Shown in pieces: positions 1-64,000 of a DNA stretch of 64,000 bases. The position numbers and the translations under genes were made by a program. Position 1 is the stretch's first letter; each line of letters starts with the position of its first letter. A model generated the notes under the pieces. The model was not told the origin of the DNA and made no database searches. It worked only from the letters and a program-made list of their open reading frames with translations. The DNA is from Eubacteriales bacterium (GTDB lineage Bacteria > Bacillota > Clostridia > Oscillospirales > CAG-272): the NCBI GenBank assembly GCA_045605765.1, contig JAZUQQ010000031.1, positions 169 through 64,168 on the forward strand. The letters run 5' to 3'.

Positions 1-51
1 ATGTCCCTATGAACACTAACAGAACACCTTCGGAGGTTTTTGTTATACAGC

Positions 52-86
52 AAAACAGAGGGACTTTTTAGTCCCTCTGTTTTTTT
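52..86. terminator. Rho-independent terminator (bidirectional-looking) downstream of rpsU
   Basis: AAAACAGAGGGAC-loop-GTCCCTCTGTTTTTTT perfect stem with A/T tails. Confidence 0.85.
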
Positions 87-137
87 AAACCGCCTGTGCG
101 GTGCTTAATTTGTCGTTAAGTAAACAAAAAAGTGAAA

Positions 138-314
138 TTACTTGTACTTACGCTTTCTTGCTGCTTCGGACTTCTTCTTGCGCTTTACACTGGGCTTGTC
201 GTACTGCTCTCTCTTTTTGAGTTCAGTAAGAACGCCCGAACGCTGCTGAGCTCTCTTGAATCTGCGAAGCGCGCTGTCGATAGATTCATTTTCCTTAACT
301 CTGATCTCTGCCAT
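138..314 (-). CDS. rpsU: 30S ribosomal protein S21
   Basis: [21 protein letters not shown]...[19 protein letters not shown]; start moved to ATG 314 behind an AGGAGG RBS. Confidence 0.97.
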
Positions 315-403
315 TAACCATCCCTCCTCTCGCCTCTGCAAGAGAAAATCTCTTAATTCCTGTGAAAGGGAAATGTTTCCTTTTTCAAAAACATTTCCTA
401 CGT

Positions 404-432
404 ATTATACAACAATACTTTGCCAATGTCAA
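404..432 (-). promoter_or_regulatory. sigma-A promoter for rpsU
   Basis: TTGACA-17 bp-TATAAT on minus strand. Confidence 0.85.
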
Positions 433-479
433 TAGTTATTTAAAACAAGTTTGAGATTTTTTAACTTTTTTTGCAAAAA

Positions 480-2882
480 TTATCTTACAACGATGTTTAC
501 AAGCTTGCCGGGAACACAAATTTCCTTGATAAGCGTCTTTCCTTCAATAAGCTCTGCGATACGCTCGTTAGCCTTTGCGGCTGCAAGCATATCTTCCTTA
601 GAAGCGTCCGCGGAGATAACTACCGTTGCACGAAGCTTTCCGCAGATCTGAACTGCGATCTCGATGGTCGCATCAACAGTCTTTGCCTCGTCGTAGGTCG
701 GCCAAGGAGAGGTGGCAAGCATCTCGGAGTTGCCGAGCCACTCGTTTATCTCCTCGCAAACGTGAGGGGCAAAGGGCGAAAGGATAGATACGAAGGTGTG
801 GAGCTCGTCGCAAGTGAGTTTTCCGACCTCGTAAATTCTGTTGAGAAGTGTCATCATAGCCGCGATAGCGGTGTTGAACTTCATTGCTTCGATGTCGTCG
901 GTGACCTTCTTGATTGTCTTGTGGAAGTCGCTTTCAAGCTCGGCAGTCACACCGTTTCCTGCGGCAATATCCGAGAGAGCGGCAACACGCTCGATAAATC
1001 TGCGGCAACCCTTAACACTGCTTTCGGACCAGGGAGCTGCGCTTCCGTATTCGCCCATAAAGAGCACGTATGTGCGGAGCGTATCTGCGCCGTAGGTGTT
1101 TACGATGTCATTGGGATCGATAACGTTTCCTCGGCTTTTACTCATCTTGACTCCGTCAGGACCGAGAATAAGACCTTGAGCAGTACGCTTTGCATACGGT
1201 TCCTCGTAGGGAACGAGTCCGAGATCGTAAAGGAACTTGTACCAGAAACGCGAATAGATCATATGACGGGTAACGTGCTCCATACCGCCGTTATACCAGT
1301 CAACGGGCATCCAGTATTTGAGAGCCTCTTCGTTTGCAAAAGAATCGCTGTTGCTCGGGTCAACGTAGCGCAGGAAATACCAGGACGATCCTGCCCACTG
1401 AGGCATGGTGTCGGTTTCGCGCTTGGCATCTCCGCCGCACTTAGGACACTTGCAGTTTACAAAGGAGTCGATCTTTGCAAGAGGACTCTCTCCACCCTCG
1501 CCGGGCTCAAAGTTTTCAACTGCGGGAAGTCTGAGTGGTAACTCATCGTAGGGAAGAGCGACCATTCCGCAGACAGGGCAGTGAACGATCGGGATCGGCT
1601 CACCCCAGTATCTCTGACGGTTGAATGCCCAGTCCTTCATCTTGTACTGTACGCCCTTTTCACCCACGCCGCGCTCTGCAAGGACTTCGGTGGCCTTTGA
1701 AATAGAATCTTTCTTATTCATAAAGCCGTTGAGGAAATCGGAGTTTATCATTTCTCCGTCGCCCGTATAAGCGCCCTCGTCGATGTTTCCACCTTTGATT
1801 ACCTCGATTATGTCAATGCCGAACTTCTTTGCGAAGTCGTAGTCACGCTCGTCGTGAGCAGGAACTGCCATAATAGCGCCCGTTCCGTAGCCCATCATAA
1901 CGTAATCCGCGATGTAGATCGGAATTTCCTTGCCCGAAAGGGGATTTATTGCAGTAATACCTTCAATGCAAACGCCGGTCTTGTCCTTTACGAGCTGAGT
2001 GCGCTCGAACTCGGTCTTTTTACTACACTCCTCGCGGTATGCCTTGATGGCGTCCATATTGGTTATGCGGTCTGCGTATTTTTCAATGTAGGGATGTTCG
2101 GGAGCCATAACCATAAAGGTTACGCCGAACATAGTGTCGGGACGGGTGGTGTAGATGCGGAGACTGTCATCTGTACCGCTTATTTTAAAGCTTGCAAACG
2201 CACCCTCGCTTCGACCGATCCAGTTGACCTGTTGCATCTTGATATTGGGAAGATAATCTACCTTTTCAAGACCGCTGAGCAGCTTGTCCGCGTATTCGGT
2301 AATTCTCAGATACCAAACGTCCTTGGATTTTTGAACGACATCGCTTCCGCAGATGTCGCATTTTCCACCCTGTGAGTCCTCGTTAGAGAGAACGCATTTA
2401 CATTTAGGGCAGTAGTTTACAAGAGCCTGATCGCGGAAAGCAAGTCCGTTTTCGAACATTTTTAGGAAGATCCACTGAGTCCACTTGTAGTAGTTCTCGT
2501 CGGTGGTGTCAATCACTCTCGACCAGTCAAAGGAAAATCCGACCTTTTTAAGCTGGGAGGTGAACTTTTCAATGTTCTTGTCGGTAAGAGTTCTCGGGTG
2601 AGTGTTGAACTTGATAGCTGAGTTTTCGGTAGGAAGACCGAAAGCATCAAAACCGATCGGAAAGAGTACGTTGTAACCTTCTTTACGGCGTTTGCGGGAT
2701 ACCACTTCAAGACCCGAATAAGCCTTAATGTGTCCCACGTGCATACCCGATCCGCTGGGATAGGGAAATTCAACGAGAGCGTAGAATTTATCCTTTGAGT
2801 AGTCATCAGACGCCTCAAACACCTTTGCCTGTTCCCAACGAGACTGCCATTTTTCTTCAATGGATTTAAAATCGTATTTCAT
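480..2882 (-). CDS. leuS: Leucine--tRNA ligase
   Basis: FPYPSGSGMHVGH (HIGH) and KMSKS motifs, CP1 editing domain TTRPDT; start set at MKYDFK (2882). Confidence 0.97.
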   Translation of the reverse strand: MKYDFKSIEEKWQSRWEQAKVFEASDDYSKDKFYALVEFPYPSGSGMHVGHIKAYSGLEVVSRKRRKEGYNVLFPIGFDAFGLPTENSAIKFNTHPRTLTDKNIEKFTSQLKKVGFSFDWSRVIDTTDENYYKWTQWIFLKMFENGLAFRDQALVNYCPKCKCVLSNEDSQGGKCDICGSDVVQKSKDVWYLRITEYADKLLSGLEKVDYLPNIKMQQVNWIGRSEGAFASFKISGTDDSLRIYTTRPDTMFGVTFMVMAPEHPYIEKYADRITNMDAIKAYREECSKKTEFERTQLVKDKTGVCIEGITAINPLSGKEIPIYIADYVMMGYGTGAIMAVPAHDERDYDFAKKFGIDIIEVIKGGNIDEGAYTGDGEMINSDFLNGFMNKKDSISKATEVLAERGVGEKGVQYKMKDWAFNRQRYWGEPIPIVHCPVCGMVALPYDELPLRLPAVENFEPGEGGESPLAKIDSFVNCKCPKCGGDAKRETDTMPQWAGSSWYFLRYVDPSNSDSFANEEALKYWMPVDWYNGGMEHVTRHMIYSRFWYKFLYDLGLVPYEEPYAKRTAQGLILGPDGVKMSKSRGNVIDPNDIVNTYGADTLRTYVLFMGEYGSAAPWSESSVKGCRRFIERVAALSDIAAGNGVTAELESDFHKTIKKVTDDIEAMKFNTAIAAMMTLLNRIYEVGKLTCDELHTFVSILSPFAPHVCEEINEWLGNSEMLATSPWPTYDEAKTVDATIEIAVQICGKLRATVVISADASKEDMLAAAKANERIAELIEGKTLIKEICVPGKLVNIVVR

Positions 2883-2923
2883 AATCTTTAAAACCTTTCG
2901 CCTTAGTTGTGTTGGTAAATTTG

Positions 2924-3280
2924 TCAGTCGATAAGAAGATGCGAGATATCGACGTTTTCGGCATCCGACCAAAGCTTGTCAAGCTTGTAGAATTCCTTTG
3001 CGTTTTTGGTGAAGATGTGGACCATAACGCTATTATAATCGAGAACTATCCATGAAGCGTCCTCGTGTCCTTCAATGTTGAGCGGAGTTTCGCCTATCTC
3101 ACCGAGTTTAAATTCAAGCTCGCCCGCAAGAGCGCGGTTATGAGTGGTGGAGGTTCCGTTGCATATAACGAGATATTCGGTAAGGACGGTCTTTTCTTCA
3201 ACGTAGAGAAGAGAAATGTCCTGAGCACTTTTCTCGTCAAGTATCTTTACAATTTTTTGTGCAAGTTCGAGAGCAGTCAT
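2924..3280 (-). CDS. rsfS: Ribosome silencing factor
   Basis: ILDEKSAQDI...LVICNGTSTTH...WIVLDYNSVMVHIF...FYKLDKLW; nadD-yqeK-rsfS synteny. Confidence 0.93.
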   Translation of the reverse strand: MTALELAQKIVKILDEKSAQDISLLYVEEKTVLTEYLVICNGTSTTHNRALAGELEFKLGEIGETPLNIEGHEDASWIVLDYNSVMVHIFTKNAKEFYKLDKLWSDAENVDISHLLID

Positions 3281-3317
3281 ACATATTCCTTTCTATGTGC
3301 CAAAATAAGGCAAAATT

Positions 3318-3346
3318 ATTATAACACTAAAGTAATGATTATTCAA
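3318..3346 (-). promoter_or_regulatory. sigma-A promoter for rsfS-leuS
   Basis: TTGAAT-17 bp-TATAAT with extended -10 TG. Confidence 0.6.
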
Positions 3347-3983
3347 TAGTTTTTAAGATAAAATCTTTGCATTTTATCGCATCGGGATGGACTTTTCTTC
3401 CGTTTTCTGCAAGATGCGCTTCTGTCTGTAACAGAATTTTTATAATCACCCCGTCAAGTACTCTGTAAATATCGGCTCGGTCCTTTGTGAGATCGCTGTA
3501 AAAAGACTCGCGAGTACGACGGCAAATATCCCATTTTCGCGTAGGCTCTATATAGTCTGCAATAAAAAGAAGCTTTGCGATTATCGACATATTTTCCGCA
3601 CCCGTCGTATGCTGAGCAATGGCTGTGCATATTTCATCGTCAACATAGTCCAAAAACTCGTACTCTGCAATCTTTGCTCCTGCTTTCGCGTGAAGGACTG
3701 CGGGGCATTCAAGGTCGTGTGCGGTAAAGCCGATAGAATATTTTTCGTCAAGCGAAGTATACTGCTCGACCGATAGTCCTTTTACAATATCGTGAAGAAG
3801 AGCAGATATTAAGATGCGCATCTTGTCTGCCTTGTCAAAGCTGAAAATTTCGGCGAGAGCGAGACATTCCCGTGCTACCGAGAAAGTGTGCTCCAAGCGG
3901 TATTTGTCAGTTATACGGCGAGATATTTCGCCCGTCAGAGCATCAAGGAAGTCCGGAATACCGTGAATTTCGTTTTTAATCAT
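3339..3983 (-). CDS. yqeK: HD-domain protein, YqeK-type symmetrical Ap4A hydrolase
   Basis: RLEHTFSV, ALLHDIVK, LHAKAGA, AIAQHTTG, IADYIEPTR motifs; follows nadD. Confidence 0.88.
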   Translation of the reverse strand: MIKNEIHGIPDFLDALTGEISRRITDKYRLEHTFSVARECLALAEIFSFDKADKMRILISALLHDIVKGLSVEQYTSLDEKYSIGFTAHDLECPAVLHAKAGAKIAEYEFLDYVDDEICTAIAQHTTGAENMSIIAKLLFIADYIEPTRKWDICRRTRESFYSDLTKDRADIYRVLDGVIIKILLQTEAHLAENGRKVHPDAIKCKDFILKTIE

Positions 3984-4600
3984 TTTAAATACAGTTTGTG
4001 TTCTTTTATATAGCCGTATACGGCGGGGGAGAGATACTTTTCCAAGTTGCCGCCCGATGCTAAAGCATTACGAAGCTCGGACGAAGAAATCTCAGTGGGT
4101 GAATTTTCGAGCAAAATTATCGAGGCACCGTATTTTTCTTCAAAATATTTTTTCGCTCTTGTAATTTCGCTTTTTATTTCCTCGGTGATATTCTCGCGAG
4201 GCGCAAGAGCTATTGTCGATAACTCGAATATGCGCGAGGTTTTTTTCCACTCTTCAAGAGTTAAAAACATATCAGTTCCGCATAGGAAAAACAGGCTCGT
4301 ATCTGGAGCAGAGAAGTGTTCGAGCGTTTCAAAGGTGTAGCTGACACCGCCCTTTTTAAGCTCAAAGTCCGAAACCGAAACAAGATCTCCGAAGCCCTCG
4401 CTTTCCGAAAAGGCGAGTCTTGTCATATTAAAACGGTGCATAGGATCTATCTCGTGCATCTGTTTGTGAGGCGGGATAAAGGTGGGTATTACAAGAAGTG
4501 AGTCAAGACGCGCCCGCTTTATAAAAGCCTTTGCCGCCGAAGCGTGACCGATATGCGGAGGCGAGAAGGTTCCGCCGAAAATTCCGATACGCTTTTTCAT
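3980..4600 (-). CDS. nadD: Nicotinate-nucleotide adenylyltransferase
   Basis: GIFGGTFSPPHIGH, SYTFETL, ISSSELR. Confidence 0.95.
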   Translation of the reverse strand: MKKRIGIFGGTFSPPHIGHASAAKAFIKRARLDSLLVIPTFIPPHKQMHEIDPMHRFNMTRLAFSESEGFGDLVSVSDFELKKGGVSYTFETLEHFSAPDTSLFFLCGTDMFLTLEEWKKTSRIFELSTIALAPRENITEEIKSEITRAKKYFEEKYGASIILLENSPTEISSSELRNALASGGNLEKYLSPAVYGYIKEHKLYLK

Positions 4601-4899
4601 ATCTTTTGGAGGCGTTTGAGGTCGATCTTCTTGTGCTTCTCAGACTCTCTGTAAAGCACGAAGGTACTGCCGACAACTCCGACGACTGCCGAAGAGGTAG
4701 ACTTAGAGATAGCCTCTGCCGCCTCACGGGACGTGTGTTCACAGTTTTGAAGAACGCGAAGCTTGATAAGCTCTCTTGCTTCAAGCGTGTCCGAGATCTG
4801 TTTTATCATATTTTCATTTATTCCGCCCTTGCCGACCTGAAAAATAACGGGCTCGGTCATAGCCAGCGAGCGGAGATATGCTCTTTGTTTGCTTGTCAT
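4597..4899 (-). CDS. yhbY: YhbY/CRM RNA-binding ribosome assembly protein
   Basis: MTSKQRAYLRSLA...QVGKGG...RELIKLRVLQN. Confidence 0.93.
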   Translation of the reverse strand: MTSKQRAYLRSLAMTEPVIFQVGKGGINENMIKQISDTLEARELIKLRVLQNCEHTSREAAEAISKSTSSAVVGVVGSTFVLYRESEKHKKIDLKRLQKI

Positions 4900-4923
4900 A
4901 TGTTTTTGTCCTTTTAAAATTAC

Positions 4924-5526
4924 TTAGTTGTATTTGCTAAGAAAATCCGACAACTGCGGAATAAGCGACGAGAGCGCAACGGCACGGTGACTGATTTCAT
5001 TCTTTTCCTTTGAGGATAATTCTCCAAAGGTTTTTTTAAGAGGAGGATAGATGAAAAGCGGATCGTATCCAAATCCGCCTTCTCCTTTCAGCTCCTTGGC
5101 AATAACTCCGTGACATTCGCCGCGTACGGTGAGAATGTTTCCGTCGGGTGAGAGAGCGCAGAAAACGCAGACAAATTTAGCCGAGCGGTCGGAAACGCCG
5201 TTAAGCTCCGAAAGGAGCTTTTCGTTGTTCTTTTCGTAGTTTGCATCTTCTCCCGAGTATCTTGCCGAATAAATACCGGGCGCACCGCCGAGAGCATTGA
5301 CCGCAAGACCGCTGTCATCAGCAAGTCCGATATATCCGAGCGAGGCGGGAACTGACGCCTTGATTTTAGCATTTTCCTCAAAGCTATCGCCGTTTTCCTC
5401 GATCTCGCCGTCGTATCCGATGTCGTCGAGCGAGAGAATATCAAGCTCTTTGCCGGTAATCGAGCGATAAATTTGTTTTATTTCTTTTATCTTGTTCTTG
5501 TTTCTCGATGCGAGAACGACCTTCAT
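4924..5526 (-). CDS. rdgB: Non-canonical purine NTP (dITP/XTP) pyrophosphatase
   Basis: ASRNKNKIKE, DDSGLAVNALGGAPGIYSARY, GFGYDPLF, SHRAVA. Confidence 0.95.
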   Translation of the reverse strand: MKVVLASRNKNKIKEIKQIYRSITGKELDILSLDDIGYDGEIEENGDSFEENAKIKASVPASLGYIGLADDSGLAVNALGGAPGIYSARYSGEDANYEKNNEKLLSELNGVSDRSAKFVCVFCALSPDGNILTVRGECHGVIAKELKGEGGFGYDPLFIYPPLKKTFGELSSKEKNEISHRAVALSSLIPQLSDFLSKYN

Positions 5527-5552
5527 TTAAAAAAACAGTCCTTTCGGAAAAA

Positions 5553-6452
5553 TTATTCAAAGAGCGCGTTTACAAAATCGACAGGTTCAAAGTCTTGAAG
5601 CTCGTCGATCTTTTCGCCGACTCCGATGAATTTAACGGGTATGCCAAGCTCGTTCTTTATACAGAATACGATGCCACCCTTTGCGGTGCCGTCGAGCTTT
5701 GTGAGCACAAGACCGGTGATCTCGGAGGTGTTTCTGAACTCTTTTGCCTGATTTACCGCATTCTGTCCGGTGGTAGAGTCGAGAACGAGGAGAGTTTCTC
5801 TCGAAGCGTCGGGAAGCTGCTTGTCGATAACGCGATTTATCTTTGAGAGCTCATTCATAAGATTTTTCTTGTTGTGCAGACGGCCTGCAGTGTCAATTAT
5901 GAGAATATCGCTACCGCGCTTGACTGCGGCTGCTGCCGCGTCGTAAACGACTGCCGCAGGGTCAGAGCCTTCGGAAGATTTTACTATCTGAACTCCTGCG
6001 CGCTCCGCCCATATCGAGAGCTGCTCTATAGCTCCTGCACGGAAGGTGTCGCCTGCCGCGAGCAGTACCGATTTTCCTTGCTCCTTGTAAAGATGAGCGA
6101 GCTTGGCAATAGAGGTCGTCTTGCCGACTCCGTTTACTCCGATAACGAGAATGACCGAAGGCTTTGAGCTGAGATTCATTTCCGATTTTTCGCCGATCAT
6201 TTCAAGAAGAATAGTTTTGAGCGCCTCGGTAGCCTCCTCGGACTCCTTGATCTTTTCTTCCTTGATCTTCTGGCGAAGCTTTTCCATTATTATTTCGGTA
6301 GATTCGATACCTACGTCTGCGCAGATGAGCATTTCTTCGAGCTCTTCGAGCGTATCCTCGGATACGCCGCGTCTGAATATCGAAACAATGCCCGAAAAAG
6401 CAGAGCTTTTGGTCTTAAAAAGACCGTTTTTCAGTTTTTCAAAAAATCCCAT
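5553..6452 (-). CDS. ftsY: Signal recognition particle receptor
   Basis: GVNGVGKTT, DTFRAGA, DTAGRLH, TKLDGTAKGG. Confidence 0.97.
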   Translation of the reverse strand: MGFFEKLKNGLFKTKSSAFSGIVSIFRRGVSEDTLEELEEMLICADVGIESTEIIMEKLRQKIKEEKIKESEEATEALKTILLEMIGEKSEMNLSSKPSVILVIGVNGVGKTTSIAKLAHLYKEQGKSVLLAAGDTFRAGAIEQLSIWAERAGVQIVKSSEGSDPAAVVYDAAAAAVKRGSDILIIDTAGRLHNKKNLMNELSKINRVIDKQLPDASRETLLVLDSTTGQNAVNQAKEFRNTSEITGLVLTKLDGTAKGGIVFCIKNELGIPVKFIGVGEKIDELQDFEPVDFVNALFE

Positions 6453-9400
6453 TATAGTTTTACTCCGAGTTTCTTTTCAATTTCACTGAGGTTGACCGAG
6501 AGAAGCTGCGAAACGCCGCGCTCCTGCATAGTAACGCCGTACATTTCGTCTGCCGCTTCCATCGTTCCGCGTCTGTGAGTGATGATGATAAACTGCACCG
6601 TGTCAGAGAATTTCTTTGCATAGTTAGCAAATCTCGTTACGTTTACGTCGTCAAGGGCAGACTCTATCTCGTCAAGCAGACAGAAGGGCGGAGGGTTGAT
6701 CATAATTATTGCAAAGTAGATGGCTACCGCAATGAAGGACTGCTCGCCACCCGAAAGCTGACGGAGACTATGTATCTTTTTTCCGGGAGGAGCAACGTTT
6801 ATGTCAATACCGCTCGTCAGAAGATTGTCCGGATCGGTGAGAGTAAGCGACGCACTTCCTCCGCCAAAAAGATCCTTAAATACCTTGCCGAAGTTTTCGT
6901 TTATCTGTGCAAAGGTTTCGGAGAACTTTCCGCGCATTTCCTTTTCAAGACGCGCTATGACCTGTAAGCAGTCGGCTTTCGCTTTTTGGAGGTCCTCGAT
7001 CTGACCGGACATAAAGTCGTATTCCTTCTTGACCTCGGCGTATTCTTCAATGGCGTGGACGTTTACGTGTCCGAGCGATTTCATCTTTTCGTGTAGAATA
7101 TTCTGCTCGGCAACCATAGAAGTACGGTTTTCTGCCGTAGTTTCGGGAACTTCTATCGCACAAGCGTCTGCATAGGAGAGATTGTACTCGTCCCAAAGAC
7201 GGTCTGTAAGACGTTCTTTTTCCTCACGTATGCGTTCGGACGAAGCTTCGAGTTTTGTTACAGACATGAATGCAAGCTCTCTATCTCTCGATTTGTCCTT
7301 TATCGCCGCCCGGTTAAGCGCGATTTCCTTTTCATATTCTTCACCGTCGGCAGAGAGCTTTGATAAAAGATCTTCGAGTTCCGCAAGCTTCTTTTCCGAA
7401 AGTAGTATTTCTTCTTTGGTTACCTTCGCTTCTTCTTCAAGCTCGCTTATGCGAATGTTTATCTCGCGTGAGCGAAGGGCAATATCTTCGATATCCTTTT
7501 TGAGCGATGCGATAAGCGATGCGTTCTGAGTAAGGCGGGAGTCTGTATTCTCGACCTCCTTGCCTCTGACCGAAACACTGACGAGAAGCTCGTTCTTTTC
7601 ACTTACCAGAGTAGCGATAAAGAGATTTACCTCTTTTATCTTGCAACGGAGCTCTTCAAGCTCCTTGTCACTCTTTTCGATGAGTGAAGTTAGCTCTTCA
7701 ATGCGGCGGCTCATTTCAAGAGCCTTCGCGGAGCGCTCGTTTCTTTCCTTCTCGATCTCTCCCAACTTTTCGGATATTTCATTTATTCTTGCATCTATTT
7801 CGGCAAGAGATCTTTCCCTAAGTGAAAGGGAAGCCTCCCCCGCGCTTATTAGCGAGGAGAGCATAGATGCACTGTCGGAATTTCTTTCGAGACTGCCAAC
7901 TATTTCGTCTGATCTCGTTTTGAGCTCTGCGAAATCTGCGCGAAGCTTTTCGCATCTGTCAAGAGCCTTCTTTTCTTCCTCGTCAAGCTTTGTAATATCA
8001 AGGCTTCTCGTAAGAATTCCGCTGTCGCGCTTTGCCGCACCTCCCGTGAAGGATCCGCCTGCATTTATAAGCTGACCGTCGAGAGTAACTATTCTTACAC
8101 TGTATCCGAGTGCCTTGGCGGTAAGGGAAGCGTTGTCAAGCGTGTCGAAAATTACCGTTCTTCCGAGTAGATAAGATATTACAGATCTGCATTTTTCCTC
8201 ACATTCGACGAGCTCATCGGCAATACCGATATATCCCTTGCTCTTTGTGAGAGAAGCAAGATTTACGTTTAACTTCTGAGGCTTTATCGATGTGAGAGGA
8301 TAGAAGGTCGCGCGACCTGCATTTTCACGCTTCAAATATTCAATGGCAGTCTTTGCCGCCTGCTCGTTTTCAACGATTATATTCTGGATGTTAGCGCCAA
8401 GAGCGGTTTCTATTGCGAGGGTAAGTTCTCTCTCTACGCTTATTTGCTTGGAAACAGGACCTATAATTCCCTTTATCTGACCTCTTGCCGATGCCTCGGC
8501 AACGGTCTTTACCGAACGCTGATATCCGTCAAAATGTTCATCCATTCTGCGCAGAGCATCAGCTTTTTGACGGCATGCGGCAGCGTTCACTGACTGTACG
8601 TCGATATCTTTTCGGATATCTTCCGCTTCATCTTCGAGCTTTGAAAGAGATTCGGTGAGCGCAGAGCGTTCTTTTCTTAGTTCTTCTGCCTTTTTTTCGT
8701 AGTGGGAAAGGGAAGCTTTGCCGCTTTCAATCTCGGCAGAGAGCGCGTTTCTCTCGTCTTGTGCCTTCTTCCTATCTTCTTCAAGCTCGGCGGTGTGTGT
8801 AATACTAGACGATGAAGTCGCACCGAAAGCAGAATAAGCAACGCGAAGCTCTGTGTATTCGCTTTCAAGCTCGGAACGCTTTTCCTCAAAAGCTTCGAGA
8901 TTTCCTTGGAGCGAATTAACTCTTTCGCGTTCTGCGTCGAGCTGCTTGGATTTTGCTTCAAAATCCTCGGAAGCCTTGGTGAATTTGGCTTCTACATCCT
9001 TTTTGTACTTACCGAGCTCGACTGCTTCAGCCTCGGAAATTTCGAGCTTTGCTTTCGTCGACTCGATATTTGCGGCACTTTCGGAGAGCGTTCCTGCCGC
9101 ATTCTGCTTATTGTTTCCTGCAAGAGTGAGACTCGTTTCAAGACGGTTCTTTTCACGTTCAGCTTCGAGAAGCTGTGTTCTGACCTGCTCGAACTCGATT
9201 CGCTTTTCCATCTGAGATTCGGCAAGCTGTTCGCTGCGCTTTTCAAGCGATGCGAGAGTACTTTCGGCGATTTCAAGCTCGTTTCTCGAAAGTATGAGCT
9301 GCTTCTCGTTTTTCTCGGAGTTTTCGAGTATTTTTCCTATGTCGTAGACTGAGATTGAAACGTCGAGTGCCTTCTTGCTTTCAAAGATCTCGTGATAAAC

Positions 9401-10042
9401 GCGAGCCTTAGCCGACTCTTTTTCGAGATGGGGCAGTCTGCGCGCGTGCTGAGCTACAATATCACTGATACGCGTGATGTTGTCCTCAGCTTCGGAGAGA
9501 CGCTTCTCGGACTCTGCCTTCTTGATGCGGTATTTGGAAATTCCCGCCGCCTCTTCGAAGATGATACGGCGGTCGTCGCTCTTCTGCGAGATTATCTCGG
9601 CAATTTTACCCTGACCGATTATCGAGTAACCAGTCTTACCTATACCCGTGTTCATAAACATCTCTGCAATATCCTTAAGACGAACCTGCTTGTTGTTTAT
9701 CAGATATTGACTGTCGCCTGTACGGAAATAACGTCTGGTGACGGTTATCTCGTCAAACTCGGAATTTATTCTGTTTTCTCCGCGATTGTCGATAGTCATA
9801 GAGACTTCAGCAAAGCCCATTGCGGGGCGGTGCTCGGTACCACCGAAGATAACGTCCTCCATCTTGGTTCCTCTGATATTCTTCGAGGAAAGCTCGCCGA
9901 GAACCCATTTTACTGCGTCCGAGATGTTAGATTTTCCGCTTCCGTTGGGACCGACTATGATGGTCATACCCGGGTCGATCTTGATTTTCGTTCTTTGAGG
10001 GAAGGATTTGAACCCGTGAAGTTCAAGCGAAAGAAGTCGCAT
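6452..10042 (-). CDS. smc: Chromosome segregation protein SMC
   Basis: GPNGSGKSN Walker A, long coiled coils, hinge (GRATFYPL...GGSFTGG), LSGGEQS and LLDEIESALD. Confidence 0.97.
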   Translation of the reverse strand: MRLLSLELHGFKSFPQRTKIKIDPGMTIIVGPNGSGKSNISDAVKWVLGELSSKNIRGTKMEDVIFGGTEHRPAMGFAEVSMTIDNRGENRINSEFDEITVTRRYFRTGDSQYLINNKQVRLKDIAEMFMNTGIGKTGYSIIGQGKIAEIISQKSDDRRIIFEEAAGISKYRIKKAESEKRLSEAEDNITRISDIVAQHARRLPHLEKESAKARVYHEIFESKKALDVSISVYDIGKILENSEKNEKQLILSRNELEIAESTLASLEKRSEQLAESQMEKRIEFEQVRTQLLEAEREKNRLETSLTLAGNNKQNAAGTLSESAANIESTKAKLEISEAEAVELGKYKKDVEAKFTKASEDFEAKSKQLDAERERVNSLQGNLEAFEEKRSELESEYTELRVAYSAFGATSSSSITHTAELEEDRKKAQDERNALSAEIESGKASLSHYEKKAEELRKERSALTESLSKLEDEAEDIRKDIDVQSVNAAACRQKADALRRMDEHFDGYQRSVKTVAEASARGQIKGIIGPVSKQISVERELTLAIETALGANIQNIIVENEQAAKTAIEYLKRENAGRATFYPLTSIKPQKLNVNLASLTKSKGYIGIADELVECEEKCRSVISYLLGRTVIFDTLDNASLTAKALGYSVRIVTLDGQLINAGGSFTGGAAKRDSGILTRSLDITKLDEEEKKALDRCEKLRADFAELKTRSDEIVGSLERNSDSASMLSSLISAGEASLSLRERSLAEIDARINEISEKLGEIEKERNERSAKALEMSRRIEELTSLIEKSDKELEELRCKIKEVNLFIATLVSEKNELLVSVSVRGKEVENTDSRLTQNASLIASLKKDIEDIALRSREINIRISELEEEAKVTKEEILLSEKKLAELEDLLSKLSADGEEYEKEIALNRAAIKDKSRDRELAFMSVTKLEASSERIREEKERLTDRLWDEYNLSYADACAIEVPETTAENRTSMVAEQNILHEKMKSLGHVNVHAIEEYAEVKKEYDFMSGQIEDLQKAKADCLQVIARLEKEMRGKFSETFAQINENFGKVFKDLFGGGSASLTLTDPDNLLTSGIDINVAPPGKKIHSLRQLSGGEQSFIAVAIYFAIIMINPPPFCLLDEIESALDDVNVTRFANYAKKFSDTVQFIIITHRRGTMEAADEMYGVTMQERGVSQLLSVNLSEIEKKLGVKL

Positions 10043-10059
10043 TTGATTTCTCCTGTACT

Positions 10060-11076
10060 TTAGTAAATTAATATTTTGAAATCGTAAGAGTTAAGAGACT
10101 CATCCGTAATAAATTTCAAATCGCCTATTGAATATTTTTCTTTAAGTAAACGGTGATTTGTGCGTTTTTGTCCGACTGCCTTTGAGAGCATATTTCTTGC
10201 TACAGATATAACTATACTTTTGCCCGAAATATCACCTTTTTTATTAAGTTCGTCTGTAAAAAGCTTTAAGAAAAAGGCAGACATACAAAGCTCTCCGAGT
10301 GCGGGGTGAAAAGCTCCTGCGGCAATTCCGTCCTCGCAGTGCAAAGACTTGCTTTCGCATAGTCCTACACGAATTACCGGAAGGCTTTCCTTGTGAGCTA
10401 AATAGAGAAGCTCGGCAACTCTGAGCGATGCGTGTGCGGGCGAAATAGGAGTGTATTCTCCTCTGAGCATCATTTCGTATAGCTCGGTCTTATAGAATAC
10501 TACCGTGGGATATATTCTTACGCCGTCGGCACCCGAGTTACAGATGCCGCGGATAGTGTTTATCTCGTCGTCAAGCGTAGAACAGGGAAGTCCGACCATC
10601 ATCTGACCAATCAGATTAAATCCTGCGCTCTTTACCTCGCGCATAGCGCGAAGAGCGTCTGACGCCGTGTGACCTCTGTTTGACTCAAGCAGAACTCTGT
10701 CGGATAAGCTCTGAATACCGAGTTCTATCGTTTTTACGGGATATTTTGCAAGAATATCGAGTATTTCCCCATTTATATAGTCGGGACGCGTGGATAGCCG
10801 TATTCCCGAAACCTCGCCTCTGTCGCAATAGCTTTTGGCAAGAGAGAGCAGATCGGTCATAAGAGTACGGTCTATACCTGTAAAGCTTCCGCCAAAAAAC
10901 GCGATCTCGGCGATCTCGTTTTCTATGTCAAGATGCTTCACTACGTCGTCTATACTTTTCTTTGCATCCTCTATCGAGAACTTCTCGTGACCTGTGATCT
11001 TTTTTTGATTACAGAACACACAGTCGTTCGGACAACCGAGATGCGGGACGAATACCGGAATGTTTATGTGCTTCAA
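10060..11076 (-). CDS. Radical SAM protein (Elp3-like family, clostridial rnc-smc associated)
   Basis: CPNDCVFC (CxxxCxxC), IAFFGGSFT, IRLSTRPD, IELGIQS; no GNAT domain. Confidence 0.85.
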   Translation of the reverse strand: MKHINIPVFVPHLGCPNDCVFCNQKKITGHEKFSIEDAKKSIDDVVKHLDIENEIAEIAFFGGSFTGIDRTLMTDLLSLAKSYCDRGEVSGIRLSTRPDYINGEILDILAKYPVKTIELGIQSLSDRVLLESNRGHTASDALRAMREVKSAGFNLIGQMMVGLPCSTLDDEINTIRGICNSGADGVRIYPTVVFYKTELYEMMLRGEYTPISPAHASLRVAELLYLAHKESLPVIRVGLCESKSLHCEDGIAAGAFHPALGELCMSAFFLKLFTDELNKKGDISGKSIVISVARNMLSKAVGQKRTNHRLLKEKYSIGDLKFITDESLNSYDFKILIY

Positions 11077-11121
11077 GATTTGAAATTTCCTTAATAAATC
11101 GACTTTATTGATTTTAAATTA

Positions 11122-11835
11122 TCATTCTCCGTCAAATCCGAAGAATTTGAGGGCATCTCTCGCGGCATTCTGCTCGGCCTCGCGCTTGCTTGAACCGCTT
11201 CCTTGACCGAGGACGTTGCTGTCGTTGAGCCTTGCCTCTGCCACGAACTTTTTCTGATGCGGAGGACCTGACTCGGATATTATAACGTAAACGAGAGCTT
11301 CTCCCGGCTTTTGCTGAACTATCTGTTGGAGCTTTGTCTTGTAGTCGGTTGACGAGTGCTCGCGCAGAGTCTTGTCGATAAGCTCTTTAGCGTAGGGAAG
11401 AAGGAAGCCTCTTACCTCGTCGATGCCCGCGTCTAGATATATCGCGGCAAGCAGAGCCTCGTATGCGTCAGAGAGTATCGACGGACGCTCTCTGCCGTTG
11501 TTTATCTCTTCGCCGTGACCGAGCATAAGATACTTTCCGAGGTCGATCTCGTTTGCAAAGGACGCAAGTGCCTTTTCGCATACGACAGCAGACCGTATCT
11601 TGGAAAGCTCACCCTCCTGCGCTTCTGACAGATTTTCGAAGAGATATGTGCTTATTATTATAGATAGAACGGCATCACCTAAAAATTCCATACGCTCGTT
11701 AGAGCCGATGTGTCGCCCTTTTGCCTTTTCCTCATTAGCGTACGATGAATGGGTCATAGCATGTATGAGGAATTCGCGATTTTTAAAGGTGTAGCCAATA
11801 TTCTTTTCAAGCTGTGAAAATAAATCGTAATTCAT
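11122..11835 (-). CDS. rnc: Ribonuclease III
   Basis: NERMEFLGDAVL signature, C-terminal dsRBD (DYKTKLQ...GSSKREAEQNAA). Confidence 0.97.
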   Translation of the reverse strand: MNYDLFSQLEKNIGYTFKNREFLIHAMTHSSYANEEKAKGRHIGSNERMEFLGDAVLSIIISTYLFENLSEAQEGELSKIRSAVVCEKALASFANEIDLGKYLMLGHGEEINNGRERPSILSDAYEALLAAIYLDAGIDEVRGFLLPYAKELIDKTLREHSSTDYKTKLQQIVQQKPGEALVYVIISESGPPHQKKFVAEARLNDSNVLGQGSGSSKREAEQNAARDALKFFGFDGE

Positions 11836-11890
11836 TGTAAAATATTATGCCTTTCGGTTTATCTTGGAGAAGATCCTATTTTTCTTCCTT

Positions 11891-12985
11891 TTAGCTCTTT
11901 GCTGAAGTGTTCGTTGTTTCGGTTTTGCTTTCCGCGATCTTTGGTTCAGACTTTGCCGCACTCGGCTTCGGTCGCGAAACGGTGATTCCTTCGGGAAGAA
12001 CACAGTTCTTGGATATATCCATAATTATTCCCGTGTTGTAGTAGAAAACTGCCTGTTTAACGGCGTTTTTGATGGCTCTTGCATCTGAACTTCCGTGCGC
12101 TTTTATAACGGGACGGGAAATTCCGAGGAAGGGAGCTCCGCCGTATTCAGAAGCATCGAAGCTCTTTTTAAAATCGTCAAGCTGACGTTTTATCATAGCT
12201 GCGGAAACCATAGAAATGGGATTTGCCTTGTACATTGTTTTGAGCTTTTTTGAGAAGAAAGAACCCATGCCCTCAATGGTTTTGAGCAGAACGTTACCTG
12301 TAAACCCGTCTGTGACGAGAATATCGCACTTACCGAAGGGAACTTCCTTACCTTCGACGTTGCCTATAAAGTTAATGATATCCGACTTCGACAGGAGCTC
12401 GAAGGTTTCGATATGCATAGGAGTACCTTTTTTAGATTCGGTACCGATATTAAGAAGTCCCACCTTGGGACGGGAAATACCGAATATTTTTTCCATATAT
12501 ATTGATCCCATAATGGCAAACTGATAAAGGTGGGCTACGTCAACCTGAGCATTCGCCCCTGAGTCGATAAGAAGAACAGGCTTTTCAAGAGGGAGAATGG
12601 TAGCGATAGCCGAACGCAGAACTCCCTTTATGCGGTGTACGTACAGAGTAGAACCTGCGTGGAGAGCACCAGTATTGCCCGCACTGACGAAAGCATCACC
12701 GGCGCCTTCTTTCAGAAGCTTAAAGCCGACACGTAGTGAGGAATCAGCCTTTTCGCGAACGCTCAGAGGAGCGTCCTCCATAGTGACCTCCTGTGTGCAG
12801 TGTACGATCTGTATTCCGGGATCACTATCAAGATCGACATTAACTCTCTGTGCAGCAAGCTTTATTTTATTTTCGTCACCTACGAGAATGAGCTCGTGGT
12901 TCATTTCTTTTCTGACGAGAGCGGCACCTTCGACAACTATGTCGGGAGCAAAATCTCCGCCCATTGCATCAAGAATAATTTTCAT
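11891..12985 (-). CDS. plsX: Phosphate acyltransferase
   Basis: ILDAMGGDFAP, SAGNTGA, DSGANA, TDGFTGNV, IKAHGSSD; carries a ~35-aa low-complexity tail. Confidence 0.96.
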   Translation of the reverse strand: MKIILDAMGGDFAPDIVVEGAALVRKEMNHELILVGDENKIKLAAQRVNVDLDSDPGIQIVHCTQEVTMEDAPLSVREKADSSLRVGFKLLKEGAGDAFVSAGNTGALHAGSTLYVHRIKGVLRSAIATILPLEKPVLLIDSGANAQVDVAHLYQFAIMGSIYMEKIFGISRPKVGLLNIGTESKKGTPMHIETFELLSKSDIINFIGNVEGKEVPFGKCDILVTDGFTGNVLLKTIEGMGSFFSKKLKTMYKANPISMVSAAMIKRQLDDFKKSFDASEYGGAPFLGISRPVIKAHGSSDARAIKNAVKQAVFYYNTGIIMDISKNCVLPEGITVSRPKPSAAKSEPKIAESKTETTNTSAKS

Positions 12986-13024
12986 AATATAGATCTCCTT
13001 TTAGAAAAAAGTAGGTTTATACGT

Positions 13025-14362
13025 TTAAGTATTCGAAAGAGAGTCGCAAAAAGCGCGCGCGGTTTCAAGTGCTCTTTCGGAAAGCGCAGTATTTCGCGCG
13101 ATCTTTCCACCTTTTACCTTCTTATCGAGCATCGGGATTATACCGAAATTTACGTTCATAGGCTGAAAATCGGAAACACCGCCGTTTTTCACGTATGCCG
13201 CGAGCGAGCCAATTGCAGTTACGTCAGGAAATATCGGAATATCCTTTCCAAAAGCCAGATAAGCGGCGGAAATTCCGGCAACAAGACCGGATGCGCACGA
13301 TTCCAGATATCCCTCGACTCCTGTCATCTGACCTGCAAAAAACACGTTTGGCTTTTCTTTCATCTGATAAGAATCACCGAGTACCTTCGGTGAATTTATA
13401 AATGTGTTCCTGTGCATTACTCCATAACGAAGAAATACAGCATTTTCAAGCCCAGGTATCAAGGAAAAAACTCTGCGTTGCTCTGGAAAGGTGAGGTGCG
13501 TCTGAAATCCTACGATGTTATAAGTAGTCTTGTCAAGATTCTCTTGACGCAGTTGAACGACCGCAAAAGCGTCCTTTCCGGTGTCGGGACAGGGAAGACC
13601 GACTGGCTTTAAAGGACCATATAGCAAGGTCTCACGTCCTCTTTTTGCCATGACCTCCACGGGCATACAGCCTTCAAATACTTTCAGATCCTTCTGAGAA
13701 TCTTTGTCAAAGTGGTGAAGCTCTGCTTCCTCTGCCGAAATAAGCGCCTCGTAGAAAGTATTGTATTCATCCTCGTTCATAGGACAGTTGATGTAGCAAG
13801 CATCGCCCTTGCCGTATCTCGATGCAAAGAACGCCTTTGACATATCTACCGAAGACGCATCAACTATCGGAGCGGCGGCATCAAAGAAATGAAGCTGGTC
13901 CTGTCCGATAAAATACCCGAGATATTTTGAAAAAGCATCCGAGGTAAGAGGACCGGTAGCGACGACGGTTATCTCGTTTTCGTTTATTTCGGTAATTTCC
14001 TCGGAAATAACCGTGATGTTCGGGTGATTTTTTATCTTTTCGGTAATATACGACGAGAAGATGTCTCTATCAACCGCAAGTGCCGCCCCTGCGGGAACCT
14101 CTGCCCGATGCGCGGACTCCATTATAAGCGATGAGAAAACATCGAGTTCTTCTTTCAGAAGACCGACTGCGTTGGTTATCTGCTTTGACCGTAATGAATT
14201 GGAGCAAACCAGCTCACAGAAGTTCTCTGAAGAGTGTGCAGGTGTGAACTTTTTCGGCTTCATTTCGTAAAGCTTTACCTTCACGCCCATCTGGGCGGCC
14301 TGCCAAGCTGCTTCACAGCCGGCAAGACCAGCGCCTATAACGGTAATAGTTTTAGTTTCCAT
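13025..14362 (-). CDS. trmFO: tRNA (uracil-5) methyltransferase TrmFO (Gid)
   Basis: IGAGLAGCEAAWQ, ELVCSNSL, GVMHRNTFI, AGQMTGVEGY, FQPMNVNFG. Confidence 0.96.
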   Translation of the reverse strand: METKTITVIGAGLAGCEAAWQAAQMGVKVKLYEMKPKKFTPAHSSENFCELVCSNSLRSKQITNAVGLLKEELDVFSSLIMESAHRAEVPAGAALAVDRDIFSSYITEKIKNHPNITVISEEITEINENEITVVATGPLTSDAFSKYLGYFIGQDQLHFFDAAAPIVDASSVDMSKAFFASRYGKGDACYINCPMNEDEYNTFYEALISAEEAELHHFDKDSQKDLKVFEGCMPVEVMAKRGRETLLYGPLKPVGLPCPDTGKDAFAVVQLRQENLDKTTYNIVGFQTHLTFPEQRRVFSLIPGLENAVFLRYGVMHRNTFINSPKVLGDSYQMKEKPNVFFAGQMTGVEGYLESCASGLVAGISAAYLAFGKDIPIFPDVTAIGSLAAYVKNGGVSDFQPMNVNFGIIPMLDKKVKGGKIARNTALSERALETARAFCDSLSNT

Positions 14363-16610
14363 TGTTTTCGTCCTTTAGGTCGATCTCTTTTTTGAATGTG
14401 CAACCTTCTTTCGAGCATACGAGAAGATTTTTGCCCTTCTTTCTCATAAGCATACTCGAACAATCGGGACATTTTTCATTTGTAGGAATATCCCAAGACG
14501 AGAATGAGCACTTGGGATAATTTTCGCAGCTGTAAAATACAGTCTTGTTCTTTGAACGTCGCGAAAGAATCTCTCCGCCGCAGAGAGGGCATTTTACACC
14601 AATCTCGTTTTTTATAGGAAGCGTGTTTTTGCATTTCGGGTAGTTGGAGCAAGCGTAGAAATTGCCGTAAGCGCCGCTTCGTATTACCATAGGACGGCCG
14701 CATTTTTCGCAGGTGATGCCCGTCTGTTTGGGTTCTTCGGTTTGCTTGATTATTGGTGCATTGTTTTTATCAATACGTATGGTGTTTTTGCACTGGGGAT
14801 AGTTCGGACAAGCGGCAAATCTGCCGAAACGACCAGACTTTGCTATCATTTTGCTTCCGCATTTTTCGCAGATGATGTCTGTATCCTCGGTAGGCATCTC
14901 TATCTCACTGCGCTTTACCGAGCCTTCGGCGGCTTCAAGTCTGTTCTTGAAGCTAACGTAGAAGCGGGATAGAACTCCGTTCATCGTGTCGTGACCGTCG
15001 GCAATGCTGTCAAGTGAATCTTCCATATCTGCCGTGAATTTATAGTCTATTATCTCGGGGAAGTTTTCTGTCATTATTTTGGTGGTCACTTCGCCGAGCT
15101 GTGTAGGAACGAGTACCTTCGCATCTCTCTTAACGTATCCTCTTGAAACGATAGTCGTAATGATCTGTGCATAGGTCGAAGGACGTCCGATACCTTTTTC
15201 TTCAAGGAATTTGATAAGAGAGCCCTCGTTAAATCGCGATGGCGGCTCTGTAAAGTGTTGTTCGGGCGCGAGGATTTCGGTGGAGAGAATTTCCTTTTCA
15301 AAGAGCACGGGCAGGGTATCTTCCTTGTCCTTTTCGCCTGATATATCGTCGTATATTGTGAGATAACCCTTGAAGTGAACGGTCGATCCGTTTGCTTTAA
15401 AGATATGCTCCCCGCAGGAAATATCCGCGTTTACCGTATCAAGCTCTGCAGATGCCATCTGGCTTGCTACGAAACGATCCCATATCAGTTTGTAGAGCTT
15501 GTACTGGTCGTTTGAAAGATATTTTTTTATCGAATCAGGGGTGATAAATACGTTGGAGGGACGTATAGCCTCGTGCGCGTCCTGTGCAGATCCCTTGGTC
15601 TTGTAAACTCTCGCAGACGTGGGATAGTACTTGTTTCCGTACTGAGAAAGGATAAACTCCTTGGCCGCATCTCTTGCTTCGTCGGCTATGCGGAGAGAGT
15701 CGGTACGCATATAGGTTATAAGACCTGTCATTCCGCCGTTTTCGCTTCCGATCGAAACACCCTCATAAAGCTCCTGAGCGATACGCATAATGCGCTGTGC
15801 TTGGAAGCCGAACTTTCTGTAAGCCTCCTGCTGCATCGACGAGGTGGTGAAGGGAGGAAGGGGATTTTTCTTCTTTATAGAGCGTTTAAGCTCGGAGATA
15901 ATAAAATCCTTGCCTTCGAGTTGAGCAATAATGGCCTGAGTCTGCTCCTTGTTTTTTATCTCAGCTTTTTTACTTCCTTTTCCGTAATATTTGGAACGGA
16001 ATATTTTGCCTTCGCTATTTTTGTGCGAAGCGCTTATTGTCCAATATTCTTCGGGAACGAAAGCGTTTATCTGTGCTTCGCGCTCAACTATGATGCGAGT
16101 CGCAACAGACTGTACTCGTCCTGCCGAAAGACCGCTTCTTACAACCTTCCAGAGGAAGGGACTGAGCTTGTATCCCACGATGCGATCGAGAATACGGCGC
16201 GCCTGCTGGGAATTTACGAGCTCCATATCTATTTCGCGGGGCTTTTTGATAGCCTCCTTGATTGCATTTTTGGTGATCTCGTTGAAGGTTACGCGGCGGG
16301 TCTGTTCAAGCGGAATGCCGAGAGTTGCCGCGAGATGCCAGGATATAGCCTCACCCTCGCGGTCGGCGTCAGTTGCAAGAAATACCTTATTTGCATTTTT
16401 AACTTCCTTGCGAAGCTCTTTGATAAGGTTACCCTTTCCGCGAATATTTATATAGTGAGCCTCAAAGCCGCCGTCAACGTCAACGCCGAGCGTGCTTTTG
16501 GGAAGATCGCGGACGTGTCCGTAAGATGCGAGTACCTTGTAATTTGATCCGAGATAATTTTTGATCGTAGCCGCCTTTGAGGGCGACTCCACGATGACGA
16601 GATTTGCCAT
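14352..16610 (-). CDS. topA: DNA topoisomerase I
   Basis: LVIVESPSKA, SAGRVQS, LITYMRTDS, GIGRPSTY, C-terminal Zn ribbons. Confidence 0.97.
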   Translation of the reverse strand: MANLVIVESPSKAATIKNYLGSNYKVLASYGHVRDLPKSTLGVDVDGGFEAHYINIRGKGNLIKELRKEVKNANKVFLATDADREGEAISWHLAATLGIPLEQTRRVTFNEITKNAIKEAIKKPREIDMELVNSQQARRILDRIVGYKLSPFLWKVVRSGLSAGRVQSVATRIIVEREAQINAFVPEEYWTISASHKNSEGKIFRSKYYGKGSKKAEIKNKEQTQAIIAQLEGKDFIISELKRSIKKKNPLPPFTTSSMQQEAYRKFGFQAQRIMRIAQELYEGVSIGSENGGMTGLITYMRTDSLRIADEARDAAKEFILSQYGNKYYPTSARVYKTKGSAQDAHEAIRPSNVFITPDSIKKYLSNDQYKLYKLIWDRFVASQMASAELDTVNADISCGEHIFKANGSTVHFKGYLTIYDDISGEKDKEDTLPVLFEKEILSTEILAPEQHFTEPPSRFNEGSLIKFLEEKGIGRPSTYAQIITTIVSRGYVKRDAKVLVPTQLGEVTTKIMTENFPEIIDYKFTADMEDSLDSIADGHDTMNGVLSRFYVSFKNRLEAAEGSVKRSEIEMPTEDTDIICEKCGSKMIAKSGRFGRFAACPNYPQCKNTIRIDKNNAPIIKQTEEPKQTGITCEKCGRPMVIRSGAYGNFYACSNYPKCKNTLPIKNEIGVKCPLCGGEILSRRSKNKTVFYSCENYPKCSFSSWDIPTNEKCPDCSSMLMRKKGKNLLVCSKEGCTFKKEIDLKDENNGN

Positions 16611-16666
16611 ATTTATATTGCCTTTCGTGATAGAATATAGTTCTTTGTTATGTGTAGTAATGCCTG

Positions 16667-17923
16667 TCAGGCTTTTGTATAGACTCCGCCGGGAGCTGCC
16701 TTTATAAAGCCTTTGATTTCAAGCATCGTAAGATTTTGAAGTACGATGCCTACCGGAATTCCCGAGCGTGAGAGCTCATCGGCACTTACCGTACCGCTTT
16801 CGGGAAAGAGCACGTATATCTGCTTTTCGATGTCGCTGAGCGACGACGTGTCGCGTTCTACCTTCAAAGTCTTTTCTTCAAGTCCGCTTTTGTTTTTTGC
16901 GACCGAGTTTATCTTAGCTTTTGGTGCTATGTATTGACTCTCGCCCTTTATATATGGCTTAGGTGAGGACACTACAAAGCCCTTTGTTCTCGAGGGGGTG
17001 AATTTCGGTATAAATGCAGGAAGATTTTCAATTCGTATTCTATGCGGATAAAGATATTCGTATTCTTCGAGCAGGTCAAGCGCACCTGTGACTATCTTTG
17101 CACCTTTCTTTAAAAGACGGTTAGGACCGACACTGTTCAATTCGCCGACGTTGCCGGGGATAGAGAAGATATCTCGACCCTGCTTTTCGGCGCATTTGGC
17201 GGTTATCATAGCACCGCTTTTATCATCTGCCTCGATAACGAGAGTTCCGAGCGAAAGACCGCTTATAATGCGGTTTCTCATAGGGAAGTTAGAGCCGTAC
17301 GGCGGAGTAAATGGCTTGTATTCGGTGATAAGGAGACCGCTACGCGATATCTCGCTCATAATGTATTCGTTTTCTGCGGGATAAACCCTGTCGATACCGC
17401 AACCGAGCACTGCTACCGTGTAACCGCCTGCATCGAGTGCGCCGCGGTGGCAGATGGTATCAACGCCTCTTGCCATTCCGCTGACTACGACTGCGCCGCC
17501 GAGTATGAGATCGCGGGCGATGCGGTAGCCCTCGCGCTTACCGTAATCGGTCATTTTACGTGTTCCGACGAGCGCGATACATACGTTGTCGTCAAAATTT
17601 ATCAGGCGCCCCTTGTAGTAAAGAAGCAGGGGTGCTTTTTCAATATCGCGCAGTCTTTGCGGATAAAACTTACTGTTATACGGAAGCAGTCCGACATTGT
17701 TTTGGGCACACCAATCGAGTATCTTGTTTGCCTCTTCGAGAGATTTGTCCGAAAGAAGATCTGCGTATTCACTTTTCAGATCAGAGATCTTTTCGTAATC
17801 CTCGTACGATGCTTTGTATATTGAGTCTGCATCGTGATCAAAGCTTTCCATAAGAAGATCTGCATACGGTGATGCGGGCGGAAGCTTGGTGCTCAGCCAG
17901 ATCCAGCTTAAAATATCGGACAT
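16667..17923 (-). CDS. dprA: DNA-processing protein DprA
   Basis: VGTRKMTDYG, VVSGMARGVD, FPMRNRIISGLS, C-terminal winged helix. Confidence 0.95.
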   Translation of the reverse strand: MSDILSWIWLSTKLPPASPYADLLMESFDHDADSIYKASYEDYEKISDLKSEYADLLSDKSLEEANKILDWCAQNNVGLLPYNSKFYPQRLRDIEKAPLLLYYKGRLINFDDNVCIALVGTRKMTDYGKREGYRIARDLILGGAVVVSGMARGVDTICHRGALDAGGYTVAVLGCGIDRVYPAENEYIMSEISRSGLLITEYKPFTPPYGSNFPMRNRIISGLSLGTLVIEADDKSGAMITAKCAEKQGRDIFSIPGNVGELNSVGPNRLLKKGAKIVTGALDLLEEYEYLYPHRIRIENLPAFIPKFTPSRTKGFVVSSPKPYIKGESQYIAPKAKINSVAKNKSGLEEKTLKVERDTSSLSDIEKQIYVLFPESGTVSADELSRSGIPVGIVLQNLTMLEIKGFIKAAPGGVYTKA

Positions 17924-17943
17924 AATTGAACCTCCAGAGAAAG

Positions 17944-18741
17944 TTAAGAGTTAAGGCGGCGGCGGTAATCCTCCCAAAGTAAGATCGAAGCCGCGCCCGA
18001 AACGTTAAGCGACTCCGCGTCCTTCTGCATTGGAATTATGATCTCTCCCCCAGCACACGAATCTATGACCTCACGCGGCAGACCGTGTCCCTCGTTGCCT
18101 ACGACGAAGCAGACGTTTTCGGGAAGGGGTGAAACTCCAAGAACTCCTGCCTTGTCCGAAAGCGAAGCCGCTATCGGAACGATGTCACTGCCCGGCAGGG
18201 AAGCGAGAGTCGATGCAATATCCGAGCATCTGACCGTTCTCAATCTGAAAAGCGCGCCCATTGAAGCGCGAAGCGTTTTCGGGTTATAAATATCGGCACA
18301 GTCCTGACTCATAATGAGAGTATCAATGCCGAGTGCTGCAGCGCTTCTCATAAGAGTTCCAAGATTTCCCGGATCACGCACAGAAACGGCAGCAAAGCAC
18401 CTCTCCAATTTAACTCCATTATATATTGTAGCAAAATTATGCAAACTGTCAAGATGTTTTGCGACAGAAAATATGCCTTCGGGCGATTTTTCTTCTGATA
18501 ATTTTGCATAAACCTCGTCTGATACAGTATATTTCTGCACGTAAGACGGCAGAGTGTCCGCGATGTGAGCATTTTTCTCGGTCAGAAAAACCGCTTCAAG
18601 AGATACTCCCTTGTTAAGCGCCTCGGCGAGAAGCTTCCTGCCTTCGAAGTAAAAAAGCTTTTTTTCGTCGCGGTATTTCTTCTCACGAAGCTTTGCTGTA
18701 TCTACTATAAGACGGTTGCTACGAGATGTTATCGTGATCAA
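17944..18741 (-). CDS. TrmH/SpoU family RNA methyltransferase
   Basis: DPGNLGTLMRSA, VVGNEGHGL, ESLNVSGAA; likely TTG start at 18741 behind GAAAGGAG (the longer ORF runs into the rplT terminator). Confidence 0.92.
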   Translation of the reverse strand: MITITSRSNRLIVDTAKLREKKYRDEKKLFYFEGRKLLAEALNKGVSLEAVFLTEKNAHIADTLPSYVQKYTVSDEVYAKLSEEKSPEGIFSVAKHLDSLHNFATIYNGVKLERCFAAVSVRDPGNLGTLMRSAAALGIDTLIMSQDCADIYNPKTLRASMGALFRLRTVRCSDIASTLASLPGSDIVPIAASLSDKAGVLGVSPLPENVCFVVGNEGHGLPREVIDSCAGGEIIIPMQKDAESLNVSGAASILLWEDYRRRLNS

Positions 18742-18770
18742 AGGTATTCTCCTTTCGAAAGAAAAATACA

Positions 18771-18801
18771 ACAAAAACCCGCGTGTGGCGGGTTTTTGTT
18801 T
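18771..18801 (-). terminator. Terminator after rplT
   Basis: ACAAAAACCCGC-loop-GCGGGTTTTTGT stem. Confidence 0.8.
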
Positions 18802-18808
18802 TCTGAAA

Positions 18809-19162
18809 TTATAATGCTGCCTTTGCCTTTTCTACGAGAGCAGCGAAAGCCTCTTTGTCGTAAACTGCGATCTCAGCGAGCATCTTTCTGTTGAGGTTGA
18901 TGCCTGCCTTTTTGAGTCCGCACATAAAACGGCTGTAATTGATTCCGCAAACCTTTGCCTGAGCAGAGATTCTGGTGATCCAGAGTGCGCGGAAATCTCT
19001 CTTCTTCTGCTTTCTTCCGATGTATGCGTAGTTACCGCTCTTCATTACGGCCTGCTTAGCCATCTTGAAGTGCTTGCTCTTTGCGCCCCAGTAGCCCTTT
19101 GCGAGCTTGAGCATCTTGTTTCTTCTCTTGCGCGTCATCATAGCGCCCTTAATTCTTGCCAT
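18809..19162 (-). CDS. rplT: 50S ribosomal protein L20
   Basis: MARIKG...LAKGYWG...FRALWITRI...[10 protein letters not shown]. Confidence 0.98.
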
Positions 19163-19197
19163 TTTCTATATCCTCCTTAAAGTAATGATCTTTTCTC

Positions 19198-19392
19198 TTA
19201 TTTCAGAATCATAGCTCTTACGGTAGGAGCCATAGACTTGTGAAGAGTAGTGCCGGTGCGAAGATGTCTCTTGCGCTTCTGGGACTTGAGTCCAAGATTG
19301 TGGCGATGGTGGGAATGGTTGATTTTAACTTTTCCGCTCTTGGTAAGAGAAAATCTCTTAGCGGAAGCGCGATGCGATTTTACTTTGTTCAT
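19198..19392 (-). CDS. rpmI: 50S ribosomal protein L35
   Basis: KVKSHRASAKRFSLTKSGK...KRKRHLR; start set at MNKVK. Confidence 0.95.
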   Translation of the reverse strand: MNKVKSHRASAKRFSLTKSGKVKINHSHHRHNLGLKSQKRKRHLRTGTTLHKSMAPTVRAMILK

Positions 19393-19406
19393 AACATGTG
19401 TTCCTT

Positions 19407-19991
19407 TCAATTTTTATCCTGATTGTTGTTTTGCGACTGAGCTTTTGCCGAAGGCTTTATCGGTGATATGAGAAGTGTCATCGAGCGTCCCTCCATAGCG
19501 GGGCGTTTGTCTGCACCGCCGAGATCGGCAACTGCCGCTTCGAACTGTTCGATAAGACGGAGACCGACCTCTTGATGAGCCATCTGACGTCCCTTGAATA
19601 CAACGAGTACCTTGACCTTGTTACCTGCTGTGAGAAACTTTCTCGCGTTGTTTACCTTGGTATTGAAGTCGTTTTGCTCGATCTTGCAGGAAAGCTGGAC
19701 TTCTTTGATCTCGACTTTCTGCTGATTTTTCTTGGCTTCTTTCTTCTTCTTTTCACGCTCGAATCTGAACTTTCCGTAGTCCATGATCCTTGCGACCGGC
19801 GGAGTGCTCTGCGGAGCGATGAGTACGAGGTCAAGCCCCTTGTCATACGCCGAATTGAGAGCGCTTATCGCAGTAAGTATTCCGAATTGTTCGCCGTCCT
19901 CGCCGATAACTCTCATCTGAGTGGACTCTGCGAACCCTTCGTCGAAGATCTCCTCATTTACCAAATGTTCTTTATGACTTGTTGTCTTGAT
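19407..19991 (-). CDS. infC: Translation initiation factor IF-3, non-canonical ATC start
   Basis: VNEEI...RVIGEDGEQ...LDLVLIAPQSTPPVARIMDYGK; GGAGGT RBS followed by in-frame ATC at 19991. Confidence 0.93.
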   Translation of the reverse strand: MKTTSHKEHLVNEEIFDEGFAESTQMRVIGEDGEQFGILTAISALNSAYDKGLDLVLIAPQSTPPVARIMDYGKFRFEREKKKKEAKKNQQKVEIKEVQLSCKIEQNDFNTKVNNARKFLTAGNKVKVLVVFKGRQMAHQEVGLRLIEQFEAAVADLGGADKRPAMEGRSMTLLISPIKPSAKAQSQNNNQDKN

Positions 19992-20024
19992 GGAAAAGCA
20001 CCTCCAAGCTAAAATTAAGAAAAT

Positions 20025-20152
20025 AAAAAAGTGCGAAAGAAAACTCTCCGCACACATTTGAGGCGCTATAACGACATAATACGCGCTAAAACAGCCTGAT
20101 GTATTAACCTGCCTGACCGTGTCGGCGGGTGAGAACGGAGTGTTCTTCTTCT
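20025..20152 (-). ncRNA. Ribosomal protein L20 leader (cis-regulatory RNA)
   Basis: AGAAGAACACTCCGTTCTCACC start, ...AAATGTGTGCG...CGCAC-U-run end, located between the promoter and infC-rpmI-rplT. Confidence 0.75.
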
Positions 20153-20164
20153 TTGTACTTAGGC

Positions 20165-20193
20165 ATTCTAGCACACAAGCCTCATTTTGTCAA
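20165..20193 (-). promoter_or_regulatory. sigma-A promoter for the infC operon
   Basis: TTGACA-17-TAGAAT with extended TG. Confidence 0.8.
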
Positions 20194-20282
20194 TACCTTT
20201 TTGCAAATTTTTTTGTTTTTTCTGATTTTTATTAATTCGTTGGGGATAATCATACTTTTGATGCCTCTGCTGATATTTTCTC

Positions 20283-20311
20283 TTGACAACGATATACCAA
20301 TATGGTAAAAT
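20283..20311 (+). promoter_or_regulatory. sigma-A promoter for the pantothenate kinase gene
   Basis: TTGACA-17-TAAAAT with extended TG. Confidence 0.75.
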
Positions 20312-20350
20312 AAATCTTATAGAATATAGCATCGTAAAGGAGAACCTTTG

Positions 20351-21181
20351 ATGTCACACGAATACGTAATAGGTATAGATATAGGCGGAAGCACTACTAA
20401 GATCGTAGGCTTTGATGAAAATAAAAATCTCGTCGTGCCCATGTTCGTACATGCTGAGGATCAGCTCACATCAATATACGGGGCATTCGGTAAATTTACG
20501 GCTGAAAATCACATAGATCTTTCTCAAATAAAGAAAATAATGCTTACAGGCGTTGGAGCTACCTATATAACAAGTCCGCTTTATAATATTCCGTGCGAGA
20601 CTCTCGTCGAGTTTCCTTGCGTAGGAAGAGGAGGACTGTATCTGTCTGGTCTTGATGAAGCAATAGTCGTAAGTATGGGAACCGGAACTGCTATCGTTCA
20701 TGCGAGCAGTGACGGAAAATTTGAATATCTCGGCGGAACGGGTGTAGGCGGCGGTACGCTTATCGGACTTTCAAAAAAACTTCTCGGAACAGATAATATT
20801 GCTAATATCGTTGAGCTTGCAGAGCAGGGTGATATTTCAAAGGTCGACCTTCGTGTTAGCGATATAACCAGGACTGACATCCATCCGGGACTTGCACCCG
20901 ACCTTACCGCGTCGAATTTTGGTAAGCTCAGCGATCTTGCAACGCCTTCGGATATTGCACTCGGACTTTTCAATATGATATTTGAATCGGTTGCTATGAT
21001 AGCGGCGTTCGCAGCAAGAAGATACGGCATAAAAAATATCGTACTTACCGGAAATATGACAACCCTTCCGCAAGCAAAGCAGGTTTTTGAAAATATGAAT
21101 AACCTGTTTGATGTAAACTATATAATTCCCGAAAACTCACGATTTGGAACGGTCATAGGCGCTGCTCTCGCACTAATATAA
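20351..21181 (+). CDS. Type II pantothenate kinase-like (ASKHA/fumble family)
   Basis: GIDIGGSTTK, VSMGTGT, YLGGTGVGGGTLIGL, ASNFGK, VLTGN. Confidence 0.82.
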   Translation: MSHEYVIGIDIGGSTTKIVGFDENKNLVVPMFVHAEDQLTSIYGAFGKFTAENHIDLSQIKKIMLTGVGATYITSPLYNIPCETLVEFPCVGRGGLYLSGLDEAIVVSMGTGTAIVHASSDGKFEYLGGTGVGGGTLIGLSKKLLGTDNIANIVELAEQGDISKVDLRVSDITRTDIHPGLAPDLTASNFGKLSDLATPSDIALGLFNMIFESVAMIAAFAARRYGIKNIVLTGNMTTLPQAKQVFENMNNLFDVNYIIPENSRFGTVIGAALALI

Positions 21182-21191
21182 ACTAAAACAC

Positions 21192-21218
21192 AAAAAAGCC
21201 GATATTGTCGGCTTTTTT
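21192..21218. terminator. Bidirectional terminator between the kinase gene and spoVT
   Basis: AAAAAAGCCGA-loop-TCGGCTTTTTT. Confidence 0.85.
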
Positions 21219-21242
21219 GCACATATTAGGTTAACTCTTATA

Positions 21243-21791
21243 TCAGCTTTCAAGCTGCTTTCCGAGAAAGCTCGCTGCAGTCATAACAAGCTTTTTTTCA
21301 ACATCTGTATCTATCGATTTTTCGCTCTCAGAGGTGTAAAGCGAAATTACACATCCCGCGATGTCGCCCTCGCTGATTATCGGTACGGCACAGCTTATAA
21401 AATGATCGGTAGGATCCGGAGTGACGTGTATTTTTTCTTTGCCGCTTTCATAAACGTAAATAGTGCGATTTTCGATTATTTTTTCAAGCTCACTTGATAA
21501 AGATTTGTCTGCATACTCCTTTTTAGGAACACCCGAAAAGGCAATTACCGAGCTTCGGTCGCACACCACGACCGCCATAGAACAAGTCTTGTGTAGCGTT
21601 TCGGCGTACTGTGACGCCACGGTGTTTAGTTCTCCTATCGGTGAATATTTTTTAAAAATCACCTCACCCTCGCGATCTGTAAATATTTCGAGAGGGTCCC
21701 CCTCTTTTATTCGCATCGTTCTGCGGATTTCCTTGGGAATGACCACCCTGCCGAGGTCGTCTATGCGACGTACGATTCCTGTTGCTTTCAT
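21243..21791 (-). CDS. spoVT: Stage V sporulation protein T (AbrB-type DNA-binding domain plus GAF domain)
   Basis: MKATGIVRRIDDLGRVVIPKEIRRTMRIKEGDPLEIF...KKYSPIGEL...FLGKQLES; 182 aa with GAF C-terminus. Confidence 0.95.
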   Translation of the reverse strand: MKATGIVRRIDDLGRVVIPKEIRRTMRIKEGDPLEIFTDREGEVIFKKYSPIGELNTVASQYAETLHKTCSMAVVVCDRSSVIAFSGVPKKEYADKSLSSELEKIIENRTIYVYESGKEKIHVTPDPTDHFISCAVPIISEGDIAGCVISLYTSESEKSIDTDVEKKLVMTAASFLGKQLES

Positions 21792-21826
21792 ATATACATT
21801 TCTCCTTAAATTACAAATTGTAATGT

Positions 21827-21855
21827 TATTATCTGTATTTTGAGGAGATTTATAC
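21827..21855 (-). promoter_or_regulatory. Forespore sigma-G/sigma-F-type promoter of spoVT (copy A)
   Basis: GTATA-17 bp-GATAATA upstream of spoVT; both boxes are conserved in copy B. Confidence 0.65.
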
Positions 21856-21862
21856 TGCAAGA

Positions 21863-21891
21863 TTTACTTTTGAAATGAAATATGATATAAT
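21863..21891 (+). promoter_or_regulatory. sigma-A promoter for the acyltransferase
   Basis: TTTACT-17-TATAAT with extended TG. Confidence 0.5.
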
Positions 21892-21911
21892 AAAACAAAG
21901 GCGGTGAAGGT

Positions 21912-22961
21912 ATGAAAACTCAAAAAAATTATACACTTGAATTATTAAAATTGTTTGCATCATACATGGTGGTGTTTATTCACATAATGTTTTATGGGAA
22001 AACAGGTATTATTATGGATACTTTAGCCCGATTTGCAGTACCTCTTTTCTTTTTAATATCTGGCTATTATTCTTTTCAAATTAAACCTGAAAAAATCACA
22101 AAAAGAATAAGACACCTATTAGGTTTAATTATATTTGCGACAGTTTGTTACACCTTGTTTAACATAGCAATTTTATTGTCAAAAGGTAGTGTGGACGGAA
22201 TTGTTTCCTATTTTAGTAAGTATCTTAATATTTTAACCCTAATTAAAATTTTTATATTCAATATTCCCGTTAGCTCTGTGCATTTATGGTTTTTGTTGGC
22301 TCTTGTTTATGTCTATTTTATTTTTTATTTTGCAACTGTATTTCGTTTTAACGAAAAAGCTATATTTTTTATTTCGTTTTTGTTATTGTTTTTACATATA
22401 TTGTTAGGCGAATGCCTTTCTTCGGTTGGAATTGTGGTGCCCATTCCGATTGTGCGAAATTTTGCCCTAATGGGTATTCCGTTTTTTGGACTGGGTTTAT
22501 TCACAAAAAAACACGAGAACAAATTACGCAGCATCCCTAATTATGTGCTTATTATAACGGCTGCAATAGGAATTTTTGAATCCCTATTTTCTCGATATTT
22601 TTTTGGCAAAAATGAGTTATATGTTGGTTCTCTGCTTGTTTTGTTTGCGATTGTTGTTGTGTTTATTAAGTATCCAACTGTCAAAAAAACTCCGTTTTTT
22701 AATGCCCTGTCAGGTTGCAGCACCTATGTTTATATTTTCCATATTATGATTTCTTCTGTGATTCGCCAAATATATAAACTATTTACCATTGATTTTAACA
22801 CTTCTATAATTCTTAAATACGCACATCCCATCATAGTGTGCGTTGCATCAACCATCTTTGCATACGGAATTATACAACTGTTAAATGTTCTTTCATCAAA
22901 AAAACAAAAGCAAACCACAGGGGACAAAACGAAAACCACAGGGGACGGTTCTGTGTGTTAA
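21912..22961 (+). CDS. Acyltransferase family 3 (OafA/WecH-like membrane O-acyltransferase)
   Basis: LELLKLFASYMVVFIH, RFAVPLFFLISGY, HLWFL, multiple TM helices; visibly more AT-rich than flanking genes. Confidence 0.85.
   Translation: MKTQKNYTLELLKLFASYMVVFIHIMFYGKTGIIMDTLARFAVPLFFLISGYYSFQIKPEKITKRIRHLLGLIIFATVCYTLFNIAILLSKGSVDGIVSYFSKYLNILTLIKIFIFNIPVSSVHLWFLLALVYVYFIFYFATVFRFNEKAIFFISFLLLFLHILLGECLSSVGIVVPIPIVRNFALMGIPFFGLGLFTKKHENKLRSIPNYVLIITAAIGIFESLFSRYFFGKNELYVGSLLVLFAIVVVFIKYPTVKKTPFFNALSGCSTYVYIFHIMISSVIRQIYKLFTIDFNTSIILKYAHPIIVCVASTIFAYGIIQLLNVLSSKKQKQTTGDKTKTTGDGSVC
22912..22946 (+). repeat. 14-bp direct repeat AAACCACAGGGGAC x2 (21-bp period)
   Basis: Copies at 22912-22925 and 22933-22946, followed by GGTTCTGTGTG. 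Confidence 0.85.
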
Positions 22962-22963
22962 CT

Positions 22964-22995
22964 AAAAAAGCGAGGTGAATTTCACCTTGCTTTTT
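22964..22995. terminator. Bidirectional terminator after the acyltransferase
   Basis: AAAAAAGCGAGGTGA-loop-TCACCTTGCTTTTT. Confidence 0.8.
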
Positions 22996-23143
22996 CTATG
23001 TATAAAACCGCCGAAAACCATAAAATTAGGGGCTTGTGTTCAATAGGGCAAACCAGCGAAAACCAGTGTTTATGCGGGTTTAAGTCGGTTTGCCCTATTA
23101 TAACGCATTCCTCTGTTCTTCTCACAATACCTGTTGCTTTCAT
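22982..23143 (-). pseudogene. Truncated spoVT 5' copy fused to unrelated sequence (53-aa ORF MKATGIVRRTEECVIIGQT...)
   Basis: First 9 codons encode MKATGIVRR as in spoVT, with synonymous differences; GAGGAG RBS; not in the ORF track (<60 aa). Confidence 0.7.
23042..23099. repeat. 13-bp perfect inverted repeat with 32-nt spacer
   Basis: AATAGGGCAAACC (23042-23054) / GGTTTGCCCTATT (23087-23099). Confidence 0.9.
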
Positions 23144-23223
23144 ATATAAAAACTCCTCGCTTTACAAATTTGTACTGTTAGTATCTGTAAAACAAGGAGA
23201 TTTATACTGCAGCAATTACTTTT
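23130..23223 (-). repeat. Second copy (B) of the spoVT promoter/RBS/start region, imperfect direct repeat of 21778-21871
   Basis: Shared blocks CCTGTTGCTTTCATATATA, TTACAAATT, TATCTGTA, AGGAGATTTATACTGCA; promoter GTATA-17-GATACTA at 23179-23207. Confidence 0.88.
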
Positions 23224-23321
23224 TATGACCCGTTTATATACATTAAAATACCAAGTTTCTATACAAAATACACCAAAACTATTAAAAAAATGTTATAAAC
23301 TACTTACATAACATATTCGCC

Positions 23322-23351
23322 TTGACAAGATTGGTTCAGAGAGTATATAAT
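23322..23351 (+). promoter_or_regulatory. sigma-A promoter for the large surface protein
   Basis: TTGACA-18-TATAAT. Confidence 0.7.
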
Positions 23352-23427
23352 TAAAAGGTAAAAATGGCGCTATGGCTCTACGCGTCATTTTATCACTACA
23401 AAAATTTTTTAGAAAGGAAACAAAAGT

Positions 23428-26400
23428 ATGAAAAAACTAATCGCAATTATCCTGACACTTTCATTTATTCTCACACTTATCCCGGTTACCTTTTCATCCT
23501 ATGCCGCTACGGAGGTTATCCTCAATAACGCAAACAAAGGCTGGACCGCCAATAAAGCGACCGATCGCTTCGTAACAGACGGGGAGCAGGAATTTTACTG
23601 GAAAACTGGTGCGACCGATGTTAACACATGGGAATGGCCGGTTTACCGCTCAGAAAGTCTTGAAGAGGGAGTGATTGAGGCGGTCATCAGCCCTTCGGCT
23701 AATATCGGTATCCTCTTTGGAGCTACGGGTATTGATTTAGTCGCGGATGGCAGCGGCAATGGCCTTGACAGCACTACGAAAGATATCAGATTTTATTGGG
23801 TGGCTATCACCGAAAATAACGGAACTTACAACCTTGTTTTCAGAAAGGATAGCAATGCGTATGGCAAGTATGCTGATGATGATGCTGATGCTGATAATGA
23901 CGTACTTAATTTCAAACTTGATGAGAAGTATAACATTGACGGTAAGTCTGATATCAGGCTGAGAGTACACTTCAAGAAGGAAGGCTACATTCAATTTTAC
24001 ATTAACGATGTTGCTTCTTCTTCACGCACGGGTACGGAATGGGCGACATTTGGCAATCAGCTCGGTATGTGTGTTACCACTGTTAAAGGTTATTATACCG
24101 AGGAAAATGCAAAGGTCGGATACGTTAAGGAGTTTTCGTTCAACGATAACTTTTATAACAACTGGACGCCCAGACGCGGAGTTCTCGGAGTTCCATCGTT
24201 CATACCTTACGCGCAAGGCGAATATCAATGGCTCTATCAAGATAATGACCAATGGAACAACCCGATTCGTTATAACACCGATCTTGACGAAGGAACTATT
24301 ACGGCAACTGTTACCAAAGGCTCAAAAACAGGTATTATATTCGGCGCAACGGGTCTTGATAATGTAAATGACGATGGTTCTTCTGTGGCGAATGCAGCCG
24401 GTCTTAAGTATTACTGGGCTAACGTTAACGGAAACACGTTGACGCTCGAAGTAGATTCTAAAGACGATAAACCAAAGGAGCCTTGGAAAACTGTTACTCT
24501 TCCGATATCCTCGGATGAAGCTGACTATACTATTAAAGTAAAATTCAGCAAACAGGGAGATATTTCGGTATCTGTAAATGACAAGGAGTATATTGCTGTA
24601 ACGGCAGAGGATCTTGGAAAGGCAGGCTTTGAAATCTACGGAAAAGAAGTAGGAATGATGGCTGTTCAGGTTAAGGATGCCGATGTAGTTGCAAACTCAG
24701 TCGCGGGAAGCGTTAAGGAATTTACCATTCACGTTTGCACCCCCGGCGCAGAGGCTGACTGTGATAGCGCACAGACCTGTACCGTATGCGGCGAGGTAAT
24801 TAATCCCGCACTCGGACACACCCCCGGCGCAGCGGCTGACTGTGAAAACGATCAGACCTGTACCGTATGCGGCGAGGTTCTGACTGAAAAGCTTGGACAC
24901 ACTGCTGGCGCAGAGGCTGACTGTGAAAACGATCAGACCTGTACCGTATGTGGTGATGTAATTAAAGCAGCACTTGGACACGACTACGACGCAGTAGTAA
25001 CTGAGCCCACCTGCACTGAGGCTGGATACACCACCTACACCTGCTCGGTATGCGGCGACAGCTACACTGATGATGAAACCGATGCACTCGCACACGACTA
25101 CGACGCAGTTGTAACTGAGCCCACCTGCACTGAGGCTGGATACACCACCTACACCTGCTCGGTATGCGGCGACAGCTATACTGACGACGAAACCGAAGCA
25201 CTCGGACACAGCTACGACGCAGTTGTAACTGAGCCCACCTGCACTGAGGCTGGATACACCACTTACACTTGCTCGGTATGCGACGACAGCTATACTGACG
25301 ACGAAACCGAAGCACTCGGACACAGCTACGACGCAGTTGTAACTGCACCTACCTGCACCGACAAGGGTTACACCACTTACACTTGCTCGGTATGCGACGA
25401 CAGCTACGTTGCTGACGAAGTAGCGGCACTCGGACACACTGAGGGCACTCCTGTTCGTGAGAACGAGGTTCCCGCAACTCTGAACGCTCCCGGCTCCTAC
25501 GACGAAGTAGTTTACTGCTCCGTATGTAACGAAGAGCTCAGCCGTGAGCCGAAGACCATCGATCAGCTGACCGGCGCGGTCGCTGAGATCGACGGTACTT
25601 ACTACGCAACCTTGGCAGAGGCAGTTGCTAATGCAAAGGATGGCGCTATCATCACTCTGTTGAAGTCTGTTAAGGGCTCCGGCGTCGTAATCGATAAGAA
25701 CATAACTATCGACTTCGGCGGCTACACCTACACCTTCACTACTCCTGCTGTCGGCTCTAAAGGCACTACCACTTTGGGCTTCCAGATTCTTCAGAACAAC
25801 ACTGTTGTCCTGAAGAACGGTAAACTTGAAGTTTCTGTGGAGAATAAGAAGGACTACGCTATGTTGATTCAGAACTACGCTGACCTGACCATCACCGGCA
25901 TGATCTTAGATGGCACTCAGCTGGACCGCTTCAACGGCTATAACTACTCCTATGTTGTTTCCGTTAACTGCGGTACTGTTCTGATTGAGAACACCACTAT
26001 CATCGGTAACGATGAGGGCGATGCTTACGCACTGTCTGCTGATAAGTACGCTTCCTATGCAATCCCCAATGTTACTGTTAAGAACGTTACCGTTACCGGT
26101 AATATCAGCGTTGGCGGCGGCAATCTGACCATCGAGTCCGGCTCCTTCAAGGGAAATGGCTCTAACGGCTTGATTTATGTAGAAAGCGGCAACGTTGAGA
26201 TCAACGGCGGTACCTTCGAGGCAACTCTTGGTGCTGACAACTACTCTATGGCTATTTGGGCTAAGGGTGGCGAGGTCGTTATCAATAACGGTACCTTCAA
26301 GAATGCTACCGACGGTTCTGTACGCGGAACTGACCTTATCTACGCTTCCGCAAATGGCGCAGTCGTCATTAACGGCGGTAGATTTGAGGCAGCTACTCCC

Positions 26401-27888
26401 GCATGGACTCTCAACCTTAAAGATGCTGACCGCGCTACTGCAAGCATCGTTGTTAACGGCGGTGAGTTCGTTAACTTTGATCCTATGAACAGCATCGCAG
26501 AAGGCAACGGCACTAACTTCGTTGCTGAGGGCAAGCATACTGCTGAGGCAAACGGCGTTTACACCATCTGCGGCAAGGCTGCTCTTGAAGCAGTTGAAAA
26601 AAATCGTGTTGAGGCTGATTGCACCAACAACGGTTCTTACGATATGGTTGTTTACTGCGAATGCGGTAAGGAACTCTCTCGCGAGACCTTCACGATTGAT
26701 GCAACCGGACACAGCTACGACGCAGTTGTAACTGAGTCCACCTGCACTGAGGCTGGATACACCACCTACACCTGCTCGGTATGCGGCGACACTTACGTTG
26801 CTGACGAAGTAGCAGCACTCGGACACAAATTTGACAATGTAATTGAAACCGTATCCGGCACCTGCGTTGACGGCGGATACACCGTTTACGAGTGTGCTTG
26901 CGGAGAAACCAATACGGTTCTGGGCGAACTTGGCACCGAACACGTTGTTGATATCAAGAACGCTAAATGGTCGGCAGACAGTGACTACCACTGGATAGTA
27001 TGTGACTGCAACGCAAAGCTTGAAATGGAAGAGCACGACGCCCTTCACTGTACGATCTGTAATTTCTACAGGACTGGTATATATGTAGAAGACGGAAAGT
27101 ACTACTTCATGGAATACACGGGAGAGATTCTTAAGGGCAAGTTCTACGTAACAGAAAATGCATCAAACGGACTTCTCAACGGTGCAGGCTGGTACTATGC
27201 AGATGACGTGACCGGAGAATTCCTTAACGGCTTCCATAAAGTAGAAGGAACGCTTTACTACTTCGTAAACGGACAGGGAGGAGAAAACGGAATCCAGCCT
27301 ATAGAAAACGCTTACTACTGTCTTGACTGGACCGGAGCAGTAAGAATCGGAAAGATCTACGTAACAGAAGAGTCTACAAACAACATAGAAGGCTTCGAAA
27401 AAGGCTGGTACTACACAGATACAAACGGAAGATTCTATAATAAAGACTTCAAATATATCGAAGAAGAGGGATATACCTACTACTTCGAAAACGGACAGGG
27501 AACCTCGAACGGAGTACAGGAGATCGACGGAAAGCTTTACTGCTTCGACTGGCTCGGAAGACTCAGAGCAAACGAGGTAGACGGAAATAGAATCTATGTA
27601 ACTGAAGACTCTGGAAACGGTATAGTAACCGCAGGCTGGTACTACACCGACGAAAAAGGAGCATTCTATAACGAACGTTTTGTAAAGATCGGAGAAACCA
27701 CGTACTATTTCATAAAAGGTAAGGGAATCTCGAACGGAGTACATAAGATCGACGGAAAGCTTTACTGCTTCGACTGGCTCGGAAGACTCAGAACCGGAAA
27801 TATTTTTATCACCGAGGATTCTACTAACGGTAAGGTAAGCACTGGTTGGCATAATACTGCTAACGATGGTTCTATTATTACCGACTAA
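23428..27888 (+). CDS. Large exported/cell-surface modular protein (1486 aa): signal peptide, two beta-sandwich-like repeats, Cys/His repeats, beta-helix-like region, C-terminal wall-binding-type repeats
   Basis: MKKLIAIILTLSFILTLIPVTFSSYAA signal peptide; internal repeats visible in both DNA and protein; GAAAGGA RBS. Confidence 0.85.
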   Translation: MKKLIAIILTLSFILTLIPVTFSSYAATEVILNNANKGWTANKATDRFVTDGEQEFYWKTGATDVNTWEWPVYRSESLEEGVIEAVISPSANIGILFGATGIDLVADGSGNGLDSTTKDIRFYWVAITENNGTYNLVFRKDSNAYGKYADDDADADNDVLNFKLDEKYNIDGKSDIRLRVHFKKEGYIQFYINDVASSSRTGTEWATFGNQLGMCVTTVKGYYTEENAKVGYVKEFSFNDNFYNNWTPRRGVLGVPSFIPYAQGEYQWLYQDNDQWNNPIRYNTDLDEGTITATVTKGSKTGIIFGATGLDNVNDDGSSVANAAGLKYYWANVNGNTLTLEVDSKDDKPKEPWKTVTLPISSDEADYTIKVKFSKQGDISVSVNDKEYIAVTAEDLGKAGFEIYGKEVGMMAVQVKDADVVANSVAGSVKEFTIHVCTPGAEADCDSAQTCTVCGEVINPALGHTPGAAADCENDQTCTVCGEVLTEKLGHTAGAEADCENDQTCTVCGDVIKAALGHDYDAVVTEPTCTEAGYTTYTCSVCGDSYTDDETDALAHDYDAVVTEPTCTEAGYTTYTCSVCGDSYTDDETEALGHSYDAVVTEPTCTEAGYTTYTCSVCDDSYTDDETEALGHSYDAVVTAPTCTDKGYTTYTCSVCDDSYVADEVAALGHTEGTPVRENEVPATLNAPGSYDEVVYCSVCNEELSREPKTIDQLTGAVAEIDGTYYATLAEAVANAKDGAIITLLKSVKGSGVVIDKNITIDFGGYTYTFTTPAVGSKGTTTLGFQILQNNTVVLKNGKLEVSVENKKDYAMLIQNYADLTITGMILDGTQLDRFNGYNYSYVVSVNCGTVLIENTTIIGNDEGDAYALSADKYASYAIPNVTVKNVTVTGNISVGGGNLTIESGSFKGNGSNGLIYVESGNVEINGGTFEATLGADNYSMAIWAKGGEVVINNGTFKNATDGSVRGTDLIYASANGAVVINGGRFEAATPAWTLNLKDADRATASIVVNGGEFVNFDPMNSIAEGNGTNFVAEGKHTAEANGVYTICGKAALEAVEKNRVEADCTNNGSYDMVVYCECGKELSRETFTIDATGHSYDAVVTESTCTEAGYTTYTCSVCGDTYVADEVAALGHKFDNVIETVSGTCVDGGYTVYECACGETNTVLGELGTEHVVDIKNAKWSADSDYHWIVCDCNAKLEMEEHDALHCTICNFYRTGIYVEDGKYYFMEYTGEILKGKFYVTENASNGLLNGAGWYYADDVTGEFLNGFHKVEGTLYYFVNGQGGENGIQPIENAYYCLDWTGAVRIGKIYVTEESTNNIEGFEKGWYYTDTNGRFYNKDFKYIEEEGYTYYFENGQGTSNGVQEIDGKLYCFDWLGRLRANEVDGNRIYVTEDSGNGIVTAGWYYTDEKGAFYNERFVKIGETTYYFIKGKGISNGVHKIDGKLYCFDWLGRLRTGNIFITEDSTNGKVSTGWHNTANDGSIITD
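24736..24978 (+). repeat. Intragenic tandem repeat, 3 x 81 bp (HTPGAEADCENDQTCTVCGEVxxxxLG)
   Basis: Units start at 24736, 24817 and 24898. Confidence 0.92.
24979..25434 (+). repeat. Intragenic tandem repeat, 4 x 114 bp (HxYDAVVTEPTCTEAGYTTYTCSVCGDSYxxDExxALG); fifth copy at 26710-26823
   Basis: Near-identical units start at 24979, 25093, 25207 and 25321. Confidence 0.95.
27100..27880 (+). repeat. About three ~73-75-aa aromatic-rich cell-wall-binding-like repeats
   Basis: YVTExS.N...GWYYxD..G...YYF..G.G..NG...I...YCxDWxG; identical 47-bp blocks at 27521-27567 and 27746-27792. Confidence 0.8.
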
Positions 27889-27906
27889 GTCTTAAATCTC
27901 AAAAAC

Positions 27907-27940
27907 ATTTTACCCCATCCTAACTAGGGTGGGGTAAAAT
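27907..27940 (+). terminator. Terminator-like stem after the surface protein
   Basis: ATTTTACCCCATCCT-loop-AGGGTGGGGTAAAAT. Confidence 0.7.
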
Positions 27941-28037
27941 TATGCGAGAATTTCAATATTAACTGTTGAATATCATAACTTGCTGTGCTATAATATTGTA
28001 TATTAATTTAAAGTTTATGTGGAGAGTAGTAGGTGTT

Positions 28038-29186
28038 ATGTATATAACGAAAGACATAAAGTATATCGGAGTCAACGATCATAATATAGATCTGTTTGAG
28101 GGACAGTATGATGTGCCAAACGGTATGTCATACAACTCCTATGCGATAATAGACGATAGAGTTGCTATAATGGATAGCGTCGACGCTTCTTTTGGCGACG
28201 AGTGGCTTGCCAATATTAATAGAGTACTAGGAAACAGAGAACCAGACTATCTTGTAGTACAACACATGGAGCCTGATCATTCGGCAAATATAGTAAGCTT
28301 TGCAGATGCTTATCCGAATGCCAAAATAGTTTCGTCTGCAAAGGCATTTGTAATGATGAAAAACTTTTTCGGAACAGATTTTTTTGATAGACGTGTAGTT
28401 GTCGCACAGGGTGACAAACTCTGTCTCGGACATCACGAACTCACTTTTGTGGCCGCGCCGATGGTGCATTGGCCTGAGGTCATAGTGACCTACGATAGTA
28501 CGGATAAGGTGCTTTTCTCGGCAGACGCGTTCGGTAAATTCGGCGCACTTGACATCGATGAAGATTGGGCGTGCGAGGCAAGACGTTATTATATCGGGAT
28601 CGTTGGCAAGTACGGAACACAAGTTCAGGAGCTTCTTAAAAAGGCGGCGGCACTCGATATTCAGATCATTTGTCCGCTTCACGGACCTGTACTCAGTGAA
28701 GATCTTGGATACTATCTCGGTTTTTATAACACTTGGTCGAGCTACGCAGTCGAGGAAGAGGGTGTTGTTATCGCATATACCTCTGTTTACGGAAATACGA
28801 AGAAGGCAGTTTACGCCCTTACGGAAAAACTCAAAGAAAAGGGCATCAAGGTTACAGTAAACGATCTTGCTCGTTGCGATATGGCAGAAGCGGTCGAGGA
28901 CGCTTTCCGTTACAGTAAGCTTGTTCTTGCGACTACGACCTATAACGGCGATATTTTCCCGTATATGCGCCAATTTATCGACCATCTGATCGAGCGTAAT
29001 TATCAAAACAGAACGGTTGCGTTCATCGAAAACGGTAGCTGGGCACCTCTCGCGGTAAAGAAAATGAAGGGTATGCTTGAAAACAGCAAAAACCTCGCTT
29101 ATGCCGAAACTACGGTGAAAATTATGTCTGCGATGAACGAGGAAAACATGAATCAGATCGAAGCTCTCGCAAACGAGCTTTGCTGA
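28038..29186 (+). CDS. fprA: Flavodiiron protein (FprA family; metallo-beta-lactamase plus flavodoxin domains)
   Basis: GMSYNSY, QHMEPDHS, PMVHWPE, FSADAFGKFG, PLHGP, YTSVYGNT; start set at MYITK. Confidence 0.93.
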   Translation: MYITKDIKYIGVNDHNIDLFEGQYDVPNGMSYNSYAIIDDRVAIMDSVDASFGDEWLANINRVLGNREPDYLVVQHMEPDHSANIVSFADAYPNAKIVSSAKAFVMMKNFFGTDFFDRRVVVAQGDKLCLGHHELTFVAAPMVHWPEVIVTYDSTDKVLFSADAFGKFGALDIDEDWACEARRYYIGIVGKYGTQVQELLKKAAALDIQIICPLHGPVLSEDLGYYLGFYNTWSSYAVEEEGVVIAYTSVYGNTKKAVYALTEKLKEKGIKVTVNDLARCDMAEAVEDAFRYSKLVLATTTYNGDIFPYMRQFIDHLIERNYQNRTVAFIENGSWAPLAVKKMKGMLENSKNLAYAETTVKIMSAMNEENMNQIEALANELC

Positions 29187-29219
29187 ATATAAAATATAAT
29201 TTATATGGAGGAAAACGAA

Positions 29220-29378
29220 ATGAAATACGTATGTGATGTTTGTGGCTGGGAATATGACGAGGCAGTCGGCGATCCCGACAACGGAATTGCGGCAGGCACG
29301 AAATTCGAGGATCTTCCCGATGATTTTGAGTGTCCTCTCTGCGGTGTCGGCAAGGACAGCTTCAGTAAAGCTGAGTAA
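29220..29378 (+). CDS. Rubredoxin (52 aa; missed by the ORF track)
   Basis: [48 protein letters not shown]; GGAGG RBS. Confidence 0.97.
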
Positions 29379-29384
29379 CAAATG

Positions 29385-29420
29385 AAAATCGGCAGGTTTT
29401 CCTGCCGATTTTATTTTTTT
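29385..29420. terminator. Bidirectional terminator
   Basis: AAAATCGGCAGG-TTTT-CCTGCCGATTTT followed by a T-run. Confidence 0.85.
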
Positions 29421-30039
29421 AGTTTACATATAACCCGCCTGCATCGTGATTACGAAGATTTGGATTCTCCATTTCACCAAGTAAGCCCGACAGGGTGTAG
29501 AGGGTCATTCCTGCAATTACCCCACCGTTATCCAAGATACTTTCTTTGGATACTCGACCGATGTGTACTTCTTTACAAGTGGGATTTAGTAGGAGTATGT
29601 TGCATACCGATTTTAGATACCACTCATCCCGAAAGCACGCTCTGAAATTATAATTTGGAATTTTGCGAGTCTTGGAATCCCGATAATCAAGACTGCTACC
29701 ATTATAAAATCTTCCGGCACCGAATGGCGAAAATACAAAAATAAAATTGCGCACATAGAATGAGTTCTCATCAGGGAAGATCAAATACTGGCTCCGTTTG
29801 CGCATTCCGAATAGCTTTACTGCATAGACGGTATCGGGAGTTTCGATATAAAAATCGCAGTTTTTTCCAAGCCGATGGGCAAACATCCAAAATCTGTGCG
29901 TTGGATATGTTTTATATCCTTTTCTACGGCAAAGCTTTTTGATCTTACTCGCGCATTTCAATCGCTTGAAAAAGCAACGGATATACGGAAAAAACACAAT
30001 AAGAGCGATAATACCTATCAGTACATACCAAAATTCCAT
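29419..30039 (-). CDS. Hypothetical single-pass membrane protein, translationally coupled to the ECF sigma gene
   Basis: N-terminal hydrophobic helix; ATG immediately follows the sigma stop codon, with a GAAAGGA RBS. Confidence 0.7.
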   Translation of the reverse strand: MEFWYVLIGIIALIVFFPYIRCFFKRLKCASKIKKLCRRKGYKTYPTHRFWMFAHRLGKNCDFYIETPDTVYAVKLFGMRKRSQYLIFPDENSFYVRNFIFVFSPFGAGRFYNGSSLDYRDSKTRKIPNYNFRACFRDEWYLKSVCNILLLNPTCKEVHIGRVSKESILDNGGVIAGMTLYTLSGLLGEMENPNLRNHDAGGLYVN

Positions 30040-31701
30040 TTACATATCCTTCTTTCGGTAAGCAATGTAGATCAGCGGTGTTTTGCCAACGACCACAGGG
30101 TAAGGCAAAAGCTCCTTGTTCACGATTGCGAGAAGCTGCGCTTTTGCATACGCCCCCATCGCGCCCGCATAAACGAAATATTCTGCTTCATCCACATGCT
30201 TGGGAACGCGGTTCTTGGTCTTTGTCCAAAGCTTGCGCAGATCATCGGAAAGCAGATCAAAAAGTTCCTTTTTGATCACTTCGCAAACGGGATTCCAATG
30301 CTTTGTTACTTCAGTGAAAGGCAATGCCGGAATATCCAATTTGATCTCGCCGTCCGCACCGCGCTTTAATATGCCGAGTTTTTCAAATTCGGGGATCAGT
30401 TCATACAACAGCTCGTTGTCGGTTTTGACGTTGCAAGGCAGAAAGGATGCATAGAATCGCAGAATGCTCTGCAAGGAGCATCTGTATTTGAACTGATTGT
30501 ATGCCCAGTGCGCATCCCCGAAAAGCGATTGACAATCAAACATTTGACAATCAAACTTGCCGTCATTATTCGCGCTGTATCCGACATATACGGGACCGGA
30601 TCCATCGTATGGGTTATCTCGCTTTTGATTGTGTTCGTAAACGGTTACCGTCGCAAGCCATCTGCCTGCATCAGGACGGTCAGGCGGTTGCTTAGGCGTA
30701 TGCTCCAAATCGGGACGGCTCCTCTGTAAAACATCGTGTAACATCTGATTCATCACAAACAAAAGTATGGTTGCTTTTTGCTTATCGGACATTTCAGCAA
30801 GATCATCACGTTGTGTCAAAGGCTCAATGTGTTTCCAAACAATCTCCCATACGCGAGAAGCGTATTTGTCTGCAAGTTTTTCTTGGGCAGGGATATCGCC
30901 AAAGGCATCCTCGTATCTTTGCACGAAGCAACGGGTATAGACAAGTCCACCCGCAGTTCTGCCCATCAGCTCGCCTCGGATTAAAACATCAATGATGGGT
31001 TCAATATATGCGCTGGGCATACCCATAGTATCGGCAATACCGCGCACCGACACGGGATTTTCATATGCCAAATTCAAGATGTTGGCTTCAATATCCGAGC
31101 GCATAAGTGAGAATGGTTCTCCGTTAAGCCCACCGTTGCCCCATATACCAATAGAAGCTGTTTTAGGTTCGTAACTGATCTGCGAATACTTTTCCATATT
31201 TTCAAGTCCCTCTTTGATCTGATCTCTTGCCGCAGAAAGACGGGATAATACCGTTCCGCGCGGAATACCAAGCTCTTTTGAAATCTGTTCAACCGTTTGT
31301 CCGTGAACGTAGTTACGCACCGTGACCTCACGATAAATACGGATCAGTCGTCCGATCTCACGGCGTACCGATTCATATTCCTCGCTCTTTCGCTCGGCAT
31401 CTTCCTTTTCCTCGAATTCGTTGTAAGTTTCGCTGATAGCACCGTCTGAATATTCCACATATTCTGCCCTGTACTTCTCACGAAGCCATGCGTTGTATTT
31501 GTTTTTGAGAACTGCAGACACAAAGCCTTTGGGATATTCTATGTTTTCGCCCTTGCTGATTTTTACAATCAAAGCCGTAAGCGTGTCTTGCACCAAGGTA
31601 TCAATGTTCGGGCAATCGTTATATTGCTTTTCGGCAAGACGATAGAGATATTCCAAATATTCGCCGCACTGCTTTTCAAAATTCTTGTCAAATCCGATCA
31701 T
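30040..31701 (-). CDS. ECF-type sigma-70 factor with a ~380-aa C-terminal extension
   Basis: sigma2-like LYRLA...DTLVQDT...NKYNAWLR; sigma4 HTH GQTVEQISKELGIPRGTVLSRLSAAR; second HTH-like segment VSVRGIADTMGMPSAYIE; AGAAAGGAGG RBS. Confidence 0.85.
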   Translation of the reverse strand: MIGFDKNFEKQCGEYLEYLYRLAEKQYNDCPNIDTLVQDTLTALIVKISKGENIEYPKGFVSAVLKNKYNAWLREKYRAEYVEYSDGAISETYNEFEEKEDAERKSEEYESVRREIGRLIRIYREVTVRNYVHGQTVEQISKELGIPRGTVLSRLSAARDQIKEGLENMEKYSQISYEPKTASIGIWGNGGLNGEPFSLMRSDIEANILNLAYENPVSVRGIADTMGMPSAYIEPIIDVLIRGELMGRTAGGLVYTRCFVQRYEDAFGDIPAQEKLADKYASRVWEIVWKHIEPLTQRDDLAEMSDKQKATILLFVMNQMLHDVLQRSRPDLEHTPKQPPDRPDAGRWLATVTVYEHNQKRDNPYDGSGPVYVGYSANNDGKFDCQMFDCQSLFGDAHWAYNQFKYRCSLQSILRFYASFLPCNVKTDNELLYELIPEFEKLGILKRGADGEIKLDIPALPFTEVTKHWNPVCEVIKKELFDLLSDDLRKLWTKTKNRVPKHVDEAEYFVYAGAMGAYAKAQLLAIVNKELLPYPVVVGKTPLIYIAYRKKDM

Positions 31702-31817
31702 AGAGGTTCCTCCTTTCTGCCGTCATCGGCTGTTTTCACCCTATTAGTTGCAGAAAAATATGTTTGATTCGCTGTTTTAATAAAATTATATCATAAAATT
31801 GTGAATGTGTCTATAAC

Positions 31818-31858
31818 GAAGCTTCCGATGACGACTTTTTCAGTCATCATCGGAGGCT
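31818..31858. terminator. GC-rich hairpin downstream of the tnpV-like remnant
   Basis: GCTTCCGATGACGAC-loop-GTCATCATCGGAGGC (imperfect). Confidence 0.5.
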
Positions 31859-31879
31859 AAAGATGTTTATTTTGTTACT

Positions 31880-31954
31880 TTATTGATAAATGACCTCCCG
31901 CAACACGATTTCTTCACGATAGGTTCCACCAAGTTTTTCATACAATGTTTTCAT
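31880..31954 (-). pseudogene. Internally deleted tnpV-like remnant (24 aa MKTLYEKLGGTYREEIVLREVIYQ)
   Basis: N-terminus resembles TnpV-family starts (xxLxExxGGxY); tail resembles TnpV C-termini (EIVxxExIY); GGAG RBS. Confidence 0.6.
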
Positions 31955-32075
31955 TACAGTATCTCCATTCAAATAATTATTTGCGATATACTGTATCGAT
32001 TGTCTTTACAACTATTTTTTGAACCCTTCGTTATCGGAGCTTATCTTAAAGCAGGTACGCTAAATTGCTTCTATT

Positions 32076-34694
32076 TTAGTTTTTATGCTTTATAAGCCCG
32101 AAAAGCTTGCATATCTCCATTACAACAAGGGGAACGAAGATAAGTCCGAGAGCTATAAGATAGAGCTTCCAAGAGAGAATAACAAGTCCAAACGCCTTTC
32201 CGACGGGTGTGAAAAGTACGAGCGCAACGAGTGCAGTAGATGCAAGAGCTGCGAGATTAAGCGTGCGGTTTGTGAAAGGACCGATCTTAAAGAGCGAGTG
32301 CTCGGAACGCATATTGAACGCCTGAACGATCTGACAAAGCGCGAGGATCATAAATGCCATAGTCTGTCCCTGCGCTACGTTAGCATCGTTTCCTTGCCAA
32401 CCGAGCCAGAAGCCGATAAGCGTGAGAGCGGCGAACATACAGCCTTGAAGAACGACACGAAGTCCGAGTCCGTGAGCGAAGATGCCTTCGTTTTTAGGCT
32501 TGGGTTTTCTGTCCATAACGTCCTTTTCGACCGCTTCCATACCGAGCGCGATGGCGGGAAGAGAATCGGTTACGAGGTTGATCCAAAGAAGCTGCATAGA
32601 GAGCAGGGGAGTTTTGTGCCAGAGAAGCATAGCGGCAAATACCGTGATTACCTCTCCTATATTGGTTCCGAGAAGGAAGCCGACTACCTTTTTGATGTTA
32701 GCATAAATTCCGCGACCTTCGCGCACCGCATCGACGATAGTAGCGAAATTGTCGTCGGTGAGGGTCATGTCTGCGGCGCCCTTTGCAACGTCCGTTCCTG
32801 TGATTCCCATAGCGCAGCCGATGTCTGCGGCTTTGAGTGCGGGAGCATCGTTTACGCCGTCACCGGTCATAGAAACGACCTGACCTTTGCGCTGCCAAGC
32901 TTTTACTATTCTTATCTTGTTTTCGGGGGATACGCGAGCGTAGACCGATATGCTTTCGACCTGCTCGTCAAGCTCGCGATCGGTCATAGCATCAAGTTCT
33001 GCGCCTGTAATGGCGCGGTCGCCTTCAAGGAGTATTCCGAGTTCTTTTGCAATGGCAGAAGCCGTGACTACGTGGTCTCCTGTTATCATTACGGGTTTTA
33101 TTCCTGCGCGGCGGCAGATAGCGACTGCGTCCTTTGCTTCCGGGCGGGGAGGATCTATCATTCCGACAAGACCCATAAAGGTCAATCCGTTTTCAAGCTC
33201 GTCGGATGTCGGATTTTCTGGGACCTTATCTATTTCTTTATAAGCGACCGCAAGGACTCTGAGTGCGCTTTCGCTCATTTCCTCGGTAACCTTCTTTCCG
33301 AGTTCGAGATCTCCTGAAATACACCTTGACGCCATAACGTCAAATGCACCCTTTACGATGACGATATTTTTGCCGTCAACGCTGTTCACCGTGGTCATAA
33401 GCTTTCGGTCGGAGTCGAATGGAATTTCCGCCAGACGCGGATATTTTGCGTTTAGCTCATCTTTTTCCATGCCGTTCTTGTGAGCGGCAAGAACGATCGC
33501 AGTTTCAGTGGGATCACCGATGTGTTGTTCCTCGTTCCCGTTAAAGATTACAGATCCGTCACAACAGAGAGTTCCGTACATCAGAAGCTTTCTTATTTCC
33601 TCTGTGTTAGAGGAGCTTATGCCTTCGCAATCTCCTGCTCCGTCAATATACGCCTTTGTGAGCGTCATACGGTTTTGTGTGAGGGTTCCAGTCTTATCCG
33701 AGCATATTACCGACGCTCCGCCGAGTGTTTCAACTGCGGGTAGACGGCGGATAAGCGCGTTTTTCTTAACCATTCGCTGAACTCCGATAGACAGCACGAT
33801 GGTAACTATTGCAGGAAGTCCTTCGGGGATAGCCGATACTGCAAGCGATACCGCGGTCATAAATATTTCAAGTGGAGGTATGTTGTTTGCAAGGCCGACC
33901 ACGAAGATGATAGCGCAGGCGGCAAGAGCTACTATGCCGAGATATTTGCCGAGCTGGGCAAGCTTCTGTTGAAGCGGTGTCTGAGTGTCGCTTTCACTGT
34001 CAAGTAGGTTGGCGATCTTGCCCATTTCTGTGTCCATACCGATAGCGGTAACAACTGCAATTGCTGTTCCGTAGGTGATACTGCATCCCGAAAATACCAT
34101 ATTTGTGCGGTCGCCAATAGGAGCTTTTTCGTCTACTGAAGCATTAGCGTCCTTTTCGGAGGGCACAGATTCACCGGTAAGCGCGGATTCCTCGGATTTG
34201 AGTCCTGCACTGTGCAAAAGACGTGCGTCTGCGGGAACGAAGTCACCGGCTTCAAGCTTTATTATATCACCGGGCACTAGTTCGGATGCATCTATCACCA
34301 TTTCTATGCCATCGCGTATAACTCTCGCGTGCGGTGCCGACATGTTTTTTAGAGCATCAAGTGCTTTTTCGGCTTTTCCTTCCTGATATACACCCATAAC
34401 GGCGTTGAGAATGACAATAAGTAGGATAAGAGCAGGCTCAAAAAGCTCTCCCCAGTTCTGTTCAAGGCATACAACAAAGAATGAAATTACAGCAGCCGCT
34501 ATAAGAATAAGGATCATAACGTCCTTGAACTGGTCAAGGAAGCGTTGTAGAGTGGTTTTCTTTTTCTTCTCGCGAAGCTTGTTTTCACCGTACTTTTCTT
34601 TTCGTGAAATAACTTCCGTGGAACTGAGGCCCTTTGCGGAATCTACCAAAAGTGCTCTCAGAACCTCGCTTGTCTTTTTATTGTGTGGCGACAA
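32076..34694 (-). CDS. Cation-translocating P-type ATPase (P2A, Ca2+-type)
   Basis: LTGES, AIPEGLP, DKTGTLT, MITGDH, TGDGVNDAPAL; TTG start with GGAGG RBS. Confidence 0.95.
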   Translation of the reverse strand: MSPHNKKTSEVLRALLVDSAKGLSSTEVISRKEKYGENKLREKKKKTTLQRFLDQFKDVMILILIAAAVISFFVVCLEQNWGELFEPALILLIVILNAVMGVYQEGKAEKALDALKNMSAPHARVIRDGIEMVIDASELVPGDIIKLEAGDFVPADARLLHSAGLKSEESALTGESVPSEKDANASVDEKAPIGDRTNMVFSGCSITYGTAIAVVTAIGMDTEMGKIANLLDSESDTQTPLQQKLAQLGKYLGIVALAACAIIFVVGLANNIPPLEIFMTAVSLAVSAIPEGLPAIVTIVLSIGVQRMVKKNALIRRLPAVETLGGASVICSDKTGTLTQNRMTLTKAYIDGAGDCEGISSSNTEEIRKLLMYGTLCCDGSVIFNGNEEQHIGDPTETAIVLAAHKNGMEKDELNAKYPRLAEIPFDSDRKLMTTVNSVDGKNIVIVKGAFDVMASRCISGDLELGKKVTEEMSESALRVLAVAYKEIDKVPENPTSDELENGLTFMGLVGMIDPPRPEAKDAVAICRRAGIKPVMITGDHVVTASAIAKELGILLEGDRAITGAELDAMTDRELDEQVESISVYARVSPENKIRIVKAWQRKGQVVSMTGDGVNDAPALKAADIGCAMGITGTDVAKGAADMTLTDDNFATIVDAVREGRGIYANIKKVVGFLLGTNIGEVITVFAAMLLWHKTPLLSMQLLWINLVTDSLPAIALGMEAVEKDVMDRKPKPKNEGIFAHGLGLRVVLQGCMFAALTLIGFWLGWQGNDANVAQGQTMAFMILALCQIVQAFNMRSEHSLFKIGPFTNRTLNLAALASTALVALVLFTPVGKAFGLVILSWKLYLIALGLIFVPLVVMEICKLFGLIKHKN

Positions 34695-34864
34695 TTTGTA
34701 TTCCTCCTGTTTTAATTATAAGTTCATGTGAGTGGATTTGAAAATCCTATTATTATATTTATAACAAAATACTATATATTTGTCAATTAGTATAAGTGAA
34801 TTTTTTGAAAATATTTTAAAACAAAAGAAAAGCGACGCTAAAAAGCGGCACTTTTCAGAAGTTA

Positions 34865-35446
34865 TCAGCCGTCCTTTAATTCTTTGACGGTTAGTATTTT
34901 TTCGGAAGGATCTTCAATGTAATCAAAGATCTTTTCAAGGTTGTCGGTTATCTCGTAAAGTTCAGTACAGTTTTCGCGTATGAAATTCTTTTTCATCGCT
35001 TGAATCATAACCTCGTTTATCTCATTGTAATATTCCTTGATGTTGTAAATCGCAATAGGCTTGTTGTGACGGCAGAGCTGCTTTAAGGTCAGTATCTCGA
35101 AGAATTCTTCAAACGTACCGATACCGCCTGGAACGACTATAAATGCATCCGAATTATCCTCCATTATTTGCTTACGTTCACGCATAGTGTTCGGCTGTAT
35201 AAGCTCGTCGCAGAAGTCACAGACGGCTTCAACGTTTTCAGCATCGAAAAATTTGGGGATAACGCCTAAAATATATCCGCCCTGCGAGCGAACGCCTCTT
35301 GCCGCTGCTCCCATAAGTCCGTTTCCACCTCCGCCAAACACTAGCGAGTGTCCTCGAGATGCTATTTCTTTACCAAGCTCTTCGACCTTATCGATATATT
35401 CACGATCGATAGTAGGCGACGCTGCGCCAAATACGCATATTCTCAT
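34865..35446 (-). CDS. LOG family nucleotide phosphoribohydrolase (TIGR00730-like)
   Basis: GGGGNGLMGAAA, MRERKQIM, VPGGIGTFEEFFE. Confidence 0.92.
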   Translation of the reverse strand: MRICVFGAASPTIDREYIDKVEELGKEIASRGHSLVFGGGGNGLMGAAARGVRSQGGYILGVIPKFFDAENVEAVCDFCDELIQPNTMRERKQIMEDNSDAFIVVPGGIGTFEEFFEILTLKQLCRHNKPIAIYNIKEYYNEINEVMIQAMKKNFIRENCTELYEITDNLEKIFDYIEDPSEKILTVKELKDG

Positions 35447-35701
35447 ATATGATACCTCTCTATTTATTCCTTCCTAATAGAAGGGAAGTAGTTCACTACT
35501 TTATATAATAATTATAGCACATATTTTCTAAAATATCAATACTTTTACCAATATATGCTTTTCCTATACTTTTGATGTTGAAAGTATTATTTCAATGATG
35601 ATATTTTATATAACAAATTGCTCTCAGCAATTTGTGGGTTGTTCATCAACTAGCTTTTTAAAAACAAAAGAACGAACCCTTGATTCGTTCTTTTGTTCTA
35701 A

Positions 35702-35789
35702 CGGAGAGAGAGGGATTTGAACCCTCGAAGCGTTTTTGGCGCTTACGCGATTTCCAGTCGCGCGCCTTCGACCACTCGGCCATCTCTCC
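35702..35789 (-). tRNA. tRNA-Ser(GGA)
   Basis: GGAGAGATGGCCGAGTGGTCGAAGGCGCGCGACTGGAAATCGCG..., long variable arm, GGTTCAAATCC T-loop. Confidence 0.95.
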
Positions 35790-35824
35790 CAATATAGACG
35801 GCGTATTGTCCGTTCGACCTCACA

Positions 35825-35853
35825 AGTATACCATAGAGACTATATTTTGTCAA
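35825..35853 (-). promoter_or_regulatory. sigma-A promoter for tRNA-Ser
   Basis: TTGACA-17-TATACT. Confidence 0.75.
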
Positions 35854-35966
35854 GATAAAAATAAAAAAAAATATCTTTTTTTCGAAATTTTAGAGTAGTG
35901 CATAAAAAAAACGTTAGTTTTCGCATATCTTTTTTATTTTTGCTTTCAAAATACTTCAATGACCTC

Positions 35967-35995
35967 TTGATTTTTGCAAATAAAAAGTGTATAAT
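35967..35995 (+). promoter_or_regulatory. sigma-A promoter for the Re-citrate synthase gene
   Basis: TTGATT-17-TATAAT. Confidence 0.6.
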
Positions 35996-36064
35996 ATACC
36001 AAATATACAAATATTATGTTATTATTTATAGTTTTCGTATTCCTACCCAGAAAGGAGATATATA

Positions 36065-37498
36065 ATGTCAAATATTCCAAAACCAAGAGAACTGATATTT
36101 TCAGAAGAAACTAATCTTCTCGAACAGTCTGCATATCATTATCAGCTTCAAGAGAGATTAGAGCCTAATCTTTATCGCGATCTTTTTGAATATACGAGTA
36201 TTCCGAAAATTTCATTCAACCACAGAACCGTTCCAATCAATATGCCTAAGGATATATGGATAACCGACACCACCTTCCGTGACGGTCAGCAATCAACCTC
36301 TCCGTTTACGGTTAAGCAGATCGTTGATCTTTTCACACTTTTACATAAGCTCGGAGGGCCCAAAGGCATCGTCCGTCAAAGCGAATTTTTCGTATATACC
36401 GAAAAGGACAGACAGGCGATTCGCGCTTGTCAGGAGCTCGGATTTGAATTTCCCGAGATCACAAGCTGGATAAGAGCTAATGACAGCGATTTTGAGCTTG
36501 TAAAATCGCTCGGTATAAAAGAAACTGGAGTTCTCGTGTCCTGTTCGGATTATCACATCTACAACAAGATGAAGATGACGAGAAAGCAGGCGATGGAGAA
36601 ATACCTTGGTATCGTTCAAAAGGTTCTTGATGCAGGAATTCGTCCACGTTGTCACTTCGAAGATATAACGAGAGCCGACTATTACGGCTTCGTGCTTCCG
36701 TTTGCAGAAAGACTTATGGAGCTTAGCCGTAGGTATGACGTGCCGATCAAAATCCGTGCGTGCGATACTCTTGGATACGGAGTATCTTTCCCCGGCGCGG
36801 CGCTTCCTCGAAGTGTGCAGGGCATTATTTACGGTCTGCAACACTACGTAGGCTTCCCGTCCGAAATGATCGAGTGGCACGGACATAACGACTTCTATAA
36901 GGTCGTTAGTAACGCTTCTACCGCGTGGCTTTACGGTTGCGCGGGTATAAACTGCGCTATGCTAGGCATAGGCGAGCGCACGGGTAACTGTCCGCTCGAA
37001 GCTATGGCTATCGAATACGCGTCTCTTAGGGGTACGACCGACGGTATGGATCTTTCGGTAATTACCGAGATTGCGCGCTATTTTGAAAACGAGATCGGAT
37101 ATGATATTCCTCCGCGTACTCCTTTCGTTGGAAGAAACTTCAACGTAACAAGAGCGGGTATCCACGCAGACGGACTTCTCAAAGACGAGGAGATCTACAA
37201 CATATTCGATACCACCTCAATTCTCGGAGTTCCCGCAACTGTCGCGATAGATTCGCACAGCGGACTTGCAGGGATAGCGCACTGGCTCAATAATTTCTTC
37301 CATCTTGACGGGGATAGAGTGGTTGATAAGCGCCACCCGATACTCGTAGCTATGAAAGAAAAGGTTGACGAGCAGTATGCAAAGGGAAGAAATACGGTAA
37401 TGTCTGACATCGAGCTTGAGGTTATACTTAAAGAGCTTGACTACGATTTCTATACCCGTCTTATCCACGGAAACGACGAAAAGCATTTTATTGGATAA
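36065..37498 (+). CDS. Re-citrate synthase (DRE-TIM, IPMS/homocitrate synthase superfamily)
   Basis: ITDTTFRDGQQS, RCHFEDITRADYYG, EWHGHNDF, GERTGNCPLE, VTRAGIHADG; resembles clostridial Re-citrate synthase as recalled, lacks the LeuA regulatory domain. Confidence 0.85.
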   Translation: MSNIPKPRELIFSEETNLLEQSAYHYQLQERLEPNLYRDLFEYTSIPKISFNHRTVPINMPKDIWITDTTFRDGQQSTSPFTVKQIVDLFTLLHKLGGPKGIVRQSEFFVYTEKDRQAIRACQELGFEFPEITSWIRANDSDFELVKSLGIKETGVLVSCSDYHIYNKMKMTRKQAMEKYLGIVQKVLDAGIRPRCHFEDITRADYYGFVLPFAERLMELSRRYDVPIKIRACDTLGYGVSFPGAALPRSVQGIIYGLQHYVGFPSEMIEWHGHNDFYKVVSNASTAWLYGCAGINCAMLGIGERTGNCPLEAMAIEYASLRGTTDGMDLSVITEIARYFENEIGYDIPPRTPFVGRNFNVTRAGIHADGLLKDEEIYNIFDTTSILGVPATVAIDSHSGLAGIAHWLNNFFHLDGDRVVDKRHPILVAMKEKVDEQYAKGRNTVMSDIELEVILKELDYDFYTRLIHGNDEKHFIG

Positions 37499-37500
37499 AC

Positions 37501-37554
37501 AAAAAACACCGCAAATGTGAACTAAATGGGTTTCACTTCAATGCGGTGTTTTTT
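37501..37554. terminator. Bidirectional terminator between convergent genes
   Basis: AAAAAACACCGCA...TGCGGTGTTTTTT. Confidence 0.8.
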
Positions 37555-37559
37555 ATTAC

Positions 37560-38543
37560 TTATACCTTTGTCTTTTTACCGCTTGACGCCGATTTGTAAG
37601 CTGCGGTCATTATTTCGGTAAGTGAAATTGCCTCGTCAATTCCGAACTTTTCATTATGAGTGTTATTAATTATACTGTCGATCCAGTAGTCGAGAGGCTG
37701 AGGAGAGGAGTTTGTAAACTCGGTCACCTTGACCCTCTTGTTGTCGGTGTCTGGGCAAGAATAGGAGAGCGAGCCACCGCTGATACGAAGATAACCCTTC
37801 GTTCCCGAAAGCTCTATAGTATACGGATCTGCAATAGAAACGAACCCTGTCTCGGAAACGCCAATGGCACCGTTTTTATATTCTAGAAGGCAAACCGCGT
37901 TGTCCTCTACGGGTCGCTTGGTAACATTGGTGAATACAGATGAAACGTATTTAGGATCTCCGAGGAACCAATTTATTAGGTACATAGGATGCGCACCTAG
38001 ATCGATCATAGCGCCGCCGCCACACATTTCCTTGTCATAGAAATGTGCGGGAAGCCAGTCGCTTATGCTTCCGGAGTGGACGTTGCGCACCCTCATATAG
38101 GTTATGTTTCCGAGTTTTCCCGCATCGACAAGCTCTTTTGCAAATAGAACTGCTTTATCGGTCTTGTGAGGGAAGGATATGGTGAAATGTACCTTGTTCT
38201 TTTTGATGGCACGTTTTACCGCCTTTGCATCCTTGTTGGTGAGAGTAAGGACCTTTTCTGTGAAAATATGCTTTTTGGCATTTGCTGCCGCTATCATAAG
38301 CTCGGCGTGCATTGATGTGGGTGCGCAAATTGCAACTGCATCAATGTCTGGATTTGCAAGAATCTCATCGTAGCTTTCGTAGTATTTGCATTTGAGATCG
38401 CTTGCCCATTCGATTCCTCTCGCAGGCATTTCATCCCAGACCGCTACTATTTCGCAGTTGGGGTTTGCTGCAAGATAATTTGCGTATCCCATAGCGTGGA
38501 CGTGCCATCCGCTTATCATGGCAATTCTTACTTTCTTCGACAT
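37560..38543 (-). CDS. Gfo/Idh/MocA family oxidoreductase
   Basis: AICAPTSMH, HIFTEKVL, GGGAMIDLGAH. Confidence 0.92.
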   Translation of the reverse strand: MSKKVRIAMISGWHVHAMGYANYLAANPNCEIVAVWDEMPARGIEWASDLKCKYYESYDEILANPDIDAVAICAPTSMHAELMIAAANAKKHIFTEKVLTLTNKDAKAVKRAIKKNKVHFTISFPHKTDKAVLFAKELVDAGKLGNITYMRVRNVHSGSISDWLPAHFYDKEMCGGGAMIDLGAHPMYLINWFLGDPKYVSSVFTNVTKRPVEDNAVCLLEYKNGAIGVSETGFVSIADPYTIELSGTKGYLRISGGSLSYSCPDTDNKRVKVTEFTNSSPQPLDYWIDSIINNTHNEKFGIDEAISLTEIMTAAYKSASSGKKTKV

Positions 38544-38590
38544 AGAATTTCACCTTTCCTGTGTTTTATTTTCCTTGGGATTATATTCCT

Positions 38591-40378
38591 TTAAGATTTA
38601 TACTTAAGATTTATACTACGAACGCGGTCAATATCCATTTTAGGATTTCTGTCCATATCAAGCAGACCGTTTACTTCTTGGAAAACGTCTGTGAGCTGAG
38701 TATAGCAGTATCCGCAGAAATAATCGCAGTTTTTGAATCCCATAGTGATGTCCTCGAAGCGCTCGAAGAATTTTTCCTCATCTACGACCGCATTGCCGTA
38801 ACCCCAGTTGGTGCCTTCCTTGTCCTTCGCAAGAGCAATTCCGCCGTATTCGGTCATAAGCATCGGCTTACCTGAAAGATCGTATTCATCACATACGATA
38901 GTTCTTGCTTTGTTGGGGTTTCCGGTAAGAATTCCTTCTGTGGACTGATATTCGGGCGAGAGTTCACGGGTGAATGATGTGTAATCGTGTACGGTGACTA
39001 TATCTGTCTCCGATTGCTCCCAACCGTCGTTCGTGGAAACTATTCTCGTGTTATCAAGGGAATGAATAAGGAAGTAAAGAGCGTCGGTGAATTCCTGCAT
39101 CTCGCGATTAGTCTTGACATTGTAAATACCCCATGATTCATTCATAGGAACCCAAGTGATAATGCAGGGATGGTTGTAGTCACGCTTTATAGCCTCCTGC
39201 ATATCTCGGAAGCAGTTACGCTTCATCGTATCAGTGAATTGGTAAGCGCTAGGAAGCTCCTCCCAGATGATTATACCCATTTTGTCAGCCCAGTAAAGAT
39301 ATCTGGGATCCTCAAACTTCTGATGCTTTCTCGCTCCATTGTAGCCGAGCTTTACGGTGAGTTCAAGGTCAAGCTTCAAAGCGTCATCGCTGGGAGCGGT
39401 GAGAAGTCCGTCCTTCCAATAGCCCTGATCAAGGATAAGGCGCTGATAAAGCTCGTTGTTGTTAATGTAGATTTTTCCGCCTTCACACTGTATCTTTCTC
39501 ATACCAAAGTAAGTGGAAAGCTTATCGACAGCTTCACCGTTCTCGTACAGAGTAAGATCAAGGTCGTAAAGATTGGGTGCTCCGGGACCCCAGAGATAAA
39601 CTCCTTCGAGAGACCTGTTGTTGTGCGGGAAGTGAACTGTATTATCAACTCTGCGAGAGTTTACCGAAAGCTGAACAGAGGTTACGAATTTTCCTTTGTA
39701 CGAAACGTCCATTTTAAGAGATCCGTTTTCGGGTATCTCGCTGAGCATAGCCTCTACTCTGAAGCAGAAATTGTCAACGTCGGGGGTGATACGTACGTCC
39801 TCGATATATTTCATACCGACCGCTTCGAGCCATACACTCTGCCAGATTCCGCTTGACGGAGTATACCAGCAGAAAAAAGGCTCGGGACGGAAGCTTTGTT
39901 TTCCTCTAGGACTCTCGGTGTCCAGTCTGTCCTCACAGCAAACGGTGAGATCGTAGGTTGCGTTCCGATCGTTTACAAGGTGAGTGATATCAAAAGAGAA
40001 GGGAGTATATCCACCTTCGTGTTCACCGATAAACTGACCGTTTAAGTATACCTTGGCTATATAATCTACTGCCTGAAAATGAAGAATAACACGCTTACCA
40101 TCAAAGCTTTCGGGAATCGAAAACGTGCGGTGATACCAGATAAAGTCGCTGTGACGAAGGTCGTTTATACCCGACAGCTCACACTGATATACAAACGGAA
40201 CGGTTATCTCGGTATCAAGAGCCTGCCTTTTCATCCATTCTTCCGAAATACCAACGCCTTTTTCATCAAAAGCAAAGTCCCACTGGCCGTTGAGGCAAAG
40301 CCAATCTTCTCTTACTCGGTCGGGGCGGGGGTGTTCGCTGCGTGGGATCGTTTTTTCGTTGTTCATTTTTGTGTTCAT
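38591..40378 (-). CDS. Glycoside hydrolase family 2
   Basis: HPRPDR..WLCLNGQWDF, HEGGYTPF, SGIWQSVWLE, WVPMNESWG (acid/base) and MTEYGG (nucleophile); no signal peptide; start set at MNTKM. Confidence 0.9.
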   Translation of the reverse strand: MNTKMNNEKTIPRSEHPRPDRVREDWLCLNGQWDFAFDEKGVGISEEWMKRQALDTEITVPFVYQCELSGINDLRHSDFIWYHRTFSIPESFDGKRVILHFQAVDYIAKVYLNGQFIGEHEGGYTPFSFDITHLVNDRNATYDLTVCCEDRLDTESPRGKQSFRPEPFFCWYTPSSGIWQSVWLEAVGMKYIEDVRITPDVDNFCFRVEAMLSEIPENGSLKMDVSYKGKFVTSVQLSVNSRRVDNTVHFPHNNRSLEGVYLWGPGAPNLYDLDLTLYENGEAVDKLSTYFGMRKIQCEGGKIYINNNELYQRLILDQGYWKDGLLTAPSDDALKLDLELTVKLGYNGARKHQKFEDPRYLYWADKMGIIIWEELPSAYQFTDTMKRNCFRDMQEAIKRDYNHPCIITWVPMNESWGIYNVKTNREMQEFTDALYFLIHSLDNTRIVSTNDGWEQSETDIVTVHDYTSFTRELSPEYQSTEGILTGNPNKARTIVCDEYDLSGKPMLMTEYGGIALAKDKEGTNWGYGNAVVDEEKFFERFEDITMGFKNCDYFCGYCYTQLTDVFQEVNGLLDMDRNPKMDIDRVRSINLKYKS

Positions 40379-40413
40379 ATAGAACCACCTCCATGGTAAA
40401 TAATAACTATCTA

Positions 40414-40442
40414 ATTTTACCACAAAACTACTGTTATGTCAA
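40414..40442 (-). promoter_or_regulatory. sigma-A promoter for the GH2-oxidoreductase pair
   Basis: TTGACA-17-TAAAAT with extended TG. Confidence 0.75.
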
Positions 40443-40454
40443 TATATATAAGAT

Positions 40455-40485
40455 AAAAAAGCTTCCGACAAGATTCGGAAGCTTT
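40455..40485 (-). terminator. Terminator after the phosphoribosyltransferase gene
   Basis: AAAGCTTCCGA-loop-TCGGAAGCTTT with a U-run on the minus strand. Confidence 0.75.
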
Positions 40486-40498
40486 GAAGTGCGTAATT

Positions 40499-41056
40499 TT
40501 AAATAGCGTTTCCGTCTGCATCGAACAGGGGAAGCTTTTCAAGATATATTATGTCGTGACGGTCTGCCGCGTCACCTTCTGCGAGTATTGCCATCTTGCC
40601 TACGATCTTGGCACCTGTTTCGTTTACGAGAGCTTCAAGCGATCTGAGAGATTCACCTGTTGAGATAACGTCGTCAACGATAAGAACCTTCTTACCGCGC
40701 ATAAGCTCTGCATCTGCGCCGTCAATGTAGAGGTGCTGAGTTTTGGCTGTCGTTATTGAATTTACGGTTACGTCAAGTACGTCGCTCATATAAAGCTTTA
40801 CGGATTTTCTTGCTACCATATATTTGGCATCACCGTTCTGACGTGCCATTTCGTGCGCAAGCGGAATGCCTTTGGATTCGGCTGAGAGAATGTAGTCGTA
40901 TTCGGGAGCTTTTTTGAGAAGCTCGGTTGCTGCTTTTTCTGTAAGTTCGGGGTCACCGATTATGATGAACGCTCCTATGTAGAGATTTTCATTCAGTGGA
41001 CAGAGTTTAAGTTCTCTGTTAAGACCCGCGATGGTAATGGGATAAAATTCCTTCAT
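40499..41056 (-). CDS. Purine phosphoribosyltransferase (APRT-like)
   Basis: AESKGIPLA, VARKS, VLIVDDVISTGES PRPP motif. Confidence 0.9.
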   Translation of the reverse strand: MKEFYPITIAGLNRELKLCPLNENLYIGAFIIIGDPELTEKAATELLKKAPEYDYILSAESKGIPLAHEMARQNGDAKYMVARKSVKLYMSDVLDVTVNSITTAKTQHLYIDGADAELMRGKKVLIVDDVISTGESLRSLEALVNETGAKIVGKMAILAEGDAADRHDIIYLEKLPLFDADGNAI

Positions 41057-41087
41057 TTTACATTTCTCCTTATAAATAATTTATGAT

Positions 41088-41774
41088 TTAAAGACCATAT
41101 TTTAAAAGAAGCTCCTTATAGTTCGAAAAATCGTTTATTTCAAATGCGACATCAACAGTGTCATCGATTGGCGAGGGAAGCCCCTTTTCCCGAACTGCGA
41201 TAGTAGCGAGAGCACCGGCGGCGTTGGCGGCTTTGAAACCGCTTCCCGCATCTTCGAATATAATACATTCAGATGGATCAAGCCCTATTTTGTTAGCTGC
41301 GCTTATATATATTTCGGGATCCGGTTTTCCTTTTATTTTTCCATCTGAATATACTATGTTGTCAAAAGAAAACCATTTGCTTATTTTTAGAAAGTCGAGA
41401 TAGAAATTGACATTTTTAAGGTCTGAGCCCGTGGCAAGTGCGTACGGAATTTCTTTTTCTTTTAAATAGTCAAGCATATCGCCTGCTCCCGGTGCAATAC
41501 GTGCGGATTCGGGATAACGCTTGCAAGCATCAATATATTTGTTTTCTTTTGTTTCGGCAAATCTTAGTATTGCTTCTTCGCTCGCGTCCCGATCGAAAAG
41601 TTCTTTGTAAATGACACCGTTGGGCTTTCCAAATACGTTTTTTATAAGAAAGAGGTCGCTTGGGATTGGTTTTCCTGCTTCTGAAAGACACTCTCTGAAA
41701 GCAGCAACGTGAAGCCGAGAATCAAAAAATAAAGTTCCGTTGAAATCAAATATTATACCCTTAGCAATCTTCAT
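41088..41774 (-). CDS. HAD-superfamily phosphatase (beta-PGM/Cof-like IA)
   Basis: FDFNGTL (DxN variant), ATGS, KGKPDP, IFEDAGSG. Confidence 0.88.
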   Translation of the reverse strand: MKIAKGIIFDFNGTLFFDSRLHVAAFRECLSEAGKPIPSDLFLIKNVFGKPNGVIYKELFDRDASEEAILRFAETKENKYIDACKRYPESARIAPGAGDMLDYLKEKEIPYALATGSDLKNVNFYLDFLKISKWFSFDNIVYSDGKIKGKPDPEIYISAANKIGLDPSECIIFEDAGSGFKAANAAGALATIAVREKGLPSPIDDTVDVAFEINDFSNYKELLLKYGL

Positions 41775-41817
41775 ATGATGTTCCTACATAAAATATTGTA
41801 AAATTGTTTCCTATGAA

Positions 41818-41846
41818 ATTATAGCACCGTTTTTTGATATTGTCAA
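41818..41846 (-). promoter_or_regulatory. sigma-A promoter for the HAD-PRT pair
   Basis: TTGACA-17-TATAAT with extended TG. Confidence 0.8.
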
Positions 41847-41952
41847 CTGTTTGAAATAACATTTTACCTTGAAATATCTACGGTACGACGGCAATTTTGA
41901 GAAAATAAACAAAAAGAATGAAAAAATTTTTTTATTTTTGTTAAAAAGGGTA

Positions 41953-41984
41953 TTGACAAATGAAAACTGTTATGTTATTATAAT
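41953..41984 (+). promoter_or_regulatory. sigma-A promoter for tRNA-Gly/tRNA-Arg
   Basis: TTGACA followed by TATTAT (17-bp spacer) overlapping TATAAT. Confidence 0.7.
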
Positions 41985-41999
41985 GAGGCAGTTCGAAAT

Positions 42000-42070
42000 G
42001 CGGGTGTAGCTCAGTGGTAGAGCTCCAGCCTTCCAAGCTGGCTATGTGGGTTCGATTCCCATCACCCGCT
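42000..42070 (+). tRNA. tRNA-Gly(TCC)
   Basis: GCGGGTGTAGCTCAGTGGTAGAGC...CCTTCCAAG...GGTTCGATTCCCATCACCCGCT. Confidence 0.96.
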
Positions 42071-42152
42071 TATAAAGTCTGCATAAGACAAAATGAGAGC
42101 CGCACCGATCAGTGCGGCTTAAATTTTGAAAATGTTTTAAACTATTCGGTAT

Positions 42153-42226
42153 GTACCCTTAGCTCAGCCGGATAGAGCAACTGCCTTCTAAGCAGTAGGT
42201 CGAGGGTTCGAATCCCCCAGGGTACG
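42153..42226 (+). tRNA. tRNA-Arg(TCT)
   Basis: GTACCCTTAGCTCAGCCGGATAGAGCAACTGCCTTCTAAGCAGT...GGTTCGAATCC...GGGTACG; one T-stem mismatch. Confidence 0.93.
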
Positions 42227-42227
42227 T

Positions 42228-42257
42228 AAAAGCACTTGCGAAAGCAAGTGCTTTTTC
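42228..42257. terminator. Terminator after tRNA-Arg
   Basis: AAAAGCACTTGC-GAAA-GCAAGTGCTTTTT. Confidence 0.85.
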
Positions 42258-42272
42258 TTTTTATAATACTTA

Positions 42273-42749
42273 TCATGTATTCAATATCACGATGCCGAGA
42301 TTAAGATATCCCGCAAATGCAACCCAAAGCGCATAAGGAATCTGTAAGTACGCCGCAAGCGGACTGATTTTGTAAAAATCGAATATCACTTTAATTATTA
42401 TGATAAGCAGAAACACAAGACAAACAAAAGCTGCAAGAAAGGCGCGGAAACGGAAGAAAATAATACTCCATGCGAAGTTTAGCACTAGATTTAAGGCATA
42501 TACTGTTAATGCCTTGTCTGCTGCGATTGGTGCGATTTCTCGATTTGTGTAAACCAAAGCTGCGCCGACCCCCATAAGGACGTAAAGAATCGTCCATACG
42601 ATAGGGAAGAGTATAGAGGGTGGTGAAAGCGGCGGAACCTTTATTTCGCCGTATATCTGCATACTGTTCCGTGTGAGTAGAGCAGCCAGACCGCCTACCG
42701 CAAGAGCTACTACTACTGATATTAAATAGGGTTTGATTTTGGTCCACAT
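42273..42749 (-). CDS. TspO/MBR tryptophan-rich sensory protein
   Basis: PPLSPPSILFPIVWTILY, LNFAWSIIFF, LQIPYALWVAFAGYLN. Confidence 0.92.
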   Translation of the reverse strand: MWTKIKPYLISVVVALAVGGLAALLTRNSMQIYGEIKVPPLSPPSILFPIVWTILYVLMGVGAALVYTNREIAPIAADKALTVYALNLVLNFAWSIIFFRFRAFLAAFVCLVFLLIIIIKVIFDFYKISPLAAYLQIPYALWVAFAGYLNLGIVILNT

Positions 42750-42829
42750 AAGAAATACCACCTTATATCTTTTGATGGTATAATTTATGCGATAAGTGAG
42801 ATTATTATATCGTTTTTAAGGTTGTAATT

Positions 42830-43312
42830 TTATATTTTTATTGTTCCACAGGCTATTTTCTCGCCCGAATTTCCCGAAGGTTGACTTGTGAAATCGTCTG
42901 GAGAAGAATGAATTATTATCGCTTTTCCCACTATCTCGCCTATTGTAAAGCGATTTGTAAGGAATACAGAAAAGACGTATCCGTTTACACCGAAAAGAGG
43001 AGGCAGGTCTCCTGCGTGATATGGATGAGGACAACTTTGAGGGTTGTAGTGCGCTCCTACGTCTGAAAACGGGTCATCAGAGTTTCCGTCAGAGCAGGGG
43101 TGTTCGTGTAAATGAAAGCCAAATATCGGTCTTATGCACTGATCATTATCTTTGGGAAGTCCGCATATTTCGGCGGTAACGAGAACAGCGCATGCGGCAT
43201 GATAGAAGCGAACTTCGCCTCGTATGCAGGGATATTTCTGACTTCCTATGATGTATGCTCTCGCATCTGGACGTCTGCGAAGCAGTGAGGGAAAATCGCT
43301 ATAATTATTCAT
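42830..43312 (-). CDS. Cu/Zn superoxide dismutase family protein, no signal peptide
   Basis: GFHLH, GAHYNP, PHPYHAGDLP, IIIHSSPDD, SGEKIACG (Cu and Zn ligands present). Confidence 0.9.
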   Translation of the reverse strand: MNNYSDFPSLLRRRPDARAYIIGSQKYPCIRGEVRFYHAACAVLVTAEICGLPKDNDQCIRPIFGFHLHEHPCSDGNSDDPFSDVGAHYNPQSCPHPYHAGDLPPLFGVNGYVFSVFLTNRFTIGEIVGKAIIIHSSPDDFTSQPSGNSGEKIACGTIKI

Positions 43313-43444
43313 GTTTAGATTCCTTTCAGAATAAATTTGAAGGTTTACTATAATCATATATGCAAAAATGTAGTGATGTGTTAAAATGTGTTATGCGAAT
43401 AATGCTAGTAAAATGAAAAAATAAAAATAATTTCATTTTTCCTA

Positions 43445-43473
43445 TTGACAACCAGATTTTTTTGTGATATAAT
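43445..43473 (+). promoter_or_regulatory. Consensus sigma-A promoter for tRNA-His
   Basis: TTGACA-17-TATAAT with extended TG. Confidence 0.88.
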
Positions 43474-43502
43474 CGCACCGTTGACTAAACGGACGCAAAT
43501 AT

Positions 43503-43577
43503 GGAGGGCGTAGCTCACTTGGTTAGAGCGCCAGGTTGTGGCCCTGGAGGTAGTGGGTTCGATTCCCATCGCTCTCC
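43503..43577 (+). tRNA. tRNA-His(GTG) with encoded G-1
   Basis: G-GAGGGCG...CCAGGTTGTGGCCCTGG...GGTTCGATTCC...CGCTCTC-C. Confidence 0.93.
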
Positions 43578-43583
43578 CTTTCA

Positions 43584-43614
43584 AAACAGCACTTGCGAAA
43601 GCAAGTGTTGTTTT
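43584..43614 (+). terminator. Terminator after tRNA-His
   Basis: AAACAGCACTTGC-GAAA-GCAAGTGTTGTTT. Confidence 0.8.
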
Positions 43615-43802
43615 GTTTTTATCATGACATTTATATCTAAATTGTTAACTTTGTTAAAAAGTGTAACAAAAAAGTTAATTTGATGATTTTCCTATTGTAA
43701 TTGCAAAAAATATATTGTATAATATGTTATTAAATTTGGTTTTTGTGCGCATTTGGATTTTAAACAGAAAATCATACATAACGCGAAAGGTACGATACGA
43801 TT

Positions 43803-44291
43803 ATGGAAAGAATAAGCAAACCTAATTATTATCTTGATATTGCCCAGACAGTGGCGACAAGATCGACCTGTCTGCGCAAAAAATTCGGCGCGGTTATCGT
43901 TAAAGATGATACGATAGTGTCTACCGGCTACAACGGGGCACCACGAGGTAGGAAGAACTGCAACGAAATAGGAAGCTGTATGCGTGATGATCTGGGCATT
44001 CCAAGAGGTGAGAGATACGAGCTTTGCCGATCTGTACACGCAGAGCAGAACGCAATAATTGCTGCATCGAGAGAGCGTATGATCGGTGCGACACTTTATC
44101 TTGCTTGCCTTGACGGTAAAACTGGTGAGCTTGTAGGTGATGTTATGTGCTGTATGATGTGTAAGCGTACAGTTATAAACGCAGGTATCGAGACCGTAGT
44201 AATAAGGACGAGTGAAAGCGATTTTAAAACGGTAAGAGTCTATGACTGGATAATAAACGATGATAGTCTTTCGGGTGTCTTCGGATACTGA
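43803..44291 (+). CDS. dCMP deaminase family (cytidine deaminase-like)
   Basis: RSTCLRKKFGAVIV, STGYNGAP, VHAEQNAI, CMMC. Confidence 0.9.
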   Translation: MERISKPNYYLDIAQTVATRSTCLRKKFGAVIVKDDTIVSTGYNGAPRGRKNCNEIGSCMRDDLGIPRGERYELCRSVHAEQNAIIAASRERMIGATLYLACLDGKTGELVGDVMCCMMCKRTVINAGIETVVIRTSESDFKTVRVYDWIINDDSLSGVFGY

Positions 44292-44322
44292 TATTACGTA
44301 ATGCGGATTATAGAGTAAAAAA

Positions 44323-45051
44323 ATGAGTAAAAAAACAAAAAAGCAAACAGTTAAGGCAGTACCGCAAAAGGAAAAATTCAATATTATACCTTGGCTTATC
44401 GTGCTTGGCGCGATACTGCTTATTCTAGGTATAGTTTTTCTCGTCGATTTATTTGAGGATTTTCACTATGTTCGAAAATTCATATTTGACTATTCTACGG
44501 GTGAACTTATCGATAAGAAGAATGATATAACCTATATCGAAGCCCCCGTTTGCTACGAACCTGTTAGAATATCAAAGAAGCCTTACGCAAAAGACGGCGA
44601 TAGAGAATATTATCAACTTGGATATCTCGATAAGGACGGAAACGAACAGCTTGTCGATACCTCTAAAATGCTTGCGACCTCTAAGGAACAGGGCTCATAT
44701 ATTTACTATAACGCTAAGGCGCAGTCGCTTCCGTCGCTTGAAGAATTCGCCGCAAACTCTGTTTTTATATGTGACGTCAATTATAACACAAGAGACGAGC
44801 TCAGTGAAAGTGAAGCCAATATACTCGTTAATGCAATAATCAACGGAGAAAAAACACACGTTGAGGGAGCGGATGCCATATTCGTTCTGAGATTTCGTTC
44901 ATCCGAGTATCCTTGGATGTCTTACTGCCTTGATCTCTACTACAAAAACAAGGAATTTTATATCTACGATATGTCTCAAAAGAAAGCCATAATTCTTCCG
45001 TCAAATGTGCAAAAGCTTTTTGACGAAGATCTGCTTTCGATGTTTAAATAA
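44323..45051 (+). CDS. Hypothetical membrane-anchored protein
   Basis: Basic N-terminus plus one TM helix; codon style like the host; operon position. Confidence 0.7.
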   Translation: MSKKTKKQTVKAVPQKEKFNIIPWLIVLGAILLILGIVFLVDLFEDFHYVRKFIFDYSTGELIDKKNDITYIEAPVCYEPVRISKKPYAKDGDREYYQLGYLDKDGNEQLVDTSKMLATSKEQGSYIYYNAKAQSLPSLEEFAANSVFICDVNYNTRDELSESEANILVNAIINGEKTHVEGADAIFVLRFRSSEYPWMSYCLDLYYKNKEFYIYDMSQKKAIILPSNVQKLFDEDLLSMFK

Positions 45052-45072
45052 TATACCCTCGGAGATGAATAA

Positions 45073-45528
45073 ATGAATCCGATGATAGTGCCGTTTGACG
45101 AAACGTACCTTGACGGTATAATCAACATAGAAAATGCATCTTTTACCGATCCTTGGTCACGGGATGCGTTTGTTAGTAGCAGTAAAATGCCGTTTTACGA
45201 ATTTTATCTTGCGCTTGATCCACAGGGTGAGCTTTGCGGATATATTATTATTACTAGCATCTCTCCTGAATGTGAGATACTAGATATAGCAGTATCTCCA
45301 AAGTATAGACGACAGGGAATTGCCGATAAGCTTATTTCATTTGTATGTGATAAATCATATGAAAAAGAGTGTGATACACTGATGCTTGAAGTCAGAGAGT
45401 CTAACGCGCCCGCAAGAGCACTTTACGAAAAAAACGGATTCAATGTGGTAGGACGTCGTAGATCTTACTACAAAAATCCAACCGAAGATGCGATACTTAT
45501 GGACAAACGGATAGCTCAAAACAAGTAG
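45073..45528 (+). CDS. rimI: Ribosomal-protein-alanine N-acetyltransferase
   Basis: SFTDPWS, ILDIAVSPKYRRQGIA, LEVRESNAPARALYEKNGF...RRRSYY..EDAILM. Confidence 0.9.
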   Translation: MNPMIVPFDETYLDGIINIENASFTDPWSRDAFVSSSKMPFYEFYLALDPQGELCGYIIITSISPECEILDIAVSPKYRRQGIADKLISFVCDKSYEKECDTLMLEVRESNAPARALYEKNGFNVVGRRRSYYKNPTEDAILMDKRIAQNK

Positions 45529-45543
45529 GGAGTAGTTATAAAT

Positions 45544-46098
45544 ATGAAAAGAATTTTATATGATGTTCTTCAAAAGCTCGGAATATTTTTTCTTCTGAAC
45601 TTTGCCGTAATACTCGTATATTTTCTGGTTTGGCTTGTTTTTAAAATACCTGTCATAAACGAAATTAATGACAGATTCGTTGATAAAAACACGCTTAATA
45701 CGGTGCTTTATCTCCTTTACGCAGTATCATATTATATTTTTGCGGCGCTTATCGTATGCAAAAATTCTTCTGCAAGAACCGCATATCTGAACGCTACCGC
45801 AGACAACGGATATTCTTTTAAAAGAGATGTCGGAGAGTATATGCGTGGATCGTGTATAAGCGATATGATAGCCTCGGTCCTTCTTTCGGCTATTTCATTT
45901 GCATTTATCGGTATTTTTGATACAAGTAAATTCTTACGCCTTCTTTTGCTACCGCAATACAGCCTTTCATATTTTATAGGAATCTTTGGTGGAGCAGTAT
46001 TCTATGCGATTTTTACAGCATTTTTTGTGTTTGCAATCACTGTTTCTGCACAGTTTATCTGGAATAAAAAACGACTTGGCGGAAAAACACAGGACTGA
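45544..46098 (+). CDS. Hypothetical integral membrane protein (~4 TM)
   Basis: Hydrophobic segments; lies between rimI and tsaD; GGGAG RBS. Confidence 0.7.
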   Translation: MKRILYDVLQKLGIFFLLNFAVILVYFLVWLVFKIPVINEINDRFVDKNTLNTVLYLLYAVSYYIFAALIVCKNSSARTAYLNATADNGYSFKRDVGEYMRGSCISDMIASVLLSAISFAFIGIFDTSKFLRLLLLPQYSLSYFIGIFGGAVFYAIFTAFFVFAITVSAQFIWNKKRLGGKTQD

Positions 46099-46131
46099 CG
46101 ATTTCTAATTACCGAAAAGGAATTTTCTAAA

Positions 46132-47139
46132 ATGTTAATTTTGGCTTTTGAGTCCTCCTGCGACGAAACTTCGGTTGCGGTCGCAGAGATAGAAAATGAT
46201 ATATATAAGATTCGCTCTAATATCGTGGCTTCTCAGATAACGATGCACACACTTTACGGTGGCGTTGTTCCCGAAATAGCGAGCCGTGCGCATACCGAGG
46301 CTATATCTAAGCTTACTTATGATGCGCTTGCTGAGGCAAGTCTTACTCCAGACGATATAGACTGCGTTGCGGTTACCTCAAATCCCGGACTTATAGGTGC
46401 GCTTCTTGTCGGAGTGGGTTATGCAAAGGGGTGGGCGTATGCTCATAAGAAGCCTATAGTTGCCGTAAATCATATTAAAGGGCACACCGCGGCGGCATAT
46501 TACTCGCACGAGGGGCTTAAAGCACCTTTCTTTGCTCTTGTTGCATCCGGTGGTCATACATCGATGATGGATGTAAAAAGTCCTACCGAATATATAACTG
46601 TCGGTCGTACTCGTGACGATGCGGCAGGTGAAGCTTTTGATAAGGTGGCCCGTCTTCTCGGTATCGGTTATCCGGGTGGAGCTATAATGGATGAGCTTGC
46701 ATACAAAGGTAACGACAAGGCAATAAAGCTTCCGTGTCCCGCGATTCCCGACGGTATTGATTTTTCATTCAGCGGACTTAAAACGGCAGTAATAAATTAT
46801 GTAAATAGTGAAAGACAGCGCGGAAATGCAATATCTCACGCCGATATCGCGGCATCCTTTTCGGCAACAGTCGTTAAGGCGATAATTACAAATCTCGAAA
46901 AAGCACATGATATTTACGACTTTAAAACACTCGTTATCGCGGGAGGAGTTGCCGCAAATTCACATATTCGCGCCGCAACTGCCGAGTTTGCAGAAAAGCG
47001 CAGGATAAGACTGTGCATACCTGACAAATCGCTATGCGGAGATAACGCGGCAATGATAGCGGCGCAAGGTTATCACGAGTATCTTGCGGGAAATATAGCA
47101 GACAGTTCGCTTAACGCTTACTCATATCAGGCAACCTAA
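46132..47139 (+). CDS. tsaD: tRNA N6-adenosine threonylcarbamoyltransferase
   Basis: FESSCDETS, GGVVPEIASRAH, NHIKGH, ASGGHT, DDAAGEAFDK, FSFSGLKTA, DNAAMIA. Confidence 0.97.
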   Translation: MLILAFESSCDETSVAVAEIENDIYKIRSNIVASQITMHTLYGGVVPEIASRAHTEAISKLTYDALAEASLTPDDIDCVAVTSNPGLIGALLVGVGYAKGWAYAHKKPIVAVNHIKGHTAAAYYSHEGLKAPFFALVASGGHTSMMDVKSPTEYITVGRTRDDAAGEAFDKVARLLGIGYPGGAIMDELAYKGNDKAIKLPCPAIPDGIDFSFSGLKTAVINYVNSERQRGNAISHADIAASFSATVVKAIITNLEKAHDIYDFKTLVIAGGVAANSHIRAATAEFAEKRRIRLCIPDKSLCGDNAAMIAAQGYHEYLAGNIADSSLNAYSYQAT

Positions 47140-47302
47140 AAAATCGTGATTTTATACAATTTTTTTGATCAAAAGAGCTGTTTAGAGCGAAAAAATGTAT
47201 ATTTTTTTATATATACATTCCGCAAAAAAGATTTGTTCACCGCATTATAAACAGATATCCAAAGGAACATTTTGACAAAAACTCGAAGATTTCGGGTCAA
47301 GT

Positions 47303-47332
47303 TGTGGAAAACCCTGTGGATTCTGTGGAATA
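47303..47332. promoter_or_regulatory. Three tandem DnaA-box-like motifs
   Basis: TGTGGAAAA, TGTGGATTC, TGTGGAATA versus consensus TGTGGATAA (1-2 mismatches each). Confidence 0.4.
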
Positions 47333-47474
47333 CTTTATCAAGCAGAAGTAAGAAAATTATACCGAATATACATATTGCAATTTGCACAAAACATTTTTCG
47401 GTACTGATTTATAACGAAATACAAAAACATTTTTATGTTTAAGCAATAAAATTTTATAAAGTGAGGTCAAAACA

Positions 47475-48665
47475 ATGGCAGAAAAAGTGATCGTAAAAGA
47501 AAAATACGCAAACGAGATCGACAGCGCGGTAGAGAAGTACAGAAAGCTTCTTGAATCTCAGCTTGAGAGAGTTGAACGCATAAATTCATCGCGCGAAACA
47601 GTCGATTATAAATCGCTTGATAAAATAATAATCGGCGTATGCGGCGGAGACGGAATCGGTCCGGTTATCACGGGCGCGGCTATGAAGGTTCTTGAATATC
47701 TTCTTGACGGCGAGGTCAAAAAGGGAAAGGTAGAATTCAAGGTCATTGACGGTCTCACCATCGAAAACAGAGCTGCGCAGAACAAAGCTATCCCCGAGGA
47801 TGTTCTCGAAGAGCTAAAAAAATGCACCGTTATACTTAAAGGACCTACCACTACTCCTCGTGCAGGAGATCCTTGGCCGAATATAGAGAGCGCAAACGTA
47901 GCTATGCGTAAGGAGCTCGATCTTTTCGCAAACGTACGTCCTGTCAAGGTACCCGAAAAGGGAATAGACTGGACATTTTTCCGTGAGAACACCGAGGGAA
48001 GCTACGCGGTCGGAAGTCAGGGCGTAAACGTAACTGATGATCTCGCACTCGATTTCTGTGTTACCACAACTGAAGGAACGGAGAGAATTGCCCGTCTTGC
48101 ATTTGAATTTGCCCGTGCAAACGGCAAAAAACGTGTTTCTATAGTTACCAAGGCGAACGTTATAAAGACGACTGACGGTAAATTCCTGCGTATCTGCGAA
48201 GAGATCGCAAAGGAATATCCTGAAATCACTACTGACGAGTGGTTTATAGATATTATGACCGCAAAGCTCGTTGATGAAAAACGTCGTACCGATTTTCAGG
48301 TGTTTATCCTTCCCAACCTTTACGGAGATATTATCACCGACGAAGCGGCAGAATTCCAAGGCGGTGTAGGAACGGCGGGAAGTGCTAATATCGGTAAGAA
48401 ATATGCGATGTTCGAGGCTATCCACGGAAGCGCACCCAGAATGGTAAAGGAAGGACGCGCTAAGTATGCTGATCCTTGTTCGACCCTTCGTGCGGCGGCT
48501 CTCCTTCTTTCGCATATTGGATATCAAGATGAGTCTGATAAGCTTTCGGCGGCACTTGATAAGTGTATGTTTGTAGAAAAGAAGCTTACTGTTACCGGAC
48601 GCGACACTGGAGCAACCTGCGAGCAATTTGCCGACTATGTTACCGAAACGCTCAAATTACTTTGA
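47475..48665 (+). CDS. Isocitrate dehydrogenase (isocitrate/isopropylmalate dehydrogenase family)
   Basis: GDGIGP, ILKGPTTTP, SANVAMRKELDLFANVRP (IDH-type S-x-N), NLYGDIITD, FEAIHGSAP. Confidence 0.85.
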   Translation: MAEKVIVKEKYANEIDSAVEKYRKLLESQLERVERINSSRETVDYKSLDKIIIGVCGGDGIGPVITGAAMKVLEYLLDGEVKKGKVEFKVIDGLTIENRAAQNKAIPEDVLEELKKCTVILKGPTTTPRAGDPWPNIESANVAMRKELDLFANVRPVKVPEKGIDWTFFRENTEGSYAVGSQGVNVTDDLALDFCVTTTEGTERIARLAFEFARANGKKRVSIVTKANVIKTTDGKFLRICEEIAKEYPEITTDEWFIDIMTAKLVDEKRRTDFQVFILPNLYGDIITDEAAEFQGGVGTAGSANIGKKYAMFEAIHGSAPRMVKEGRAKYADPCSTLRAAALLLSHIGYQDESDKLSAALDKCMFVEKKLTVTGRDTGATCEQFADYVTETLKLL

Positions 48666-48698
48666 GGTCTAAAATAATTAAGATACGGAGATAAAACA

Positions 48699-49376
48699 AT
48701 GTCCAAAATCTTTAAAGGCATTGACTCAAATAAGAAAAATGAAATACCTCAGGCAGTTATAAACAGACTTCCGCGATATTACCGTTATCTCAGTCAACTT
48801 GTGGATAAGGGCGAATACAGAATAAGTTCCCTCGCCCTTTCCACACTTATGGGAACGACTGCATCTCAGATAAGACAGGATCTCAACTATTTCGGAGGCT
48901 TCGGTCAGCAGGGATATGGATATAACACTAAAAATCTTCGCGATTGTATAGGAGATATTCTCGGAAATAACGATTGCTACAGTACAGTAATAATCGGTGC
49001 GGGAAATCTCGGCAAAGCTATTGCAACCTCGTCTTCATTTACTCACACGGGAATGTTCCTTAAATGTCTGTTTGATATAAGGGAGGAGCTTATAGGTGAG
49101 AAGATAGGCGGATGCGAAGTAAAGCATTTGGACGATATTGAGGATTTTTGGGAAGGCAACCGTGTTGACGTAGCTATACTCGCTATTCCTTCGGATGCGG
49201 CGGTTTCGGTAGCCTCAAAGCTTGCCGAGCTTGGAGTACAGGGAATATGGAATTTTTCGGAAGCTGAGCTTGGTCTTGACCCGGAAAAGGTCGCAGTCAG
49301 AGACGTGCATCTTGTAGATTCTTTTATGACACTTTGCTTTGATATGAAGAGAAACGAGCAAAAATCTAATTTATGA
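48699..49376 (+). CDS. rex: Redox-sensing transcriptional repressor Rex
   Basis: RLPRYYRYL, SQIRQDLNYFGGFGQQGYGY, IIGAGNLG. Confidence 0.96.
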   Translation: MSKIFKGIDSNKKNEIPQAVINRLPRYYRYLSQLVDKGEYRISSLALSTLMGTTASQIRQDLNYFGGFGQQGYGYNTKNLRDCIGDILGNNDCYSTVIIGAGNLGKAIATSSSFTHTGMFLKCLFDIREELIGEKIGGCEVKHLDDIEDFWEGNRVDVAILAIPSDAAVSVASKLAELGVQGIWNFSEAELGLDPEKVAVRDVHLVDSFMTLCFDMKRNEQKSNL

Positions 49377-49389
49377 AAGAAGTCGTAAT

Positions 49390-50373
49390 ATGAAAATAAA
49401 TGTAGAGTTCGGTAATGGCGTAATATCACTTCCCGAAAAAGTGCTTGATATTTTACATAGTGTTTCCGAGCTTGAATTGAAACTACTCGTTTTTCTTTCT
49501 TCGGAAAAGATGCTAAGAGAGAGCTTTTCACACGAAGATGCAGCGCTCGCTCTTTCGGTAAACACCGATCAAATAAGAGCGGCTGTTAAATATCTGTCTG
49601 AAAAAGGACTTATCTCTATTGATGGCGAAAAAATGGGAAGTGTGTCGGTAAGGGTCAAGAAATCGGGGGATAAAACTGTTACAGTCGTAAAAGCGGGCAA
49701 TGATATCCCAACATACACTGGTGCTGAAATAGAACAAATTTTCGCTCATAATGAAAAACTGGGCGGACTCGTTGACTCTTGTCAGCGTATTCTTGGAAAG
49801 ATGTTTACTCTTATAGAAATAAACAAGGTAATTCACTTGTCCGATTATTACCGCCTTGATAACAAGTATATCGAGATGCTTTTTAGTTACGCGGCTAGCA
49901 TAGGAAAAACGTCCGTGCCTTACGTGGATAAGATGGCACGTGAGTTCTATGATCAGGGAATTATGACCGTATCTGCGCTCGATAATAAGCTTCAAAAACT
50001 CAAGGAGTTTTCTACTCTTGAGGGCTTCGTTCGTAAGCTTTTCGGTATGGGCGAAAGAAAGCTCACTGCCAAAGAATCACGATTTATCGAACAGTGGGTC
50101 GAGTTTAAATATCCGAGTGATATTATAGAGCTTGCGTATGAAATAATGATAGACAACGGCAAGGAAGCCTCTATGCCTTATATGAATAAGGTGCTTACAA
50201 ATTGGCGTGATGCAGGGCATAGGACCTCAGAAGAGATTCTGGCTTCTATAGATAGCTATAGAAGAAACAAAAACTCTACTCCTTACAAAAAAACTAACGA
50301 TTTGCTTGAAGAAGAAATATTCGCAAATTCAATGAAGATAGCACGAAAATTATTAGGCGAAGACGATGATTAA
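49390..50373 (+). CDS. DnaD/DnaB-domain replication protein
   Basis: Two DnaD-like helical domains (YVDKMAREF; YMNKVLTNW), N-terminal winged helix; paired with the downstream AAA+ loader. Confidence 0.85.
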   Translation: MKINVEFGNGVISLPEKVLDILHSVSELELKLLVFLSSEKMLRESFSHEDAALALSVNTDQIRAAVKYLSEKGLISIDGEKMGSVSVRVKKSGDKTVTVVKAGNDIPTYTGAEIEQIFAHNEKLGGLVDSCQRILGKMFTLIEINKVIHLSDYYRLDNKYIEMLFSYAASIGKTSVPYVDKMAREFYDQGIMTVSALDNKLQKLKEFSTLEGFVRKLFGMGERKLTAKESRFIEQWVEFKYPSDIIELAYEIMIDNGKEASMPYMNKVLTNWRDAGHRTSEEILASIDSYRRNKNSTPYKKTNDLLEEEIFANSMKIARKLLGEDDD

Positions 50374-50400
50374 TAATATTTGAAAAGGAATGCTTATAGA

Positions 50401-51381
50401 ATGGCCTATAACAGTGACGCTTTTAAAAAAGTGATGGATGATTTCAGTGTCAAGCGAGCGGCGGCAATAGATGAAGCCGAAAAACGCCTTGATGACGTTG
50501 TGAAAAAATGTCCTGAAATAAAGATGATAGACGTGGCACTTGCTGGAACAGGAGTAGCTATAATGGAGGCTATTGGACAGGGGCGCGACGGTATCGAGGA
50601 AAGGATAGAAAAGATCCGCAAAAATAACGAGGAGCTCCAACAGCAAAGAGCCGATTGCCTCGCTCTTTTGGGACTTATGTCCGACCATACCGAGCCGAAA
50701 TTTGAATGTACTCTATGTAAGGATACGGGATATGATGAAAGCGCCCGACTTTGCAAGTGCTTCAAAAAGGCACTAACGATTGAGACGTGTAAAAGATCTG
50801 GGCTCGGAAGGCTTGTTGATATTCAGACCTTCGACAGTTACTCGCTTGATTATTTTAAGGATAACATCGATGTATATGATAAAATGAGCGAAATATTTAA
50901 ACAGTGTAAAAAATATGCTGAGAAATTTTCTCCTGAAAGTAAGCATCTCATGCTTGTTGGGGATACAGGACTAGGCAAAACTCACCTTTCTACTGCTATT
51001 GCGGGAAGGGTTATCGAACGCGGATTTGATGTTTGCTACGACACCGCAACCAACATTTTCTCATCGTTTGAAAACGAACGATTCGGAAAACAAAACTCAA
51101 AATTTGCAATACCTACCGAGAGATATTTTGACTGTGATCTTCTTATAATAGACGATCTCGGAACTGAGCCTGTAACTCAGTTCACGGTCTCATCACTTTA
51201 CAATCTTATAAACACTAGATCAATGAACGAAAAGCAAGTGTTGCTGAACACCAATCTGACAAAAGATGAAATCAAAAAAAAGTACGGTGATCGAATTGCG
51301 TCTAGACTGATTGGAGAAGCAATAATCCTTCAGTTTGTTGGCAATGATGTTCGACTTCAAAAAATTGGAAAATTAATATGA
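50401..51381 (+). CDS. DnaC/DnaI-like helicase loader ATPase
   Basis: Zn motif CTLCKDTG...CKC, GDTGLGKTHL, LIIDDLGTE, NTNL, RIASRL. Confidence 0.9.
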   Translation: MAYNSDAFKKVMDDFSVKRAAAIDEAEKRLDDVVKKCPEIKMIDVALAGTGVAIMEAIGQGRDGIEERIEKIRKNNEELQQQRADCLALLGLMSDHTEPKFECTLCKDTGYDESARLCKCFKKALTIETCKRSGLGRLVDIQTFDSYSLDYFKDNIDVYDKMSEIFKQCKKYAEKFSPESKHLMLVGDTGLGKTHLSTAIAGRVIERGFDVCYDTATNIFSSFENERFGKQNSKFAIPTERYFDCDLLIIDDLGTEPVTQFTVSSLYNLINTRSMNEKQVLLNTNLTKDEIKKKYGDRIASRLIGEAIILQFVGNDVRLQKIGKLI

Positions 51382-52175
51382 ATTTTTCAGATAAATTTTA
51401 TTTAACGAAATCTTGCGGTATACCGATATTCAAATCGGAAAATATTTGTTCTCCTCACGCATTTTCGACACGTCTAGGCGGTGTGAGCAGTGAAATACCG
51501 TTTGCTAGTTTGAATCTATCCTATGGACGCGGAGACGGCGATGCAAACGTTGACAAAAATCTCGAAATATTTACGGGTATATTCGGTAGTGACCGCGCGC
51601 ATCTTATTACCGCATCTCAGGTACATTCGGCAAAGGTAAAAACGGTTTTTCTCTCTGATGCAGGTGAAAATTTCGAGGGATTTGACGGATTTGTTACAAA
51701 CGAAAAGGGAATTATAATTTCCGCATCTGTTGCGGACTGTACACCTATACTTCTTGAAGACAGTGAAAATGGGGTAATTGCCGCACTCCACGCAGGTTGG
51801 CGAGGTACTGTGGCGGCTATTGCATCTGAGGGAGTTCGTAAGATGGTGAAGCTCGGAGCAGATATTAAAAAGATAAATGCCGCCATAGGACCGTGTATTC
51901 ACGCGTGTTGTTACGAGGTGGGCGAGGACTTTTTCGAATCAGTAACCGCTCTTCGAGGCAATGATTTTGCTCTTAGACATATTAAGCGACAGTCGGACGG
52001 AAGTTTACACGCTGATATCGTTTCAATGAACGCAGAGCTACTTTTTGACGCGGGACTTCGCGCCGATAATATAAGTATTTCAAAAAAATGTACTGCCTGT
52101 GAAAGCGATCTTTTCTTCTCCCACAGAGCATCAAAGGGTGTTCGCGGCGGAATGAAAGCGGCAATAATGCTTTGA
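51378..52175 (+). CDS. pgeF: PgeF/YfiH (laccase-domain) protein
   Basis: FSTRLGGVS, SQVHS, VADCTPILL, HAGWRG, IGPCI..CCYEVG, FFSHR. Confidence 0.92.
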   Translation: MNFSDKFYLTKSCGIPIFKSENICSPHAFSTRLGGVSSEIPFASLNLSYGRGDGDANVDKNLEIFTGIFGSDRAHLITASQVHSAKVKTVFLSDAGENFEGFDGFVTNEKGIIISASVADCTPILLEDSENGVIAALHAGWRGTVAAIASEGVRKMVKLGADIKKINAAIGPCIHACCYEVGEDFFESVTALRGNDFALRHIKRQSDGSLHADIVSMNAELLFDAGLRADNISISKKCTACESDLFFSHRASKGVRGGMKAAIML

Positions 52176-52232
52176 AAAATATCTGTTTACAGATTATCAT
52201 ATATTCAGAAAACTGAAAGGTACGGTCATATA

Positions 52233-53264
52233 ATGATACAAATCGAAAATCTGGTAAAAAAATACGGAGATAAAACTGCCGTCGGCGGAATTACTTTTTC
52301 GGTTGAAGAAGGAGAGATCGTCGGTTTCCTCGGTCCGAACGGTGCGGGAAAAACAACCACTATGAGTATACTCACGGGTTGTCTTTCGGCAACATCGGGA
52401 AAGGCACTTATAAACGGAATCGATATTCTCGAAAACCCGATAGAGGCAAAGCGCAATATAGGATATCTTCCCGAGCTTCCGCCCCTTTATCTCGAAATGA
52501 CGGTAAAGGAATATCTGAATTTTATATATGATATGCGCTCCTGCAAACTCGACAGGGAAAAGCATCTCAAAGATATTTGCGATACAGTTAAGATAAGCGA
52601 TGTTTTAAACAGAGTTATCAGAAACCTTTCAAAAGGATACCGTCAGAGGGTAGGAATAGCGCAGGCGCTAGTTAACAATCCCAAGGTAATCATTTTTGAT
52701 GAGCCTACCGTCGGTCTTGACCCGAAGCAGATAATTGAAATAAGAAATCTTATAAAGACTCTAGGAAAGAACCACACGGTTATTCTCTCCACGCATATTC
52801 TTCCAGAAGTTCAGGCAGTTTGTGACCGTATAGTTATTATAAACAAGGGTAAAATAGTCGCTAACGAAAAGACCGAGAATATCTCAAAGATCGTTGACGG
52901 AAATCGAAGACTTAACGTAAAAATATGCGGACCGCAAAAGGAAGTTCTCTCTCTTATAAAAGCGCTTCCCGGAGTTTCATATGTTGATGTGCTGGGTATG
53001 CACGAGCTTGACAGTACGTCGTATTTGATCGAAAGTCAGCCCGGAATCGACATAAGAAAAACCCTCTTTAATTCTCTCGCATCTCGCGGATGGGCTATAA
53101 TCGGTATCGAGGCACTCGGAATAAACCTGGAAGATATATTTATTGCAGTTGTCGATACACCCGAACCGACCAAGAAATCAAAGAAGTCTAAAAATAAAAA
53201 GACAGTTGTCGGAAAGGGCAAAAAGATTGAAATAGATCTTTCGTCAGATGACGAGAGAAAATAA
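52233..53264 (+). CDS. ABC transporter ATP-binding protein (GldA-like)
   Basis: GPNGAGKTT, LSKGYRQRVG, IFDEPTVGLDP, LSTHIL. Confidence 0.93.
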   Translation: MIQIENLVKKYGDKTAVGGITFSVEEGEIVGFLGPNGAGKTTTMSILTGCLSATSGKALINGIDILENPIEAKRNIGYLPELPPLYLEMTVKEYLNFIYDMRSCKLDREKHLKDICDTVKISDVLNRVIRNLSKGYRQRVGIAQALVNNPKVIIFDEPTVGLDPKQIIEIRNLIKTLGKNHTVILSTHILPEVQAVCDRIVIINKGKIVANEKTENISKIVDGNRRLNVKICGPQKEVLSLIKALPGVSYVDVLGMHELDSTSYLIESQPGIDIRKTLFNSLASRGWAIIGIEALGINLEDIFIAVVDTPEPTKKSKKSKNKKTVVGKGKKIEIDLSSDDERK

Positions 53265-53338
53265 ACGGTGTTATTAAAACAGTTAAAATGAAAGGATATC
53301 CTCTGTCGGTATGTCAGAGGAACAACGGTTAAGTATAA

Positions 53339-54046
53339 ATGTTTGCCATCTATAAGAGGGAACTGCGTTCCTACTTTATTTCTCCGATAGGATATATTTT
53401 TATAGCCGCTTTTCTTTGTGTTAGCGGAATACTCTTTTCATACACTACAATTCAGGCAGGAGAGGCAAGCAGCGTAGGAAATTATTTTTCACTGCTTCTT
53501 ATGCTCTTTATAATAGTGCTTCCCCTGCTTACTATGAAGCTATTTTCGGACGAAAGGCGTCTGCGCACCGAATCACTGCTCCTTTCGGCGCCGATCAGTC
53601 TGATGAGCATGGTAGCTGCCAAATTTTTTGCGGCTTATACCGTATTTGCAGGAACATTCCTTTTTTCCTGTCTTGATTTCATAGCACTTTATTCTCACGG
53701 AGAGCCTAATACTGCAATAATTATCGGAAACGTGATTGCCGTACTTCTCGTCGGAGGAGCTTGTATCGCGATAGGAGTTTTCGTTTCTTCACTCACCGAA
53801 AATCAGCTTATAGCGGCAATAGGAACTATGCTTATCATAGCATTCTTTGTGTTTACTACCGTACTTAACGGATATATTGATAGCTACGTTATAAGAGCAG
53901 TGCTCAGCTGGATATCTATTCTCGATAGATTTGTAAACTTCTCTTACGGATATTTTGATTTTAATGCAATTCTTTATTATATTTCACTTTCGTTCGTATT
54001 TCTTTTCTTGACGGTGCGCGTATATGAAAAACGTCGTTGGAGTTGA
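53339..54046 (+). CDS. ABC-2 permease (GldF-like)
   Basis: IYKRELRSYFISPIGY, LTMKLFSDERR..TE.LLLSAP, SSLTENQLIAA; 6 TM. Confidence 0.9.
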   Translation: MFAIYKRELRSYFISPIGYIFIAAFLCVSGILFSYTTIQAGEASSVGNYFSLLLMLFIIVLPLLTMKLFSDERRLRTESLLLSAPISLMSMVAAKFFAAYTVFAGTFLFSCLDFIALYSHGEPNTAIIIGNVIAVLLVGGACIAIGVFVSSLTENQLIAAIGTMLIIAFFVFTTVLNGYIDSYVIRAVLSWISILDRFVNFSYGYFDFNAILYYISLSFVFLFLTVRVYEKRRWS

Positions 54047-54094
54047 TCTTTTTACGAAAAACGCACTTTTTATAAAATATAAATGGAGTTTAAA

Positions 54095-55765
54095 ATGAGA
54101 TACGATAAACTTAGAAAAAGATCACTGTTTGCGCTAGTTACCTGCATCATTCTTGCGGCGGTCATTCTTCTGAATATACTCGTTAGCTATATTGCGTCAA
54201 GAAATATTCTTTACCTGGATTTGACAAAGACCAGTTATACAGAAATCTCTGAGATTTCTGAAAATTATCTTTCCGATATATCATCCGACAATAACGATAT
54301 AACTATATACTTTCTTGCCGACAAGGACGAGCTTCAAAACGCAGGCTTCGGTTATAGTGTTGATTATACCGGAGAGACGTCAAATCTTTGGGGAATGAAG
54401 CATATATACGAGCTTGCCACCGTGTATTCTGAAAAATATGATTTTATAAATGTAAGACATCTTGATATAAGCAAAGATACCGATATACTCGAAAAATATA
54501 AGACGAGCATATCTATGACGTTTAATAAGCAGAGGATAATAATTGATAACGCTATTCCCGAAAAGGATGAAAACGGTAATACCATGCTTGATGGTAACGG
54601 AGAGCCTATAATCCATCATAACTTTCGTGTATCTAGCAGAGACTATTTTTATTCTTTTGATACCTCGTCAAATTACGCATACGGCTTCAACGGTGAGCTT
54701 AGATTTACCTCAATGATAATGAGCGTAGCGGGTCAGAGTCCGGTAGCTTATTTTGCATACGGTCACGGCGAAGAAATCGGAAGTTATGAGATTGGCAGTA
54801 ATACCGCAAGCTCGGATGAAGATTACGGTAAAGCACAGGCACTTCGTGATTATATCTATAATTCGGGCTTTGTGGTTAAAAAGATCGATATACCAAGCCA
54901 GTACGATAAGCTTCTTAACGATGAAAATGCGAGACTTCTTATAATATTTGATCCAAAGGAAGATTTCTGCGGAGCAAGTGCAGAGAGTGATAACGATAAA
55001 TCTACGATCAATGAGATCGCTATACTCAGAAAGTTCGTAAATCGCGTAAACTGTCATCTTATGGTATTTTCCGATCCTTCTGAGGGAAAAGAAACACCCA
55101 ACCTCGACGAGTATCTTGAAGATTATTGGGGTATTAAATTCGATAACACACCCGTGAAGGATAGCGGTACAAACAGTCTTTCTGTGGACGGAAGTATTTT
55201 TATGGCTGATTATGAAACGAATCACCTCAGCCCTGGAATAAGCCTTACATCGGGTCTTACCGCGCTCGATTCACTTCCGAGAATTTATTTTTCAAATGCA
55301 GGCACTATATCCGTGAAAGAAACATTTTCAAATGAAGTGGGAGTTACACAAGGCTATGCCGCGAAATACTCTGGAAACGTATTTATTGCTCCACAGTCTG
55401 CCAAATATAGTGACGATACTTCTGCCGCTGCAGCTACTCTTATGGCTATAACTTACGAAAAATGGTACGATACAAGTAACAATGTATTTCCGACTTATCT
55501 TCTGGCTTGTGCATGTACCGATTACGTGTCGGAAACGGCAATGTCAAATGAATACGGAAATAGCGACGTAATAGGCTATCTTCTCAAATCTATGGGTAAA
55601 GATACCTTTACTTTTGATATAGATATGAAGGTAATCGAGACCGAGGCAGTAGAAACTCCGTCAGCAGCACTACTTACGCTTTGGAATGTATTTATTTATA
55701 TAATTCCGCCGGTGGTATCGCTCGTTCTCGGAACTGTTGTATTTATCAAGAGAAGACACGCGTAA
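54095..55765 (+). CDS. GldG-like ABC auxiliary component (paralog 1)
   Basis: N-terminal TM, LDLTK..YTEIS, AYFAYGHGE, C-terminal TM. Confidence 0.78.
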   Translation: MRYDKLRKRSLFALVTCIILAAVILLNILVSYIASRNILYLDLTKTSYTEISEISENYLSDISSDNNDITIYFLADKDELQNAGFGYSVDYTGETSNLWGMKHIYELATVYSEKYDFINVRHLDISKDTDILEKYKTSISMTFNKQRIIIDNAIPEKDENGNTMLDGNGEPIIHHNFRVSSRDYFYSFDTSSNYAYGFNGELRFTSMIMSVAGQSPVAYFAYGHGEEIGSYEIGSNTASSDEDYGKAQALRDYIYNSGFVVKKIDIPSQYDKLLNDENARLLIIFDPKEDFCGASAESDNDKSTINEIAILRKFVNRVNCHLMVFSDPSEGKETPNLDEYLEDYWGIKFDNTPVKDSGTNSLSVDGSIFMADYETNHLSPGISLTSGLTALDSLPRIYFSNAGTISVKETFSNEVGVTQGYAAKYSGNVFIAPQSAKYSDDTSAAAATLMAITYEKWYDTSNNVFPTYLLACACTDYVSETAMSNEYGNSDVIGYLLKSMGKDTFTFDIDMKVIETEAVETPSAALLTLWNVFIYIIPPVVSLVLGTVVFIKRRHA

Positions 55766-55796
55766 GTTTTCTTGTGTGAAAGGAATCTTTAACGAT

Positions 55797-57359
55797 ATGA
55801 ATTTGGCTAAAAAAAATAAATTCAAATACGGCTCTCTTGCAATAGCACTGACTATTGCCGTTGTTGCCTTTATAATAATCCTTAACGCCGTCTTTTCTGC
55901 GCTTGCAACACACTTTTTTTGGTATTTTGATATGACTTCCGGTCGAATATATCAGCTTTCCGAAGAAAGTAAGGACTATTTTGATAAAATAAGTGAAGAA
56001 AGCAAGAGTGAAGGAAATAGAACGGTAATCTACTTTTTTGCCGAAAAAGATGCGCTTAATCAGTCGGTAAGCTCGTCAAGCAGTATTATGGACACCTCCA
56101 TGTGGGGTATGAAACCTATTCACGAGCTTGCTGTGCAGCTTGATGAAAGATATGATTTCATTTCGGTAAAATATATTGATGCGTCATCTGATCCCGACGC
56201 TATAAAAGAGATCGTAGGCGAGGATTATTATGCCACGACCGTTTTTACAAACAGACATGTTCTTATAGTTAATAACACCTTCGAGCGTGACGGAGACGGA
56301 AATATCATATACGATGCCGACGGAAAACCGGCAGAATACAGGGATTTTAAGCTATGCTCCAGAAACTCGTTTTATCTGTTCGACCATTATACAGGAACAG
56401 TAAATGCATTTCGCGGGGATTACTACTTTGCTTCGGCTATTATGTCACTGACAAAAATAGATAAATCTACCGTTTACTTCATTACAGGACACGGAGAAAC
56501 GGTGGGAGATACGTCTTCAAATGCCCCTTCTTCTTACGGCGATGCTACCGCACTTTACTATCTTTTCGAAGATGCAGGCTGTAATATTCGCAAAATAGAC
56601 CTTAAATTCGATGATTTTGATGCTGATTATGAGAACTCGATAGTCGTAATATACGGTCCCAAAAGAGATATAACCTCGTCATCTACTACACTAGATATAA
56701 ACGAAACTGACAAAATCAACAGGTTTCTTTCGAAAAACGGAAACTCTATGATGGTATTTTTCGGTTCTGAATCGGTGGATCTTACCAACCTGAGAGCACT
56801 TGTTAAGGATCATACGGGAGTTGCTGTTTCGAGCGTGCAGGCGCACGATATGGGTCAAGCCAGTGTTTCGATAGACGGTTATTCAATAGTCGGAACATAT
56901 AACGATATAGACGTTACAAACAGACTTTCGTCAAAGGAAAAGGTAATATTCAGAAACGCATATCCTTTGATAATTGACAAGAACACCTCTGCCACCGAGG
57001 CTATAATTACGCTCCCCGAAACCGCGTACGTTGGTTCTTATGATGGTCAGGCGTCGCTTATGACTACTACAAATACCGAAAACGGTGGCAAAGTGATCGT
57101 TTGTGCATCTACCGCTTATGCAAATAACGAGATGCTGGAACACGATGTTTACAATAATAAAAATCTCCTTATTTCCGTGATTTCCGATATGAATATCGGA
57201 AACGTGCCTTTGAACATAGGAGTAAGGCTTGTCAGAAACGAAGGTCTTGACCGAACAGAGCTTGAAGCAAGGATCTGGACTATCGTGATTTCCTGCGTTA
57301 TTCCCGCGGCAGTTGCGATAATCGGAACAATAGTATATGTAAGGAGAAAACATTCCTGA
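55797..57359 (+). CDS. GldG-like ABC auxiliary component (paralog 2)
   Basis: KKNKFKYGS, FDMTSGRIYQLSEES, VYFITGHGE, C-terminal TM (AAVAIIGTIVYVRRKHS). Confidence 0.8.
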   Translation: MNLAKKNKFKYGSLAIALTIAVVAFIIILNAVFSALATHFFWYFDMTSGRIYQLSEESKDYFDKISEESKSEGNRTVIYFFAEKDALNQSVSSSSSIMDTSMWGMKPIHELAVQLDERYDFISVKYIDASSDPDAIKEIVGEDYYATTVFTNRHVLIVNNTFERDGDGNIIYDADGKPAEYRDFKLCSRNSFYLFDHYTGTVNAFRGDYYFASAIMSLTKIDKSTVYFITGHGETVGDTSSNAPSSYGDATALYYLFEDAGCNIRKIDLKFDDFDADYENSIVVIYGPKRDITSSSTTLDINETDKINRFLSKNGNSMMVFFGSESVDLTNLRALVKDHTGVAVSSVQAHDMGQASVSIDGYSIVGTYNDIDVTNRLSSKEKVIFRNAYPLIIDKNTSATEAIITLPETAYVGSYDGQASLMTTTNTENGGKVIVCASTAYANNEMLEHDVYNNKNLLISVISDMNIGNVPLNIGVRLVRNEGLDRTELEARIWTIVISCVIPAAVAIIGTIVYVRRKHS

Positions 57360-59212
57360 TGGATAATAACGTGAAAAAGGTAAAGGGAAGTATATTCGTA
57401 AGGCAAAAAAATACTATAATTGCCTTTGCTATAATATTTGCAGTTCTTCTCGGCGCATATATTTTTATTATACGACCGCTTTTTAGTGATGATGATAGCA
57501 ATACTCAGGTATCTCTTCCTTTGATATGGGAAAACGAGGTCTCATCTGTAAGCGGAGTTATGATGTTTGAACATATCGAAAGAGCTTCTGTCTCGGAAAT
57601 AAACGTTCATAATCCCTCTCTTATATCGAAGAACGGAGAACAGTATGTTGATTGGTCGATTTACAGAGCTGCCGAAAATAGCACGGTGGGTGGATACCAG
57701 ATAAATAAAAACGCTTTGTATCTCAAAGGATATGAATATGCGCCTTTCAATGAAAACGATACGTCTTCTATGCTCGCCTCGGTTATCAATGACGCGGGAT
57801 TTACTCTTGCAATTTCGAGAGTAGTAGATCACGCCAAGGATCTTTCAAAGTACGGTCTGGATTTTGAAAACGAAGCGGATGCTACCTACTGCGAAATCGT
57901 AACGCTTGACGGAAAATCTTATAAATTCTATATTGGTGATAAAATACCTTCCGGTAATGCTTATTACGTCAAAATGGCAGGAAAGGATCTTTGCCTAGAT
58001 GAAAAAAGCGAATTTTACGGACAGGAGATAGAAAACGACTCGGTATATATTTATAACTGTTCCAATCTTCTTATATCCCCTACCGAGGTGATATCCCCTA
58101 TTTTGACTTATCCCCTTAATACCTCTGTTCAAGCATACTTTGATATGTTTACTATTATTGAGTATACAGGGGAAGGAGAAGACAACTTTACTACCAAAAT
58201 ACAGCTTTGTGCCACACAGAACAAGAATTTTCTGACTAAGCCTATCTCGGCGTTTGCACAGGAGGCTATATATTATACCGATGTTCCAAAGGGATATTAT
58301 TCTTCATCTGCGTTCGAGGATCTTTTCGAAAGCTTTATCAATGGAATTAACGGAATTTCCGTAAAAGAGTTAGCAGTTCTCCGTGACGGAGTTGACGAAA
58401 AAGATAACCCTATTAAATATTACGGTTTCGATGACGCAACAATGGACAAGTATTTCGAAGGAGGATTTGCATATACTCTTGCGTTCAGTTGGAACGGCAT
58501 TGATAACATTATCGATATAAGTCACCTTACAGAAAACGGCACTTATTATGTTTATTCGGCAATATATAATACAATATGCGAGGTGAGCGCGGATACGCTG
58601 TCATTCCTTGAATGGGATCAGACTGTGTTCATTGACAAGGAATTTTTCCGAGTAAGCATAAAAAATTGTTCAAAATTCGAGATCTTCGGAAAATATTTTG
58701 AACTTTCAACAGATTCCGACTATACTGAAAAAAGTGTAGATGTAAGTTTCGATCTTAATATTGACAGTAACGGAAAAACCGCTGTTTCTTCGGAAGACTT
58801 TATACAAAACGGAACTATGAGCGTATCAGAGAGAACAGAGAACTTCCGAACTCTGTACAGACTTTTGCTTTTCACTGGGCTTTATGATCCGCTTGGTGAC
58901 GAGGAAGTTGATAAAATTCGTGACGGTAACGAGCCTTTTGCCGTGATAAAGATAACGACCCGAGCTCACGACATAAGTATTGACGATCCCGACAGTGAAG
59001 AGGGCGAAACCAATACAGTTACAGTAGAGGGAATGACTAGAACTTACAGATTTTACAAATATACCTCAGGCAGATGTCTTATGACTACCCAAGATGAAAA
59101 AGGCGAAGAGGTGGGTAACTACTACCTTATGACCGCAAAGGTTGAACAATTGCTCAGATCTGCCGATAAAGTTGTAAATGACGAGCTTATCAGCATTATG
59201 GATAGAGAATAA
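57359..59212 (+). CDS. Membrane-anchored extracytoplasmic protein, DUF4340-like
   Basis: N-terminal TM; DLSKYGLD...FYIGDKIPSGNAYYVK motif typical of the gene following gldG in such clusters (context-based call). Confidence 0.65.
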   Translation: MDNNVKKVKGSIFVRQKNTIIAFAIIFAVLLGAYIFIIRPLFSDDDSNTQVSLPLIWENEVSSVSGVMMFEHIERASVSEINVHNPSLISKNGEQYVDWSIYRAAENSTVGGYQINKNALYLKGYEYAPFNENDTSSMLASVINDAGFTLAISRVVDHAKDLSKYGLDFENEADATYCEIVTLDGKSYKFYIGDKIPSGNAYYVKMAGKDLCLDEKSEFYGQEIENDSVYIYNCSNLLISPTEVISPILTYPLNTSVQAYFDMFTIIEYTGEGEDNFTTKIQLCATQNKNFLTKPISAFAQEAIYYTDVPKGYYSSSAFEDLFESFINGINGISVKELAVLRDGVDEKDNPIKYYGFDDATMDKYFEGGFAYTLAFSWNGIDNIIDISHLTENGTYYVYSAIYNTICEVSADTLSFLEWDQTVFIDKEFFRVSIKNCSKFEIFGKYFELSTDSDYTEKSVDVSFDLNIDSNGKTAVSSEDFIQNGTMSVSERTENFRTLYRLLLFTGLYDPLGDEEVDKIRDGNEPFAVIKITTRAHDISIDDPDSEEGETNTVTVEGMTRTYRFYKYTSGRCLMTTQDEKGEEVGNYYLMTAKVEQLLRSADKVVNDELISIMDRE

Positions 59213-59235
59213 CTTACCTTGGAGATATTAACTAG

Positions 59236-60213
59236 ATGAAAAAGAGAATTTTTGCATTAATTATCTGCGCTATTATACTCGTATCTTCCATATTTACGTT
59301 CTCATCGTGTTCAGAAGGTAAGCGTACCATTATGATGGTAGGAGATTATAAGGTCTCGCACGATATGCTCAGATATTTCGTTATGAATTATATGAACGGT
59401 TATGACGGCATAACTCCCGAAGATTTTGCATCGGACGAGGAACTCCAAAAAGAGCTTTACGATAATGTTATAAACTCAATATCCGAGCTTGCAACCTACT
59501 CGCTTCTTGCCGAGGAATACGACATCAGACTTACTCGAGAAGAGAAAAAAAAGATAAAGAATACTATAAAAGAGTATAAGGAAGCCTACGATAGTAAAGA
59601 AGATTTCAATAAAGATATGTACGAAAACTTTATGACGGAGGATCTTATCGAGGAAATATATACAATTCAAGCGCTTTGCGATAAGCTTTACGATCACCTT
59701 ACAAATGAATACACGGGTATTTTCAAGTATGATGACAAAACGATAGATGCCGATATAGCCAAAGGCAACTTTTTCTCGGCAGAGTATGTAGTATTATATT
59801 ATACTGATGAAAACGAGACTGAACGTAAAGCCGCTTTGCAGGACATTCTTGACCGCGCAAAGAACGGTGAAAAGTTAAATGAGCTTGCAGACAAGGGCTA
59901 CGTAACTTACGGTGAACAGCTTGCATACGAGCATTATCCGCTTTTCACCTATACTGAAAAGACCGAAATGTTTGAAAAAACGGTTAAGTCGCTCGAAATA
60001 AACGCTTACAGTGACGTTGTTGATATGGGCAACTCTGCTATGATCGTTCGAAGACTCCCGCTCGACAGCGATTATATTGATAAAAACTTCAATACTGTTA
60101 TAGCACAGTATCTTTCAAGAGAGTTTTTCGGATACATTGAGCAGTATTCGGGCGGACTTGAAATCCAGTTTAAAGATAAATATAAAGACTTGAAAATGTG
60201 GGAAATGGAATAA
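59236..60213 (+). CDS. PrsA/SurA-like foldase lipoprotein
   Basis: Lipobox FSSC; SurA-like helical N-domain; degenerate parvulin-like region (FEKTVKSLEINAYSDVV). Confidence 0.65.
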   Translation: MKKRIFALIICAIILVSSIFTFSSCSEGKRTIMMVGDYKVSHDMLRYFVMNYMNGYDGITPEDFASDEELQKELYDNVINSISELATYSLLAEEYDIRLTREEKKKIKNTIKEYKEAYDSKEDFNKDMYENFMTEDLIEEIYTIQALCDKLYDHLTNEYTGIFKYDDKTIDADIAKGNFFSAEYVVLYYTDENETERKAALQDILDRAKNGEKLNELADKGYVTYGEQLAYEHYPLFTYTEKTEMFEKTVKSLEINAYSDVVDMGNSAMIVRRLPLDSDYIDKNFNTVIAQYLSREFFGYIEQYSGGLEIQFKDKYKDLKMWEME

Positions 60214-60221
60214 GGATACTG

Positions 60222-60256
60222 AAAACTGCACGAATTTTTGGTTCGTGCGGTTTTTT
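60222..60256 (+). terminator. Terminator before the spoIIIA operon
   Basis: AAAACTGCACGAA-loop-TTCGTGCGGTTTTTT. Confidence 0.85.
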
Positions 60257-60267
60257 ATTTTTATCCT

Positions 60268-60298
60268 GGAATACTTTTACTGCTTGTCTAATATACTG
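60268..60298 (+). promoter_or_regulatory. Possible sigma-E promoter of spoIIIA
   Basis: GAATA-16 bp-AATATACT resembles the ATA-N16-CATAcaaT consensus; spoIIIA is sigma-E controlled in model organisms. Confidence 0.35.
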
Positions 60299-60336
60299 TA
60301 CCGTATAAAGGTCTAAAAAAGGAGGATGTTACCAGT

Positions 60337-61221
60337 ATGCAAAAAGAGCTTGAAGGTCTGCTTAGTGTTTTGCCGCAAGGCATTTCACAGTGTATAAAAA
60401 ATAGTGAGGCTTATCGGATCGGCAGAGGAATAAACGAGATAAGGATACGGCAAAATAGGCATCTTTCTATTACTTACAAAGGAAAAAATCTTATGTTATC
60501 TCATACGGTTACACAGAAAGAAATAGAAATTTCGCTTATGTCGCTTTGCAAAAATTCACTTTACAGTTATATGGATACGATGAGAGAAGGTTACATACCT
60601 TTTTCCGATTCTATACGCGTTGGAGTGTGTGGAAACGCGGTGTGCGAAGGATCAAAGATAATAAATCTTTCGAGTATTACATCTCTAAATATACGAATAC
60701 CGTCATCTGTTTACGGTGTTGGAAGAGAGCTTTACAACGTCTTATATAACGGAGGCTTCATGGAAAGTGCTATAATCTTTTCTCCGCCGGGTGCGGGAAA
60801 AACAACATTACTTCGTGATCTTTCACTATCACTTTCAAACGGATCTCCGCCTAAACGAGTCGCGTTAATAGATTCAAGGTACGAGCTGTGCGACGAAAGT
60901 GTGCGTAGGGCGGAAAATATTGACGTATATGCAGGATATCCAAAGGCGAAGGGAATTGAACTTGCAACGAGAACAATGGCACCTGAATACATTATTTGCG
61001 ATGAGATTGGCAATGAAGAAATTGACAGTATACTTGCCTGTCAAAGCGGCGGAGTTCCGCTTATAGTGGGAGCACACGCTAATACTCTTGACAAGCTTTT
61101 GTTTGGCGGTGCGACCGCGCGACTACACAAATCCCAAATGTTTGATCTGTACGTGAATATAAATGTTTTAGAAAACGGCGATAGAAAGCTTGAAATAATC
61201 CGTCGAGCGGAAATTGCGTGA
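60337..61221 (+). CDS. spoIIIAA: Stage III sporulation protein AA (ATPase)
   Basis: INEIRIR, RVGVCG, SPPGAGKTTLLRD, TMAPEYIICDEIG. Confidence 0.93.
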   Translation: MQKELEGLLSVLPQGISQCIKNSEAYRIGRGINEIRIRQNRHLSITYKGKNLMLSHTVTQKEIEISLMSLCKNSLYSYMDTMREGYIPFSDSIRVGVCGNAVCEGSKIINLSSITSLNIRIPSSVYGVGRELYNVLYNGGFMESAIIFSPPGAGKTTLLRDLSLSLSNGSPPKRVALIDSRYELCDESVRRAENIDVYAGYPKAKGIELATRTMAPEYIICDEIGNEEIDSILACQSGGVPLIVGAHANTLDKLLFGGATARLHKSQMFDLYVNINVLENGDRKLEIIRRAEIA

Positions 61222-61238
61222 TATTATGGAGATACTGT

Positions 61239-61724
61239 ATGACTGTCAAATACATAGGTATGCTGCTTATCTTCGTTTTTACTACGCTCGTTGGAAACGG
61301 ACTTGCTACCGCTGAAAAACGAAAAATAGAAAATGGAGAAGCACTCAGAGCCTTTATAGCACATATAGGCCGTGAAATTGAATACTTCAAAACACCGCTT
61401 GATAAGATTTTTTCTTCCTTTGCAAACAGCATTCTTGAAAAGAACGAATTTTTAAATACTGTCAGAGAGAAGTCGCTTAGTGATGCGCTAGATAAACGAA
61501 GCAGTATCTTTTGTTTTAAGGAAGAAACGTATAAATCATTACTTGATTTTTCCGAGTTTCTGGGAAAAAGTGACTCGTCAGATCAACTTTCACGGTGCAA
61601 ATATATTCTTTCTCTTATAGACGATGATCTAAAAAAATGCAAGGAAGCATATCCAAAAAATAGGAAAATGTATTCTTCGCTCGGCGTTCTTTCAGGAGTA
61701 ATGATAATTATTTTACTTGTTTAA
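61239..61724 (+). CDS. spoIIIAB: Stage III sporulation protein AB
   Basis: EIEYFKTPL, LGKSD...Q, YSSLGVLSG; operon order. Confidence 0.85.
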   Translation: MTVKYIGMLLIFVFTTLVGNGLATAEKRKIENGEALRAFIAHIGREIEYFKTPLDKIFSSFANSILEKNEFLNTVREKSLSDALDKRSSIFCFKEETYKSLLDFSEFLGKSDSSDQLSRCKYILSLIDDDLKKCKEAYPKNRKMYSSLGVLSGVMIIILLV

Positions 61725-61747
61725 ATAAATATAAAGGAGTTTATAAA

Positions 61748-61942
61748 ATGAACACAGCTCTTATTTTAAAGGTCGTCGGCGTAGGACTCCTCGTCAGCGT
61801 TTCCTGTCAAATACTTAATAAGTCTGGAAGAGACGAGCAGGCGATGCTCGTTACTCTGTCAGGAGTTATAATCGTTCTGCTTATGATGGTAGGTGAGATA
61901 TCGGAGCTTCTTACGAGGATCCGTGAGTTATTCGGATTATGA
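61748..61942 (+). CDS. spoIIIAC: Stage III sporulation protein AC
   Basis: LILKVVGVGLLVSV..QIL.KSGRDEQAMLVTLSG. Confidence 0.93.
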   Translation: MNTALILKVVGVGLLVSVSCQILNKSGRDEQAMLVTLSGVIIVLLMMVGEISELLTRIRELFGL

Positions 61943-62325
61943 GCATCTTTTCGGTGTGTGCCTTCGCGGTTGGTTCTGTAATTCTCGTAATAATTGTAAA
62001 ACAACTCAAAAATGAGATAGCGCTGCCTTTGTCAGTGTGTATCTCGGTAGCCCTCTCTCTTGCAGCAGTCGCGCTCATAAATCCGATAAGTGAATATATA
62101 AACGAATTGTCGAATACCGCCGATTACGGGCAATACATAAAGATTATGATGAAATCGCTGGGAATTGCTCTTGCTACTTCAACTAGTTCGGATATTTGCA
62201 GAGACTGCGGAGAGGGAGCGATAGCATCAAAGGTCGAGCTAGTTGGAAAATGCGGTATAATGCTTGTGGCACTTCCGCTGATAAAATCACTTTTGACGCT
62301 TGCTGAGGAAATAATGTATGCGTAA
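61939..62325 (+). CDS. spoIIIAD: Stage III sporulation protein AD
   Basis: KSLGIA...SDICRDCGEGAIASKVELVGK. Confidence 0.93.
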   Translation: MSIFSVCAFAVGSVILVIIVKQLKNEIALPLSVCISVALSLAAVALINPISEYINELSNTADYGQYIKIMMKSLGIALATSTSSDICRDCGEGAIASKVELVGKCGIMLVALPLIKSLLTLAEEIMYA

Positions 62326-63463
62326 AAAATATGGATTTCTAAAAATAATTCTACTTGTTGTATTTTTCTGTTTCATTTTTACTACGTTTACTTGCAGTGC
62401 AGAGGAAGAAAATACTTATAATTTTGATATTGACTCACTTATAGAGACGCTTCCTAATGAAGTTATAGACTTACTTCCCGAAGGAATAGACGAGCTTTCA
62501 CAGTCTCCCGAAAAAATAGTAAAGCTTTTCGGAAGTGAATATATTTTAGACCTTTCTGCCGGACTTTTTAAAAGTGCACTTTCATCGTCAATTAAAACCT
62601 TTGCCTTCGTTGCGGCGGTAATCCTAATATCGACTATGCTTTCATCTGTGGGAAACGCTTTTTTACCGTCGGGAACGGGTATTCAGGTTTGGTCGCTTGC
62701 AGGCTCACTGTGCATAGGATGCTGTGCATATTCGATGATATGGTCACACGTTGAAAGTGTGATAGCGTTTTCTGAAAATATAAGCTCGTTTATGAAATCA
62801 CTAGCACTTGCAATTAGTGGTGTTTACCTTAGTGGGGGTGAAGTTGGAAGCGCAGGGACGCATAGTGCATGGATATTTTCAGCAGTTGCTGTCACAGAGG
62901 AGATGTGCGGAAAAATTCTGCTTCCTGTGATGCAGATATCATTTTCGGCAACCCTTGCATCAAGTACGCTGTCAGGAGTAAATATCAGCAGACTGGTTCA
63001 AATGATAAGAAACGCTTTTACCTCGATTTTAGTCTTTTTTATGACCGTTATATCGGTAATACTAGCATTTCAAACAATAATTGCCCACTCGTCGGACACA
63101 CTTGCTATGAGAAGCGTGAGATACGCTATATCTCATTCTGTACCTATAATAGGCGGACTTGTAAGCGATAGTGCAAGGACGCTCTCTACCTCTTTTTCGC
63201 TTATGAAAAATTCGATAGGATTTATAGGAATAGGCGTGATAATACTTTTATCGCTTTATCCGCTTGTCGGACTTATCGCATCAAAATATTCCTTACAGCT
63301 TGCTTCATCATTTTCGTCGATGATATGTGAAGATAAAAGCACACTCTTTCTTGACGAATCGGTGAAAATGATAAATTTCCTTATAGCCATTGTGATATTG
63401 CTTGACGTGGCTTTTATATTTTGTATGTCAGTATTCGCGCTTCTTCCTGCAAGCGGAGCATAA
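62318..63463 (+). CDS. spoIIIAE: Stage III sporulation protein AE
   Basis: Polytopic membrane protein; AISHSVPIIGG..SD...KNSIG; operon order. Confidence 0.88.
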   Translation: MRKKYGFLKIILLVVFFCFIFTTFTCSAEEENTYNFDIDSLIETLPNEVIDLLPEGIDELSQSPEKIVKLFGSEYILDLSAGLFKSALSSSIKTFAFVAAVILISTMLSSVGNAFLPSGTGIQVWSLAGSLCIGCCAYSMIWSHVESVIAFSENISSFMKSLALAISGVYLSGGEVGSAGTHSAWIFSAVAVTEEMCGKILLPVMQISFSATLASSTLSGVNISRLVQMIRNAFTSILVFFMTVISVILAFQTIIAHSSDTLAMRSVRYAISHSVPIIGGLVSDSARTLSTSFSLMKNSIGFIGIGVIILLSLYPLVGLIASKYSLQLASSFSSMICEDKSTLFLDESVKMINFLIAIVILLDVAFIFCMSVFALLPASGA

Positions 63464-63479
63464 AACGGAGGTTAGATTT

Positions 63480-63971
63480 ATGGATGCCATCAAGGGATAC
63501 GTAATGTGTGCACTGATTGCCTCCGCGGTCGCGGGAATACTTAAACATTTATCTTCAAGTATGAAGGGTTTTGAAAAATACGTCGGACTAGTTTGCTCGC
63601 TCGTTGTTGTACTATTGCTGTCATTTCCGATGGTAAACATTATTTCGGAAATAAAAGAGGCGATTTCAGAAAGCACTCCCGCCCCCCCCGATAAGGAATC
63701 AGACGAAGATGATCAGATAAAAGGAGAACAGACAATGGCGTTATATTATATTGAAAACGTTGAAAGTACGGTAAAGGATTTGATATCCGAGCGTTTTTCC
63801 CTAAATAAGGACGATTTTGATGTGTCAGCCGTGCTTGATAAAGAATATGCGGTAAAAAATATCGTTATAAGTATTTATACTGATACCGATACACGGGCTA
63901 TAAAGGATTTTGCACAGAATACCCTTTGTATAAAGACAGAAATAAGGAGTATTAAAGAAGATGAAAAGTGA
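63480..63971 (+). CDS. Stage III sporulation protein AF
   Basis: Two N-terminal TM segments (FEKYVGLVCSLVVVLLL) and position after spoIIIAE. Confidence 0.7.
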   Translation: MDAIKGYVMCALIASAVAGILKHLSSSMKGFEKYVGLVCSLVVVLLLSFPMVNIISEIKEAISESTPAPPDKESDEDDQIKGEQTMALYYIENVESTVKDLISERFSLNKDDFDVSAVLDKEYAVKNIVISIYTDTDTRAIKDFAQNTLCIKTEIRSIKEDEK

Positions 63972-64000
63972 TTTTTTCTCAAAACTTAAAGAAATAAAAG
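63968..64000 (+). CDS. Probable start of stage III sporulation protein AG (truncated by the window end)
   Basis: GTG overlapping the preceding TGA, open to the window end; operon order only. Confidence 0.35.

Follow-up and report, generated by a model that had tools for sequence, protein, structure and literature searches.

How a single AT-rich gene came to lie between two copies of the promoter and 5′ coding end of the sporulation gene spoVT is the question raised by a locus in contig JAZUQQ010000031.1 of assembly GCA_045605765.1 (Eubacteriales bacterium, CAG-272). The window, by which we mean the whole stretch of 64,000 nt that was analysed (positions 169-64,168 of the contig), belongs to a 1.8-Mb genome assembly with an overall GC content of 0.446. 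A preliminary description of the locus had proposed an integration into the 5′ end of spoVT with replacement of its promoter and N-terminus, in an attL/attR layout left by either a decayed element or a minimal cassette. Our analysis favors, with a probability of roughly three in four, a single-gene cassette devoid of a recombinase, located within spoVT, at codon 10/11, at an attachment site of elements carrying a large serine recombinase (LSR).

The imperfect direct repeat on which this reading is built is real and slightly longer than initially noted (21778-21871 and 23130-23223). Its two copies, of about 115 nt each, lie co-oriented on the minus strand at 21757-21871 (copy A) and 23109-23223 (copy B). 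Their starts are 1352 bp apart, and no further copies are present in the 1.8-Mb genome. They are 78-81% identical across pieces and fully identical in the 19-nt core TATATATGAAAGCAACAGG, while the chance expectation for the 20-nt core pattern is about 0.01 per 19-kb locus. The promoter boxes GTATA-17-GATA(A/C)TA, the RBS and the ATG are present in both copies, and copy B reads MKATGIVRR with synonymous codon changes and departs from spoVT at codons 10-12 into a hairpin, in agreement with the preliminary description. The hairpin has a 13-bp stem (23042-23099) and is followed by a terminator. A 53-codon frame running through copy B (22982-23143) is probably not a gene. The spoVT product comprises an AbrB-type N-domain and SpoVT_C, and the gene is resident DNA from codon 11 onward (B′). 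As spoVT is uninterrupted and has its own promoter copy, the skin-like feature of an interrupted gene that is restored by excision is absent. SpoVT acts in the forespore, the germ line, and not in the mother cell.

Table 1. Features of the spoVT locus, in window coordinates.
Feature	Position	Strand	Characteristics
spoVT, intact, 182 aa	21243..21791	-	Pfam SpoVT_C 2.6e-38; TIGR02851 229 bits
Cassette as inserted, ~1353 bp	21760..23112	-	tail, terminator, cargo, cargo promoter, B module; repeat period 1352 bp
Copy A, 'B' module	21760..21871	-	forespore-type promoter GTATA-17-GATAATA, RBS, ATG 21791, codons 1-10
Cargo promoter (divergent, sigma-A-type) and RBS	21863..21911	+	TTTACT-17-TGATATAAT; 10/12 matches, with TG
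Cargo gene, 349-aa membrane acyltransferase, Acyl_transf_3	21912..22961	+	Pfam 5.2e-20
Bidirectional intrinsic terminator	22964..22996	.	minus-strand stem 22987-22973, then T run
Conserved tail, P′ side of attachment site	22997..23112	-	GGAATGCGTTATAATA; -10 TATAAT 23102-23097; hairpin 23099-23042 around AAACCCGCATAAACACTGGTTT
Copy B, older 'B' module	23113..23223	-	promoter, RBS, ATG 23143, codons 1-10, joined to tail; no family match

The boundaries of the cassette in the window were placed by means of cassettes shared among other genomes. In the sense of spoVT, it consists of the tail (P′), the terminator, the antisense cargo, the cargo promoter and, finally, the spoVT promoter, RBS and first 10 codons (B). 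The only gene between the copies, already described as AT-rich and foreign-looking, is foreign, its region having a GC content of 0.26-0.34 (about 0.30) against 0.446 for the genome, and no NCBIfam name was found for its product. The cargo promoter lies within the conserved module and was found also in G009:C42, while the terminator, which is seen again at cassette ends in relatives, is predicted to stop both the cargo gene and any transcript of the tail. Neither the ORFs nor a family search revealed a recombinase in or beside the cassette, inspection by eye disclosed no Xer/dif-like or inverted-repeat core, and the tail has no credible Rfam match. Metatranscriptome contigs span the tail, as strandless sequences that possibly include DNA.

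In regard to the origin of the two copies, the segment between codon 10 and the cargo RBS (21760-21907) shares 91% identity with modules located beside pseudo-copies in two genomes of other families (G037 and G009), and the identity ends at codon 10/11. Such similarity to modules from distant families argues that copy A came with the cassette; its module is borne by the cassette and joins resident spoVT at about GA 21761-21760. Copy B could in principle be the remnant of a duplicated spoVT/AbrB paralogue, truncated by the insertion of an unrelated acyltransferase gene, given that the MKATGIVRR start is common to AbrB-family genes. However, the promoter and RBS are duplicated too, and what follows codon 10 is a conserved non-coding tail, whose family recurs in over 120 contigs with a constant break point and matches no protein family, so that this explanation was rejected as extremely improbable.

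Copy B leaves spoVT at codon 10/11 into ..GTTATAATA.., like the left junctions found where an LSR-adjacent spoVT is split. A spoVT cut at codon 10/11, with TTGACA-N5 before the cut, is present in 14 of 401 genomes, and in two of them (G180 and G328, whose LSRs share 43% identity) the LSR gene ends 135-160 nt upstream of the junction. Ten of 13 genomes with spoVT cut in this way also hold a type-1 stub plus tail, that is, a unit of the copy B kind, on another contig. Since the left junctions of the spoVT-splitting LSR elements carry the same tails, copy B represents an attL-type junction, and copy A together with spoVT a regenerated attB, with its promoter side derived from the cassette. This layout differs from the attL/attR arrangement first proposed. 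The attP predicted for the codon-10/11 elements, TTGACA-17 nt-TATAAT, takes its -35 box from the right end and its -10 box from the tail, and transcription from this promoter would enter the element's left end and lead away from the LSR gene. A second family of elements cuts spoVT after codon 33 and has the LSR fused to SpoVT. Eight of 213 SpoVT_C matches (251 genomes) lie in open frames of 718-808 aa, and the three inspected (G270, G055 and G126) are LSR-SpoVT fusions. The left-junction tail of this family corresponds to the 'type-2' stubs which bound recombinase-less cassettes in the genus of the window. An LSR gene at the junction end of the element was seen in all five genomes named here (G180, G328, G270, G055 and G126) and is absent from the cassette in the window.

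The genome of the window itself holds LSRs located at contig ends elsewhere, which were rejected as cognate because they share no more than 28% identity with the spoVT-site family, as well as eight tyrosine recombinases, all on other contigs. This genome, with its single cassette, two repeat copies diverged to about 80% identity and no cognate LSR, would also suit an inert relic, in which a full LSR element integrated, spoVT was later repaired, and an immobile, fixed scar with one surviving cargo gene was left. A full element that decayed would, however, be traceable by a split gene and by an attR with an LSR remnant, and not by a second promoter and 5′ end, while the 91% identity of copy A to modules of distant families argues for arrival with the cassette, and near-identical cassettes are found in different species. 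We therefore consider a relic unlikely. Of the two options in the preliminary description, the simple decayed element is contradicted by an unsplit spoVT.

Comparison with related genomes shows that the locus belongs, as a single unit, to a widespread system of cassette arrays linked to the spoVT-splitting LSR elements. A pattern search found stub-plus-tail units on over 120 contigs from gut Clostridia MAGs, where they form arrays of as many as five; G037, for instance, has four stubs and the real spoVT. All stubs of one locus are co-oriented, and the intact spoVT is always last, downstream of the stubs. Complete cassettes (88) range from 619 to 5817 bp, and the cassettes carry a promoter, RBS and terminator. 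The 309 cargo ORFs of the arrays fall into 244 clusters, among them restriction-modification, Abi, Fic, AraC/sugar and surface genes. Type-1 stubs were detected in 30 of 249 genomes (about 12% of the order), belonging to 23 of the 133 genera sampled. Within the genus, genomes that share the coaW and surface-protein neighbours differ in cargo, single-copy 'empty' spoVT alleles are the rule across the order, and LSR elements occupy the same position in other genomes. As cargo varies within a genus and single-copy alleles prevail, the observations named in the preliminary description as contrary to an integration (invariable cargo, lack of an empty allele, an AbrB remnant) were not made.

Conservation of the stub and tail spans -25 to +95 relative to the ATG, and the core around the ATG is the sole long stretch perfectly identical between species. 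The tail hairpin has alternative complementary arms, with a mean folding energy of -15.3 kcal/mol for tails versus -9.9 kcal/mol for shuffles, and stems of at least 7 nt are present in 54 of 151 tails and in 4 of 151 shuffles. A 4.96-kb cassette, 99.7% identical, was found in four MAGs with different upstream contexts, and it ends in the same promoter, which precedes the real spoVT in one genome and a stub in another. Such a distribution points to horizontal spread of the cassettes and, together with the 91% identity of the copy A module, bears out the proposed insertion into the 5′ end of spoVT with a replacement promoter and N-terminus. A phage or plasmid vehicle was rejected, as no stub-plus-tail was found in viral contigs, phage records or plasmids, where the lone plasmid match was an ordinary spoVT gene. 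Likewise, no recombinase was found beside the arrays of 40 relatives, nor in or beside 120 array loci, save for one partial LSR match.

Crossover points offer a less uniform picture. While GA at +30/+31 fits the junctions of split genes, the cassette junctions are mosaic from +11 to +38: where copies have the tail-side cassette in common, differences extend up to +38, and where they have the promoter-side cassette in common, differences begin at +11. Mapping of one sharp crossover through polymorphism linkage did not succeed because the core is mosaic. These observations could be explained by homologous recombination alone, where stub, tail and promoter serve as portable homology arms, RecA acts at the ultra-conserved start of spoVT, and cassettes loop out and enter Campbell-style, or by a double crossover after DNA uptake, a site-specific recombinase being no longer involved. 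In line with this are crossover points ranging from -4 to +39 in a mosaic core with polymorphisms at wobble positions, the status of the ATG core as the only long identical stretch between species, the lack of a recombinase in cis, and stub-bearing genomes without any LSR match (G026, G021 and G003). An attR-type remnant 2 kb upstream of the intact spoVT in G249 would fit restoration of the gene by duplication. On the other hand, in over 120 genomes conservation is higher in the P′ half-site (GTTATAATA with its adjoining bases) and in the tail hairpin than in the promoter or the cargo, which would be unexpected for inert scars. The boundaries of shared cassettes are concentrated at -4 and at either +28 to +31 or +43 to +47 instead of being scattered over the approximately 200-bp module, and the restriction of such arrays to spoVT among conserved genes is left unexplained. 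Homologous recombination as the only process is thus possible but doubtful.

In the cassette reading, the insertion joined the older promoter and 10 codons to the tail, generating the attL-type copy B, and the B module of the cassette to resident spoVT from codon 11, generating copy A and a usable attB. Regeneration of attB leaves spoVT intact and allows more cassettes to stack. Insertion or exchange could proceed through a cognate LSR supplied in trans, acting on the attL-type junction of a circle and attB, or through homologous recombination via the highly conserved B module. Both are possible routes of cassette movement, and, to judge by the mosaic junctions, the arrays probably owe their shape to the two together. 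The cassette in the window is probably fixed at present, because its genome lacks a cognate LSR. Canonical LSRs are not known to recombine attL-type with attB sites, and the missing cis recombinase, the stub-bearing genomes without an LSR match, the weakly similar resident LSRs and the non-uniform crossover also speak against the cassette reading. The first entry of the B module into a mobile unit lies outside this account. Candidate circle 'joints' are short-sided and derive from other organisms, the organism of the window being represented by low-depth contigs only. More speculatively, and in our view improbably, the arrays could form an integron-like gene-capture platform of gut and rumen Clostridia run by a serine recombinase. 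There, single-gene circles with attL joints would be inserted by an LSR in trans through attL x attB recombination at the start of spoVT, attB would be regenerated each time and the essential forespore regulator kept intact, with the tail supplying a structured leader RNA and a promoter specific to the circle, by which the excised state would be marked or controlled.

Several known systems resemble these arrays in part. SCC and pseudo-SCC composite islands at staphylococcal rlmH (orfX), moved by the large serine recombinases CcrAB/CcrC, also form tandem stacks at one att site in the end of a conserved gene, with the gene intact and the site regenerated, and also include many units without a recombinase; these are thought to be moved in trans, and for the spoVT cassettes such movement is putative. 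In contrast to SCC, the spoVT system targets a 5′ end, which obliges each unit to bring along a promoter, RBS and first codons. Most units consist of a single gene of about 1 kb, and the cognate LSR elements themselves split spoVT. CIMEs and tandem accretion at ICE att sites, as with ICESt1/ICESt3 at fda, likewise involve att-flanked units lacking recombination genes beside the site of related self-mobile elements, but depend on tyrosine integrases and a gene 3′ end, and the spoVT arrays are far more widespread and modular. As in CIMEs and pseudo-SCC, att-type direct repeats without recombination genes were found here, with related LSR elements at the same site, and near-identical cassettes in different species indirectly support movement in trans by the recombinase of a related element.

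Integrons and CALINs, with IntI, attI and attC cassette arrays, share with the spoVT system co-oriented arrays anchored at one end, small, mostly single-gene cassettes with diverse cargo, and a conserved structured site between them. However, the spoVT arrays have no adjacent tyrosine integrase, their sites are copies of a gene start with an LSR-type half-site instead of attC, their cassettes carry their own promoters and terminators, and their crossover points are not uniform. Both an adjacent IntI with attI/Pc and promoterless, attC-ended cassettes are absent, and an integron-like system with an adjacent integrase was rejected, as no recombinase occurs among the cargo families or beside the arrays. 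In Tn4451/Tn4453 (TnpX), circular intermediates form a promoter across the joint, and the predicted attP of the codon-10/11 elements, known from its sequence alone, would span the joint in the same way. Intervening LSR elements of sporulation genes include skin in sigK, SPbeta in spsM, gin in gerE and yin in yabG (PMC5025042, PMC4191935, PMC5595907, PMC10747680). The full-length relatives at spoVT are likewise LSR elements inside a sporulation gene, whose site the cassette in the window uses. Unlike genes holding skin-type elements, spoVT in the window is uninterrupted, needs no excision and acts in the forespore. Among the searchable papers, none was found that names spoVT as a target of mobile elements or describes such cassettes.

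This cassette system, which draws on the attachment site of elements with a serine recombinase, is apparently undescribed. It would add the gene of a forespore, germ-line regulator to the sporulation genes serving as landing sites for mobile elements, and it shows a route from a landing site to a stackable slot for accessory genes, including defence, surface and sugar-use genes, in which the host keeps its gene. If an LSR does move cassettes via attL-type sites, this mode of recombination would be unexpected for such enzymes and would bear on mobile-element biology and on the building of recombinase tools. Finally, with about 12% of genomes and 23 of 133 sampled genera carrying it, the system is common among uncultured Clostridia of gut and rumen, and strain-variable genes or contig breaks in these MAGs should accordingly be read with it in mind.

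The repeat of the spoVT promoter and 5′ end pointed out in the preliminary description is real, as its two copies lie 1352 bp apart, their pieces are 78-81% identical, and a single low-GC gene separates them. The core TATATATGAAAGCAACAGG is identical in copy A, which precedes intact spoVT, and in the upstream copy B. Copy B encodes MKATGIVRR with synonymous codon changes, and then departs from the spoVT sequence into GTTATAATA, followed by a hairpin and a bidirectional terminator. The Acyl_transf_3 gene in between has a GC content of 0.26-0.34 versus a genome mean of 0.446. A whole-genome search found no copy besides A and B in the genome of the window.

Features of the spoVT region in the window, and of related loci (L, fetched loci; G, related genomes; C, contigs)
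Feature	Position	Strand	Remarks
spoVT, intact	21243-21791	-	Pfam SpoVT_C 2.6e-38; TIGR02851 229 bits
Copy A (spoVT promoter, RBS, first codons)	21757-21871	-	repeat comparison with copy B
Acyl_transf_3 cargo gene	21912-22961	+	sole gene between copies A and B
Hairpin past copy B	23042-23099		13-bp stem; 3′ of copy B divergence
Copy B	23109-23223	-	second copy, upstream of copy A in spoVT sense
Secreted protein gene, 1486 aa	23428-27888	+	divergent from and adjoining copy B
REP-like inserts	L029, L040, L041, L050, L055:5349, L059:5263, L013:16847-17047		last one in the distal stub of G037
~70-nt inserts	L028:5621, L055:4223, L065:6647		
attR-type junction	G249:C76, 7729-7760		
Site at intact spoVT	G249:C76, 9742-9785		

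The segment 21760-21907, spanning codon 10, the promoter and the sequence up to the cargo-gene RBS, is 91% identical to modules of two related genomes (G037 and G009), and contains a divergent sigma-A-type cargo promoter, TTTACT-17-TGATATAAT. This match ends at codon 10/11. The proposed insertion into the 5′ end of spoVT with a replacement promoter and N-terminus was essentially right. Likewise, a 4.96-kb cassette is 99.7% identical across four MAGs with unrelated upstream contexts, from position -4 (relative to the ATG) of the upstream stub, a truncated spoVT 5′ end followed by a tail, to +28 of the next copy; in one MAG this next copy is the real gene, in another it is a stub. As these alignments show, the promoter side moves together with the cassette.

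In regard to the origin of the junctions, large serine recombinase (LSR) elements were found at two positions within spoVT. Eight of the 213 SpoVT_C matches in 251 genomes sit in open frames of 718-808 aa; in three genomes (G270, G055 and G126) the long frames are LSRs reading ...GDP/LEIYTD..., i.e. cut after spoVT codon 33. The left junctions, 14-22 kb off, bear the tail CAGACAACAT(T/G)GACA. In G001, which belongs to the genus of the window, this type-2 tail delimits cassettes that lack a recombinase. At codon 10/11, ...TCTCTTGACATAATGG/GATGATTTGGGC stands ahead of the remainder of spoVT in G035, where another contig has at its end a stub reading ...ATTGACGAT/TAAGTTATAATAGG. This right-junction pattern occurs in 14/401 genomes, and 10 of 13 genomes with it have a type-1 stub (broken at codon 10/11) elsewhere. 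Both G180 and G328 have an LSR gene on the spoVT strand that ends 135-160 nt before the junction, the two LSRs being 43% identical to one another. These junctions are of the type found in the window, and copy B is an attL-type (B.P′) junction belonging to this family; copy A with spoVT forms a B.B′ (attB-type) site. Instead of the attL/attR layout suggested earlier, the islet has an attL-type junction and a regenerated attB. Joined in silico, the element ends read TTGACA-17 nt-TATAAT, so a promoter that exists only in the excised circle probably takes its -10 box from the conserved TATAAT of the tail.

Two further layouts were observed. In the split state of G180:C75 (L166:1501-2025), a TTG within the TTGACA of the element opens a frame MTRS-DDLGRVVIPKEIRR..., and a SpoVT short of the N-terminal 10 residues might still be produced. 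G249:C76 carries an attR-type junction (TTGACATAATGG/GACGACC...) 2 kb upstream of intact spoVT on the same contig, and may be an intermediate in which spoVT was restored by duplication.

Stub, tail and terminator pieces occur in many copies per genome in a search of 40 relatives. In G037, from another family of the same order, four stubs spaced 2-3.4 kb precede the real spoVT, separating unrelated genes: a sugar oxidoreductase with transporter and AraC regulator, an Abi protein, a GH30 enzyme and a DeoR operon. The stub-plus-tail pattern matched at least 120 MAG contigs and had zero matches in viral contigs, phage records and plasmids. Among the matches listed, contigs belong to Acutalibacteraceae, Oscillospiraceae, Ruminococcus and some Lachnospiraceae, copies are co-oriented in every locus, and the real spoVT is always last. 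In a sample of the order, type-1 stubs were present in 30/249 good genomes (23/133 genera), and the codon-10/11 junction is intact in 197/251 genomes, mostly as a single copy. A third type of stub extends to about codon 30 before breaking off (L027:4297, L039:259; ..RIREGGLGYR / ..RIREDGLGCR).

Among the matches listed, 88 complete cassettes measure 619-5817 bp (median ~1.25 kb), the upper length being bounded by the 8-kb size of the loci, and their 309 ORFs form 244 clusters, including restriction-modification, Abi, Fic, AraC/sugar and surface genes. Within the genus of the window, these loci have constant neighbours (a coaW-type kinase and, in G005, also the surface-protein gene) and variable cargo. 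A different gene of this genus (L019:8118-9320, G005:C10; 400 aa), which we take to be an Acyl_transf_3 acyltransferase, lies just outside the stub-bounded cassette and adjoins the surface-protein homologue.

No recombinase lies in or beside the window's cassette, as was first described. Recombinases were also absent from the 25 Pfam families with the most matches in each set of cargo ORFs, no LSR was found near arrays in the 40 relatives, and the PF07508 profile had zero matches in three array-bearing genomes. A 148-aa gene directly after a type-2 stub (L014:12992-13438, G001:C16), presumably TnpV-like, is a hint that this recombinase-less cassette retains a directionality or excision factor. 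The genome of the window holds two near-identical LSR genes of 544 and 511 aa (C51:317-1948 and C21:1-1533) at contig ends, a position indicating that the assembly stops at a repeated mobile element. With only 28% identity, they are unrelated to the spoVT-site family, and in tblastn against 120 loci they gave a single partial match.

Copies with a common tail-side cassette differ at +11, +14, +17, +29, +34, +35 and +38, and those with a common promoter-side cassette from +8 or +11 on. These are mostly wobble positions, and such mosaic junctions fit frequent homologous exchange in the conserved core, atop any site-specific events. Conservation is strong in the P′ half-site and in the hairpin of the tail, whose complementary arms occur in alternative versions (GGGCAAACC/GGTTTGCCC and GGACAAAA/TTTTGTCC) and whose mean folding energy is -15.3 versus -9.9 kcal/mol for shuffles. 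These features argue for a continued function and not for an inert scar. In gut metagenomes, summed depth was 100-450 on the two modules versus 0-5 on their flanks, and the tail is covered by metatranscriptome contigs, which carry no strand information.

Some stubs hold small inserts. A REP-like palindrome of ~60-70 nt (GTAGGG...two GC-rich hairpins...CCCTAC) separates the spoVT-type promoter from the RBS, and a second insert of ~70 nt (TTACGAGGGTACCGAG...GGTGAGGTTCTTATAT), between RBS and ATG, resembles a MITE with a preference for a site in the module. On the other side of copy B, a perfect TTGACA-18-TATAAT promoter (23322-23351) precedes the secreted-protein gene, whose 81-nt tandem repeats (24738-24994) encode Cys-rich CxxC modules and whose product matched no Pfam or NCBIfam family.

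A literature search found no paper on spoVT as an integration target or on such arrays. The systems that resemble them most are pseudo-SCC stacks at rlmH, CIMEs and skin-type intervening elements, while integrons are analogous by function only. The islet is not simply the decayed element considered in the preliminary description, but belongs, as a plain example with one cassette, to a widespread system of arrays that descends from spoVT-targeting LSR elements.
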